Assembly (NCBI RefSeq): GCF_006345805.1
Contig: NC_042998.1
Coordinates: 142,972,001 to 143,036,000 of the forward strand
DNA length: 64,000 bases
Reading direction: 5' to 3'
Source of the DNA: Octopus sinensis
Lineage: Eukaryota
Positions 1-64,000 of this stretch are shown here, piece after piece. Positions within the stretch are counted from its first letter, which is position 1; each line of letters opens with the position of its first letter. A model generated the notes under the pieces. That model saw nothing but the letters and a program-made list of their open reading frames with translations, had not been told where the DNA came from and did not search any database. The position numbers and the translations under genes were made by a program.

Positions 1-31
1 ATCACCACGACCACCACCACTATTATAACCT

Positions 32-428
32 ACAAGCAGTATCGCCCGGCGTTGCTCGGGTTGTAAGGGAAATAACTATATAAGTATTTTTAGAGAGTTA
101 TAGCCAAAAAATAGCAAAAAAATGCATTAAAAATTGAAAAAAAATTAAGGTAAATTTTTTTTTTAATCGTTGACACATCGTAGATATTTTTAGAGAGTTA
201 CTTCCCTTATATAAAAGCGAAAAAAATGCATTAAAATGGAAAAATATGATGGTAAATTTTTTTTAAATCGTAGACTCATCGTAGACGCACGCTAATACCC
301 AGAAGGGCTCGATATGAATCACGACTATAAGATACCCGCTTTTGGTGAAACTGCACCGCAAAATGTGGGAGTAGTTAGGAATCTAAATCGTAGGAGACAG
401 ACACACAACTTCACTCTTATATAAAGAT
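32..428 (-). mobile_element. Non-autonomous Helitron
   Basis: On the minus strand starts TCTTTATATAAG..TGTGTGTCTGTC and ends with hairpin CCCGAGCAACGCCGGG followed by a CTAG-like CTTGT; internal ~110-bp direct repeat. Confidence 0.7.
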
Positions 429-445
429 GCTTCTTTTTTTTTCAG

Positions 446-755
446 TCATAGAGTTAGATTTATGAAGGTCTTCAGTAGAAAATCCTTCGAATTCTGACTC
501 GCTGCTTGATATAATGAAATTCGTATCCATTTTTTGTCAGAATTACAAATTTTGAAAACACAATAGGAACAAATTTCGGAAAAAAATCTCCCATAATTCA
601 CGGAATTAAAATTACACTTCGATTTTTGTACAAAACTGTAGTTGAAGTGTTTACGAAGTATAATACGTGTTTTCACGAATGTACTAAAGAGATTTGCTCT
701 GATATTCTCATTTAAATATGAATAGGTAAATTCGGGCGGCTTGGTAACGAAAGGG
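446..755. mobile_element. Partial piggyBac-type MITE (one end)
   Basis: Ends GGTAACGAAAGGG followed by TTAA (756-759), same terminus type as 34521-34741; other end not seen. Confidence 0.4.
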
Positions 756-1009
756 TTAAACGGATGCATACATTTATTAATCTCTTATTATAATAACTAT
801 ATATAAGTGTCGTCTGTTTATACATAAACACTGTTTCATACTGCAATTATATATACATATATCTATATATAATATCATATAATAAAATATATACAGAGTA
901 AAATAAAAACCAATTTACCTTTTCTGTCCGTCCGTGTGTCTTTGCAAATGTGTTGGAATGATAAGTGAGTTGTGTTTTGGCGCCTTTTTTACTAATAACA
1001 AACACACAC

Positions 1010-2085
1010 GTGTTTGTATGTAGTTGTATGTGTATGTAGTTGTATGTGTATGTAGTTGTATGTAGTTGTATATGTATGTGTATGCGTGTGTGTGAGGAAT
1101 GACACACACACACTCACGCACGCACACATGTACATCAATGCTTTCGGAGTGATATGTTAAAATATTGAGTTTTCTCGAATTTTGTCTTAATTGGTGGTAA
1201 AATTGAAAGAAATTTTTTATGGCATCACCCACTGAAGTACTCTGAAAAATCATGGGTACACTCTAATTGAAGAAATTGTGTGAGGAGTAAATTGTTATGT
1301 ATTTATTTGTTTCTGTTTGCTGTGTTTCTTTATTTTTTGAGTAGTGGTTTAAATACTTTCAGTTTAGTCTTCCTCAAATCACTCTGTCGCTATTTACTTT
1401 CATTTTATTCGTTGTACACTGTGTGTGTGCGTTTGCGTGTGCTGTAAACCAGACTAAGAAAAGCATTTGACATACACACCACAATGTGAGTTTTCTGTAA
1501 ATTTTGCTTAATTGGAGTTTAAATTTTAAAAACTGGACCTGGCATGACCCGATGCATTCTACTCTTAAAAATGCTAGGTAAATTGTAATTGAAGAAATCC
1601 TATATTGTAGATTTGTATAACTCCCAAAGGGAGGCAGATAAAATCTGCCTTTTATAATAAGAGATAAAATCTGCCTTTTATAATAAGAGATAAGAGATAC
1701 GAGTAAAACCCACCACCACACCACCACCACCACCGCTACCACCACCACCACCACACCACCACCACCACACCACCACCACAACCACCACCACCACCACCAC
1801 CACCACCAACAACAACAACAACTAGCACCACTAACTAGTACCATGTTTACCAGCACAATACTATCACCAACACCCACACCCTTCCTACCAATACCCAAGA
1901 ATTCAGGCTGGTGACTGTCAGAAAATTTGAAACGATCAAGATCGTCACTCTTGAGGCCTATTTTTTTTAAAACCTTGAATCTACTTTTGTAAACAACATA
2001 ACTGCTCATACCTAAAAAACATATCTGTTTTGTTAAGACAGTCGCTGCTGCTGTTGTTGGAGACGCTGGTTGTTATTATTGATAC

Positions 2086-2122
<37 letters not shown>

Positions 2123-2270
2123 GATGAGGATTATGAGGAGGATGAGGATGATAAGGATGATGATGACGGTGATGAATGATGACGGGTATGATGATGGTGA
2201 TGGTTGTCGTCGTTGTGGTGATGATGATGATGATGATGATGATGGTGATGATGTTGGTGGTGATGTGTTC
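1010..2270. repeat. Microsatellite cluster: (TATGTAGTTG)-type, (CAC)n/(CAA)n, (GAT)n
   Basis: Read directly; explains the poly-W/V/M/D ORFs. Confidence 0.9.
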
Positions 2271-4497
2271 AGATGATAATGTTCAAAATGTGTTTGTTGA
2301 TAGTAAAAAGCAGAAATGTGTGGAATCGTTATGTTGGTGACGAAGGTGGTGACATTAGCCATGATGGCTGCAGTGGTGAAGTAAAGGGCGGGAGCGGGGG
2401 CTATAATAGTTGAAGTGATTGTAATGTTGGTGGAGCTGGTGGCGAAGGTACGTTACTAGTGATGGCGGCAGTAAGGGTCGTCGATAAGAGACGACGTATT
2501 TATTTAAGATTTCAGTAGTGCGCGACCACTGTGATGTCATCTCTCTTCTTGCTATCATTTTTCAGACACACACAAGAATATACAACGTAGATTTATACAT
2601 ACATATTTGTATCCTGTATTTTGTATATTTTATTTTTATTAGCTGCATTTATACACGCATGCACAAGCACACACGTTTATGCGCGCACGAGTTCCTGAGA
2701 TCTGCCATGAAAATAGAAGTCTTTTTAGTATCTTGTCTTTTCTGTCCTTCTCCTTTCGTTCAATCCCTTTTTCTATTCTTTTCCTTCTTTTTGATAAAGG
2801 ACTTCATCCGAAACGTCAGGTTCTCTTCCGTTTCTTCCTTTCGCGTATCAAATTCCATTGTATACTTCTTTGTCGTTTTTCCATTTTATATTTCTATGTA
2901 TTTCAGGCATGTCTTTTTTCTTTATTTGTTTTCTTTTTTGCTTCAAGTTTTACTTCATTAGTATTGTGTGACTTTTTGTTCTACAAAACACACACACATA
3001 CACACAATTATGTGTATGTGTGTGTGTGTTTTGTTGAATAAACAAGAGAAATAGAGCTTTCAGCAATTAGGACACTGGTAACTCTGTACCGCTTAAAAAT
3101 ATTTTCAAAGGTGAATAAATACATACGCACGCGCACACATATTCATTATTACTATGTTACACATTTACATGGAAAACTATATCTGTTAAAATTATTTTCT
3201 TTCATTAGAATCAAGCAAAGCCCAATACACTCATTACTCTGTTATGACACTTACCAGGGCAGTTTATATTCTGCTTCTATATACACAATATTTTATGTAT
3301 TATCGGGCTGTGATGACGGGACATACCTTTGAGAACTATACACCATGTATACTTATTATAATTGAAAGACAGAGAATATCGTGCCTGCTTGACATCAAAA
3401 GATGGAGTTTCGGATCATGTCACCCCCTGTTAACACTAACACATTTATTTTTATAAGAAGAAAATTTTCGAATTTTTGTTTTAGACAAGAGATTCAGAAT
3501 CAGCGAAAATCATTATTTTTACAAAATGTTCTTCTTATTTTTCTGTTTATTATTTTTTTTAAAGACCCTGTTATCAGAATATGGTGTCTGTTTTGTGTCT
3601 CAATTATCTTGTGAAGATCTGAAATGTGTAGTCCCAGAACGAAAATATTGAATATAGAGAATTTAGCACCTATTGCAGTTGTATAATGTTTACAGATGAA
3701 TCGCATTATTGCCAATAGCAACATGTGTGTATGTGTGTGTAAGTGTGTGACCATTGCGTGTCACTGCAACAATCTTGAAAGAGTTACTTAGAGAAACTCA
3801 ATATACTAAAAATAACAATATAATATAATATAATATAATATATATATATATATACATATATACATAAAGCCTGTTTCAGCGCGTTGCTAAGCAACATGTT
3901 TCTTGACAAATCTAAATTAACAATGTTTATCTTATTTCATAAAAGACTGTAAAATAATCTATAATACTGAATGGTATTGGTACTGCTTTGATATTCTTAA
4001 AAAATCTTAGAATCCAGGGTACGACTTGATGGTCCAAACTATAAAGTTCAAATCAACAAAAAATATCTTGTAAAGACATAAAAATTATGTTGGTAGGGTT
4101 GTTAAACAGAGTCGTCAGACTTTGTGTTAACATCAACAAAAACGGACGGTAGTTTCAGCCGCACAGGAGGGTCTTTGATAGCTGAAAGGACGTTACATCT
4201 GTTTCGAGATTCTTTATCAATGAGCAACGAAACCATGATAATCTAACCAACCCTGATTATAGCTAGGGAAATGTAAATCATCCTCGTCATTTTGTGGCTC
4301 GTTCCACTGGTGTATACGACTACAATGTTATTCACCTAGATGGAGAGCAGACGTTAAGTGACATTGTACACACACACACTAACTAGATCGACGAGTGATA
4401 TCCGCTGTAAACCACGTAGTCCACACAATTACATTTGTACTCCTGTTCCATTAGTAGATCCAAAGTTAGCTTTTGAAGATATTAGAGTATAGTACAA

Positions 4498-4840
4498 AAC
4501 ACAAAGAAGAATGGAGAATTATACATTTTAATTCATAATTTATCAACCATAATTTGCTTACGCACGTTTCGGATGACCTATTGTTACGTAATACAATGAT
4601 GTGTAAATCATGCAACTTAATCGATCTATATTTGATCGACTATAGTATTACATAGATCTAGAAAATCGATGCTTGTACATCCTCCTTAGAGCAACCAGGC
4701 CAAATGGATCGATTAAAGTAGAATGAACGCATCATTGTTTTACGTAACATTGTTTTACGTTCATCTGAAATGCTCATAAGCAAATTATGGATTATAGATT
4801 ATGAATTAAAAATGTATCATTCTCCATTCTTCTTTGTGTT
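4498..4840 (-). mobile_element. Penelope-type fold-back element with a hammerhead carrying one core mutation (4554-4694)
   Basis: Terminal inverted arms AACACAAAGAAGAATGGAGAA.../...TTCTCCATTCTTCTTTGTGTT; minus strand UUGCU CUAAGGA GGAUG-(102 nt)-CAUCC GAAA C-GUGC-G UA^ AGCAA. Confidence 0.7.
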
Positions 4841-4873
4841 ATATATATATATATATTAATAATATATTATTAT

Positions 4874-5546
4874 TAATAATAGGAAATGAATATCAGAAAA
4901 CTCCTCAGAAAGATATACACGTGTGAAAACTAATTGTTGTATTAAAATATATAAATAAATAAATATAAATTTGTATAGAAATATATATATAAATATGTAT
5001 AAGTATAAATATATAATGTATATGACAGTTTAAAAGTTTTGAGTCAAGTACTTAAAGCATCTTACGATCGTTTCACAGAATTGTTGTCTCTATAATGAAA
5101 TCCTATATTGATAAGCATTTATAGACAACTCTTCTGCTCTTCAGAGATATAAAATTCGAATTTTGTAGTACCATATCGAATGGTAGTTTTTTTGTTTTTT
5201 AATTTGAAGTAATACTATAAAATGGCGTTTGTTTGAAAGATAAATTAAAAATTTAAAATTACTGCTTTTGATGAGAGTATTTAAATCCATATATACTTCC
5301 TTGATTAGTCTTCTGCAATAATCCATACTATTCATATGTAAAATCCGTTATACTGTCTTCAATTTTTAATTTATCTTTCAAACAAACGCCATTTTATAGT
5401 ATTACTTCAATTAAAAAAAAAAACTACCAATCAATATGTTATACAAAATTCAAATTTTATTTTTATTTTATATATTTTTAACACAACAATTATTTTTCAC
5501 ACGTGTATATCTTTCTGGGGGGTTTTCTGATATTGATTTCCTAATA

Positions 5547-5550
<4 letters not shown>
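4874..5550 (-). mobile_element. 5'-truncated Penelope-like element with inverted pLTR (fold-back)
   Basis: Nested inverted arms ~4874-4960/5465-5550 and ~5150-5255/5361-5460; central spacer reads DYCRRLIKEVYMDLN on the minus strand (resembles a GIY-YIG C-terminus); hammerhead in the 3' pLTR; flanked by (TA)n. Confidence 0.7.
5058..5149 (-). ncRNA. Type I hammerhead ribozyme motif with extended stem II in a Penelope pLTR
   Basis: UAUCU CUGAAGA GCAGAA..GUUGUCU...AGACAAC..UUCUGU GAAA C-GAUC-G UA^ AGAUG; complete core, palindromic stem III ACGAUCGU. Confidence 0.8.
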
Positions 5551-5582
<32 letters not shown>

Positions 5583-5899
5583 CGCTCGTATTAAATATAT
5601 AAATACTTTAATAGTATTAATACTTTGATGCAATAGAGCACTCAATATAAATTCAGTATATAATATTCTCATTGAATATATTTAACTAAAGATTTATATA
5701 TATATATAAACGATGGACTTCTATATTGCTTCCGTCTATCGAATCGACTTACAGGGTGTTGGTCGGTCCGAGGCTATAGCAAAAAACACTCGCCCAAGGT
5801 TCCGCGCAGTGTGAAAGAATCTGAAACCATGTTTTCGAAAGGAACTTCGGATCCACCCAACCATGTCTTATACATTGTTTTTATACTGTCCATTAAGGA

Positions 5900-6600
5900 T
5901 ATGAAGGCGGAAAGAGCCAGTGAGATGCTGAAAATGACTGGCAAAACTGAGTTCAAATTAGTCACCCAATAAACCATAGAATACAAGGTGGTGTTACACC
6001 TAATGATTTGCATAGAAGCATAATTACCAACTGCTACAGGATCAAAAGAGATGCTCACGAAAAAAACCAACTACTGAAGGACTAAGCAATGGAGGAAATT
6101 TAGGACAATTTAGATGTGATTTAATTCGGATTTGTGCCAGATCAGGGTATTACCGATTATCTCTTCATAACTGCATGTGAAGTTTTTATCCAAAGGTAAG
6201 CTTCTATATCTAGCATTTGTTGATCTAGAGGTTTATGATAAGGTACCACAATCTGTAGTCTATTAGTCTCTAAGAAAATTAGATGAATGCTTTTCTACTC
6301 TAGGCACAAAGCCCGACGGTTAGATGGATGCTTGTGAGAGCAGTGTAAGCCATGTATAGCGATGCAGTCAGCAAGGGGAGAGTTCGCAATGAGTACAGGG
6401 GCAATCTGACGTGCAGTGTCCAAGGTTCGGTTCTTCCCTGACCATTTCAGAGGACTTCAAGACGGGCTACCCATGGGAGATCCTGTACACGATATCCTGG
6501 AACACCTAGCAGACACTGTGATAGATTTGAAGAAATTCAAGACGTTGAAACAAGTCTTGAAGCAAGAGGCCATAGAGTAAATTTAGCAAAGACTAAACCT
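5900..6600 (+). pseudogene. Decayed RTE-clade LINE reverse transcriptase fragment
   Basis: Broken-frame motifs LYLAFVDLE, YDKVP, VQGSVL, GYPWEILY; stops and frameshifts. Confidence 0.7.
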
Positions 6601-8053
6601 TAAATAAAATAACTTCGGTGGAATTTGAACTCAGAACGTAAGGGCCGGAAAAATTGCCACTAAGCATTTTGTCTGACTTGCTAATGATTCTTCCAGCTGA
6701 CCGCCTTCATAATCCTTTCTATTATAGGCATAAGCCCAAAAGTAGTCGAGTACATCTACTCAGTACTCAACTGGTACTTATTGGAAGTGGCGAAATTTGA
6801 ACTTAGAACATAAATACAGACGAAATGCCGCTATTTTGTCTGGCGTGCTAATTAGCCACCCCGAATCACATTAATAATAAGTTCATTTATCTTCTTTTGC
6901 TTTAGGTCACAGCAAATGGTTTGGCAAGCAATTGTACAAAATGACCAACGAAAGGAATGAGAATAATAATAACAATCTTTTCTTTATTAGCCACAAGGGC
7001 TCAAACAGATACAATAAAATGCAATGCATGCTAATGGACATAGCATTTACATGACAAGTAGGGCTAGTTAACAAAATTACACAAACGCAGGAAAAAGAGA
7101 ATTTTATACAATAAACGGAATAAAAAATTAATAAAACATGGAAGATATAAAATGCATATAAATACAATAACTAAGACAATATAATTTAAGTATGAAAGAA
7201 CACGAAAAACATTTACGGTTACACATCCATACACATGTGGAAAGCCAGTGGCTGGGCTCAAAGAGAGCACCCACACAACTCTTCCCTTCTACTATTCCTT
7301 AACGATTTCCAGTGCATCCAAAAGGTACCTGTTGACATTTTTGTGATAGAACAGGTTAGGAATATACCAATGTGTTCAGGGACCTGAGAACTGCTGGTTT
7401 TGTTGTTCTGCTTTTCTAGCTCTTTAAGGCAAAGGACTCTCAAGTGGCTTTTACAGCAGCATGTATAACAACTAGACTTTATGCTCTACATTATCAATCT
7501 CAAGTTATTTGTTGCGGTATCTTTGACTGAGTACAATCTTGTGGTTTTCAAAAGTCATTAGGATTTGCAAATCTATCGTGGCCCCAACCCCAACTTGTCA
7601 TCCTTGCACTAACCACTTGCCCATACTGACACAAAAGTGACAATGACAGTAAGTCATGGGTCAGCATTGTCAATAGCTTTAACTGTCACCTTTGTATTTC
7701 TTTGTCCCAAATACTGGTGCACAAGTGTATGTGGTGGTGTTTAACTATTCCAGCCTGTGTTTTGGCTGTCTTCAATCCAGTAGATGCAGCAAACGATTCC
7801 ATAAGCCTCGTGATGCTAAAAAGAATTTCTCCTGATGTATTGTGGAGAACTTCCAGCTGTTGGAGGGAGGATGGAAATCTTTGCCAACCTTCTTAATGCA
7901 CAGATAGACTATTCTCTGTTCTCTTTTGGATTAGATCCTGGAACAAAGACACTGAGTGGGTTTGCACAAATTGAGTCTTATATCTAGAAATTTTGTCAAA
8001 TCTAAATCAAATCTGTATAACAACAGGTAAAACTAGCTTCTCTAGGACTACTA

Positions 8054-9240
8054 TGTGATGCGTTCAAAAAGTATCCAATTGTATTTTTTATCGCCAAAAC
8101 TAATGCTGCGTGGGCAAAATCCTTTGGGTGGAAGGTAACACTACTCTTCCTGCACATGCGTAAAATTTTTCGTGCTGGTAGGCTGTAGTACGCGCTCGCC
8201 GGATTTTTGTTTCTGCATGATGACAGAACACATCGAAGAGAGATATTGCATCAAGTATTGCCAAAACTTTGGTGATACTCAAACTCAAACCATCCAGAAG
8301 ATTCAGCAGGCTTTTGGCGATGAGGTAATGGTCAAAACTCAGTTCAAGGAGGTGCAACCACTTCAAACACAGCCGCACCGCAGTGAGCGATGAATGCGCA
8401 GGTAGACCATCCACAAGCCAAAGCGAGGAGTCGATTGAGAAGGTTCGGCGAATAGTCTTGGAGACCGTCGTGTAACAATCCAGGGAACTGCTCATGAAGT
8501 GGGAATAAGCACAAGATCAGTGTACTTCATTTTAACGGACAATTCGTGCATGCAGAAAGTGTTGGTGAAATTCATTCCTTCATCTCCAAAGTGCTGGTGG
8601 AACAGAAGCAAATCTGCATGGAAATCGCTCAGGACATGTTACACTGCAACCCGAAAACCATCATCACTGGTAATGAGACATGGGTTTATGGCTATGACCC
8701 AGAAACCAAGTTCCAGTCCTCACAATGGAAGCATCTGTCCCCAACAAGGTCAAAATATGCACGACAGATTTGCAGCAATGTGAAGATAATGTTGACCTGT
8801 TTCTTTGACTCACAAGGTTAGACAATCAATAACAAATACTACCAGGAGGTTATATGTCGCCTCTATGATGCTGTGTTGAACGTGGCCGGACATGCGAGTG
8901 GCGAAGAATTGGCAACTTCACGACGACAATGTGCCTGCTCATTCTGCCCACATAATCCAAGCTTTCCAGGACAAGTACAACACAATACTTGTGGCTCTTC
9001 CTCAAAATGAAAACCATGCTGAAAGGGAAGCAGTTTGAGTCATGTAAGGAAATTATGAGAAAAGCAACGGCAGAGCTCCATATCATTCCAGAGGTGTTAC
9101 CAGCTGTGGCAGAACTGCTGGGAGAAGTGTGTGAACTACTAAGGAAAGTATTTTGAAGGTGATTAAATAAAATTTGTGAAATGTACAAAATTGTTTTTTT
9201 TTTAATGCTCCAAGGTTGAATACTTTTTGAATGCACCTCT
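8054..9240 (+). mobile_element. Near full-length degenerate mariner transposon (irritans-like)
   Basis: TA-flanked imperfect TIRs (TGTGATGCGTTCAAAAAGTATCCAA / TTGAATACTTTTTGAATGCACCTCT); frameshifted transposase with ERYCIKYC and ITGNETWVYGYDPETK.QSSQW. Confidence 0.9.
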
Positions 9241-11639
9241 TATTATTCTTTCTGATTAATACATATGCCTTTGTGCAAGTGTTGTTATAACTATCATTTA
9301 AAATACTTGTTAGACTGTTTGAAATAATTTCTTTTTCCATTAAATATTCATTATTTCTTTCTGTCTGTTCCAAATATTCATTCTGTAGTATAATTTGTTT
9401 ATGTCCTGTCTTTTCGCCTTTGTATGAGAGTGTATTATTTCTGCTTTTTTTTTTTGTTTTTTGTTTTGTAGATATTTTGTGATAATGTTTATCAAAATAT
9501 GAAAGAAAAATGTAAAGTCAGTAAAGACAAACCATATCTGCTCCCATCCAAAATGTGGCTAGACATCCACCGGTTAAATCCTTTTTAGCAAGTACTTCAA
9601 AACTATTTTTATTTGATAATGCTTAGTAATAACTCCAGGTTAGAGATAGCAAAACATGTCTACATGCTGCAACAGTCAATATTCACAATAGTATTAATGG
9701 TTTCAAATATTAGCACAATGCCTGCAATTTTAAGGGGAAGCTATTTGAGAATTTAAACAACCCCAGTACTATATTTTATTCACTGCTAAGGGATAAAAGT
9801 TAACCTTGGCACAATTTGAACTCAGAATGTAACCTACCAGAACAAATACCACAAAACGTATTATTCCAACACCATTATGATTTTACCAGCTTGCTGCTTT
9901 TTATTTTTTTCATTAATAATGGTTTCTGATTAAGACACAAGACTAGCATTTCTAAGAGTGGAATGAAAGGCAAAGTTGACCACGACAAGGATTTGAAATC
10001 AAAATGTAATCAGCTGGGAGAAACGTCACTAAGCATTTCACATCATTTACATTTGATGGATATTTGTCCTCATCTTGTTTATTGTTAACATGTTTTGGCT
10101 GAATATACCCTCCAGCTTTCACCAGGTAATTTTGGTAGACTTATTTGAGTGTGGGTATTTGAGTTGGTATTTTGTTTTGCTTTATACTTTTAGTTCAAAA
10201 CCTGCCAAGTTCAACATGGTTAATAAAATTTCTCATCATTTGTAACTGATATTTTAAAAAATAATTTTACATGTTCTTTTGTCTTTCTTCTTTTTTAAAA
10301 AAAAATTTTTAATTATTATTTCATGCTTGCATGGTCTTTTTGAAATTTGAATATCATCATCACCATAATAGTTGTTTTAACATCTACTATTCCATGTTTG
10401 TTTGTGTCAGACAAGGTTCCCTGAGACAAAATTTTCTACAGCCAGACAGACACTCATTTGAAACATGCACGTTTGGGAAAGTGGATGTTAAAACAATGAT
10501 CATGATGTATTCAAAATGACTATTTCTTATTCATGTTTGGGGGTCTATTTCCTTTGTTTTAGTCATTGGACTGTGGCCATGCTGGGGTACTGTCTTGAAG
10601 GGTTTAGTTGAACAAATAATTACCAGTACATATTTTTATTTTACTTCTTTTTTTACAGTTTGGTACTTATTCTATTGGTCTCTTTTGCCAAACCAACACT
10701 GGTTGTCAAGTGATGGAAGGCAAACACAAACACATATATAACAGGCTTCCATCCAGTTTCCATCTACCAAATTTATTCACAAAGCATTGGTCAATCCAGG
10801 GCTGTAGTAAACACTTATCCAAGGTGCTGTGCATTAGAACTGAACCTGAAACTACATGATTGCAAAGTGAGCTTCTTAACCACCCAGTCATATCTACACT
10901 TGTAAATAAACTCCATTTTTCCCCCTATTTCAATGCCTCCATCATTTAAAAAAAAATTTCTGAACATAAATGATGAAGGCATCAATAAAGCTAACAAGGA
11001 GCAAATATGATATTTTAATTTCTACAAGACAAGACTGAATGAAGCAACTTCATTTGAATATCTGGAGTGGGAATGGGGTGGGGGTAGAGTGAGAAAATCA
11101 ATACATGAGGGTTGATTTTAGACAACCAAACTGTTTCAGTCTTTAAAACTTCAATTTAACTGTTTTAATATCAACCCGCCTGAGACCTCCTCCTGGTTCT
11201 GTAAGTGATTTAAATGAAAAATTTATTTCAAAATTTCATGTTAATTAAAGTTCCAAATACCAGATTAATAATGGCAAAATATTTTACAAAATTCTTCATT
11301 ATTTTCAAAATTAATTGAATCACAGACAGTGTTAGTTTAGCAGAAATATGGTAACAAACGGGTTGAACATGTATTGGCCAAAATATATTCTACCGTTTAC
11401 TTGTTTCAGTCAGTCATTGGAATGTGGCCATGCTGGAGTAGTGTCACAAAGAGCTTAGTTGATGAAATCAGCTCCAATATTCATTTTTAAATCTGGTACT
11501 TATTGATCTCTTTGGCTGAATCACTTAGTTACGGGAATGCAGAAAAATAAACACCAGCAGTCAAGTGATGTGGGGGACAAACACAAAGACATATAAACAC
11601 ACACAACTACATATATGTGTGTAAACCTGTCATATATAT

Positions 11640-12022
11640 ATGCTTGCGAAGACATGCTGGGGCAAGCGAAATCAAAATCGAAATCGAATTGAACCAGCCA
11701 GGATCCCTGGTCTGGTGGTACGTAAAAAGCACTATCCGACTCGTGGCCGATGCCAGCACCGCCTCGACTGGCTTCCGTGCCGGTGGCACATAAAATACAC
11801 CAATCCGACCGTGGCCGTTGCCAGCCTCGCCTGGCACCTGTGCAGGTGGCACGTAAAAAGCACCCACTACACTCACGGAGTGGTTGGCGTTAGGAAGGGC
11901 ATCCAGCTGTAGAAACATTGCCAGATAAGACTGGAGCCTGGTGCAGCCTTCTGGCTTCCCAGATCCCCAGTCGAACCGTCCAACCCATGCTAGCATGGAG
12001 AACGAATGTTAAATGATGATGA
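11640..12022 (+). mobile_element. Young copy of an abundant RTE-3'UTR-derived repeat with (GAT)n tail
   Basis: GGTTGGCGTTAGGAAGGGCATCCAGCTGTAGAAAC...CCATGCTAGCATGG...GATGATGAT; CpG-rich; related copies at ~41175-41460 and 55560-55850 (+), and 27010-27230, 29610-29830, 40710-40930 (-). Confidence 0.8.
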
Positions 12023-12367
12023 TATATATGACGGGTTTTCACAGTTTTTCTCTACTAAATTCACTCACAAAGCATTGGTCAGCTCAGGGCTATAATAGAA
12101 GACAGTTACCCACACAGTGGGACTGAATCCTTCATAATGACCAATGAATATTCTGGAAATCTCAGTTAAGAGAGACAAATAATTACTGAAATTTAAGACA
12201 TATTGACCATTACACTAATCACTACAAGACAGAAGCTATACATCAAATATGACCATTCGGTACATCACAGTTGCTTTATATTAAACTATACACAGCTTGA
12301 CGCTTTAGTTAATTTGGAGGGAGCTGAATGGGCCCCCAACCTGTCCTGTGTCATCTCAGTTTCATAT

Positions 12368-12438
12368 TCAGTTTGACAGGTTTGAGCCGATATTATTGTC
12401 CTCATCTTTGTTCTCTGTGGCTTTCATTTCATTGCAAG
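12368..12438 (-). CDS. KXD1: KXD1 probable last coding exon (ACNEMKATENKDEDNNIGSNLSN*)
   Basis: Acceptor CTTCTGTTTCAG|CT in non-repeat sequence; phase 1 compatible; acidic patch like the KXD1 C-terminal tail; TGA at 12370-12368; total CDS 393 nt. This region is poorly conserved, so support is weaker. Confidence 0.7.
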
Positions 12439-14421
12439 CTGAAACAGAAGTTGAAACAATTAAGAACAAACTAACGTGGCATGAACAAAACATATGAAAA
12501 CAAAGCTTCAGTGTCTAGATAAACTGTGTTATCTAGACACAGTTCACGGTCATGTAAAATAAACAAAAGTTCTCGTCAAATCACTAAATTAATTAATGCC
12601 AAGTCATGTTACCAAGTCACTTGGTAAAAAATAAGATAATGTAAGCATTTGTTTTGATTGTTTTCTGTTTTAATATTTATAAAGCTGATGTCAACATTGT
12701 GGTACCTTCACAGTGAACTGATTTTGTCACCTAGTTTCCAAACAACAGTTGGAATTTTGTTTTTATTACTTCATTCTTCTCAAAGAATATCAATATCGAT
12801 ACAGATTTAGATTATTGCACAGAAATGATGATGATAATAACAATAATGTGATGGTGAGAACAATAATGATAGCAGAGGTAATGATGATGGAGGCAATATG
12901 ACAAAGATAATATATTTATTAAATGCCATATTCCAAAACTGGTCTACTTTTCTTTCATGGTTGAAGACATTCCATACAGGAAACAAAAGACGAAGACAGG
13001 TGAAGGAACAACAAGCAGGTGTATTTGCTTAATGCTCGGGAAGAATGGAAAAGTCTTTAACATTTTGAGCCTACGCTCTTTGACAGAAAGGATTGGGAGG
13101 ATACTTTATGGCTCTGTGGTAAAGAAGTTTGCTTTCTAGTCACACAGTTTGGAATTCAGTCCCACTGAGTGGACTTTAAGCAAGTATCTACTCTAGCCCC
13201 AGGGCCAATGAAGATCTTGTGATTTGATTTGATAAGCAGAAACTGAAAGAAGACCACTCTATGTGTGTGTGTGTGTGTGTGCGTGCATGAGACGGAGATT
13301 ATGTTTGTGTGTATGTTTGTTAACTATTTCCTTGTCTTGATATAATGTAATGCTTGTAGATGAGCATCACTGTCATACAAGCAGTGTCCATTTATTATCT
13401 TCTTTGTAAACATGTCTGGCCATAGGGAAATATTACCTTACTTAGAAATAGGTGAGGGTTGGAAACAAGGCCTCTGGCCATAGAATATCTACAAGCATAA
13501 ATATACATACGGATGAATACATATACATATTTACAAATGTATGCACACACCTTATATCTATACAAAGAGAACTCCTACAGGTAAAAAAAAAAATAGACAT
13601 GAAGCTTACATTTAGATATTAGGATATCTAACAACAAAAATAGATCTCTGAAGTGGGTTGAGTGATCGTCTTTACTTGAATGAATAGTTTTTAAATTTCA
13701 ATTTTAATTAGACAATCAGAAATTATACAAGAGAGGTAATTCATGAAGACATCGAAGGGAAGCAATCAAACGCCCACCTTCATACATGTGTCTAATTTTC
13801 TTTTCTTTTATTTGTTTCAGTCACTGGGGCACCAACATGATGGGTTTATTCGAACAAATCGAGCCCTGTACTTATTTTTAAAGCCTGGTACTTATTATAC
13901 CGGAATTTTTTGCCCAACCGCTACATTACTGGGACGTAAACAAACCAAGACAAGTTTACCAAGCGGTGATGGGGACAAACTCAACACAAAGATGGACTCC
14001 TTTCAGTTTCCGTCTGTTAAATTCACTCACAAGGCTTTCAACTCAGAGAGGTAACGAAAAATATTTGCCCAAGGTGACGTGCAGATGGACTGAACCTAAG
14101 ACCACATGGTTAGGAAACAAGCTTAATATTTTTCAACAAAAATGCTAACAGTGACTTTGAGGTTTCGTCATCAAAATGTCGGAGGATCGCGGTTTCGATT
14201 CCCAGACCGGGCGTTGTGTGTGTTTATTGAGCGAAAACACCTAAAAGCTCCACGAGGCTCCGGCAGGAGGTGGTGATCCCTGCTGTACTATTTCACCACT
14301 CTAAAAGGCGGTGCTCCAGCATGGCCGCAGTCAAATGACTGAAACAAGTACAAAAAAAAAATAATAAATAATAATATTTGCAAAGGGAAGTCATCTTTCC
14401 CATCTCCAGCCTGACGCGATA

Positions 14422-14466
14422 CACACGGACCCGAGTTTCTGAATACTGACCCGTCATCAGCGTGTG
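14422..14466 (-). ncRNA. Type I minimal hammerhead ribozyme motif (Penelope/retrozyme type) in KXD1 intron 3
   Basis: Minus-strand RNA: CACACG CUGAUGA CGGGU-CAGU-AUUCA GAAA C-UCGG-G UC^ CGUGUG; perfect 6-bp stem I, full core, GUC cleavage triplet; C.A mismatch at the base of stem II. Confidence 0.8.
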
Positions 14467-16542
14467 ACAACCACCGGTTGGCGATGGGAATGATCTTGGA
14501 AACGTGGAAACAAGCAATAATAAATCTCTGAGCGAGGTACAAACAGTAGCTGAACGACATCGTGAAGTATATTTGCCACCTAAATGTGGCTATCCCTTAA
14601 GGGTTAATGCTACTGTAGCTTGTAGCCCCAGGAAGACATCTCCAGCTGGCTATTGACACACTTTCTACACACACATAAAATAACTGCCCTTAAACACACA
14701 CACACACAAATATATATATAACAGGTTGACTTCGCTCCTCATGTTAGAAAACACGACTAGCTCCTCGGACTTAATGGAGATAAGGTGGATAAATAACACA
14801 AAACAAGATGGCTTTTTTCTTATAGAGAGAAATTAACCCTCATTAATATATAGTTGGTAAAATCGTTAGCACACCGCGCAAAATACAAAGCGGCATTTTG
14901 TCTGTTTTTATGTTGAGTTCAAATTTCACTGAGGTCGACTTTGACCTCGTCTTTTCGGGGTCGATAAAATAAGTACTAGTTGAGCACTGAGGTCGATGTA
15001 ATTGAGTAGTCACCCTCCCCACGAACTTGCTGGCCTTGTGCCACAATTTGAAATCAATATATAATAATGACGATGATGATAAGATATTGATCTTAGCCAT
15101 AAGGCTGATCCGTTGTAGTTCAGCAACCGATTGCTCTTGGAACATCCAATGCAGAAGTAACAAATAACCACAAACGTACCATAGGGAACAGATGATATAA
15201 ACTTATGTATATCATAATTTCACATGCATACACGATTCACTAAAGAGAAACATTGGACATAGTTCTCTGAATATAAATCTTCGATATTTTCTTCCATCCC
15301 TTTTTTTTTATTTTCCTAGATTACATCCGGTGGAGGGACAGTCATGGTTGGACTTTAAACAAATAAAGTCGGTGAACAACAACTGTTGTACACAGACGCG
15401 ACTTCACGACTTTAAAGTGAGGAGAGATGTGATTTATTTCATAAAAAACTGAAACACGAAACCATCGTAACATTATTATTAATTACAACAATATGAACTA
15501 GGCTGGTTAATTATTAATTATGTTTTCATCAACAAGCCAAAACGCTCATCATATGGTTGTGATTACTACCTTCTATTTGTTATTTTATTATATTTATTCA
15601 TATTTTTCTAAGAGACAAGTACGATTAATGGTGTCTAAAACTAATTTTTAAAGTATACTGGATGATCCTATAGAACTGAGTTAGGAATTATCTGCTGCAC
15701 TAAAAGCCGTAATAATGTTTAAAGTTAAAAAAAAAAAATAACAAGGCAGAATTTGGAATTATTTTCAAATAAAAACATTTAATAAGTGATTTTTAAAGAT
15801 TTACATATTCGTTTTGCATAATTGAGATATCCAACTCTATTTTTGTATTTTCCATAATGTTTTTGGTTTTATTCTCTAATACACATACACACATAAAATC
15901 AAAGATTAACAACACAGTATCTCATAAATCCGACAAGTTAAAACTGGAAAAATAATTACGGGAGGTGGTAGAAATAAAACTCTCATCCCTACTCTGTAAT
16001 CTACTATGCTTAAAACAGAGATCCGAAGAAATTACTGCTTTCGGCATACTAGATTAATTCCCGACTCTATAGTAATGCCGAATGCTGAATTATCTCTTTC
16101 TATGATTTCAGCAAACCTTATTTGTGCACAAATATTTGGCAAGGAAAGTCCTGCTATTGGTGTGTATTTTATACACGAGAAGTCGACAATTATTCCTATA
16201 AGGAATGAAAAAGAAGTGAATATACTACAGATAGTTCGAACTACAGTGGAAATTTTGATCTCACAGTGAACGGATATATTATTGAATGTGTCATTACAAA
16301 ACAAAACAAAACCACTGTGTAAGTGAAATGTACTCACTTTTAAGTCACATATGCTTACTTAGAGTTACGAATATTGCAATGAAACACTGTATACGAGTTA
16401 TATGTAAGAGGCCCGAATACAAGAGAGAAAAAAAAGCCATCAAGTACAATGCAGGGTAGGTAACTCTGCACTGCCTCGGTTCATTAATTTTTATAGTGAA
16501 AATAGCGGGGGATATATTCTGATGGAAACGGCATTTTCTTCG

Positions 16543-16607
<65 letters not shown>

Positions 16608-19077
16608 GATTTAATTTTCCAAACATTGAAATTAGTGATATATGAAATAAGAAATATTTAAAAGAACTCAGTAATATAAAAATGGAATTACGCTAAAAAC
16701 AAAAAAATGCAACTGTCTTGGGCAAAACCCTAAAGAAAAATAATACGTGTATGCCTGTTTATGTATAAACAGTAAGACAGAGAGAAAATAGAACGGAAGA
16801 GTGTATACATGTAATATTTTAGATGCAAGAAAAACAAGCACATTCAAAATGTATGATTCTTGAGAATGATATTCTCTCTCCATACAATATAGAAACATTT
16901 CTCATGGCACCAGAAGACAAATTGGAAAAGGACTCTTTAATATGATCATGGACTTCAAGATTATCAAAGGAGGCAAAAGTGATTATTTGTGGTGTTTATC
17001 ATTGTTGAAGCCATAAGTGATATAAATGACACAAAGTTGGTGAAGGAAAACAAAGTCATAAATTTGTATCACTAAAAGTGTACTTTTACATTGCTACGGA
17101 CCAATATATTGCAGTTATATCAAGGAACAGACATTGGAGATATTTAAGAACACACAAAATCCTTAGTTTTCACTTTTTGTTAACAGACATGTCTGTGCGA
17201 TAAGAAGTTCACTCCCCAATCACATAGTTCCAGGTTTGGTCTCAATGCATGGCACCTGGGCCAAGTGTCTTCTACAATAGCCCTAGATCAACCAAGGCTT
17301 TGTAAGTGGATTTGGTAGGCAGAAAATGAAAGAAGTACATGTGTGTATGCTTGTGTGTGTGTTCTTGTTTTGACTTTAAATAATAGCTGTAGGAAAGCAT
17401 CACCATCATACAAGCAGTGTTTTTCATTTCTATGAAAACATGTCTAGCCAAGAAGAGATATTTCTTAACTTGGAAACAGGTTAGAGTTGATGACAAGAAG
17501 AGCACCTGGCCTCAGAAAATTTACCTCAACAAATTCTGTCTGTCCTATGCAAACATGGAAAAGTGGACATTAAAAAATGATAATGATGAAGATAAGTGTA
17601 ATTAATTTATCATCAAGTGGTAAAAAGTTCTCAAGTTCTGCCATGATTCTTCTGCATCAATGTCAGTGACCAAGTCACAGAAGTGTGTAAAGAAAAAAAA
17701 ACAAAAGAAAGGAAAGCTTTTCTATTCATCATAATAAACAGACAGGATAAAAGAGGACTGTTAAGAAATAACAAGCGAATATGGCAGTTTTTGTGAGTTC
17801 TTAAAAAACTAAGATCATTCTATCATGATATGTTTCAGTTTTAACATAAGATCAAAGAAGTTAAACTCATCATTATTATTTTATGGTCACTACTTCATGC
17901 TGGCATGGTGTGGGACACACACACACACACACACAGAATCCAAATTTACAGAAAGCAAAAGACAAAGGCAGGTGAGGGAACAACAAGCAGGTGTATTTGT
18001 TTCATGCTTGGGAAGAATATATATATATGTATATATCTGTCTGTCTGTCTGTCTATCTCTATACATGATGTGTTTCTACACAGCTTCTGCCCACAGAATT
18101 CACTCATAAGGCATTGGTCACCCGGATTTATAATAAAAGGCACATCCCAAAGGTGCCATGCAGTGGGACTGAACCCAAATCCACTTGGCTGCAAAACAAG
18201 CTTCATACACACACACACACACACGTATGTGTTTGTATATGTGTGTTTGTGTGTGCACTTGTATGTATCATCATCATCACCACCTTTATAATGTCCACTG
18301 TTCCATGTTTGCATGGGTTAGATGAGATTTGATGAGTTAGATTATCTATAACTGGGTGCCCTTCCTGTCACCAACCCTCACTTGTATCTAAGCAAGGTAA
18401 TATTTCCTCTATGGCAACCAGATGGCTGCACCAGGCTCCAGTCTTGATCTGGCAGAGTTTCTACAGCTGGATGTCCTTCCTAACGCCAACCATATATATA
18501 TACTACATATATATACTACAAGCATCTCTCAGTTTCTGTCTACCAGATCCACTCACAAGTCTTTTGTTGGCTCAGGGTTATAGTAGAAGAACCTTGCTCA
18601 AGATGAGATGCCATGCAGTGAGATGCAACCTGAAAGTAAGTGGTTGGGACTTCTTAATCATACAGTCATTTTTTCACCTAAACAATTATTAATAATAAGA
18701 ATAATACTTTCTACTATAGGCAAAAGGACTGAAACTGTGGGGGAGGGTGCTAGATGATTACATTGACCCCAGTGCATAACTGGTACTTATTTTATTGACC
18801 CCAAAAGGATGACAGACAAAGTTGGTCTGGGTGGAATTTGAACTCAACATAAGATTAATGATAATAATAATAATTGTTGTTGTTTCAAATTTCGGCATAA
18901 GTCCAGCAATTTTAGGGGATAAGTTGATTACACTGAGCCCAGTGTTCAACTGATATTTTATTGATCCCAAAAGAATGAAAGGCAAAACTGACCTCAGTGG
19001 AATTTGAACTAAGAACATAAGGAAGTGGAAGAAATGCTGCTAAGCATTTTGTTTGCAAATAATAATAAAAATCATAC

Positions 19078-19124
19078 CTGAGAAGGCTTCAGGGTATATT
19101 TTGTTTAATCTCTGTTTCAGATTT
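19078..19124 (-). CDS. KXD1: KXD1 coding exon 3 (NLKQRLNKIYPEAFS)
   Basis: Matches KXD1 LK.KL...HPEAFS; acceptor TTTGCAG|A, donor TCAG|GTATGA; 47 nt, phase 2-1. Confidence 0.92.
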
Positions 19125-20691
19125 CTGCAAATAAATAAATAAATAAATAAATAAAAAGACTTACATGTAAGAACTTGGAATATTTTTCTTCTGATCCTCT
19201 TGTAGGAATTATTAATCACTGAATTTTTATTATTTGTTACACTACTGCACATTGTATCATCATCAACATTTAACGTCCATTTTCCATGCTAGCACGGGTT
19301 GGATGGCTTGTCAGGAATTGGCAAGGCCAGGGACCACACCAGGTTTCATAGTCTGTTTTGGCTTGGTTTTTACAGCAGGATGCTCTTCCTAACACACAGA
19401 GTGTACTGGGTGCTTTTTACATGGCAGTCCTCTGCCTTACATTGTTTCAAACTGTTCAATACATGTAGTAAAGATAGTTTGCTAACATAACATGGCAGTC
19501 CTGGTTTAGGACTAACATTGCTGTAATTTAGTCCCAGGAGACATCCTCTCCAGTTGGCTATATGACACGATCTGTATCCTTATATTTTCGAACAAGGGAA
19601 TCTAGCACCCACCCTCAGCTCAAAACAATATCTGTGTATCGCGATTTCTGGGTTATTTCTCTTCATCCCCTAATGCTAGCATAGAAGATGGATTTTAAAT
19701 GTTACTGGTGTGTGTGTGTGTGTGTGCCCCTCTCATCAGGGTATCATGTAATAGTCATAAATAAGTGTCACTATCATACAAAGTATGTCATTTGTCTCCA
19801 ATCTTTCATAAGAATATGTCTGGCCATGAAGAAATATTGTTTTGCTTAGGAACATGCAAGGGCTAGCAACAAGAAGGGCATCTTGGCCTTAGAAAATCTG
19901 CCTCAACAAATTCTCTCTAACTCATAGAAGCATCACCATCAACATTAACTAGCTGCAATGTAAAACTATAGCATTCAACTCATAACTAACAAGAGTAAAT
20001 CTTTACACTTTTGACTTAGCTCTTTCCTACCCCATCATTTTTATAACAACAACAACAATAGTTTGAAATTTTTCCACAAGGGCAGCAATTTTGGGGGAAG
20101 AGTTGAGTTGATTACATCAACTCCAGTGTTCTACTGGTACTTAATTTATCGACTCCAAAACGATGAAAGGCAACAGTCGACATCAGCGGAATTTGAACTC
20201 AGAACATAAAGACAGATGAAATACTGCTAAGCATTTTGCCCAATATGCTAATGTTTCTGCCAGCTTGCCACCTTAATAATAATAATAATCCTTTCTACTA
20301 AAGGCACAAGGCCTGAAATTTTGGGGGAGGGGAATAGTCAATTACATGAACCCTAGTGTTCAACTGGCATTTATTTTATCAACCCCCATAAAAGATGAAA
20401 GGCTAAGTCAACCTTGGCAGAATTTTAACTCAGAACAAAGATGGATGTAATACTGTTAAGCATTTTGCTTGGAATGCTAACGATCCTGCGAGTTCACTGC
20501 ATTTTCGCTGCCCTCTTAAAAATTCCACATGTAACTTTAACACAAATTGAACTCACAATCATAGCTACTCGAGAGTTGTACTACTTGCACCTATGTAGCA
20601 TAATAATGATAATAATAATAATGAGCTTATTGTATACAGTGCACTATAACTTGTCAGGAAAGGTAAAAGAAAAGGAGAATGACTAGAGAGA

Positions 20692-20725
<34 letters not shown>

Positions 20726-21214
20726 AATAAAGAAAAACAGCAAAGAATGCTCAAAGTACACACATTACACAGAATGGAAAAGAAAAAAAGATAGAAAACG
20801 ATTATTCCTTAGCATGGAAGAATGAATATATATTATTGAGGCAATGTTTTACAATTGTGTGCTCCAGTATATTTGGTTGCACAAATCTATGTATGACTTG
20901 CTAACATCATTGTCCTGGACTGACACTATCTTTATTGACCCTGAAAGAGTGTAAAGTTGAACTTGGCAAGTTTGCACTCAAAGGGCAGAAAGTTTAAACA
21001 AATACTACATAGTTTTCTATCTAACATTGTAACAACTCGCCTTAGTCATCGCCCTATTGTGTTTACGTAACGGGAGAACATGTCTAAAACACTAATTTAA
21101 AAACAGGTTAGTAATGATTGCTATGGTTTTTTTTTTTTTTGTTTTCGAATAATAAAGAATGGAACTGATTTTTATTATCTTTAACCTCGAAAATTTAATA
21201 ACTTTATAAATATA

Positions 21215-21780
21215 TTGGGTTGTCCGGAAAGATTGTGCCGATTTATAGTAGCTTACCTTTCGACTTATTTTAGAACATGGTTGAGTCCATAAAATAGGAT
21301 TTGACTACACTTCCATTTAGAGCAAAGTTTAAGCTATCTTTCCGTGGAAGAAGGTTTATGTTCCTATAACCTGTGTTAATTCTGTAACCCTTTAAAATAG
21401 AAGATAAGAAAGTTCATTTTCGGCACTTGATGCTTTGGGAACCAGACAAAGATTGCTGCAGCTCGGCTGGGATGTGTTACCCCACCCTCCATATTCACCA
21501 GATATTGCTCCTTCGGATTTATACTTATTCAGGTCTCTGCAGAATAGTCTTAATGGTAAAAATTTCAATTCCTTGGATGATGTAAAAAGATACCTTGATG
21601 AATTCTTTGCCATGAAACCACCTCAATTCTGGGAAGAGGGTATTTTCAAGTTAAAGGAAAGATGGAGATGCACTGTGCAACAAAATGGTTCATATTTGGT
21701 TGATTAAAAATGTAATGGCAAGTATTTATTGAATTTTTTCTTTCCTTTAAAAATCGACACGAACTTTCAGGACAACCCAA
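21215..21780 (+). mobile_element. Internally deleted mariner (566 bp) with both TIRs
   Basis: TA TSDs; TIRs TTGGGTTGTCCGGAAAG / CTTTCAGGACAACCCAA; open C-terminal transposase frame WDVLPHPPYSPDIAPSDLYLF...NGSYLVD. Confidence 0.92.
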
Positions 21781-23664
21781 TAAATATATGAATATATAAC
21801 TATTAAAAATAACTCAGCGAGAGCTTACTATATATATTTACTTTCATTTAAAGTCAACTCACAAAGGCTAGGAGCAGAGTTGCTTCCCTTGTATTAGATT
21901 ATAATATAATATAATGAAATTATTGTATACAGTGCTCAGGTGCACCGCAACTTGTCAGAAAGTGCATATAAAGTACATGCAGTAATGTAGAAATGTCTGG
22001 AAAGCGAACAATGTATGAGTCAGATACATGCTTGTGTGTGTATGGAAGGGAGAAAATCAAGTGTAGTGTTGGCGAATCTCAGGAAGCATGGAAGTTTTGA
22101 AGGATGCAGTGCTCTGACAACTAACAACTGATGCCGGCAGTTTGTTCCATGCTTCAGCAACTCTCAGCATATGAGTAGTTTTACGCCTGGAACAGATAAA
22201 ATACTGCATAGGGTCACTTTGACACATTCTATAAATCCAAACAGAGTAGGATACTTTTTTATGCTATTTCACAAAAGCACATCAAGCGATTCTTAACGAT
22301 ATACAACAGTGGATTTAGACCTGAATACTGATGGTCATACAACATGATGGAGAAGACCTAAAAACAAAAGGTGTTTTAGTTGTGGCCATACCATCTTATT
22401 TTCGAAGTATAGTAGTGTACCTAGGACTACATTATCCTATATACTCTTTTTTTATTAATGGCTTCATATGATTTGATATATATTTGGCTGATATTTCTAG
22501 AAGGTTATGCCACACGGAGGTCCAATCATGGCAGTTACATTTAAACTGTAATTCAGCCCTAATCAAAAATATGATCAAACGTATTGATCTTCTATGATCA
22601 TCTTATCTTTTTCCGAGGTACAAGGAAATCAGGAATATATTATTCAAATTAGGTGTGATTTGAGTGAAGTTTGGCTGCTATTTCTAACACATCTATGACC
22701 CATGGACAGACTCTCTCATTAGCTTGATATAGGTATAAGTGAAAACAATGGTGAATGTAAAACCTCCAGAACTAAGATGTCTTATTATTCATCTATCTTC
22801 TACTGGGATAGGCTGGACAGGTCGATAGGATCTGATGGATCCTTGGATTCATCAGATCCTGTCAATTTGTCCATCATGCCCCAATAACTGCTTGGCCATT
22901 GTTTCTACAGTTGGATGCCCTTCCTGACACCAACCACATTACCGAGTATACTGGGTACTTTTTTTATGGTACCAGCACTAGTGAGATGAGCAAGAAAATT
23001 GCAAGACAAAAATAAATATACCTTGACCGAATAGGGTTGTAGAAGAGGGAGAAGTAACTTTATGCCAAGTGTCGAGAACTTAAAATATGACAGGACAAGC
23101 ACAGGTGATACATGGCTTCCTGACATTATATAGGAGTGGATGGAAAGAAAATAATAATGTTGGTGATGAGGCATCAAAGTACACAGTCAAGGTGTAAGAA
23201 GGTGAGTATAAGAGAGAATATGGACTAAGGATGGGGAGATGGGAAGTGTAGGTAGATAGGTTCATAGGAATGCAAGGTGTACGTTTGTAATTTTGTCAGA
23301 TCCTAAGACTTCCCTATTGAAAATTAAGGTATCTAATAGAATGAAAATGGGTTGGGGTCAAGATTACAGTCAAGGTGAAAGTATGCATTCTTGTCTTTTG
23401 TGCTTCTCTCCTGTTGCTTTTTTATTACATAGTTTAGTATTAGAATGTGGCTATGCTGAGCTGTTTCTAGGTGCAGGCAAAGCTGAGGTTAAGAAATCAG
23501 TTTCATATCAATGTGGTTTCAAGTTTAGTCCCACTGTTTGGTGCCTTGGTCAAGTGCTTTCTACTATAGCCTCAGATGGACCAACACCATGTCAGTGTAC
23601 TTGGTAAAGAGAAACTATATTGAACCCCATAGTGTATATATGTATGCAATGTATGTATATAATG

Positions 23665-24062
23665 AAGTGCTGATCTCTAATTGTAGAGGGAACCTGTGAA
23701 AGGTGTAGACCCAGGAAGATGTGGAATGAAGTGGTGAGAAAGGATCTCCAGAAACTGGGCTTCACTGAGGAGATGACAAAAGGACCAGCACTTGTGGCAA
23801 TGTGCTGTACTTGAGAAGACATATCAAGCTAAGTAAAATCACAGCCATCCATACATACAGGGATGTCTTTTAGGTCCATGCCTCCACTCCCTCTCCCAGC
23901 TTAAGGGTTTTTGTCTTCAGGTACTGGTGCCATGTAAAATGCACTCATGCCAGTGGCATGTAAAAAGCACTCAACACACTCTGTAAAGTGGTTGGTGTTA
24001 GGAAGTTCAAACGGTCTAAACCATGCCAGTATGGAAAATGGAAATCAAACGATGATGATGAT
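23665..24062 (+). mobile_element. RTE LINE 3' end (ORF C-terminus plus 3'UTR)
   Basis: VEGTCE.CRPRKMWNEVVRKDLQKLGFTEEMTK followed by the same 3'UTR motifs as the 11640-12022 family and a (GAT)n tail. Confidence 0.75.
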
Positions 24063-24751
24063 GTGTATGCACCTGCTCACACATCTTCATATTCATCACT
24101 CAGTGCTTGACGACTAGTGGTTTGTTAACAAACCCGGTAACTTAGCAGTTTAGCAAAAAAGAGTAATAGAATATTCTAGACTTAAGAAAATATGTACAGG
24201 GGCAGATTTGAATGGTGATACACAGTCAGTGCCCCAGTATGGCCATAGCTTGTGTATCATCCAAGACACACATACTTTTCACTTCAATAGTAATCTTAAC
24301 TCCTGTTTATGAGGTCCTTTAACTAGGGATGTCTAAAATGTCAACAACCTTAGGACCTGACAAAATAATGCATTTTTTGCATTTCACCATTTCTTCACAA
24401 TTACGTTGCAATTCACATTGACTGAAGATCTGTTGTTGAAGTACACTAATTCTTCTTGTGGTTGTTGTTATTGCTGTTGAGTTACAAAAAAAAAAAGACC
24501 TAGATCAACCTCAATTGAGTGAATCCTTCATCAAAGGGAGTTTCAGCAGCAACCATCAGGTATTATGGGCTCTTTTAAAATTGCTTTTAAGAGGTAAGTA
24601 GTGCATACATTATCCGAGGTGTCCTTTTCTTGGTTGCTATTTCTAGCATGTCTGGTGACCACATGGAAACTACCATCGTGGCTTGTTCTAAATTTGTTTG
24701 AACTTTGATACCACCCCCCCAAAAAAAAAACAATTGAAAATCACTACTGAC

Positions 24752-24904
24752 CTGATTCTTTTAAAGACTGTATCTAGGTCTTTTTTCATCTCGTACAGGA
24801 GTAATGTGTCTTTCTTGAACTTGTGACACGTTGCTTCGTAGCGAGATGAAGACAGAAGATTGAAATTGAGAAGCATTTCGTTAGTTTTTTCATACCGAGA
24901 TAGC
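24752..24904 (-). CDS. KXD1: KXD1 coding exon 2 (LSRYEKTNEMLLNFNLLSSSRYEATCHKFKKDTLLLYEMKKDLDTVFKRIR)
   Basis: Diagnostic EKTNEMLLNFN and EMKKDLD (KxDL) motifs; acceptor TTTCAG|G, donor AG|GTCAGT; 153 nt, phase 2-2. Confidence 0.95.
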
Positions 24905-27900
24905 CTGAAATGACAAAAATAAAATTCAGTGAATAATAATAATTAATATGTTGGAGAAATTGGAACTGACACTGAGAAATATGTCTGAGAAATTGGAATT
25001 GACATAAGGGTAAAACATACTCAAAAAACCGTTCCATTGGGGACAGCGAGAATTTTGAGATTGGTACTTGGGTGTTAAATATCTTCCACAATACTTAACA
25101 TCTAAGTACCAAATCTTATAATTCATAGAAAGAGACCCTGTGAGACCTTTGACAACAGGTTGCTGTCCACTCTCACAGAATTAACTGTGAGGAAGTAAGA
25201 TTGAGAGCCCTGAGAAGTAAAATTTAATAATATTAATGTTAGTAACAATAATAATCCTTTCTACAATAGGCACAAGACCTGAAATTTTGGGCAAGGAGAC
25301 TAGTCAATTACATCAACCCCAGTGCTTAACTGTACTTATTTCATCAACTCTGAAAGGATGACTTTGGTAGAATTTGAACACAGAATGTACTCAGAAAGAG
25401 CCTTACTTGGAAATAGGTGAGGATTGGTAACAAGAAGAGCACTCAGCCTTAGAAAGCCTACCTTAATAAATTTCATCTAACCCAAGCAAGTATGTAAAAG
25501 ATATTAAAACAATGATGATGTTTAGCATGGCTGTGTGGTAAGAAGTCTGCTTCTCACTCACATGGTTCTGGGTTCAGTTCTACTACATGGTACCTTGAGC
25601 AAATGATTTCTTTTTAGCCTTAGGCCAACCAAACCCTTGTAAGTGGATTTGGTAGGCAGAAACTGAAAAAAGTTTGTCATGTGTTTGTGTGTATATCTCT
25701 TTGTGCTTGAGGATGTCCCCCATTACTGTTGTTCTGTTTACGTCCCTGTAACGTAGTGACTTAGCAAAAGAGAATGATAGACTATCTATCAGGCTTTTAA
25801 AAAAAAAGTATTGGAGCAGGTTCATTTGACTAAAAATTCTTCAAAGTTGTGCCCCAGTATGGCCGCAGTCAGAAACAAGTAAAAAGATCATGAAGATGAG
25901 CATTTATAGATCTTTGAACAAGATTTATTCAGAAGTAAACAAACATTAAGAGCTACAAATGGATGACCTTTTACCATAAATAAATTCACAAGACTCTTCT
26001 TCCTTTTCCAGGTATCCGTTCCTCAATTACTGAATGATTTCCTTTCACTGAAGAATATTTAGATCATGGAATCATCTTTGCCATTAATGTCCATATGGTT
26101 TTGTCTTAAAATAGCTGGAACTGTTGAAGTCATTGATTTTCTTTCATTGTTTTACCATTAATCCCTTCTTTTAACTTAACATTATCTGATGACTCAGATT
26201 AATGATGGATTTCAGTTAATCTTCAAAACAATTAAGAATTAGAAGTGGTTTAGTAAAATATCTGTAATACTTATATTTATTGCAATATTCCACTGATGCA
26301 GATGTAGTTGTGTGATTAAAAGGTTTGCTTCCCAACTGTGTGGTTTCAGGTTCAGTACCACTGTGTGGCATCTTGGGCAAGTGTCATCCCCTGAACAGTT
26401 ATTGCCTTCCTGGATAGATGTTGGCCTCATGGGATGGGGTGGAAGATCATGCCTTCTTCATGCATTCCATTTTTGGGGTTGGTTCTAAAGCTTGATGCCC
26501 TTCTAATCACTGATTATTTTACAGATTATAATGAGAACACTTTATTGTACTTCAACACTAGAAAGTTGTCATGACCTCAACCAGACTAAAGAATTGGGTA
26601 TCATGTTTGAAATTAAGATGGGACAGTCACAACTGGAATGTTTATGATCATAAGTCTGCCTGATCACAGCTTATTTGTGATTAAACAACTTGTTTAATCT
26701 ACAGCAAATTGAAAGGTATTGACAATGACATGGCCAAACACATAAGATTAGCAGATTGAGCATCTTGAAGAAGGTGCTTTTTATAACCTGTTAACAGAGT
26801 TAATAAATTAGTTAATTAGCCAATGTATTCATTGGCTAATATAAGCTCAGGTACAGTTACATAGTTTTGGTTTCAGGCCCACTGTGCATCACCTTGGACA
26901 TGTGTCTTCTACTATGGCTCTGGTCTGATCAAAACATTGAGTGGATTTGGGAAAAAGAAACTGTAAAAAAAGCCCATCATCATCATCATCATCACCATCA
27001 CCATCATCATTGTTTTTAACATCCGTTTTCTATGCTGGCATGGGTTGGACAGTTTGAACAAAGCTGGCAAACAGGAGAGCTGCACCAAATTCCAGTCTGA
27101 TTTGGCTTGGTCCCTATGGCTGGATGCCCTTCTTAATGCCACCCACTTTACAGTGTGTGCTGGGTGCAGGGAGGAGTGTTTTTACATGGCGCCAGCACAA
27201 GTGCTTTTTATGTGGCATCAACATTATGTTTTAACTGTAAACAAAAACTTTACTCCCCACCCCATCACACAAAAAGTGACATATTTGCAGTTTTCCATGA
27301 AAACATGTTCAGACTAGGGAAATAGTACCTTGTGCATGTGTGTGTGTGTGTTCTTGTCTTCACAAAGGCAGCTTCCATGTGGTCACTAGGCACACTAGAA
27401 ATAGCAACCAACCTCCCTTGAATCATACCCTACCATCTTTGGAAAGAAAAAGACATCTCGGATAATATATACACCCACATACCCAGCATTGTACATGAAG
27501 TTTGCTTGCAGTCTTCTGTGAAAATATGTCCAAGTGAGAGCACCAAGGTAGGTGTTGTCAAGGTCACTGCCTGCATTATGGTAGATCATCAACTACCCTG
27601 TAATTTCAACCTACACACATTTTCCCCAAAGGAAGCCCTGTTGGCTTGCAAAAGAAAAGCATGTAACACTTTCTTTGATAACAGACAATGGTTGGCAACA
27701 GGAAAAGCATCTATCTGGCTGTAGAAAAATGATGTGTCAATGAATTTTGTCTGACCCATGAAAGCATGGAAAAGTAGGGATTAAAAGAATGACAACAACG
27801 ATGATGATGATGATGTTCTCAAATATTTACGGAGTGTCTCATTCCAGAAGTATTTGATTTCCAATTTAACACACTCATTGCACCGAAGTATCTCCATGAT

Positions 27901-27934
27901 AGGTTTAAATCGTCACCATCACCATCACCATCAT

Positions 27935-27969
<35 letters not shown>

Positions 27970-29166
27970 TAAAAATGAATGCTTTGTTTCTTAGCGATGG
28001 ATCCAATGGCTTGTCATGGCTTTTGTTGCTGTTGCCAACATAATGGAATCATTGTTTTATTATCAGGGAATCTTCCATTCGAGTGACATAAAGTAGTGCC
28101 ATTACATACTTGGTTGACTGGACACATGAAGGATATGTAACACGAAAGCCTGACGTGGGTGCATGTCTGTGGGGAGGGTTTGTTTTTGTTGATGTAACAT
28201 GGAAGCAATAGTATCAGTGGTGGTGATGATGTGGTGGTGGTGGTGGTAGCAGTGGTTGTCATGGTGGTGATGGTAGTAGTAATGGCTGTAGCAGTATAAT
28301 ACTATCTGGGGGAAATAACTGATAGCTGTTGACAGCTGTGATTCACTTGAATAAAAAAGAATATTTTTGCAATTGCCAGTTTAGTTACATCCATCCATCA
28401 GCACCACTGCTACCACCACTACCATCATTGTTCCCTCTCCTTCCACCCAACCAGTACAGATAGATAACATGATATGATACCATAACAACCCCTATACTTA
28501 CTCCATAACTGTTGTTCAATCTACAGTACATCCCTAGAAATAATTGTCGAAATATGTGAACAAAAAGCGTACAAAAACAACAACAAAAAAAACAATACTT
28601 AATTTTAGCACCTGACTCGTCATTATCCTCTTCCTTATCATCATCAGTCATCATTGCTCGTTTAACATTACTTTTTCTTCCATGCTTCCAAACATTTTAT
28701 TCCTGCATCATCACAAACCTTCTTTTGATCCAGTCTGTCCTTCTCAAGTAACACTCTATTTCTATTTCAGTGTATCAATCATCGTCTATCTCCTGGTAAT
28801 TTTCCTGCCAAGTCAGGATTACCCAAATAACATTAAATTAAATTAAACAAAGCTTAGACTTGGACAATGAGGGTGCCAGCACACAGGAATGTGCCTGTGC
28901 ACCTTCACTATTGCACAGACACCATCATGTATGTGTCTTATGGAGGTGTTCTCTGAGATAAAAAATGCCTGCCAAGCCTGCACATCAATAGTAGCAAATA
29001 GCTAAATACTTGTGTTGGAATCCTACAAAAGCCAATTGCAAACAGGCATAGGCATGAACAAACTTACACTAAAATTAGCACACATTCAAATTGGTTACTC
29101 ACCAGCTTTCAGCTTTACCTATTGCATATAAGATTTTAAAAAAACACCCTGCGAAGCTAAAATTAA

Positions 29167-29392
29167 CCCTTTAACTCTAGCTTTCAGATTATTTTATCAA
29201 ATGTTGTGCTTATTTGCTCTTAATTTTTAAAATTAATCATGCATCATCTCCTAGATTCAAGATTTCAATGATGTGATTGTGTATTTTTAGAACAACATTG
29301 TAGGGTAGGTGTGAGAGACTGGATCTGGCAGGCTTCAATGTAAAATAAGTAAAATATTTGGGCTAGATATGACTGATTTAAATGCTAAAGTG
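29167..29392. mobile_element. piggyBac-type MITE, family A
   Basis: TTAA CCCTTT...AATGCTAAAGTG TTAA; homologous to 31420-31592 and 32110-32263. Confidence 0.65.
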
Positions 29393-31419
29393 TTAATATC
29401 AACTTGACTCAAACAGCCTGTAAAAAAATTCATTGTCATCATGCATGTTTGGGTCCAATGGAATTCGTTGAGATAAGTTTTCTACAGCCAAAGGCCCATC
29501 CTGTTACAATGCTCATCTGTTTTAAAGCAAGTTAATATTTCCCCATGGCTGGATGGATGGAATTCAAATGAAAGCAGTGTATTTCAATACAAATCATCAC
29601 CATCATCATTTTTTAATGTGCTTTCCATGCCAACATGGGTTGAATTGTTTGACCAAAGCTGGCAAGTAGGAGAGCTATACAAGGTTCCAGTCTGATTTGG
29701 CTTGGTCTCTACAGCTGGATGCCCTTCCTAACTCCAATCATTTTACAGAGTGTGCTGGCCGATTTTTACATGGCACCAGCACAGGGCTATTACACGGTGC
29801 CAGCATGGGTGCTATTATATGGCACTGGCACTGGTGTGGGTACTTTATTGGTAAAAAAAGAGGTTGGGATTAAAAACACATTTTAACTTCATAAAAAAAG
29901 TAAACACACATGATACAAGGATGATGTTGTCCTAGATGAACTATTCCTTTAAAAATAAAAGGCTGAAATGTTACAGCTGCAATTCTGATGATCCTATGTG
30001 TTGCTCAGTCAGGTGGTGATAAGGTCTGCATCTAAGCAACAAACCTTTGACTTGTAAGCTGGCAGTATAACAATGTTGCTGCTGTGATTCTGAAAGATTG
30101 AAAGATAATTTTTCTGATGTTCATTCACAAACTCCTTTGGTCAACTGGACCACTGCTTATTTTTGATTTTTAGAGTATTAAGCATATAATTTTAAAAGAT
30201 CTCTTGGACAAGAAGCCAGTCTATTGTTGTAGGCTATTTTTCCTGCAGTGACTTAAAAAACAGTAATGAAAGTCAATGACTCAACGACTTATGATGTTAC
30301 AACCATCAGTTTAACATCTATTTGTCCGTACTTGAATGAGAGAGACAGAATTTGTTGAGATAGATTTTCTATGGCTGGATACTCTTCAAGTTACCAATCC
30401 TCACCAGTTCTCCAAGTAAGGTGATATTTCCCCATGACAAGACATGTTTACACAGAATGTTGGAAATGAAGGGCACTGCTTTCTATGAGAGTGACACTCA
30501 TTTACAACTATCATGCAAAGTCAAGGCAAAAAAACAGTAACAAACACGTGCATGTGCACAGACACAAACAGGCTTCTTTCAGTTTCTGTTTACCAAATCT
30601 ACTCAGAAGGCATTGATTGGTCCAGAACTATAGTAGAAGACATTTGCCTAAAGTGCCACACACTGGACTGAACCCAGAACCATGTGGTTGGGAAGCATCC
30701 AGAGCCATCATAGAAGACATTTTCCCAATGTGCCATGCAATGGGACTGAACCCAGAACCATGTAGTTGGGAAGCAAACTTCTTATCACACAGCCACGCAT
30801 GCATCTATACAATGGTGTAAAATATTGCCCTATAGAATCCACTTGTAACTGGAGTGGGTCATTGAAAGTTAAGTGTCTTTATCATGGAAACCTTGCAGTG
30901 ACCGGATATAAACTGATGACCACTTGGCCATCTGTGCTCACCAAAGACTAATTAAAGATGTCAAAAGACTTATTAAATGAATTAGTCAACAACACTTCGA
31001 ATGTTTCATTGGAAGCTGACAGGCACAGATATGGTTGTGTGCTTAAAAAGTTAGTTTTGCAATCATGTAGTTTTGGGTTCAATTCCATTGCAGAGCACTG
31101 ACTATAGCCCCAAGCCAACTAATTCTTTGTGAGTGAATATGGTAGATTGAAACTATAAGAAACATTGTGGATGTGTATGTGTTGTGCAATGTGTGTGCAT
31201 CTGTGTTGTATAAAGGTGTGCATATGTAAATTTGACATTCCAAGCCATTGCTTGTTACTGTTGGTGATATACAATTTCTATTTTGTACTATATACGTATT
31301 TCCTGTCTATTCTATTCTATTCTTCCATCTGACCACAATTTCATAGGCCATTTTTGGCAATTCTACTTGCATCTTAAATTAAGAGTCAACTATTTAAAAT
31401 CATCAGTATCATCATTTAG

Positions 31420-31592
31420 CCCTTTAGCATTCAGATTACTCTGTCAAATGTAATATTTATTTATTCAAATTGTTTTGAATTAATCATGCATTATCTCATA
31501 GCTTTGAGATTTCAATGATGTGATTGTTTAGTTTTTCAATTACATCGTAGACTATATGGGCTGGATATAGCTGGTTTAAATGCAAAATGATA
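31420..31592. mobile_element. piggyBac-type MITE, family A (right end decayed)
   Basis: CCCTTTAGCATTCAGATTACTCTGTCAAATG; internal homology to the 29167 copy. Confidence 0.6.
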
Positions 31593-32109
31593 AACCACTG
31601 TCTTCCATGTTAGAATGTGTTGGATGGTTCAACAGGATCTGATAGGTCCAAAAACTGCATCATGCTCCAATGTTTGCTTTGGCATGGCTTCTACAATTAG
31701 ATGCCCTTCATAATGCCAACCACTTTACCAAGTATATGAGGTGCTTTTTTATTTTTCATGGCATCAGCACTACTGAGACTGAGCAAGATTAAAATCCACT
31801 TTAACAGAATGTGGCTAAGGTGTCTTTCTGTTAGGAGACAAGAGGCTAAAATATGAAAATATGGGTCTGGAACAGGTTTTTTGCTGTAGAATAGCTACAT
31901 GGCTACTTGCATTAAACCGGTGTGAGGTTAATTCTCTTATTTTGAAACTTCATAAATTTTTTTAGGCATGATGCAATAATTATTTTGTTGATTGACTCAG
32001 CCTATGTGTTTCTGATACTATATATAACACAGAAGATAAGATGATACTGGATCATTGTTATACATTTAAAATATCATAAAGATTCTAAGCCTGACATTGT
32101 TAACCTTAA

Positions 32110-32263
32110 CTCTTTAGCATTTACATCAGCCATATCCAGCTCAATTATAAAGAATCACATTGAAATCTCAAAAACAAAGCTATGAAATAATACATGATTA
32201 ATTCAAAACAATGGGAATAAATAAGCATTACATTTGATAGAATATAATCTGAATGCTAAAGAG
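32110..32263. mobile_element. piggyBac-type MITE, family A (opposite orientation)
   Basis: Perfect 12-bp TIR CTCTTTAGCATT/AATGCTAAAGAG with TTAA on both sides. Confidence 0.8.
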
Positions 32264-32619
32264 TTAATGCAAAATAATGGCAATTTCTTTCTCTATTTCT
32301 TACAATGATGATGATGATGATGGTGGTGGTGGTTTCAAATTTTGGTACAGGTCCAGCAATTTTAAGGGAAGGGGTAAGATTATTAAACTGACCCCAATAT
32401 TCCACTGGTACTTCATTTTATTGAGACTGGAAGGATAAAAAGTGAAATTGACTGCAGTGGAATTTGAATTTAGAATGTTAAGAGCCAGAAGAAATGCCAC
32501 TAAGTACTGTGTTGAACTTGTTAATCTAAAGACCCATATCTTAGTCCTCTTGCTCAGATATCAGCAGCACCAAACATCCTTGTCCAATGTGTCCACAACT
32601 GTACCACAGCTCATTCGAG

Positions 32620-33000
32620 TCTTTTTAGGACTTCAAACTTGTAGCTAATTCCACTATGAATCTCACTGCTGAGATAAGTCAAGCAGTCAGCAACTTTGAC
32701 ATTCTCACTGCAACAGAGACAGATGAGGTAGAGTCCTCCAAGAATCCAATGAAAGGACTGGATCTTTATCTTGACCAAGAGACTCTAAGGCCAAGTGGTT
32801 CTGCTTTCTCACTCAGTGAAAGGAGAGTGCTCCTTGAGACATCCAGAGACTCAGCAACAATAACTGCATCATCAGTAAAATCTAGGTCTGCAATCTTAGT
32901 TTCACCAATGAGTGCACCACAACTTGATTGAGCCACCATTCAGCCAAGTATCAAATCCACACAGGCACTGAACAGAGTCAGATCCAAGATACAACCCTGA
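32620..33000 (-). pseudogene. Decayed RTE LINE reverse transcriptase fragment
   Basis: Minus-strand QGCILDLTLF...IADLDFTDDAVIVAES...EPLGLRVSW motifs. Confidence 0.75.
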
Positions 33001-33449
33001 TGGATCTCAGACCCTGCTCTATAGTTGAAGACTTGGACACTATCTGAGGCCCTTAGGAGCTTCCCAAACTCTTTTGGTACCAGGATGCTTCACAAGATTA
33101 TGGGTTATCATTGGTCAGATTTCATAATCAACCAATGACTTTACTCAGAGACTGGGATGTATCCTGTTCTATGATTTAGGAGCACCAGCTCAGACTGATC
33201 ATGTTGCTAGGTTGTCCAAGTTAGACCCTGCTTAATGTGTTCTCTTCACTGAGGATCCAGCTGGATTGAAGGCTAATGTTGGTCAGTCACATGCCACATG
33301 ATCATGGCAGATGAAGAGTATCTTGCAGAGACGGGGACAGACTGGAACTCTTTTCAATAGGTTGATCAGGTGACCCATGAATATACTAACAAATGGTGAA
33401 TGCTGTAGTATGCTGCAACAGTACATGCCCTCACACCTAACCTAACCTT

Positions 33450-34370
33450 ATTAACGATTCTACCAGCTTGAAAGGGGTAAGTTGATTACATCAATCCCAG
33501 AACTTGACAAGGTACTTTATTCTATAAATCCTATAAGAATGAAAGGCAAAGTGGATTTTGGCAAGATTTGATCTCAGAATATAAAGAGCTAATGATCCTA
33601 CCAGCTTACCACCTTAATAATGATGATGATAATAATAATAATCCTTTCTACTAAAGGCACAAAGTCTAAAATTTGGGGGGAGGGGAGTAGTCGATTACAT
33701 TGACCTTAGTATTTCACTGGTACTTCATTTATCGACCCTGAAAGGATGAAAGACAAAGTCAACCTTGGCGGAATTTGAATTCAGAATGTAGCAACAGGCG
33801 AAATACCACTAAACATTTTGCCTGGTATGCTAAATATAATAATAATAATATAATAATTTTTTGTACAAGGTCTGCAAGTTTGAGGGAGGGGTAAGTCAAT
33901 TAACTAGTATCTTGGCAGAATTTGAACTCAAAATGTGTGAAAACAGACAAAATGCCACTACACGTTGTCCGGCATGATAATAATTCTGCCAGCTTGCTGC
34001 CTTAATAGTAATGATAATAACAATAATAATAATAATCCTTTCTACTATAGCCACAAGGCCTGGAATTGGGGGGGGGGACTAGTCAATTACATCAACCCCA
34101 GTGTTTCACTGGTACTTAATTTATCAACCCCAAAAGGATGAAAGGCAAAGTCGACCTCAGCTGAATCTGAACTCAGAACATAGTGATGGATGAAATATCG
34201 CTTAGCATTTCACCCGGTATGCTAACAATTCTGCTAGCTCACTGCCTTAATAATAATAGTCCTTTCTACTATAGGCACAAGGCTTCAAATTGGTGGGAAA
34301 GGAATAATCAGTTACATCGACCCCAGTACTCAAATGGTGCTCATTTTATCGACCCTGAAAGGATGAAACC
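33450..34370 (-). repeat. Head-to-tail array of tRNA-like SINE copies separated by (AAT)n
   Basis: Repeated ~200-bp unit containing GAGTTCAAATTC (B box) and GCCTTTCATCCTTTC.GGGTCGATAAA on the minus strand. Confidence 0.85.
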
Positions 34371-34520
34371 TTCCATGTTGCCATGTTTACTTCAAATATA
34401 ATAATAGCTGGCACTCTGTTGGTTATGATGAGGGTTCCAGTTAATTTGATCAATAATACAGCCTGCTTGTGAAATTAATGTGAAAGTGCCTGAGCAGTCC
34501 ACAGACATGCGTACCTTTAA

Positions 34521-34741
34521 CCCTTTCATTACCGTATTTATTTTGAGATGCTTTGTGTTGCTTTCAATTACTTTAAATATAACAAAGAATTTAGTAAAAT
34601 AACTTAGTTATCATTCAGCTAGTGTTAGGAGCATAAATTGTGACTAAGGTTTGGTAGAAGATTTTAATTCAAAACTTATGAAGACAAGACATTTGTATGA
34701 TGGAGCCAGAGCCGGTTTCAGCCGGGTTGGTATTGAAGGGG
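34521..34741. mobile_element. piggyBac-type MITE, family B, nested in another repeat
   Basis: TTAA TSDs at 34517-20 and 34742-45; 13-bp TIR CCCTTTCATTACC / GGTATTGAAGGGG (2 mismatches); decayed relative at ~11170-11365. Confidence 0.85.
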
Positions 34742-35589
34742 TTAAGGTAATTCTCAGGGAAATTCAGCATGGCACAGAATGTGACAAGGCTGGCCCTTTG
34801 AATTACACATACATCTCATTCTGCCAGTTTAGTGGACTGGAGCAACATGAAATAAAGTGTCTTGCTCAAGAACACAATGTGCTGCCAGGAATTGAACTCA
34901 CAACCTTACAATCATGAGCAAAATACCCTAACAACTAAGTCACTTGTCTTCACTAATATAATAATAATGCTCTAATAATACTGACAATCCATCACATTTT
35001 CAGTGGTGATGGTAGTGGTTGTAGTAGGAGTAGTAGAGGTAGTGGTCATAGTAGTGGTGTTGGTGGTAGTGGAAATGGTTTCTTTTGACCAAGTACAAAG
35101 TACAAGGACAATCGATCTTTGTAGTGGAAGAGAACAACACAGTCAGTGGAACTAGTTCTTGTCTTTTGTTTCATTAATGTTAGAAAGAAGAGGAAAATAC
35201 ATTCAGTACATTTAAAAATTGGACTTAGAACAAAGTATAGTTTTGTATTCTATCTATAATTCTATTGCATCTACCAAAACTACCATCTCTTGAAGATGAA
35301 AGAAAAGAGAAAAGAAAAAAGAGAAAGAAAATGATTTAAGAAAAAAATGTAAAGAAAAGAAAGAAGAAAAATAGAAAAGAAAAAGTAGGAGAAAGAAATC
35401 ATTTGACTGCAATAACAGATGACAACAATCTTCCTCCACCTTTGGCAAATTTCATAAGTATTTGTAGTCCTTGGCCTAATGAGTAACACTGGCCATTGGT
35501 GGCATCTGAACTTAATGCTCTATAATAATAATAACGATAATAATAATAATAATAAATCTTTCATATCTTTGACACAAGACCAGTAATGT

Positions 35590-35955
35590 TGAGAGATCAA
35601 ATATCATCATGAAAGAAAAGATTGATAAATATGGAAACCTGAGAATTGAGATTGACAAGATGTGGCAGCTACGAGAGTCAAACATAAAGGTTGTCCCTAT
35701 TGTCATTGGAGCATTAGGTTCAATACCACCCAACCTGAAAAACCATCTGAAATCTTTAGAAATACCCTACAATCTAGGTATGTTGCAAAAATCAGCATTA
35801 CTTGGAACTGCACTCATATTGCATAAAGTACTGTCTGCCTGAGATTCTTGTTGTGACTTGTCAGACAGTACAAACCCCTGGTAGACACAATATCTTCAAT
35901 CAACAACATCACGATATTGGATAATGTGCAACGTCTTAAATAATAGTAATAATAA
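35590..35955 (+). mobile_element. 5'-truncated R4/Dong-like non-LTR element (RLE C-terminus plus 3'UTR)
   Basis: EKIDKY..L..EI..MW...VVPIVIGALG...LQKSALLGTA.IL.KVL; flanked by (TAA)n tracts. Confidence 0.8.
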
Positions 35956-37690
35956 TCTTTTCTACTAAAGGCACAAGGCCTGGAATTTTGGAGGAGGGGA
36001 CTAGTTGATTACATCGACCCTAGTGTTCAATTGGTACCTATTTTGACAGGCAAAACTGACCCCAGTGGAGTTAAAGACAGACAAAATGCTGCTAAGCATT
36101 TTGCCTAGCATGTTACTGATTCTGCCAGCTTGCTGCCTCATCAATAATAATAGTAATAATAATCCTTTCTGTTACAGGTACAAAGCTTGAAATTTTGGGG
36201 GAGAGAACCAGTCAATTACATCGACCCCAGTATTTCACTAGTACTTAATTTTTCAACCCTAAGGATGATGGCAGATGGCAGAATTTGAACTCAGAACCTA
36301 AGAATGGATGAAATACCACTAAGCATTTCACCTGGTGTGCTACTGATTCTGCCAGTTTGCCACCTTGATAATTATAATAATTCTTTCTAATTTTAGCATG
36401 TGGCCAGTAATTTTGACAGGAGAGGTCAGTCAATTACACTGACCTCAGTGCTTGATTGGAACTCATCAACCTTGAAAGGATGAAAGGCAAAACTGGCATA
36501 GGTGGAATTTGAACTCAGAATATTAAGAGCCAGAAGAAATGCTGCTAAGCATTTTGCCTAGCATGTTACTGATTCTGCCAGCTTGCTGCCTCATCAATAA
36601 TAATAGTAATAATAATCCTTTCTGTTACAGGTACAAAGCTTGAAATTTTGGGGGAGAGAACCAGTCAATTACATCGACCCCAGTATTTCACTAGTACTTA
36701 ATTTTTCAACCCTAAGGATGATGGCAGATGGCAGAATTTGAACTCAGAACCTAAGAATGGATGAAATACCACTAAGCATTTCACCTGGTGTGCTACTGAT
36801 TCTGCCAGTTTGCCACCTTGATAATTATAATAATTCTTTCTGATTTTAGCATGTGGCCAGTAATTTTGACAGGAGAGGTCAGTCAATTACACTGACCTCA
36901 GTGCTTGATTGGAACTCATCAACCCTGAAAGGATGAAAGGCAAAACTGGCATAGGTGGAATTTGAACTCAGAATATTAAGAGCCAGAAGAAATGCTGCTA
37001 AGCATTTTGTCCAATCCACAAACAATTCTGTCAGCTCGACATCTTAAATAATAACAATAATTCTTTCTGATTTTGGCAAAAGGCTAATAATTTCGGGAGG
37101 AGGGTATAATCAATTACATCCACCCCAGTACTTGACTGGTACTTTATTATATTGATCCCCAAAAGGATGAAAGACAAAGTTGACTTTGGCAATATCTGAA
37201 CTAAGAACACAAAGAGCAGAAAGTATATTGCCTGATGTGCTGACAATTGTGCCAATCTGCTACCCTAATAATAATCCTTTCTACTATAAGCACAAGGCCT
37301 GGAATTTAGGGGGAGGGGACTAGTTGATTACATTGACCCCAGTGTTTCACTGGTACTTAATTTAATGAACCCGAAAGGATGAAAGACAAAGTTGATCTCA
37401 ACAGAATTTGAACTCAGAATGTAGTGACTAGTGAAATATTGCTAAGCATTTCATCCAGCATGCTAACGATTCAGCCAGCTCACCAACCTAAATAATAATA
37501 ATAATAATAATGATGGCTTCAAATTTTGGCACAAGGCCAGTAATTTCAGGAGTAGGGGTAAGTCGATTATGTCAACCCCAGTGCTCAACTAGTATTTACT
37601 TTATTGACCCCGAAAGGATGAAAGGCAAAGTCGACCTTTGCAGAATTTGAACTCTGAACATAAAGATGGACAAGTAACAATAATAATAAT
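35950..37690 (-). repeat. Head-to-tail SINE array (about 8 units) including a 453-bp tandem duplication
   Basis: Same unit as 33450-34370; 36084-36536 repeated at 36537-36989. Confidence 0.9.
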
Positions 37691-38629
37691 AATAATATCT
37701 TATGTGGGTATTGCGCCTCATTCTGTAGGAGAGAGAGATATATAGCCAAAAGTTAAATCCTGGTGGGGATTTTACCTGGAAATGTTGAAATAATGTATGG
37801 TGTTTAGTCAGATTTGACTCACAGAGAGCTCAAATGCAACATTATAGATGAAAAGACTACATAAAATTTAAACAAAAAAAAATAATGATATGATTAATAA
37901 CTTATCTTAACGAAAAAGATAAAATCAAATAACGAAAGCTAAAACAAAGCAAGAGTTAATATAAGGAGAGAGACAGTCGGTTTATAAAAATTCATTAAAG
38001 TAATACTACATTTATATATCTGGCTGGCACGGGGCTATAGTAGAAGACACTTGCCCAAGGAACCACAAGACTGAAGCTGAGACCATGTGGTTGAGAATGA
38101 ACTGTCTTAATCACACAGCCATACTTCTCTGTGCATGAGTGTGTATGTGGGTAGAGGTATATATATATACGACTGCATACAATATATTTATATAGTGCCA
38201 TAATATATCAGAATACCCTGCTGCATGCAAATGTTGCTTTACCTCAATCAAAGGAATACAATTCTAAACACAATTATCTAGCAGATAAACTACTTTCACA
38301 TTTTTACCTCATCTACCACTACCACCACCACCACCACCACCACCACCACCACCAACTACTCACACTCTACCTTCTTCTAGCCCTACCCTCCTCTTTAATT
38401 TCCTGTCTGGTTCAGTTTAAATTGAATTTTATTGCAGGAATTATTGAAACCATATGTGTGTGTGTGTGCGTAGTGGTAGTAGTAAACAGGAGCAAGGAGA
38501 TAGTGACAAATGACGAATCAGATGGTAGAATTAACAGACGTTTTTTGTTTGTTTGGTTACTTCTAATTTCTCAATGATATACATAAACCAGCTGAAATTA
38601 AAAAAAGAAGCATAATAATTTCGTTCACA

Positions 38630-38969
38630 TCCACAATATATACATATATATACACACACACCTATATATATACATACACACACACACACCACATATATAT
38701 ATATATATACATACACACACACACATATATATATATATATACATACACACACACATATATATACATACATACACACACACATATATATACATACACACAC
38801 ACACACATATATATACATACACACACACACACATATATATACATACACACACACACATATATATACATACACACACACACACACATATATATACATACAC
38901 ACACACACACACATATATATACATACACACACACACAAATATATATACATACACATCTATACATATGAG

Positions 38970-39003
<34 letters not shown>

Positions 39004-39010
39004 TATATAG
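38630..39010. repeat. Compound (AC)n(AT)n ACAT minisatellite
   Basis: Read directly. Confidence 0.95.
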
Positions 39011-39029
39011 AGAGAGAGGTGGGGATCTA

Positions 39030-39400
39030 AACTTGGTAAGAAGTTTGCTTACCAACCACATTGTTCCGGATTCAGTCCCACCACATGACACCTTTGGTAA
39101 GTGTCTTCTACTATAGTCTAGCGCCGACCAAAGCCTTGTGAGTGGATTTTGTAGACGCAATCTGAAAGAAACCTGTCATATATGTTTGTGTGTGTTTGTT
39201 CTCCCCCCATCACCTCTTGACAAATGGTGTTGGTGTGTTGATATTGCCATAACTTAGCGGTTCAGCAAAAGAAACTGATAAAATAAGTACTACACTTAAA
39301 AAATAATTCCTGGGGTCAATTTGTTTGACTAAAACCCTTGAAGGTGGTGCTCCAGAATGGCTACAGTCAAATGACTGTAAGAAGTAAAAGAGTAAAAGAA
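39030..39400 (+). mobile_element. CORE-like tRNA-derived SINE plus 3' module (representative of many copies)
   Basis: GGATTCAGTCCCAC...CCTTTGGTAAGTGTCTTCTACTATAG...GTGGATTT.GTAGAC, then a (TG)n spacer and GGTGGTGCTCCAG.ATGGC.ACAGTCAAATGACTG tail; relatives at ~10550-10890, 25525-25890, 42290-42400, 57310-57850. Confidence 0.75.
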
Positions 39401-42397
39401 TAAAAATATTTAAAAGAACCAAAGAGAGTGCAGCTGAAATTTGACATTAATTAGCAAGATTCGTTGGGGGATACAGGTTGTATCTATTATAGAATATCCT
39501 CCTCATTTTGTAAGTTAAGATGTTTTTCAATTCATATAAGTAATTTTTAATGTAAAGTATTCTTATGCCTCTCTCTTTTCCAACATTATGTTTATCCAGG
39601 AAATTAAATCTTATATGTTTGTCTCACTTTTTTATATTGTCTTTGTTAATTATAATGACTGAAATGGACAGAAAATTATACAAAATGTAATTCTAAAGAC
39701 AGGGAGAAAGAAAAAGAGAGTTTCTAGTAAACTTAAAGATTTCGGTTAAAATATTGGTTAATTTATTCACAGAAACCTGAGAAGGTACTGTGTTGTCACT
39801 GCCAATGTTACTACCACTATCACCATCATCATAATCCCCCCCCCCCCCCAAAAAAAAACACCACCACTGCCATCATAATCATGTCAAAAAACAACCACCT
39901 CACCACCATTATTAATCTTATAATATGCTGCTGTTTTGTTCATTTTTTTCTCTTTTCAATGGATAACATCTGAAGTTTCTCTATTTGTTTTTGGATTCTT
40001 TACTATCAAAGGTTGTAAAAAGCTAAAAATATTGATATTTGTAAATGACCACACATCAACATTTGTCCTTCATTATATCCAAACCTGTCACCTATTCCCC
40101 ATCTCTCACAACCTCTACTCACCCATACTCCTCATTCTTCTGGCCCCACTCACTTCTACTTTCGTCATACCTTAAGTATCCACCAAGCCACTTCCACCAC
40201 CACTTTATTCCTTCTGATCTCCACTCCAAATGCCCCACCCTATCTTCTAAAATGTGAGCAACCATGAAGCTCCTTGACAGCAAGAAACCTGTTCTGCCCT
40301 GGTCCCTTCCCTCATACCTTAACCCCTCATCTTCTAGCATAAAGCTGCCTCTTTTGTTGTTTGTAATTTTGCAAGCTGCATGGTGACCTGACTGGTGCCA
40401 GTAGCATGAAAAAATGCACTCAATACACTTTGTAACATGGTTGGCATCAGGAGCGCATCCAACCATAGAAACCATGCTAAAGCAGACATTATAATACAAA
40501 GCAGTCCTTATCAAACTATCCAATCCATGCCAGCATGGGAGACAGATGTTAAATGATAAAGATAATATGAATTGTTGAAGCACTTTCTACAACTGGATAA
40601 CCTCAGACAAAAGATCAGCACTACAATACTATATGTGGTATTACCACAATATTTTCTATGATATCAGCAATGCTTAAATTTCGAAAGGTTACCTTGTAAA
40701 GCAATCATCATCATTGTTTAATGTCCATTTTCCATGCTGGCATGGGCTGGATGGTTTAACAGGAGCTGTCCAGACTCCAATTGTCTGTTATGACATGGTT
40801 TCTATGGCTGGATGCCCATCCTAATGCCAACCACTTTACAGAGTGTGCTGGGTGCTTTTTACTTGCTACTGGCCCAGGTGTGTTAATGCAGTACCAGTAC
40901 AAGTGCACTTTATGTGATACCAGTATCTGTAAAAGACAAGCCTATATGTATGGATGACAGAGATTTTACTCAGTTTGACACATCTTCTCAAGCCCAGCAC
41001 ATAGCCACAACTTTTGAGGGAGTCTATTGTCTGCACATTTTTAATGTGAAGATTTGAGTACACAATATAATTGTTTCTCTGATGTGCTTTGTACTTTTTT
41101 GCTTAGAACAGTGCTTCTGATTTCTTTTAATTACTAAAAATTAAATTGCTGGAAATTTGTTGTCTTTGAGGTCATTGCCAGTGCCGTTGGACTGGCTCCT
41201 GTGCAGGTGGCACATAAAAAACACCATTTGAGGGTAGCCATTGCCAGTACCACCTGACTTGCCCTCGTGCTGGTGGCACATAAAATCACCCACTACACTC
41301 TCGGAGTGGTTGGTGTTAGGAAGGGCATCCAGCTGTAGAAACTCTGCCAGATCAGATTGGAGCCTGGTGCAGCCATCTGGCTTGCCAGTCCTCAGTCAAA
41401 CCGTCCAACCTTTGCCAGCATGGAAAGCAGACGTTAAACGATGATAATGATGATGATGTACCCGTACATTTATCACACACAAAAACTATTTTCTCTGTTA
41501 ATCTTCCTGTGATACTGCTATCAGAGTATTGCATTAAGGTGCCATCGTTGGGGAAAAACTGACAGGAAACTCAAGACACTGCTTTTATGATAGTAATACT
41601 TATAGATAAGTATAGTGCATTGCCAAGAAAAGGAGACAAACACACACACACATATATACTTATATGTGTGTATAGTGCATTGTGCAATTATTGGTAGGAT
41701 CAACAGAAAAAGTACTTCATATATACACCATTATCATTTAATGTTCATGCTTTCATGAGTTGGTAGTTTGACAGGATCTGGCAAGCCTCAGTTGTAACAA
41801 GTATCACTCATACAAATAGTGTCTTTCATTTCCAATGTTCCATGAAAACATATCTGGCCATAGGGAAATATTACCTTACAGGGGAACAAGTAAAGGTTGG
41901 TGACAGGAAAGGCATCTGGCCAAAGAAAATCTGCTTCATCACATTCACCTGGGAAAGCCATGTATCTCTCCTTCAGCAAGATACCTGTTCATTCCTCTAT
42001 CATATTTTTCCCTCACTCAATATCATACTCCCACTCAGTTGAGGGGTCTTTGTGAGTTACTTTGTAACTTCACAGCATGGAAAATGAATGTTAGATCATG
42101 ATGATGATGACATATTCTTCAAAGAATAATTTTATCCCCTGGATTACTGATAGTTGAGCCTGTATGAGGAGTTTACTGTGATAGCCATAGGATTCTCTGA
42201 ATCCATATCTTATACTGCTCATTTATCATCATCATCGTTTAACGTCCACTTTCCATGCTAGCATGGGTTGGACAAAGAAATCTCCATTCATTAGTCAGCC
42301 CGAGGCTATAGTAGTAGACACTTGCCCAAGGTGCCACGCAGTACTGAACCCGGAACCATGTGGTTTTTAATCAAGCTAGTTACTGCACAGCCACTCC

Positions 42398-42434
<37 letters not shown>

Positions 42435-42455
42435 GATTAATGAGAGAGATGAAAG

Positions 42456-42645
42456 TTGATCACTACAATTGTTTCAACCCATCTCGCATCAATTCCTCAT
42501 GGGTGGGTATATTGAACATCTGGTTTTAGGTGTAACTGTCAGTGTAAATGTGTTTCCTCAAAGTGACAAGGTGTATCTCATTAAAATAACATTTGTTCCT
42601 GTGAGGAACTGATGCTAGATGGGTTGAAACAATTGCCATGATCAA
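42456..42645. mobile_element. Penelope-type fold-back with decayed hammerhead
   Basis: ~45-bp inverted arms, both containing GAAACAATTG; minus strand UCAC U UUGAGGA AAC...GUU GAAAC-AAUU-GUA GUGA. Confidence 0.55.
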
Positions 42646-42740
42646 TAAACATTCTTGTATCTGAGAAAGTGAATGTGATTTACTGAAAAACTACCAGGTC
42701 TATAACATGATTTATTAACTAATAATAACAATAATATATA

Positions 42741-43571
42741 CAGGGTGTCCCAAGAGTCACTGATCAGTTTCAGCTTTTAATAGCTTCCTTAACTTTACAA
42801 ATAAAAGTATGAAATTTTGATACAATATAAAAGACATAATGGAAATTAATATGCACAAGTCAAATTTTGCAACATCACCTATGAAAAATGTCATTGTTTA
42901 AATGGCATCATAAGTTTTGGAAAGAGCACAGAAACAAAGTTTCAGATCCCACTTCTCTGATTTCTTCTATTGATGTCCTCCTTCAGTTGCACCAGGGTCT
43001 CCGGTTTGTTGATGTAAACTTTCTCTTTCAGGTATCCCAACAAGAAAAGATCCGGTCTAGTCAAGTCTAGGGAATGTAAAGGCCATTCAAAGTAGACCTC
43101 ACACATGGTTTCAGTAAGATGGGGCAACAGTTCATACAAGAGAAACAATGCAGTTGCTACAGCAGTGCTTCAGAGAGAGAATAATCTCCCACTACAGCAA
43201 TGTCAATTGGCCTTTACGCTCTTCAGACTTGACTAGCCCAAATTTTTTCTTGTGGAGATATCTGAAGGAGAGGGTTTACATCAAGAAACCAAAAACCCTG
43301 GTGCAACTGAAGAACATCAATAGAGAAATCAAAGAAGTGGATCTGAAACACTTGAGAGTGTTATGGTGCAAGTTTTGGAAAGAGCATGGGCATGCGAAGC
43401 TGAAAATGGCTGCCATTTTTCATTTGTGATGTAGTGGTGTTGGAAAATTTGACTTGTGCATATTAATTTCCATTATGTCATTTATAATGTATCGAAACTT
43501 CATGCATTTATTTGTAAAGTTAAGGAAGTTATTAGAAATTGAAACCCATTAGTGACTTTTGGGATATCCTC
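42741..43571. mobile_element. Palindromic Tc1/mariner (maT/rosa-like) derivative made of two inverted transposase 3' ends
   Basis: TIR CAGGGTGTCCC / GGGATATCCTC; both strands encode WP..S.DLT.PDLFLLGYLKEKVY / WPLRSSDLTSPNFFLWRYLKERVY reading outward. Confidence 0.85.
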
Positions 43572-43647
43572 TGTGTGTGTGTATATATATATATATATAT
43601 ACATATATATCATTATCATCATCGTTTAACATCCGTTCTCCATGCTA

Positions 43648-43690
<43 letters not shown>

Positions 43691-43692
43691 TA

Positions 43693-44245
43693 TGTCAGAT
43701 CACTTTCAAGTGCTACTGGTATCATGTAACCCAGTACAACCTGTTGCATGGTCGGGTCGTTGGCGACTAAACCGGCAACCCCACCAAGCTTGCTTGGTGA
43801 GGAGGGTGTTTATTGGACACCCTGCGGGATGAAAAACAAAACCCGTCAAAGGGCGGAGGAACTCTTGAGAGTCAACGGCCATCCAATAAATGCCTTAAGG
43901 CTGTATCATGCATGGGGACATAGAAATAATCGAACTGAATACCCAATTGTGCGGTTAAACCATTGGGAGTGAAGGACTCCTAGCCTTTATTAGGGTATCC
44001 TTCTAGGAGAAGGTGACTCAGGAAACTGGGATAACTCCGTCATAAAACCTGTGGCTCAGTGGTTACCGATGATGTTGACTTGTTCTTCTTTTCGGATTGT
44101 GGCTGCTGTTGCTTAGTGAGTGGGATTGACTCAGTGCACAGCCTTTCCTCACTTTAAAAAAAATCTTGAACAGGCATTGCACGATAACAACATTGATTAA
44201 GCTTCGAGCAATGGCCATACTCGATAACGAGGGGGCAGCCACCAT
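43693..44245 (+). mobile_element. Non-coding RTE-like retroposon (5'UTR type) with HDV-like ribozyme fold at 43720-43775
   Basis: RTE 5'UTR-like CTAGGAGAAGG motif; nested pseudoknot helices near the 5' end; CpG-retaining; between (TA)n tracts; no credible ORF. Confidence 0.5.
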
Positions 44246-44976
44246 ACATATATATATAAAGACCCCCTTTGGTCACGAATGACCATGGAACAGCACCTAG
44301 AAAATTCTCCTTCAAGGCACAAGTCTGACCAAGGTTGTTTGTGGAAGACCAGCAATTGCCCATGCATACCAGTCTTCCTTCTCTATACCACTGATGTCCA
44401 AAGAAAAGAGGCTGATACAGCTTGGCACCAGTGACATTGCAACTCATTTCTACAGCATTGTGTGCACATATATCATATGTATGCATGCGTGTGTATCTTT
44501 GACCCCTATCCCTATTGCTTGACACCCAAAATTGGTTTGTTTACATTACTGCAAGTTAGCAGTTCAGCAAAAATAAGTACCAAACTTTCAAAAAAGGAAG
44601 TACTGGGTTTGAGTTGATCGAATAAACCCTTCAAAACAGTGCTTCAGCATGCCCATTTTTAATGACTGAAACCAGTAAAAGAATTAACTGATTAAAGTAA
44701 TATGGTGCTACATTTCAAATAACCTTGTAGTCACAATTACTTTTGTTTTCAAATTATATGTCGTATTTATTTTTTATCTTTTACTTGCTTCAATCATTAG
44801 ATTGTGACCATGGTGAGATACTGCCTCAAAAGTTGTTTGGTTTTTTTTTTTGTCTTTTTTTAGTCAAACAAATTAACCACAGTAGTTATGTTTAGGTCCG
44901 GTACTTATTCTATCAGTCTCTTTCATTGAACTGAGTTACAGAAATGTAAACAGATCAATACAAGATGTTAAGCACA

Positions 44977-45020
<44 letters not shown>

Positions 45021-47627
45021 CTACATACACAATTTTCAGTTTTTGTCTACCAAACTGGTAGGCCCAAGGCTACAGTAGAAGACATTTGTTCAAATTCCGC
45101 CAATGTCAACTTCGACTGTCATCCTTTCAGGGTTGATAAAATAAAGTACAATTCAAGTACTGGGGTCAATGTAATTGACTATACCCCTCTTCTAACATGT
45201 GCCAAAGATATGAAAGAATTACTGTAGCAGAAGACATTTGCACAAGTGAAACTGAGCCCACAACCAAGTGGAAGGAAAGTGAACTTCTTAACCACTCTGC
45301 CATGCCTGCAACTATTATCGATACGTTTTATCGTTTTATTTACAACCTCGAGACACTAACATCGACAGCACAATGAGATTTCACATAGATTGCAATCTAC
45401 TGTGAGATATGTGAAACAACTAAAAGTATATAAACGTCCTATCAACATAAACAGACATCTCAACATGAACTTTTGAGAGTTAACATGCAGTTTAGAGATT
45501 TAAAGAAATGAATATAAACTGATAGAAATGACGACAGTGACAACCCTCAAGAGAACTGGTGAAATCCCTTAATTTTATTAACAGAGCTCCCTCATTATGT
45601 CATGTCCACATGTAGCTACTGATACAGTACCTTTTAGTAATATCTTAAGTATCTGTAGCAGCAAAGGTAAACGTTTCATAAGTACTATAACTTGCAACAA
45701 ATAACACTAGTGAAAAGCGAATTCGGTGATTTACATGTCGACGCATGATAACCACCATGGTTAAATGTGAATATTGCAATAACCCTGCACCACAAATGAA
45801 CAGTACAAAAAGGACGGGAACTAGTGGCGTTGTTCCTATCGATTCACTGTAGAATAGAATGTTGACAAAATTCACTTCCGGTCAATTTACTCTCAAATTT
45901 AAAAATTGCTAAACTACACCTTAGCCTTATTTAGGACATAACGTGTTATTAAGAGAAGATTATTTATTTAATGTATTGCTCTTCGTTCATCAGTTTAGCT
46001 TGATATTTTACGCTGCATTCGTTTTGTATCAAAAGTCAAGGACGTTTTGAAGACGAACGTATTGAGCAAGATTATTACTAAAACGTCTAAATTCTGCTTT
46101 AAACACGCCAAATAATCCCTCATTGCGCTTTTAGTTTTTGGAATTTTCGGAAAATTAAAAAAATTTTGTGGATTTGTGTTTTACGCACGGTAATTCATAT
46201 AACCATGAAAACAAAAAACATTTCAATTTTTCAAGATTTAAGAAATTTATTCTTAATTTTTCGAATTCTTTTTTAAAAATCAGTTTAAAATACGGACAGT
46301 CCGAAGCTTTGACTTAAATCCCTGCAATAGACCATTAACTGTGTTTATGGGGAGAAAGATATTGAAAAACATTAATACGTCAGAGTGACAAACGAGGACG
46401 GTATGAGGTGGTCATGAGAGGTGTTAAAAATAACAGCTAAATACCTCCTTTAATCACACGTCTTTTCATTTTTGCATAGCCGAATGGATTTCCGTGTGTA
46501 GAACACAAATTCGCAAAAATATAAAAAGTTATGAGGGGGATATATGGCGTGCTTAAAACAATCCCGCCATCTATAATATTTTAAAAACCATTCAGTAATT
46601 TGTTGATGGTCATTACACAACATAATGATGTTACAGAAGTGGAATGGAAAACATTGCAAAAACATTCTAGAATTACTTTCGATTTGTATTTTAGAAGGCT
46701 AAACCTCAGGACGGATACTTTTTCCTTCATACAACCGATTTTATGTTAATAACAAATAACATCAATGAAAATAATGTCAGTTTTTTTTTTTTCTGTTGTT
46801 GTGGGATAATTATTTTCTTTTTGATTAAAATATGTTTTAATTAGAAAAAAATTAACGAACATAATCGTAACCTACGCCTTCAAAAACATATATCTGTCAA
46901 ATTTCATTAAAAAAATATGCATTATTAAGAAAATTATGAGGGGAGAAAAATATGAGCGAAGGTAGGGGCACTTAACTGTAGTTATGCCCCCATTTCTCAT
47001 TGTTCCTGTGATTTTTTTTTTTTATAAATTTGTATTGCGATAATTAATTTTCAAGATGTTTTGAAGTGTATTCGTGAGCCATATACAATTCATTATATTG
47101 GTGACATTTTAACCATTGGAAAGTCGTTTGCAAAAGAACAAAGATACTTCGTTCGCAGATTTCATCGTGATAGGCGTGGTCGTGCAATATGTGGCCCGAG
47201 GTCTCGAAAAAACAACTATGGATTGAAACTTACAATGTAATGCTATTTGGTCGTATTTCATGCTTTTGCGTGGTTCTGCTTGCGTTGCAGCGCTAGATGC
47301 ATCAATCGATGAGGTGTTTATTATGTATGTATGTATATAGATGAGTGTCTGCGTGCAGTCGGACTCACATGGTGAGAACGAACGGCTTATCGATTTTAGA
47401 CGAACTGAGTCAGTGATCCGATTGCTATTCCGAGATAGAACAGCTACCCTTAAATTGCCAATGCCTGAAATACGAGAATTTCTCTTTACCCTCACCTGAA
47501 GAAAATCTGAAGTTTCACGCTTTGTAAGAAACATGTTGTTACACATAAATTAGATGATATCAAACCGAGTGTTTTACCAAAAATAAAATAAAATAAAAAG
47601 GCAATAATCTCCAGTGACAATACGTAC

Positions 47628-47749
47628 ATCTCTTTCTGTGTTTGGATCATACAGCCAACATCTTCCTTGTTGATCTGACAAGTGAGTGCTTCAGTAAAAG
47701 TCGTGGCATAGTCTTCTATAGACAACGGAGACGTCTGACCGTCCGACAT
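47628..47749 (-). CDS. KXD1: KxDL motif-containing protein 1, coding exon 1 (MSDGQTSPLSIEDYATTFTEALTCQINKEDVGCMIQTQKEM)
   Basis: ATG at 47749; peptide aligns by eye to the KXD1 N-terminus (F...L...VN.DDV..II..QK.M); phase-2 donor AT|GTACGT; joins exon 2 in frame. Confidence 0.88.
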
Positions 47750-49130
47750 TTCAATACAGAAATATTGGAAACGTCTAAGAACCGCTTTCCGACTGTCGCA
47801 AAACAAAACACGCACAGCTATAATGGAGGTGTGGATGTAGAAAGTTAGATATTTAACTGCATAAAATTAGGTCGGTAAACGTTTAATAAAACAGATTTGT
47901 TGTTATTATTTAATATTAAGGTGATTTTTAAATTTGAGAGAATTTCTCTCTCTTCCCCCCTTTTTCTCTATTCCTTCTCTGTCTCTCCTCTCTCTCTCTC
48001 TCTCTCTCTCACGTACGCGTGCGTGTGTGTGTCGTCACGATTTCATAACATCATTACTTAAAGTAAACAAATAACAAAAATAAAATACCAGAAACAATAC
48101 TTCACCAATTTTCTTTAAAGAAAAAAACTAAACACAGTGCGTACATATATTTTCTGATACAGAGACGCACTTTTTTTTATTTGTTTACTGTTGCAAGGAG
48201 GCCTAGTCACACGACTTTAACGTAAATGGGTTTCCATATGTTTACATCTTTCTTAACATTGGACAAAATGGCTGGGACTTGTTACACAATTACGGGAACT
48301 CTCGTCCCACTTTCCATATGTAATATTACTAGGATATAAACAAAAAAAGGTTCATTCATTGAGTCATAACTAATATTTACAAAGGTAAGTGGTTATGATT
48401 ACAACAAAATTAAGAGATAATCATTAGGATTTTAGTACCATGATTTCATAAGATTTTTTTCTTTTTATTTTGGCTTTGTATGAGGAAAGAGAAAACAAGA
48501 TCAGGCAGTATTTTTCTTTCAGACTGGAAGGAGGGGGGAGAGATGTACAAAAATGACGGCTGTCTGCCAAGGCATTTTCCATAAAGCTACTTGCTTTTCT
48601 ATTATATTATTCCCTTTTTGTTTATAATTACACTGCTCTCTTTCAACAGGTAAAATATACTCGACATGTGGTTAATTTCTCGTTATTACACTAACATACA
48701 TACCAGCATAAATCTACACGTTTGCTCGCTGATTAATTATATTTTTTCCCTTTAACCTTTGATAAAATAACTAACAACAATAAAATCCGATATTTAGTTT
48801 TATATATTTCTTGTTTCTTTCTCTGTAGTTCACATAATCAACACGTTTACAGGCGCTGTTTAGTCTTACAACTAAATTAGTCTTCAATTAATAGAGCTAA
48901 CCTGTTCTTCTTACCTGAGGTAGCGTGGTCGGTGTTAGCATGATATAGAAACAATACTATCTGACTAATAACCGTGTGGTGTTTCTTATTTATTTTTGTA
49001 TTTATTCGAACTTATCACATGTTTGCCAATGTCAAGTCAGAGGAATACTTAGATATTACGCTATATTAATAAACCATGGACGTGTTCCTTAGTTTGTTGT
49101 GCCGGATCTTCGGCGCACATCTTCCTCTTC
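47750..49130. promoter_or_regulatory. KXD1 5' / promoter region, possibly bidirectional
   Basis: Repeat-poor, locally CpG-containing; minus-strand acceptor CTAATTTTATGCAG| before 47856 and donor CAG|GTAAGA at 48915; plus-strand YY1-like CAAAATGGCTG at 48264 and donor AAG|GTAAGT at 48384. Confidence 0.4.
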
Positions 49131-49279
49131 ATGTCTATTTACAAAATAACGAAGTTCATATGGTGTTATATAATTTATTTACTCTTTGTCTCAATGTGCA
49201 TATATTTTACTTTGTGTTTGTGTATATATGTGTGTGTGTGTGTGTCTGTTTTATAGAATTTATTGAGCGTGTGTGTATA

Positions 49280-49325
49280 CATATCGTATGCATGTGTGTG
49301 TGTATATGTATGTATGTATATATAT

Positions 49326-49362
<37 letters not shown>

Positions 49363-49464
49363 CGTATGCATGTATATATATATATATATATATCGTATGC
49401 ATGTATATATATATATATATATATCGTATGCATGTATATATATATATATATATATATCGTATGC

Positions 49465-49505
<41 letters not shown>
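49280..49505. repeat. (AT)n array punctuated five times by CGTATGCATG
   Basis: Read directly. Confidence 0.9.
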
Positions 49506-49508
<3 letters not shown>

Positions 49509-51137
49509 CGTCTCTGTGCACACACATAAACAAGAATATTTATCTGTTGGTGGATATTTATGTCTACGCATGTGGTTATGTTTATATACTTGAAGATGCT
49601 TTACAAATTAACAATTGTAGGACAACAGGGTGTGTATAATATACAAACACACGAATGTATACTTTGTTTAAATCCAGGTCAACACTGATCGGACAGATCA
49701 TTTTCAAGATCGCTTCCAGCCACGATCATCCCATCTTTGTGTATCTCAAAATTGGTCAATCTCTCCTCTATTTAAGATTGCAGAGTGTAGTATGAGATAT
49801 GGCTGCTATTTCTAGCTGCTCCAGTGACCACGCAGAAGCTCTCTCGTCAGTTAGTTACTGTTGATTAACCATAGTCAGCTGTTGTCGAGCAGACCTCTGA
49901 TCAATTATGTTCCATCCGTGACCATCCCGTCCATTTCCTAAACATATTTAGGATTATATTATCCAATATACCTTTCTTTTTTTTTTCTTTTTTGTAAAAT
50001 ATAATGTATGATTTGAGGGAATGGGCTGCTATTTCTAGCGGATTGTATGACAAGACACAGGCTTTTTAGGGCTCTTATTAAGCCCCAGATCAGCTCTCAT
50101 CGAGTTGACTCAACGATGAAGACAATCTAGCCATGACTATTTTGTCTTTTTACTCAAATGAACATTTTTTAAAGACTATAGGGTGTAATATTAGGGAGCT
50201 TCGATCTTATTTTTCGCAAGTCGAGCTGCTGCCTAGAGAGAGGCTCTTTTATTTGGAAGGTAACTTTATAATAGACACAAGGATTCCGGCTTTTTGTTAT
50301 TTTTTGAAAATATGTTTAGGTTTCTTTAAGAATAGATTTCGTGGATTAAAAGCTCACACATACCCTTTCACGTAAACACGTTTACACACAAGCACGCACA
50401 TTAAAACACATCCACGTCTACGCATATTCACATCATGCACACACACACACACACGCAAACGTGCGCACACACGCTTCGTCTATTTTAGCTAAGAAAATTC
50501 AAACTAGCAGACAACTGGTATAAAATGTTATTAACACCCTTTTAATTAGGAAAAAATAAATCACAAGATTAATGTCACGAAACGCGACCTGTATCAGACC
50601 CCCCACACCCAAGCTGCACTCAGTTGCTTTTTAAACTTTAATTTTTTTATTTGACTTTCATTGTTCAAAGCTTCTTGGGATTTCCAACTCTCTTTGGGGA
50701 GTTTCTGATTAGTAATAATATATACCTACCGTTTTCCTATAAATGAAATAAAGGTAGGTTTATTTTCCTTTCACCGTGTTACCTTGTTATTTATTATAAG
50801 ATTAGTCACAGTTATTTTTTCTGTTTTTGAGAAAAAGAAGAAATATCGATGTTCTCATTCCCTCCTCACCCCTTTCTCTCTCTCGCACCCTCTCTCCTTG
50901 CTTCTCTTGATCGTCGAGTTATTCAGGTATAGCCGTATGATTAAGAACTTCGCTTCGCAAGCCCATAGTTTCGGGTTCAGTCATACTGCGCTGCATCTTG
51001 GGCAAGTGTCTTCTCCTGTAGCCCCCTCGGACCAACTCATGCATGGTGAGTGAATTTGGTTGACGGAAACTCTATGGATGCCCGTAACACGTATACATAC
51101 ATATTTATGTGTGTGTTATTGAATAACAAGGGAACAT

Positions 51138-51306
51138 GAATTACGTAATCAATTTCATTAGCTTACGGCTGTTTCTGCTATAAAAAACAGTGCACTCTCT
51201 GTCAGTACTGCGTTTTAATGGCTCCGAGGAACCTATAAAATATTGCACAAACACTCAGCTCTGAGTTCACTTCATCCGTAAGCTAATGAGGTTAATTACG
51301 TAATTC
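51138..51306. mobile_element. Short fold-back element, probably Penelope-derived
   Basis: ~30-bp inverted arms (AATTACGTAATCAATTTCATTAGCTTACGG / CCGTAAGCTAATGAGGTTAATTACGTAATT); GAAAC-AGCC-GUA on the minus strand. Confidence 0.5.
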
Positions 51307-51616
51307 CTATTGCTTGGTTCTTCGCCAAACCTAAGCAAAATCACACACATACAGACAGGGCTGGCTGTGTGGTTAAGAGTTTGCTTCCCAACTGCATGAT
51401 TTTGGGGGTCAGTCCAACTGCGTGGCACCTTGGGATTCTACTATAGCCTCGAGTCAACCATAGACTTGTGAATAGATTTGGTATACTGAAACTGAAAGAA
51501 TCTCGTTGTGCGTACGTGTGTATTTGTATATATATATAATATATATATATATATATTATATATATATATATATAATCTTTCCAAGTGAGAAATTCCAAGA
51601 AGCTTTGAACAATAAA

Positions 51617-52011
51617 ATGGTCATATTTTGCCAATTAAACACACGCACGATATGTTTGGTGTTTACTTCAACTTGATTATTATTTTCGTTTGTCAAAGCT
51701 CTTTCATCACACATCCTGTGACCTCTTCAACAACTCTTTATTCCACGTGTCTCCTCCTGTTCTGCTTAGTCCGAAAAATGGACACAGTAGAACAAGAGGA
51801 GACTTGTGGGATAAAGAGTTGCTGAAGAAGTTACAAAGATGTGGGATAAAGAGTCGCTGAAGAAGTTACAGAGATGTGGGATAAAAAGTCACTGAAAAGG
51901 TCACAGGATGTGTGATGAAATAACTTTGACAAAGAAACAAAAATGATAATAATAAAGCTGAAATAAAGACCAAACATAAATGTGTGTGTTTAATTGGCAA
52001 AATATGACCAT
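51617..52011. mobile_element. Penelope-type fold-back with hammerhead relics in both arms and internal ~33-bp tandem repeats
   Basis: ~135-bp inverted arms; plus strand GUCA CUGAAAA G GUCAC-AGGAUGU-GUGAU GAAA...UGAC at 51888-51930; about 3 copies of GATGTGGGATAAAGAGTCGCTGAAGAAGTTACA. Confidence 0.6.
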
Positions 52012-52132
52012 CCCCAAATATAATAATATCTGTTTCAAAACACAATTTCACATCAAGAATCTTGCAAAATAAATACATAAATGTATATATATGTATATGT
52101 GTGTGTGTGTACGTATATGCATGTATATATAT

Positions 52133-52171
<39 letters not shown>

Positions 52172-52212
52172 CTGTGTATGTATATATGTGTATATATACG
52201 TGTATATATGTT

Positions 52213-52270
<58 letters not shown>

Positions 52271-52350
52271 TATAAATGTGTGTGTGTATATGATTGATTG
52301 ATTGATTGATTCTAGTTTCAGCTTATGAGCTGTGGCCATGCTGGGGCACC

Positions 52351-52388
<38 letters not shown>

Positions 52389-53112
52389 CATACATACATA
52401 TAATGCTGCTGTTGATGTGGCACTAGTGAAGTTAGGCAGGTGCTTATGGTAGTGTCAGATAGTTAATATTTTACAGTTCCTTTTCAGCTTGCACTTGGCA
52501 CAAGCTGTGTGTTTGCTGTTAAAATATTTACCAACATGTCAATGTGGGAGGTATATATAAATATATGTGTTTTTTGGTCTCCCCCATTACTTGACATCTG
52601 GTGTTGATTTGTTTATGTCCCTATAACTTAACATTTTGGCAACAGAGACCAACAATAAGTACCAGTCTTCAAAATAATTACTGGGTCGATTTGTTTGATT
52701 AGGTACTTGAGCATGTTTGCAGTCCAAGTAAAAGTTTGGTAAGTTATCAGTTTTTACTATTCCAGTGGTTATTGGCTGCTGCCCTTGATCTTCAGCAAAA
52801 TCTGTCTAGGACTACTTTTTTGCTCTCCCACTCCTCCAAGCAAGCCTATTACGAAACCATCAAGAATATATCCTGATTGTATTTGGTTTATGTAGCACTC
52901 ATTCCACTCTGAAATGGTTCCTCAACTTATCTCATGGGCAAATAAATCTCGAAGTGACACAGTTTTGCATTCTATCTTTTCCCCAATCTGATATGCTTAG
53001 TAAGGGTTGTGTTTGTGCTATTACTCAAGGTGAACATTCGTATTAGTGAGAAGAGGAAGTGACTTACTTCTCTACCAGGTCTGTTATAATGTGTGTATGT
53101 TTGAGTGTGTAT

Positions 53113-53143
<31 letters not shown>

Positions 53144-54614
53144 ATGATGATGATATATATATAATCATTATTATTAATAAACAGCAGAAATGACTCAAGG
53201 GCTGAGAATCATGCGTTGGCATTTATCAAACTTTGATAACTCTCAACCCTAATCATTTGATAACTATTAATTATAAATAAGTATATATACTCATGTTTTG
53301 TGTTCTATTTTCCTGCTTGCATCACTAAACCTAATCACACACACACACTATATATATATATATATACACAAATTTTGCTTGGAAAATGTTGGTAATGACC
53401 TCACAGTTTCAATTTGCTTACCATTATCAAACAGCTTGATAGTGGTAAGGAAGCTGAAACTTTGGAATCACTGTCAACCTTTTCTCATAAAAATTTAAAA
53501 AATACATATTCTACTAAAAAGGATGGCATAATTTTTCAATTTAATATTAAACTATTTATATAAATATAAGTTTGCATAAAAGACAAACAACCATGGAACT
53601 TTAATCATTTAGACTTTAAATGTGCTGAAACTATGATGAGTCTTGGTCGATGAGAGGATCTTTGTTGTCATTTCAACTAATTGTTTTCATGTTCTATTTC
53701 AATTTTTCTTTACACACATGCACACATGCAGTATTGTTTAAAATCCTGGTTATTCCCGATCAGACAGTTTGGAAGTCATCCCAAATGTGACCATCCCTTA
53801 TTTTTGCATAATCTTTGACTATAGCTGTCTACTTTGAATGTGAAAAATTTTAGCAAGTGTAAATGTTTGGGTATTCTACAGTATGATGCACCATTTCTCC
53901 TTCACGCAATTCTCAGGTTAAATCTGCATGATACAATGTGATAATGTCTGGATGTTTAAATTATGCAAATAATTGAGAGGGAAGAATCATCTCTCTTAAT
54001 AGATGGGTGGGGTGTGCTTAATTTTTCAACCTGGAAATACGAAACATAAAATTGACCTTTGAAGGGTTTGATCTTGCATGCAAAAATGATAGAGATTAAT
54101 TTTCCTTGAACCTTTTTTTGAATTTTTTCGTTTTCATGTAATCGTTGTTTCCTATCTCCTAATACCCTCAAAGCTGAAGTGGGTAGCCTCAGACACAACT
54201 ACCTCATCTTGTAACACAAACTCTGCAGGCCTATGCAGCAACCATACACTCTGCCAAGGTCCTCTCCATTTAATCCTTGATGTCATCATAACTCTATCTT
54301 CATTTCTGCCACTTGTGAGCCTTTCTTGTTGTCCACTCAGCCTCTGCTGGTGTGCACACACTTGTTGATGCTGGTTAGTTTTCCTCCAAGAAATTCTTTT
54401 TTCTTTACACCACACAGTTGATCTGCAGTGCTCGTCTGGAACACGTCATCTAGGACTTCATCAGTCACTTTCTGTCTGCCTATCCATAAAGTTGGTTGAA
54501 CAGACAGTTTTTACATTTTCAAACATGTCCGTTGGCTTATTTTACATAAGATGAAATATTTTAGTCTTTAAACTCAAAATATTGTTAGTTCAAACACACA
54601 TCTACAGGTACAAT

Positions 54615-54985
54615 ACTTGGACACATCTCCAGTGTTGTATACTAGGGTCACTGATGGTTTTGGATTTTATACACCCCATTCATGTCACACAACCCATGAT
54701 GATCAAGCCTTGGCTTGTCTCTTCATAGCTTTCTACTTAACCCCCACTAATCACTTTTTTTCATCCAGATACATGTTGCTTCAGCAGTCTCTGCATTGTT
54801 CTTGATGGCTCAATGCCCAGGGATCTACAGGCCTTCCTCACAATGTGACCTGCAAACTCTTGACTGACAACCTCCATCAGCAAAGACCATGTTCCTCCCA
54901 TTCTTACTGCAATCCTCTACCAACTACTGATATTTACTTCTTTTCTTCTCCTTCCATGACACAGTTAACTCCAATAGAATTAGCT
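54615..54985 (-). mobile_element. HERO/NeSL-like non-LTR 3' fragment
   Basis: ILLELTVSW..KKRSKYQ.LVEDC..., ...WMKK, then a 3'UTR similar to 59970-60120. Confidence 0.65.
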
Positions 54986-56233
54986 GCCTTAAACTAATTG
55001 ATGTAATGATGGCAAAAAGCCAAGTCTGACATAGATATATTTTATATTCTGAAAAAGTTATGATGAGAGTTTACTATGAGTTATTTTACTATTTTCATAG
55101 AAAGTATTATTGGTCATTACAAGTTAATATTTGAAATACTTAGTTAATTTATTAGGTTTACACTTGAAACTGCACTTTGCAACCACATGGTTTGGACTTT
55201 AGTCCTATTGTATGGCATCTTGGGCAAGTGTCTTCTATTATAACTCTGGGCAGACCAATGCCTTGTGAGTGAATTTGGTAGACAGAAACTGTGGGGAAGT
55301 CTGTCATGTATATATATATACAGTTCTCTGCCTCTCTTGCTCGCTTCTTCTGGGTGGATAATCTATCTCCTTTACAGTAATGTACCTGTTTCTGTTTTCA
55401 TTCTTGATTTCTCTCTCTTTCTCTGACTGGGTAGTCATGTATCTCTTCTACAGCAAGACACCTGTTTCTACCCCTCTGCCACACTCCAACCTCTCGTCAC
55501 CTGGCACAAAGCCACCTCTTTCACAACACCTCTCCCAAAGAATCTTTGTCTTACAAGTTACTTGGTGACCCCGTCAATGCTGGTGGACCCAGTCCATACT
55601 GAAAAGTTGGTGTTTGGAAGGGCATCCAGCTGTAAAAACCATGCCAAAACAGGACTCACTGGTACTGGTACCATATAAAAAGCACTCAGTCCACTCTGTA
55701 TGGTAGTTGGTGTTAGGAAAGGCATCCAACCATAAACAAATCCTACCAAAACAGACAGTGAAGTCAGGTGCAGTCTTCTGCCTAACTAGCCCCTGTCAAA
55801 CCGTCCAACCCATGCCAGCATGGAAAATGGACGTTAAATGATGATAATATCTATCTATCTATCTATTATATATTACAGTATGTATTTGAAATATACGTAT
55901 CTGCTTTAAACAGGTATTCTTTTTCTTATTTCTTTGTTATTTTACTTTGATAAAAGTCAGAAATATTAAATTTCTAAATATCTCATAGAGATATGTGCGG
56001 TGGTGGAGCGATAGAGTGGGTGTATACTGTCAACTTAACGTGACTGTCCCAAAACGTTAACCTTTTTCTTTATTTTCAACCGACATTCACCATGTACAAC
56101 TTTTTATGCTATTTTTTCGTGTGTGTTTACATTTTGTTCACCACCTTTCGAATCTTTGTCTACCTGTTGTAATCTGTCATGTAGTCCAACTGTCGTCCGC
56201 CACCTGTTCCCCTCATTCCATTTGCATTATTTT

Positions 56234-56282
<49 letters not shown>

Positions 56283-56286
<4 letters not shown>

Positions 56287-57110
56287 CTTGCTATAAATAA
56301 TGCGTATTTTTTTTTCAATTGCATGAACTAAAAGTCGGAGGGAGACGGATAAACTACCTGCACCAACTTGCTATAAAAGCAGGTAGTAATTTTACCTTGT
56401 TAGTGCAAGTTTTGAAGAGTGCAGTTCGATTTTATGTTATTTTTTTAAAAGCTATAATAGAAGTGACAAAGGAGCGTATACGGAATATTTTGCTTTTTGA
56501 TTTTCAATAAAGACAACAACGCAATGGAAAGTGCAAGGAATATTAATGCAGTATATGGGGATCAGACAGTAAACATAAGCCAGTGTCAACGGGGGTTCCA
56601 GAAATTCCGAGCCGGAAACTACAGCCTAGAAGATGAGCCTCGTCCTGGAAAATCTGTAGAGCTCGGCGAAGACGTCCTGCGAACCCTTGTCTGACAACCT
56701 TCATCAACAAAGACCATTCTCCTCCCATTTTTGCTGCAGTCCTCCACCAACTCCTGATATTTTCTTCTTTTCCTCTCCTTAACTCCGATAGAATTCCACC
56801 CCGGTGCAACAAAATCGCCTCGTAACTGTTGAGGAATTAGAGAAGTTTGGGTTTAGTCATTCAACCATTCATCGACACCTGCGTGCCATCGGAAAAGTCA
56901 GCAAATTGGACCAATGGTTTCCTCACAACTTTCCGAGTCTAATCACACGCAGGGAGTGAATGTTTGCTCTTCTTTGCTGTCACGTCTCACGAATGAACCT
57001 TTCTGGACCGAATAGTGACGGGGGATGAAAAATGGGTTATCTATGAAAATGTCAAGCACCGAAGACAGTGAGTAAAGAAAGGAGAAACACCGGCACACCA
57101 GACTAAAAAG
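56283..57110 (+). pseudogene. 3'-truncated mariner with 5' end, interrupted by a ~115-bp insertion
   Basis: After a (TA)n tract; EVTKERIRNILL..., ESARNINAVYG...SLEDEPRPG, WFPH, IVTGDEKWVIYEN motifs. Confidence 0.85.
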
Positions 57111-58143
57111 CAACACTATTTTCTGTGTTTTTATCGTTAATGAAGAAAGATACTCTGTCACAATTGGATCAAATGGATTATATATTAGCTTAATAGTTTC
57201 ATATGTCGTGATCTTTCGGTTTTGTTTGTGTGCAGACACATTTATTGTCGTAAATACACAAGTGTATCACTACTCCACCACAACAAAGACTTTTTTCACC
57301 TTTTATCTGTTGCGGTCATTGGGTTGTGGCTATGCTGGAGCACCGCTTTGAATGGTTTAATCGAACATATCGACCCCAGTACTCAGGGATTTTCCCCTTT
57401 TAAGTCTAGTACGTATTCTATCGGATACCTTTGCCGAACCGCTAAGTTACGGGGACGTAAACAAACCAACGCTAGTTGTCAGGCGGTGGGGGGCAAATGC
57501 CGACACAATGTCGCTATCTTTCTTTCACTATATATAAAATAAGAGAAAAGAAGTGGGTATAATTTAGTATTCCGTTATTTCCATTGTTATTGTGTGTACA
57601 AGAGACGGTGGGAGTTTGACGTGTTTGATATTAAAAGCCGAAACCTGTGTGGCTTAATTGTCGCACGTGGTGCGCATGCAATCATACCAACGAGTTTCCA
57701 CAGTTTCCGCCTACCAAATTCACTTACAAGGCATTGTTCAGCCCGAATTTGTAGTAGAAGATACTTACCCAAGATGCCGCACAGTGGGACTGAACCCTAA
57801 ACCACATTGCTGCAAAGCGAGTTTCTTTACCATGCAGCCATGCCTGCACCTGTTTTCTCATGACTTTCAGAAAAATAGATATTTTTCTCATGAAATTTTC
57901 TACAAATATCTTCCAGATGGTTTAAATTACGATTTTATCAGAATTTAATGTGGAAAAAAAATGTTCGACTTTGTTCCCTCACATGTTTTGATGATGTAGA
58001 TTAAAATTCTGTTGCAAAAAAGAATTTTTTTTTAGTATTATTCCACCCTTTCCCATTTGGAATTTGTTAAATGAATATATTTTGATAAAATTAAACTTTC
58101 TGAGATATCGACATATTTTTTTTAATCACAGAGACGGCTGTAG

Positions 58144-58203
<60 letters not shown>

Positions 58204-59969
58204 AATAAAACCAGAACCTTTGCCACAGACGAACAATATGTAGAGGGGTGTATTTATGTCATGTTTGAAAGTAATTTCTAATACAATTTTGCATTATAGT
58301 TTCCACATGGGTGGGCTTTTATCTACTTCCACGTAGTGTATTCTCCATTCCCACTGAAGTTTATTTCCTTACTATAGCAATCCTTCTTAGTTAAATGCCT
58401 TAAGCTTTGGACATTGCTTTCGTATGATTATGTCACTCGTGAACTTAAAAGCGTTACTCTAAACTACATACATTCTACTAGTCATCTCTACTGTATTCTC
58501 TCCCTACTCGTCTTTTACATATGATCCTTTAGTTGTTTTTTTATGAAAAAGATGACAGGATCCAAAATTGTTGTCCTTGAATATGTGTGTGTATAGATAA
58601 AGAAAGAAGACAAACCTTATGAAATAAAAAATATTGTAAAAGTGATCAACGATATTTTGTTTGTAAAAGTTTGAAAGTTGTGGGACAGTTGACTTCACAA
58701 CTGCTCAAGCCCTTTGCTCTAAGCTATGAGAGTCACAGTTTCGCTGGAATGTTGGAACTTATTGAGTGAATGGTTGCTGATACAGACTTGTCAGAATCGT
58801 TAGTTCTTCGAACAGGTTACTTTCTTAATCTCATCGAGGTCCACTTCACCTGTCCTCCTTTCAGGATCGATAAATAACGTTCCAGTTAGTTCGGCGCACA
58901 ATTCATCTTTCTCCTCTTTACTCTCAGAACTGACTTCGCTGCGACTTTGGGAGCTTCGTTGGAAATCAGTCTGTGTGATGTCAGAAACGTTTGGAGGCCT
59001 GGCAATTGACTCTCTAAAGAATTTAGAAGCCCCCTATCAACAAGGGGTGGCCGTTGTATTCGTCAATGAGTTTAAATACAAGGACTGCTTCAACGCCACT
59101 ATTGTTTCTCTGCTGAAGCGCTGCGTAGACAGCTGGGCTACTAACACGAGTGCAACAATCCAACACAGTACAGTTAAGAAGTTTGATTCTCAATTACATG
59201 GTTTCAAATTGAGTCCCGCTACCCTGCACTTTGATCAAGTGTCTTTAACTATAACCCTGGGTTGATCAAAGCCTTGTGAATGGATTTAGTGGGAAGAAAC
59301 TTATACAAGCCCGGCGTGTACATGTGTGTGTGTGTGTGTGTGTGCCTCCTTGGCTTGACATTGCATGTTAGTTGTAGAGTGTCACTGTCATACAAGCGGA
59401 GTCAATCGTTTCCAATCTTCCATAGAGACATGTCTTTCCATTGAGATATTACCTTGTTGGTAAAACAGGAAGGACATCCAGGCGTATAAAATTTGCGTCA
59501 ACGAATTCCGTTTGACCCATACAAACATGGAAAAGTGAACGTTAAAACGATGGTGATGATAATGGTATAGCTGATTGAATTGATATGTATATTTAGTGGT
59601 AATTAATCAACCTCTCCTTAATAATGGGCAAAGGTGATTCCAGTACCATTGAGCACGGTACAGAGTCGAAACTAACTTTAATCAGGAGAGCCCTGATTAA
59701 GCAGACATAAATAATGCCCTCTAGCTGTGACCATCTTGTAGTTGAATTTTCTATCTTTCTTTTTCTTTTATCCAAACATTTATCTACTACTACATTATTC
59801 AATGTGCCTTGCTCCACTCACTTTTCTTCTCAACGGGTCTGAGATTTGATAGTGATCTGGCATCTATCTCTAGCAGTCGAGCAGCTACATAGTGAGTGCC
59901 CCACCCCTCGTAAGACAATCCTCCGAAATATTTTCTACATCTCTCTCTCTCTCTCACACACACACATAC

Positions 59970-60345
59970 ACTTCCACGATGCATCTCACGGATCCTCAGG
60001 GATGCATCATCGGTGATGTTTCGGTGGGGTGGATCTTACTGGGTTTCGGGTTTTTCAACATCAGACACCCCTAGCCGGGGTTGATCCAAATCCCAGCATG
60101 CATCCCAATAGCAGCAAACCCCTGGTCTGCTTTTTTTCATCCAAAGCCACCTAATGGCCTTCTCTGCAGCTTCAGTAATGGAATTAATGGTCTTCCTCGT
60201 TGCTGTGACAGTAACTCTAAGCCCATTCAGAGCTTTGCAGAATGAACACCCAACATACCTGCCAGCTCTAGTTTCTGCATTGTTCTACCAACAGTTGGTA
60301 TTTGGCAAGCTTCTTCCACTGAGCCTTCTCCAGATTTATTGAGGA
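59970..60345 (-). mobile_element. HERO/NeSL-like non-LTR 3' end
   Basis: KKLAKYQLLVEQC and ITEAAEKAIRWLWMKK followed by a 3'UTR. Confidence 0.7.
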
Positions 60346-61609
60346 ATTTTCAGGTACGTTGAATCTACCTCCATACACGTCACCAAGATTTGATAAAATA
60401 GACCCCATGGATAGAGACGTCAAAGGTAAAATGAACGCTATAGTTATTGAAAGACCGTCGTTACGTTTTTAAGATAGCCTTTTGACACGGTTTTCATTTC
60501 TATCGCTGGATGTAATGTCCCTTTGGCGTCAACGACTCAAATATTTTGTTAAAATCTGCAAAGCTGTGTATTGTTGATATTTTTCTCTGGTGTGCTACCA
60601 GTTTTTGACCTGGTAAATAAAATCACACTTCTTAAAAAAAGAAATACATATACCACAATATTAACAATGATGGTGATGCTGCTACTGCTGGAGGTGGAGA
60701 TGGGAAGTGTTAAACCTCAGACAAATCGTATTTTCCAACCTACATTTATTATTCAGTGAAATCTTGCTTTCCTTATTCTTGGTTTTGGTTATTTATTTAT
60801 TTAGAATAGTAACGTTATCACAGCTTCTACCTTCTACCCCTGATTGCACGTGCTTGTATATTCCTCTTCCTTTCAGTTTTTCCTCTCTTTCTCATCTGTT
60901 ATATGCGAGTGTGTGTGTATACACACACATGATATATGTATATGTATATATGTACGTGCATACAAATGTGTATATATATGTGTGTGTGTGCGTGACACAC
61001 TGTGTTGTTTAATCCAAGGCCAACTCTAATCCGGCCGACCTATGACCAAAGACCATTTTGCCATCTTAGAGATATGTAGGGCTGTCTGCATTATCTAATG
61101 TGTTCTGTCTTTGCAACACCGTTGCGAGAGATCTGGCAGTTATTTCTAGCAGATAGAGCAATTACGTCGTAAAGGATACACACAAACGTTTCTATGTAGT
61201 TATTTAAAAAAAAAACAATCACATAATTAAAGTGAAGGATCACTAAACACATTTCCATTGAATACCATATTTATTTTTACTAGGAAAGTGTTGACAGAGA
61301 CTTCGAAGTGCATGAGTGTGTGTGTGTGTTTTCGTTCTTCTCTAGAATACCAATGTGTTTACACGATCAAAATAACAATCTAATTGACAACACGTGAAGA
61401 TGTAAACACATCGTCATCATAGTAAAAATTCTTTCTATATTTTCTGTTTTACGTTTTACTGCAAGAATCTTGTGGAGAGCAACATGACACCTGTTATTAT
61501 TCACTGGAATGAGAGTGGTTGTTTTTAATTAGGCAAGAAGGAGAAGATGGAATATCATTCTATCAGTTCTTACTTTTTACTATTTACCCATATTATGTGT
61601 GCGTGTGTC

Positions 61610-62057
61610 ATTCCTATACAATGGAGTCGGATATTATCTGGTACGCCCAAAACTGTTTGTTTCTTTGGAACTTGTATGGTTTTAAGTATCGTAGATTACG
61701 AATCTGAAAAAAAGAAAACAAATGTATGCTAGTGGAGATGGTGGGGAGGGCTGTTTTTCCGTAATTTTTTTCAAAAAATTGTCGATTCCCCACCTAAATT
61801 ATGTTTTAAACATCTGAGATTGTGATTCTTTGAAATTATTCACAACGTAAAACCGAAAAATGTTAAAAAAAAAACAAAAAAAAAAAACGCAAACCTGAAA
61901 GTTTACTGCAAAGGAAAGGATGTAAAAATCCTTTGTCCTGCTACCATTATATTTATCAATTTTTCAAATTTGTTGTCTATGGTGCTTAAAACACACAGTC
62001 TGAAGAAATTACAGCATTTGGTACAATTGATAATTTCCGACTCTATTCCATAGGAAT
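61610..62057. mobile_element. MITE with ~100-bp imperfect TIRs
   Basis: ATTCCTAT...GAGTCGGA.ATTATC...GTTTTAAG.A.C.TAGA arms inverted; single-arm relative at ~15990-16075. Confidence 0.65.
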
Positions 62058-62569
62058 ACCATATGTATTTGTGTGTGTGTGTGTGTGTGTGTGTAGACAC
62101 GCACATATATGTACATATGTATATAATTAGAGGTGTCAGTTTCATTATTTATCAACGTTGCCTAACAACATAGTTGAGTTTCAGTCAGTCACAGTTACTC
62201 AGACTAAAACAATTATTTTGGTTACTGTATAACCAGGCAGAGTAAGGCGTTAAGCTGGCAGAATCGTCATCATGCCAGGCAAAATGCATAGTGGTATTTC
62301 ATTCATCTTTACGTTCTGAGTTCAAATACTGCTGAGGTCGATGAAATAAGCCCCAGTTCAGTACTGGGGTGGATGTGATCGACTTACCCCCTCCATTGAA
62401 CCTGCTGGCCTTGTGCCAAAATGTAAAACCAATATTTAGTTAGAGTCCATTTCATTCTGAATTCAAACCCTACCAGGGAAGATTTTTACCTTTCATCTAT
62501 CCAGGGATGCTAAAATAAAGTATCTCTAGATTATTTGATTTCCAGCCTTGTGCTTATCTTAGAAATAAT

Positions 62570-63810
62570 AATAATCCTTTCTACAAGGCCTGAAATTTTG
62601 AGGGAAGGAGATAATTGATTATATCAACCCCAGTACTTTACTGGTACTTAATTTATTGACCCTGAAAGGATAAAAGGCAAAGTTGACCTCAGCAGAATTT
62701 GAACTAAGAACGTGCAGACAGACTAAATGCCACTAAGCATTATCCTGGTGTGCTAACAATTCTGCCTGCTCACCGCCATAATAATACTAATAATATTAAT
62801 AATCCTTTCTACTATTGGAACAAGGCCTGAAATTTGAAGGGAGAGGACAAGTTGATTGCATCAACCCCAGTGCATAACTGGTACTTATTTCATTGGCCTT
62901 GGTGAAATTTGAACTCAAAATGTAAAGACAGACAAAATGCTGCTAAGCATTTTGCCCTGCATGCTAATGATTCTGCCGGGTCACTGCCTTAGAAATAATA
63001 ATAACAAGAGTTCTCAGATAGCACAAACCTCCACCAAGGCAACACCAACTGATTAGCCAGAGAATATCTGAAATAAACTCGACTGCTCTCACAAACAAGA
63101 ATACTGAAAAATGAAACTGACTGCTCTCAAAAATGAAGTAAAAAAAACAGGAAAAACAATCCAGAATCCTTGTCCGGTACCAGATTGATCTCAAAATCTA
63201 ATCAGTTCATGCCAGTCATTAGACCAAACATCCCTGAATGTTTCATCTGAATCCATCCAGTGGTTCTTGAGATATCTTGCCCATGGACAAACAAGAAAAC
63301 ATGACTGAAAACAATACCTCTGCCTTCGCTAAGGCAAGGTAATAATAATATCAATAATCCTTTCTACAATAGGCATGAGGGCTGAATTTTGAGGGGAGGG
63401 GAACAAGTTGATTACATTGACCCCAGTGTATAACTGTTACTTATTTCATCAGCCCTGAAAGGATGAATGGCAAAGTTGACCATGGTGGAATTTGAACTCA
63501 GAACATAAGGATGAATAAAATGCTGTTAAGCATTTTGCCTGGTGTGCTAACATTTCTGCCAGGTCACCATGTTAACAATAATAATAGTAATAATAATAAT
63601 AAAAGTAATAACTCTTTGTACTATAGGCACAAGGTCAGGAATTTTGCGGGAGAGTGTAGTTACTTATTGACACCAGTGCTCAACTGGTACATGTATTTCA
63701 TCAATCTCAAATTATGAAAAGCAAAGCCAACCTTGGCAGAATTTGAATTCAAAACATAAAGATGGATGAAATGCCACTAAATAATTTGTCTGGCATGGTA
63801 ACAATTCTAC
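62570..63810 (-). repeat. Head-to-tail SINE array separated by (AAT)n
   Basis: Same unit as the intronic arrays; an opposite-orientation copy lies at ~62245-62435. Confidence 0.85.
63003..63340 (+). mobile_element. Helentron-associated (HINE/DINE-1-like) non-autonomous element
   Basis: Starts AACAAGAG; 5' AAACCTCCACCAAGG echoes the terminal hairpin ACCTCTGCCTT-CGCT-AAGGCAAGGT; inserted in an (AAT)n spacer. Confidence 0.65.
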
Positions 63811-64000
63811 TAAGAATTATTATTTAGCATTTGGTAGTTTCAGGCAGATTTCTACTGCATCACCTGCTATACCTCTGTTGCTGAGATGTGCTCAACATTG
63901 TGTGTTCTTTTTTGTTGTTAGGGGAGTACAAACTCTTCCCTGTATTGTATTGCATTTGTTTATTTTGTTATGGGGTTTCGTCGCAGTCTTTTGTTGTATT

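Follow-up and report, generated by a model that had tools for sequence, protein, structure and literature searches.

The KXD1 Locus

The window, i.e., the whole 64-kb stretch of octopus DNA that was analyzed, contains the gene for KXD1. Its identity was confirmed by a match to PF10241 at 24748-24903 on the minus strand, and the octopus KXD1 protein P0001 maps to four minus-strand coding exons (Table 1). When only coding exons are numbered, the intron that precedes the last of them is intron 3. As an earlier note on this DNA had it, a hammerhead ribozyme motif lies in this intron, in the sense orientation and ~2.0 kb upstream of the last coding exon, which is borne out by the exon mapping and the GT-AG ends of the intron (19077-12439).

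The last coding exon is unlike the C-terminus of the cuttlefish-type homologs P0002 and P0003, and the last ~55 residues of these proteins have no tblastn match in the window. Intron 1 contains a near-perfect tandem duplication of 453 bp (36084-37009; two copies with a 99% match), which is possibly recent or an assembly artifact. Very high-copy short repeats, which are probably SINE-like, flank the element in intron 3 (14303-14365, 14100-14300, and 14920-15060) and are also present at 11740-12020. They overlap the region of the KXD1 3' UTR, and their summed depth is 10^4-10^5 times that of unique sequence. The 3' end of the intronic element adjoins the A-rich end of one of these short repeats.

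Table 1. Features of the KXD1 locus, of the hammerhead copy in intron 3, and of natural arrays of the same family. Positions are those of the window unless preceded by the name of a locus.
Feature	Position	Strand	Basis or remarks
KXD1 coding exon 1	47627..47749	-	P0001 mapping
KXD1 coding exon 2 (KxDL domain, PF10241)	24751..24903	-	Profile and P0001 mapping
KXD1 coding exon 3	19078..19126	-	P0001 mapping
KXD1 last coding exon	12371..12438	-	P0001 mapping; transcript contigs extend to ~11980
KXD1 coding intron 3	12439..19077	-	GT...AG ends; hosts the copy in sense
Solo copy of ~350-bp retrozyme-like unit, 292 bp	14375..14666	-	Alignment to the natural unit of L016
Distal 3'-end ('tail') site class, unit ~203-220, AT-rich	14498..14512 (approximate)	-	By alignment
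Main 3'-end site, unit ~155-172 (GGCAAATATAC)	14555..14572 (approximate)	-	By alignment
Type I hammerhead motif	14422..14466	-	Descriptor match and family alignment
Hammerhead stem I	14466-14461/14427-14422	-	6 bp
Hammerhead CUGAUGA	14460-14454	-	
Hammerhead stem II and loop	14453-14440	-	
Hammerhead GAAA	14439-14436	-	Followed by stem III, C(UCGG)G
Hammerhead UC	14429-14428	-	
Natural array L016			Three hammerheads, period 349
Young-subfamily array	L165:1298-3165		Four hammerheads, period 353
Young-subfamily array	L166:2322-3413		Three hammerheads
Young-subfamily array	L183:1286-3792		2,507 bp

The Hammerhead Motif

On the minus strand, positions 14466-14422 read CACACG-CUGAUGA-CGGGUCAGUAUUCA-GAAA-CUCGGG-UC-CGUGUG. 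With C3 at 14460 and C17 at 14428, cleavage is predicted between 14428 and 14427. Both the letters and the cleavage position are those given in the earlier note. None of the 12 fixed core positions is changed and the 6-bp stem I is complete, and the CUGANGA/GAAA/NUH core, the three helices and the open end in stem I are those of a type I hammerhead. A type I descriptor produced this single match on both strands of the window, compared with 0.07 loose and 0 strict matches per shuffle in 60 block-wise dinucleotide shuffles. The sequences flanking the motif are predicted to lengthen stem I, and the minimum-energy fold predicted for the 45-mer itself differs from the hammerhead fold (z -0.57). The earlier note had considered the motif a minimal form. 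Its helices of 6, 4, and 2 bp, however, correspond to the form designated 'canonical metazoan type I' in PMC4209133 and not to the minimal form found in Penelope-like elements (PLEs).

The outcome of a search with hammerhead models, which the earlier note had proposed as a check, was divided. Rfam gave 0 matches at gathering score in the window, and no hammerhead was found at E ≤ 10 in the intronic copy or in the 1.1-kb and 91-nt stretches searched. Young relatives of the copy, in contrast, match RF00163 (Hammerhead_1) with 30.3-32.2 bits and E values of 1e-5 to 6e-5, which is below the gathering score of 34. Since Rfam finds no hammerhead in the close relative L004 either, its failure to match is not specific to decay of the copy in the window.

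The Copy in Intron 3

The motif is part of a copy of a unit of ~350 bp. In the numbering of the L016 unit, which starts at the cut, the copy consists of positions 59-349 followed by 1-46. It is ~50 nt shorter inside, a shortening that seems common to L003, and it ends 12 nt short of a full turn. Its identity to the nearest copies is ~90-94% over parts, and that to a young subfamily is 78-80%. A second copy of the family is absent from the 64-kb window, which contains a single hammerhead. By the two-unit definition of an active retrozyme locus (Li et al.), a locus with one copy and one hammerhead, such as this one, is a 'monomer derivative'.

Both standard 3'-end sites of the family (Table 1) are present inside the copy, and neither is used as its end. 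The copy ends at unit position 46, between CAAATA and an AT-rich tract, in a bin with 1 of the 141 ends that were analyzed. This atypical 3' end may have arisen by unusual priming, or the copy may have been truncated later.

When each column is represented by its most frequent letter, the copy deviates at 3 of the 14 positions of stem II and its loop, and at 10 of the 170 positions of the 5' part. Two of the changes in stem II and the loop make G.U pairs. The energy predicted for the stem II hairpin alone is 0.0 kcal/mol, vs. -4.7 in L004 and -4.4 in the young subfamily. To force the hammerhead fold costs 10.2 kcal/mol in this copy, where the median of the family is 7.2 and where 71 of 100 copies have an equal or lower cost. 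The weak stem II strand, AUUCA, is found in 3 of 100 other copies. What likely attenuates the ribozyme is, first, that the window contains no partner copy and, second, that stem II by itself is predicted to remain unfolded.

A Family of About Two Thousand Intact Cores

When the same genome was searched with a 321-nt query, 3,217 candidates were obtained, 40 of which were scored. Exact matches to the core pattern numbered 133 genome-wide for a tight pattern, 537 for the core with the CAAT loop, and 2,207 for the core geometry only; the reversed-pattern controls gave 0 matches. The genome-wide copy count for which the earlier note had called thus stands at 2,207 intact cores of the same geometry. 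By eye, ~8 of the first 100 core-geometry matches listed belong to other hammerhead families, which leaves roughly two thousand intact cores for the retrozyme-like family of the octopus. With about two thousand such copies in the genome, the motif is not a feature specific to KXD1. Unrelated hammerhead-like motifs with a long stem II and a short stem I, i.e., of the minimal type of PLEs, are found at L013:1757, L051:941, L179:4632, and L167:1044; the genome therefore holds several hammerhead families.

Natural tandem arrays with periods of about 349-356 bp contain up to 7 units, the longest measuring 2,507 bp. The unit has a GC content of 43.1-43.8% and a longest Met-initiated ORF of 46 aa, and, when folded as a predicted circle, one unit has a z score of -4.4 relative to 100 shuffles. 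From the 2,207 core matches, 19 loci were selected that share one core and have a G-C base pair in stem II; their identity to the L165 unit is 95-99.6%, and they constitute a young subfamily. Its unit is 353 bp long and has a 5-bp stem II with a G-C base and a UCGA loop, and its arrays contain ~3-7 units. The identical 34-nt core was seen, by eye, in 31 of the first 100 core-geometry matches listed. The arrays L165, L183, and L166 are the best candidates for an active retrozyme.

Judged by its sequence, the family fits the metazoan non-LTR retrozymes. A type I hammerhead occurs once per unit in tandem repeats of a unit within the range of 150-450 bp; the unit is non-coding, has a GC content below 50% and, judging from GC content and ORFs, no LTR body; and the short helix III carries a self-complementary, dimer-competent loop. 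This agrees with the kinship to retrozymes and PLEs that the earlier note had pointed out for type I hammerheads whose stem III has 2 bp. Family-like contigs occur in runs that are guessed to be RNA, where contigs reveal neither ends nor circles. Substitutions average 2.5 within and 6.0 between arrays; L166 and L183 have a single private column each, and L165 has none. As a test of rolling-circle replication this is weak, since local duplication would give the same pattern.

Covariation in the Stems and the Stem-III Loops

The anatomy of the hammerhead was studied in the first 100 matches listed of the 537 to the core with the CAAT loop, which represent 96 loci. Compensatory changes between subfamilies are found in stems I and II: pair 5 of stem I covaries (A-U in 60 and G-C in 29 of the 100 copies), as does pair 2 of stem II (G-C in 64 and A-U in 20). 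At the base of stem II, C.A is found in 76 copies, U-A in 10, and U.U in 8. The C.A mismatch, which the earlier note had suspected of attenuating the ribozyme, is thus the commonest state of the family. Its other suspected defect, the UCGG loop, fares no better: with 26 occurrences each, UCGG and UCGA are the two commonest stem-III loops, ahead of UGCA (25) and CCGG (7), and UCGG is a wobble palindrome that allows for a full dimer helix of 8 bp. The predicted energy of this helix is -8.9 kcal/mol for UCGG vs. -10.7 for UCGA.

The eight bases A15.1-U16.1 can pair fully with those of a second copy in 88 of the 100 hammerheads, in 58 by Watson-Crick pairs and in 30 with G.U pairs. The inner bases of the loop are able to pair in 91 copies, where shuffles have a mean of 53.8 and 0 of 5,000 reach 91, and the outer ones in 97, where the mean is 92.9 and 20 of 5,000 reach 97; this covariation rests on a few changes at the founding of subfamilies and not on 100 independent events. 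As these loop pairs cannot form within one molecule, they point to a dimeric hammerhead of the type described in PMC4209133. Four interchangeable palindromic loops thus provide natural covariation support for cleavage as a dimer.

Insertion Anatomy and a Probable Penelope Connection

The insertions of the same 96 loci (from the first 100 of the 537 matches listed) have 141 outer 3' ends. Two 18-nt intervals, i.e., unit positions 155-172 and 203-220, contain 111 of these vs. 14.5 expected, the intervals having been chosen after an earlier set of loci, in part overlapping the 96, had been seen. TA repeats follow 69 of the 141 ends. With respect to their structure, 43 loci are inverted, 16 are longer than one unit, and 37 are solo. 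Both ends lie in the intervals in 26 of the 43 inverted pairs, 25 of which combine one short end and one 'tail' end; the other 17 pairs have an end elsewhere. Young loci repeat the pattern with ends at 170-174 and 216-220. The distribution of the 5' ends was left unused, as it is biased by the same selection for the core pattern.

At the level of the family, the insertions display the hallmarks of PLE mobilization: 5' truncation, partial tandems, 5' inversion, a one-sided tail, and a microsatellite target. Since the inserted sequence extends across the cut site and stops at an internal position, the template would be a circle or an uncut multimer that was primed internally. Together, the fixed internal 3' ends, the (TA)n targets, the inversions, the one-sided tail, and the read-through of the cut site suggest that an enzyme of the Penelope type primes inside circular or multimeric RNA, and a defined template and priming site follow from the insertion record.

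The genome contains 5,029 GIY-YIG candidates and ORFs of up to 883 aa with reverse transcriptase (RT) and GIY-YIG domains. In L067-L091 and L167-L175, PLEs with an RT plus a GIY-YIG domain at the C-terminus are abundant, and many have open frames of 775-883 aa; several frames of 781 aa have identical scores, which suggests recent activity. Around the 30 top GIY-YIG loci, the descriptor gave no hammerhead match up to a distance of 1.5 kb, and the unit was not encountered as a terminal repeat of PLE ORFs in 46 stretches (30 of 147 matches listed and 16 longer ones, partly from the same loci). An ORF with RT and GIY-YIG domains is present neither at the locus in the window nor among the ORFs listed for L001-L061. 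In L088 and L169, a family copy lies 0.8-0.9 kb from a PLE ORF; the two are not fused, and we take this as coincidence. It is solely from the insertion anatomy that we infer a PLE partner for the family.

Selection and Transcripts

A neutrality test was based on 25 hammerhead-spanning copies that were picked by overall similarity and not by their core. In these peers, 15 of 300 core positions and 122 of 2,045 other positions are mutated (Fisher p 0.6), and the intact core is kept in 14 of the 25. Since the core decays like other positions and 14 of 25 copies have it intact, an intact core is expected without selection. Column conservation, which is 0.98 in the core, was discarded as evidence for constraint because most loci had been chosen by their core pattern.

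Two runs that are probably RNA, a guess as the runs have no RNA label on record, contain contigs of 1,033 and 797 nt on the last KXD1 exon; such contigs give presence and not ends, strand, or level. Both contigs are mRNA-like in that they stop at the intron-3 acceptor (12442; exon 3 ends in the same four letters) and have their remainder outside the stretch. Their depth is 45.7 and 31.6 vs. 0-7 in unique intron bins. In run X1, a 238-nt contig that is identical to the window copy over 211 nt (14381-14591) bridges the uncut site; it could be derived from DNA, antisense RNA, a re-ligated circle, or a near-identical paralog. Relative to the neighboring repeat, the summed depth of the family (501/88,610 in X1 and 18,739/1,567,830 in X14), a poor measure, is not higher in RNA-like than in DNA-like runs, and we draw no conclusion on expression from it.

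One contig of organism C, a close relative, spans the 5' junction of the copy, and the insertion is thus common to at least one other label. As organism C and the window copy differ in only 2 letters in ~280, this sharing shows recency and not constraint. In contigs of the more distant run X18, neither an occupied nor an empty orthologous site was readable. Very probably, the window copy is an inert relic of a transposable element, the fallback that the earlier note had allowed for and that is favored by the neutral decay of the core among its peers and by its solo state. It would, accordingly, have little effect on KXD1.

Relation to Known Systems

The closest known systems are the metazoan non-LTR retrozymes described in PMC7229834, such as those of Mytilus, with units of 350-390 bp, and Rtz353 of the axolotl with its hammerhead HHR_Amex2. 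Like these, the octopus family has a non-coding unit (349-353 bp) with a GC content below 45%, thousands of copies, arrays, and a predicted circle that is self-paired. HHR_Amex2 shares the 2-bp helix III capped by a tetraloop and, at the base of helix II, a mismatch, which is U.U in the axolotl and C.A or U.U in the octopus. The differences lie in the host, a cephalopod, and in the loci, which in the octopus are mostly dispersed monomers, partial tandems, and inversions. Furthermore, whereas RNA and circles are described in PMC7229834, the octopus family is described here from DNA and from contigs of runs guessed to be RNA, and the copy in the window is a lone and shortened one.

With PLEs that encode a C-terminal GIY-YIG domain (bioRxiv 10.1101/2021.04.23.441226), the family shares truncation at the 5' end, partial tandems, a 5'-truncated copy in inverted orientation, and a tail at one end. 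Also a hammerhead within the repeat (PMC4209133) and, as in Naiads, (TA)n targets (bioRxiv 10.1101/2021.04.23.441226) are common to both. In contrast to PLEs, the octopus unit has no ORF and does not match the sequence of any PLE locus examined, and its tail measures ~45 nt vs. 30-40 nt. Xenopus retrozymes (bioRxiv 10.64898/2026.07.22.740005) similarly occur as monomers, dimers, and multimers, co-occur with PLEs, and are often intronic. In Xenopus, the link with PLEs is based on distribution and homology to their pseudo-LTRs (pLTRs), and in the octopus on insertion anatomy. As 42-44% of the Xenopus copies are located in introns (bioRxiv 10.64898/2026.07.22.740005), intronic retrozyme copies are ordinary.

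Invertebrate retrozyme hammerheads are described to cleave as monomers, that of the mussel with a kobs of ~0.1 per min (PMC7229834). A partner is, therefore, perhaps not strictly required, and some cleavage of a lone copy is possible. HHR_Amex2, of the described hammerheads the closest in geometry, is a weak monomer with 22% cleavage in 1 h (PMC7229834).

What is new is a family of octopus retrozymes, including a young subfamily of 95-99.6% identical copies, which we did not find described. The literature, with supplements and Repbase/Dfam entries outside the scope of the search, yielded no description of an octopus retrozyme. The main text of PMC7229834 has 0 mentions of octopus or cephalopods, and its supplement could list octopus; in the main text of bioRxiv 10.64898/2026.07.22.740005, as far as consulted, 'octopus' occurs 0 times and no mollusk is mentioned. 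The giant squid paper gives 235 matches to Rfam hammerhead_1.

Interpretation

The amniote ribozymes HH9 and HH10 and the CPEB3 ribozyme are single-copy and conserved. With these, the motif in KXD1 has in common its position in a host intron, in sense and upstream of an exon (for CPEB3, PMC10274809). Unlike these, the KXD1 copy is a member of a young multi-copy repeat and bears no sign of constraint. That it was domesticated as a conserved regulator of KXD1 is, accordingly, exceedingly improbable. The intact core and the sense orientation would fit such a role, as would the insertion shared with organism C, but an intact core is the majority state among the peers, the small divergence from organism C reflects recency, and the higher density of changes in stem II and its loop than in the 5' part is the opposite of what purifying selection would leave. 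Cleavage of a sizeable share of the KXD1 pre-mRNA ahead of the splicing of intron 3, by the copy alone or paired in trans with RNAs of the family, could lower the output of the gene as an unselected effect. We consider this unlikely. The complete core and stem I, the flanks that are predicted to extend stem I, the dimer-competent loop, the sense position 2.0 kb upstream of the acceptor, and the monomeric activity of the mussel hammerhead (PMC7229834) all speak for it. Against it, stem II is predicted to be unstable and an alternative pairing to be preferred, a partner in cis is lacking in the window, spliced-type contigs are present and one contig bridges the site, and only one of nine Xenopus retrozyme dimers tested cleaved in vitro, eight remaining without cleavage (bioRxiv 10.64898/2026.07.22.740005). 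A different question is what the 350-bp unit represents. It could be the pLTR of an autonomous PLE, the copies being heavily 5'-truncated PLE insertions; the PLE-like anatomy of the insertions, the abundance of PLEs in the genome, and the relatedness of Xenopus retrozymes to pLTRs (bioRxiv 10.64898/2026.07.22.740005) are in line with this idea. Yet, copies longer than one unit run into further units, up to 7, without coding sequence, no unit sequence was found downstream of the GIY-YIG ORFs examined, and the hammerhead has the canonical 6/4/2 form and not that of PLEs. All in all, a pLTR origin seems quite improbable.

We are, hence, rather confident in the following reading: a solitary and shortened copy of a ~350-bp non-coding element of the non-LTR retrozyme type was likely pasted into KXD1 intron 3 by Penelope-type retrotransposition, and its hammerhead, the motif described above, likely cuts too weakly to matter. 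Tandem copies of the family would be transcribed, and two hammerheads would pair via their self-complementary stem-III loops and cut out unit-length RNA, which ligation would then turn into a circle. An RT/GIY-YIG enzyme of the Penelope-like kind may nick (TA)n DNA; priming would occur at a fixed AT-rich site that lies 165-175 nt past the cut, or up to ~215 nt for the tail, from where the template would be copied around. The insertions that result would be truncated at the 5' end, permuted, partly in tandem, and inverted. It has been proposed that circles serve as templates for tandem cDNA, made in a target-primed manner by 'LINEs or PLEs among others' (PMC7229834), and the mechanism of retrozyme mobilization is considered still open in bioRxiv 10.64898/2026.07.22.740005. 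In the KXD1 pre-mRNA, cleavage is presumably slower than the splicing of intron 3, so that normal mRNA would be made; slow cleavage is expected because there is no second hammerhead in the window and stem II is weakened by G.U pairs. Thus, for the regulation of KXD1 the motif probably does not matter, and the useful result is the family, whose insertions in the octopus genome record how such elements move.

A more speculative scenario is one of action in trans: RNAs transcribed from the young retrozyme arrays would pair with solo hammerheads that lie in sense in introns, such as that of KXD1, through the stem-III loop and thereby switch on cleavage of the pre-mRNAs. As worked out by hand, the UCGG loop of the KXD1 copy pairs fully with UCGA and CCGG loops. 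We hold this scenario to be very improbable; if true, hundreds of genes of the octopus, KXD1 included, would be tuned by a family of mobile RNAs whose intact cores number roughly two thousand.

At L165:2932-2986 and in L104, L118, and L189, inversion junctions in or near the hammerhead create long perfect hairpins, transcripts of which would form double-stranded RNA. One of these hairpins scores as a false miRNA match in Rfam.
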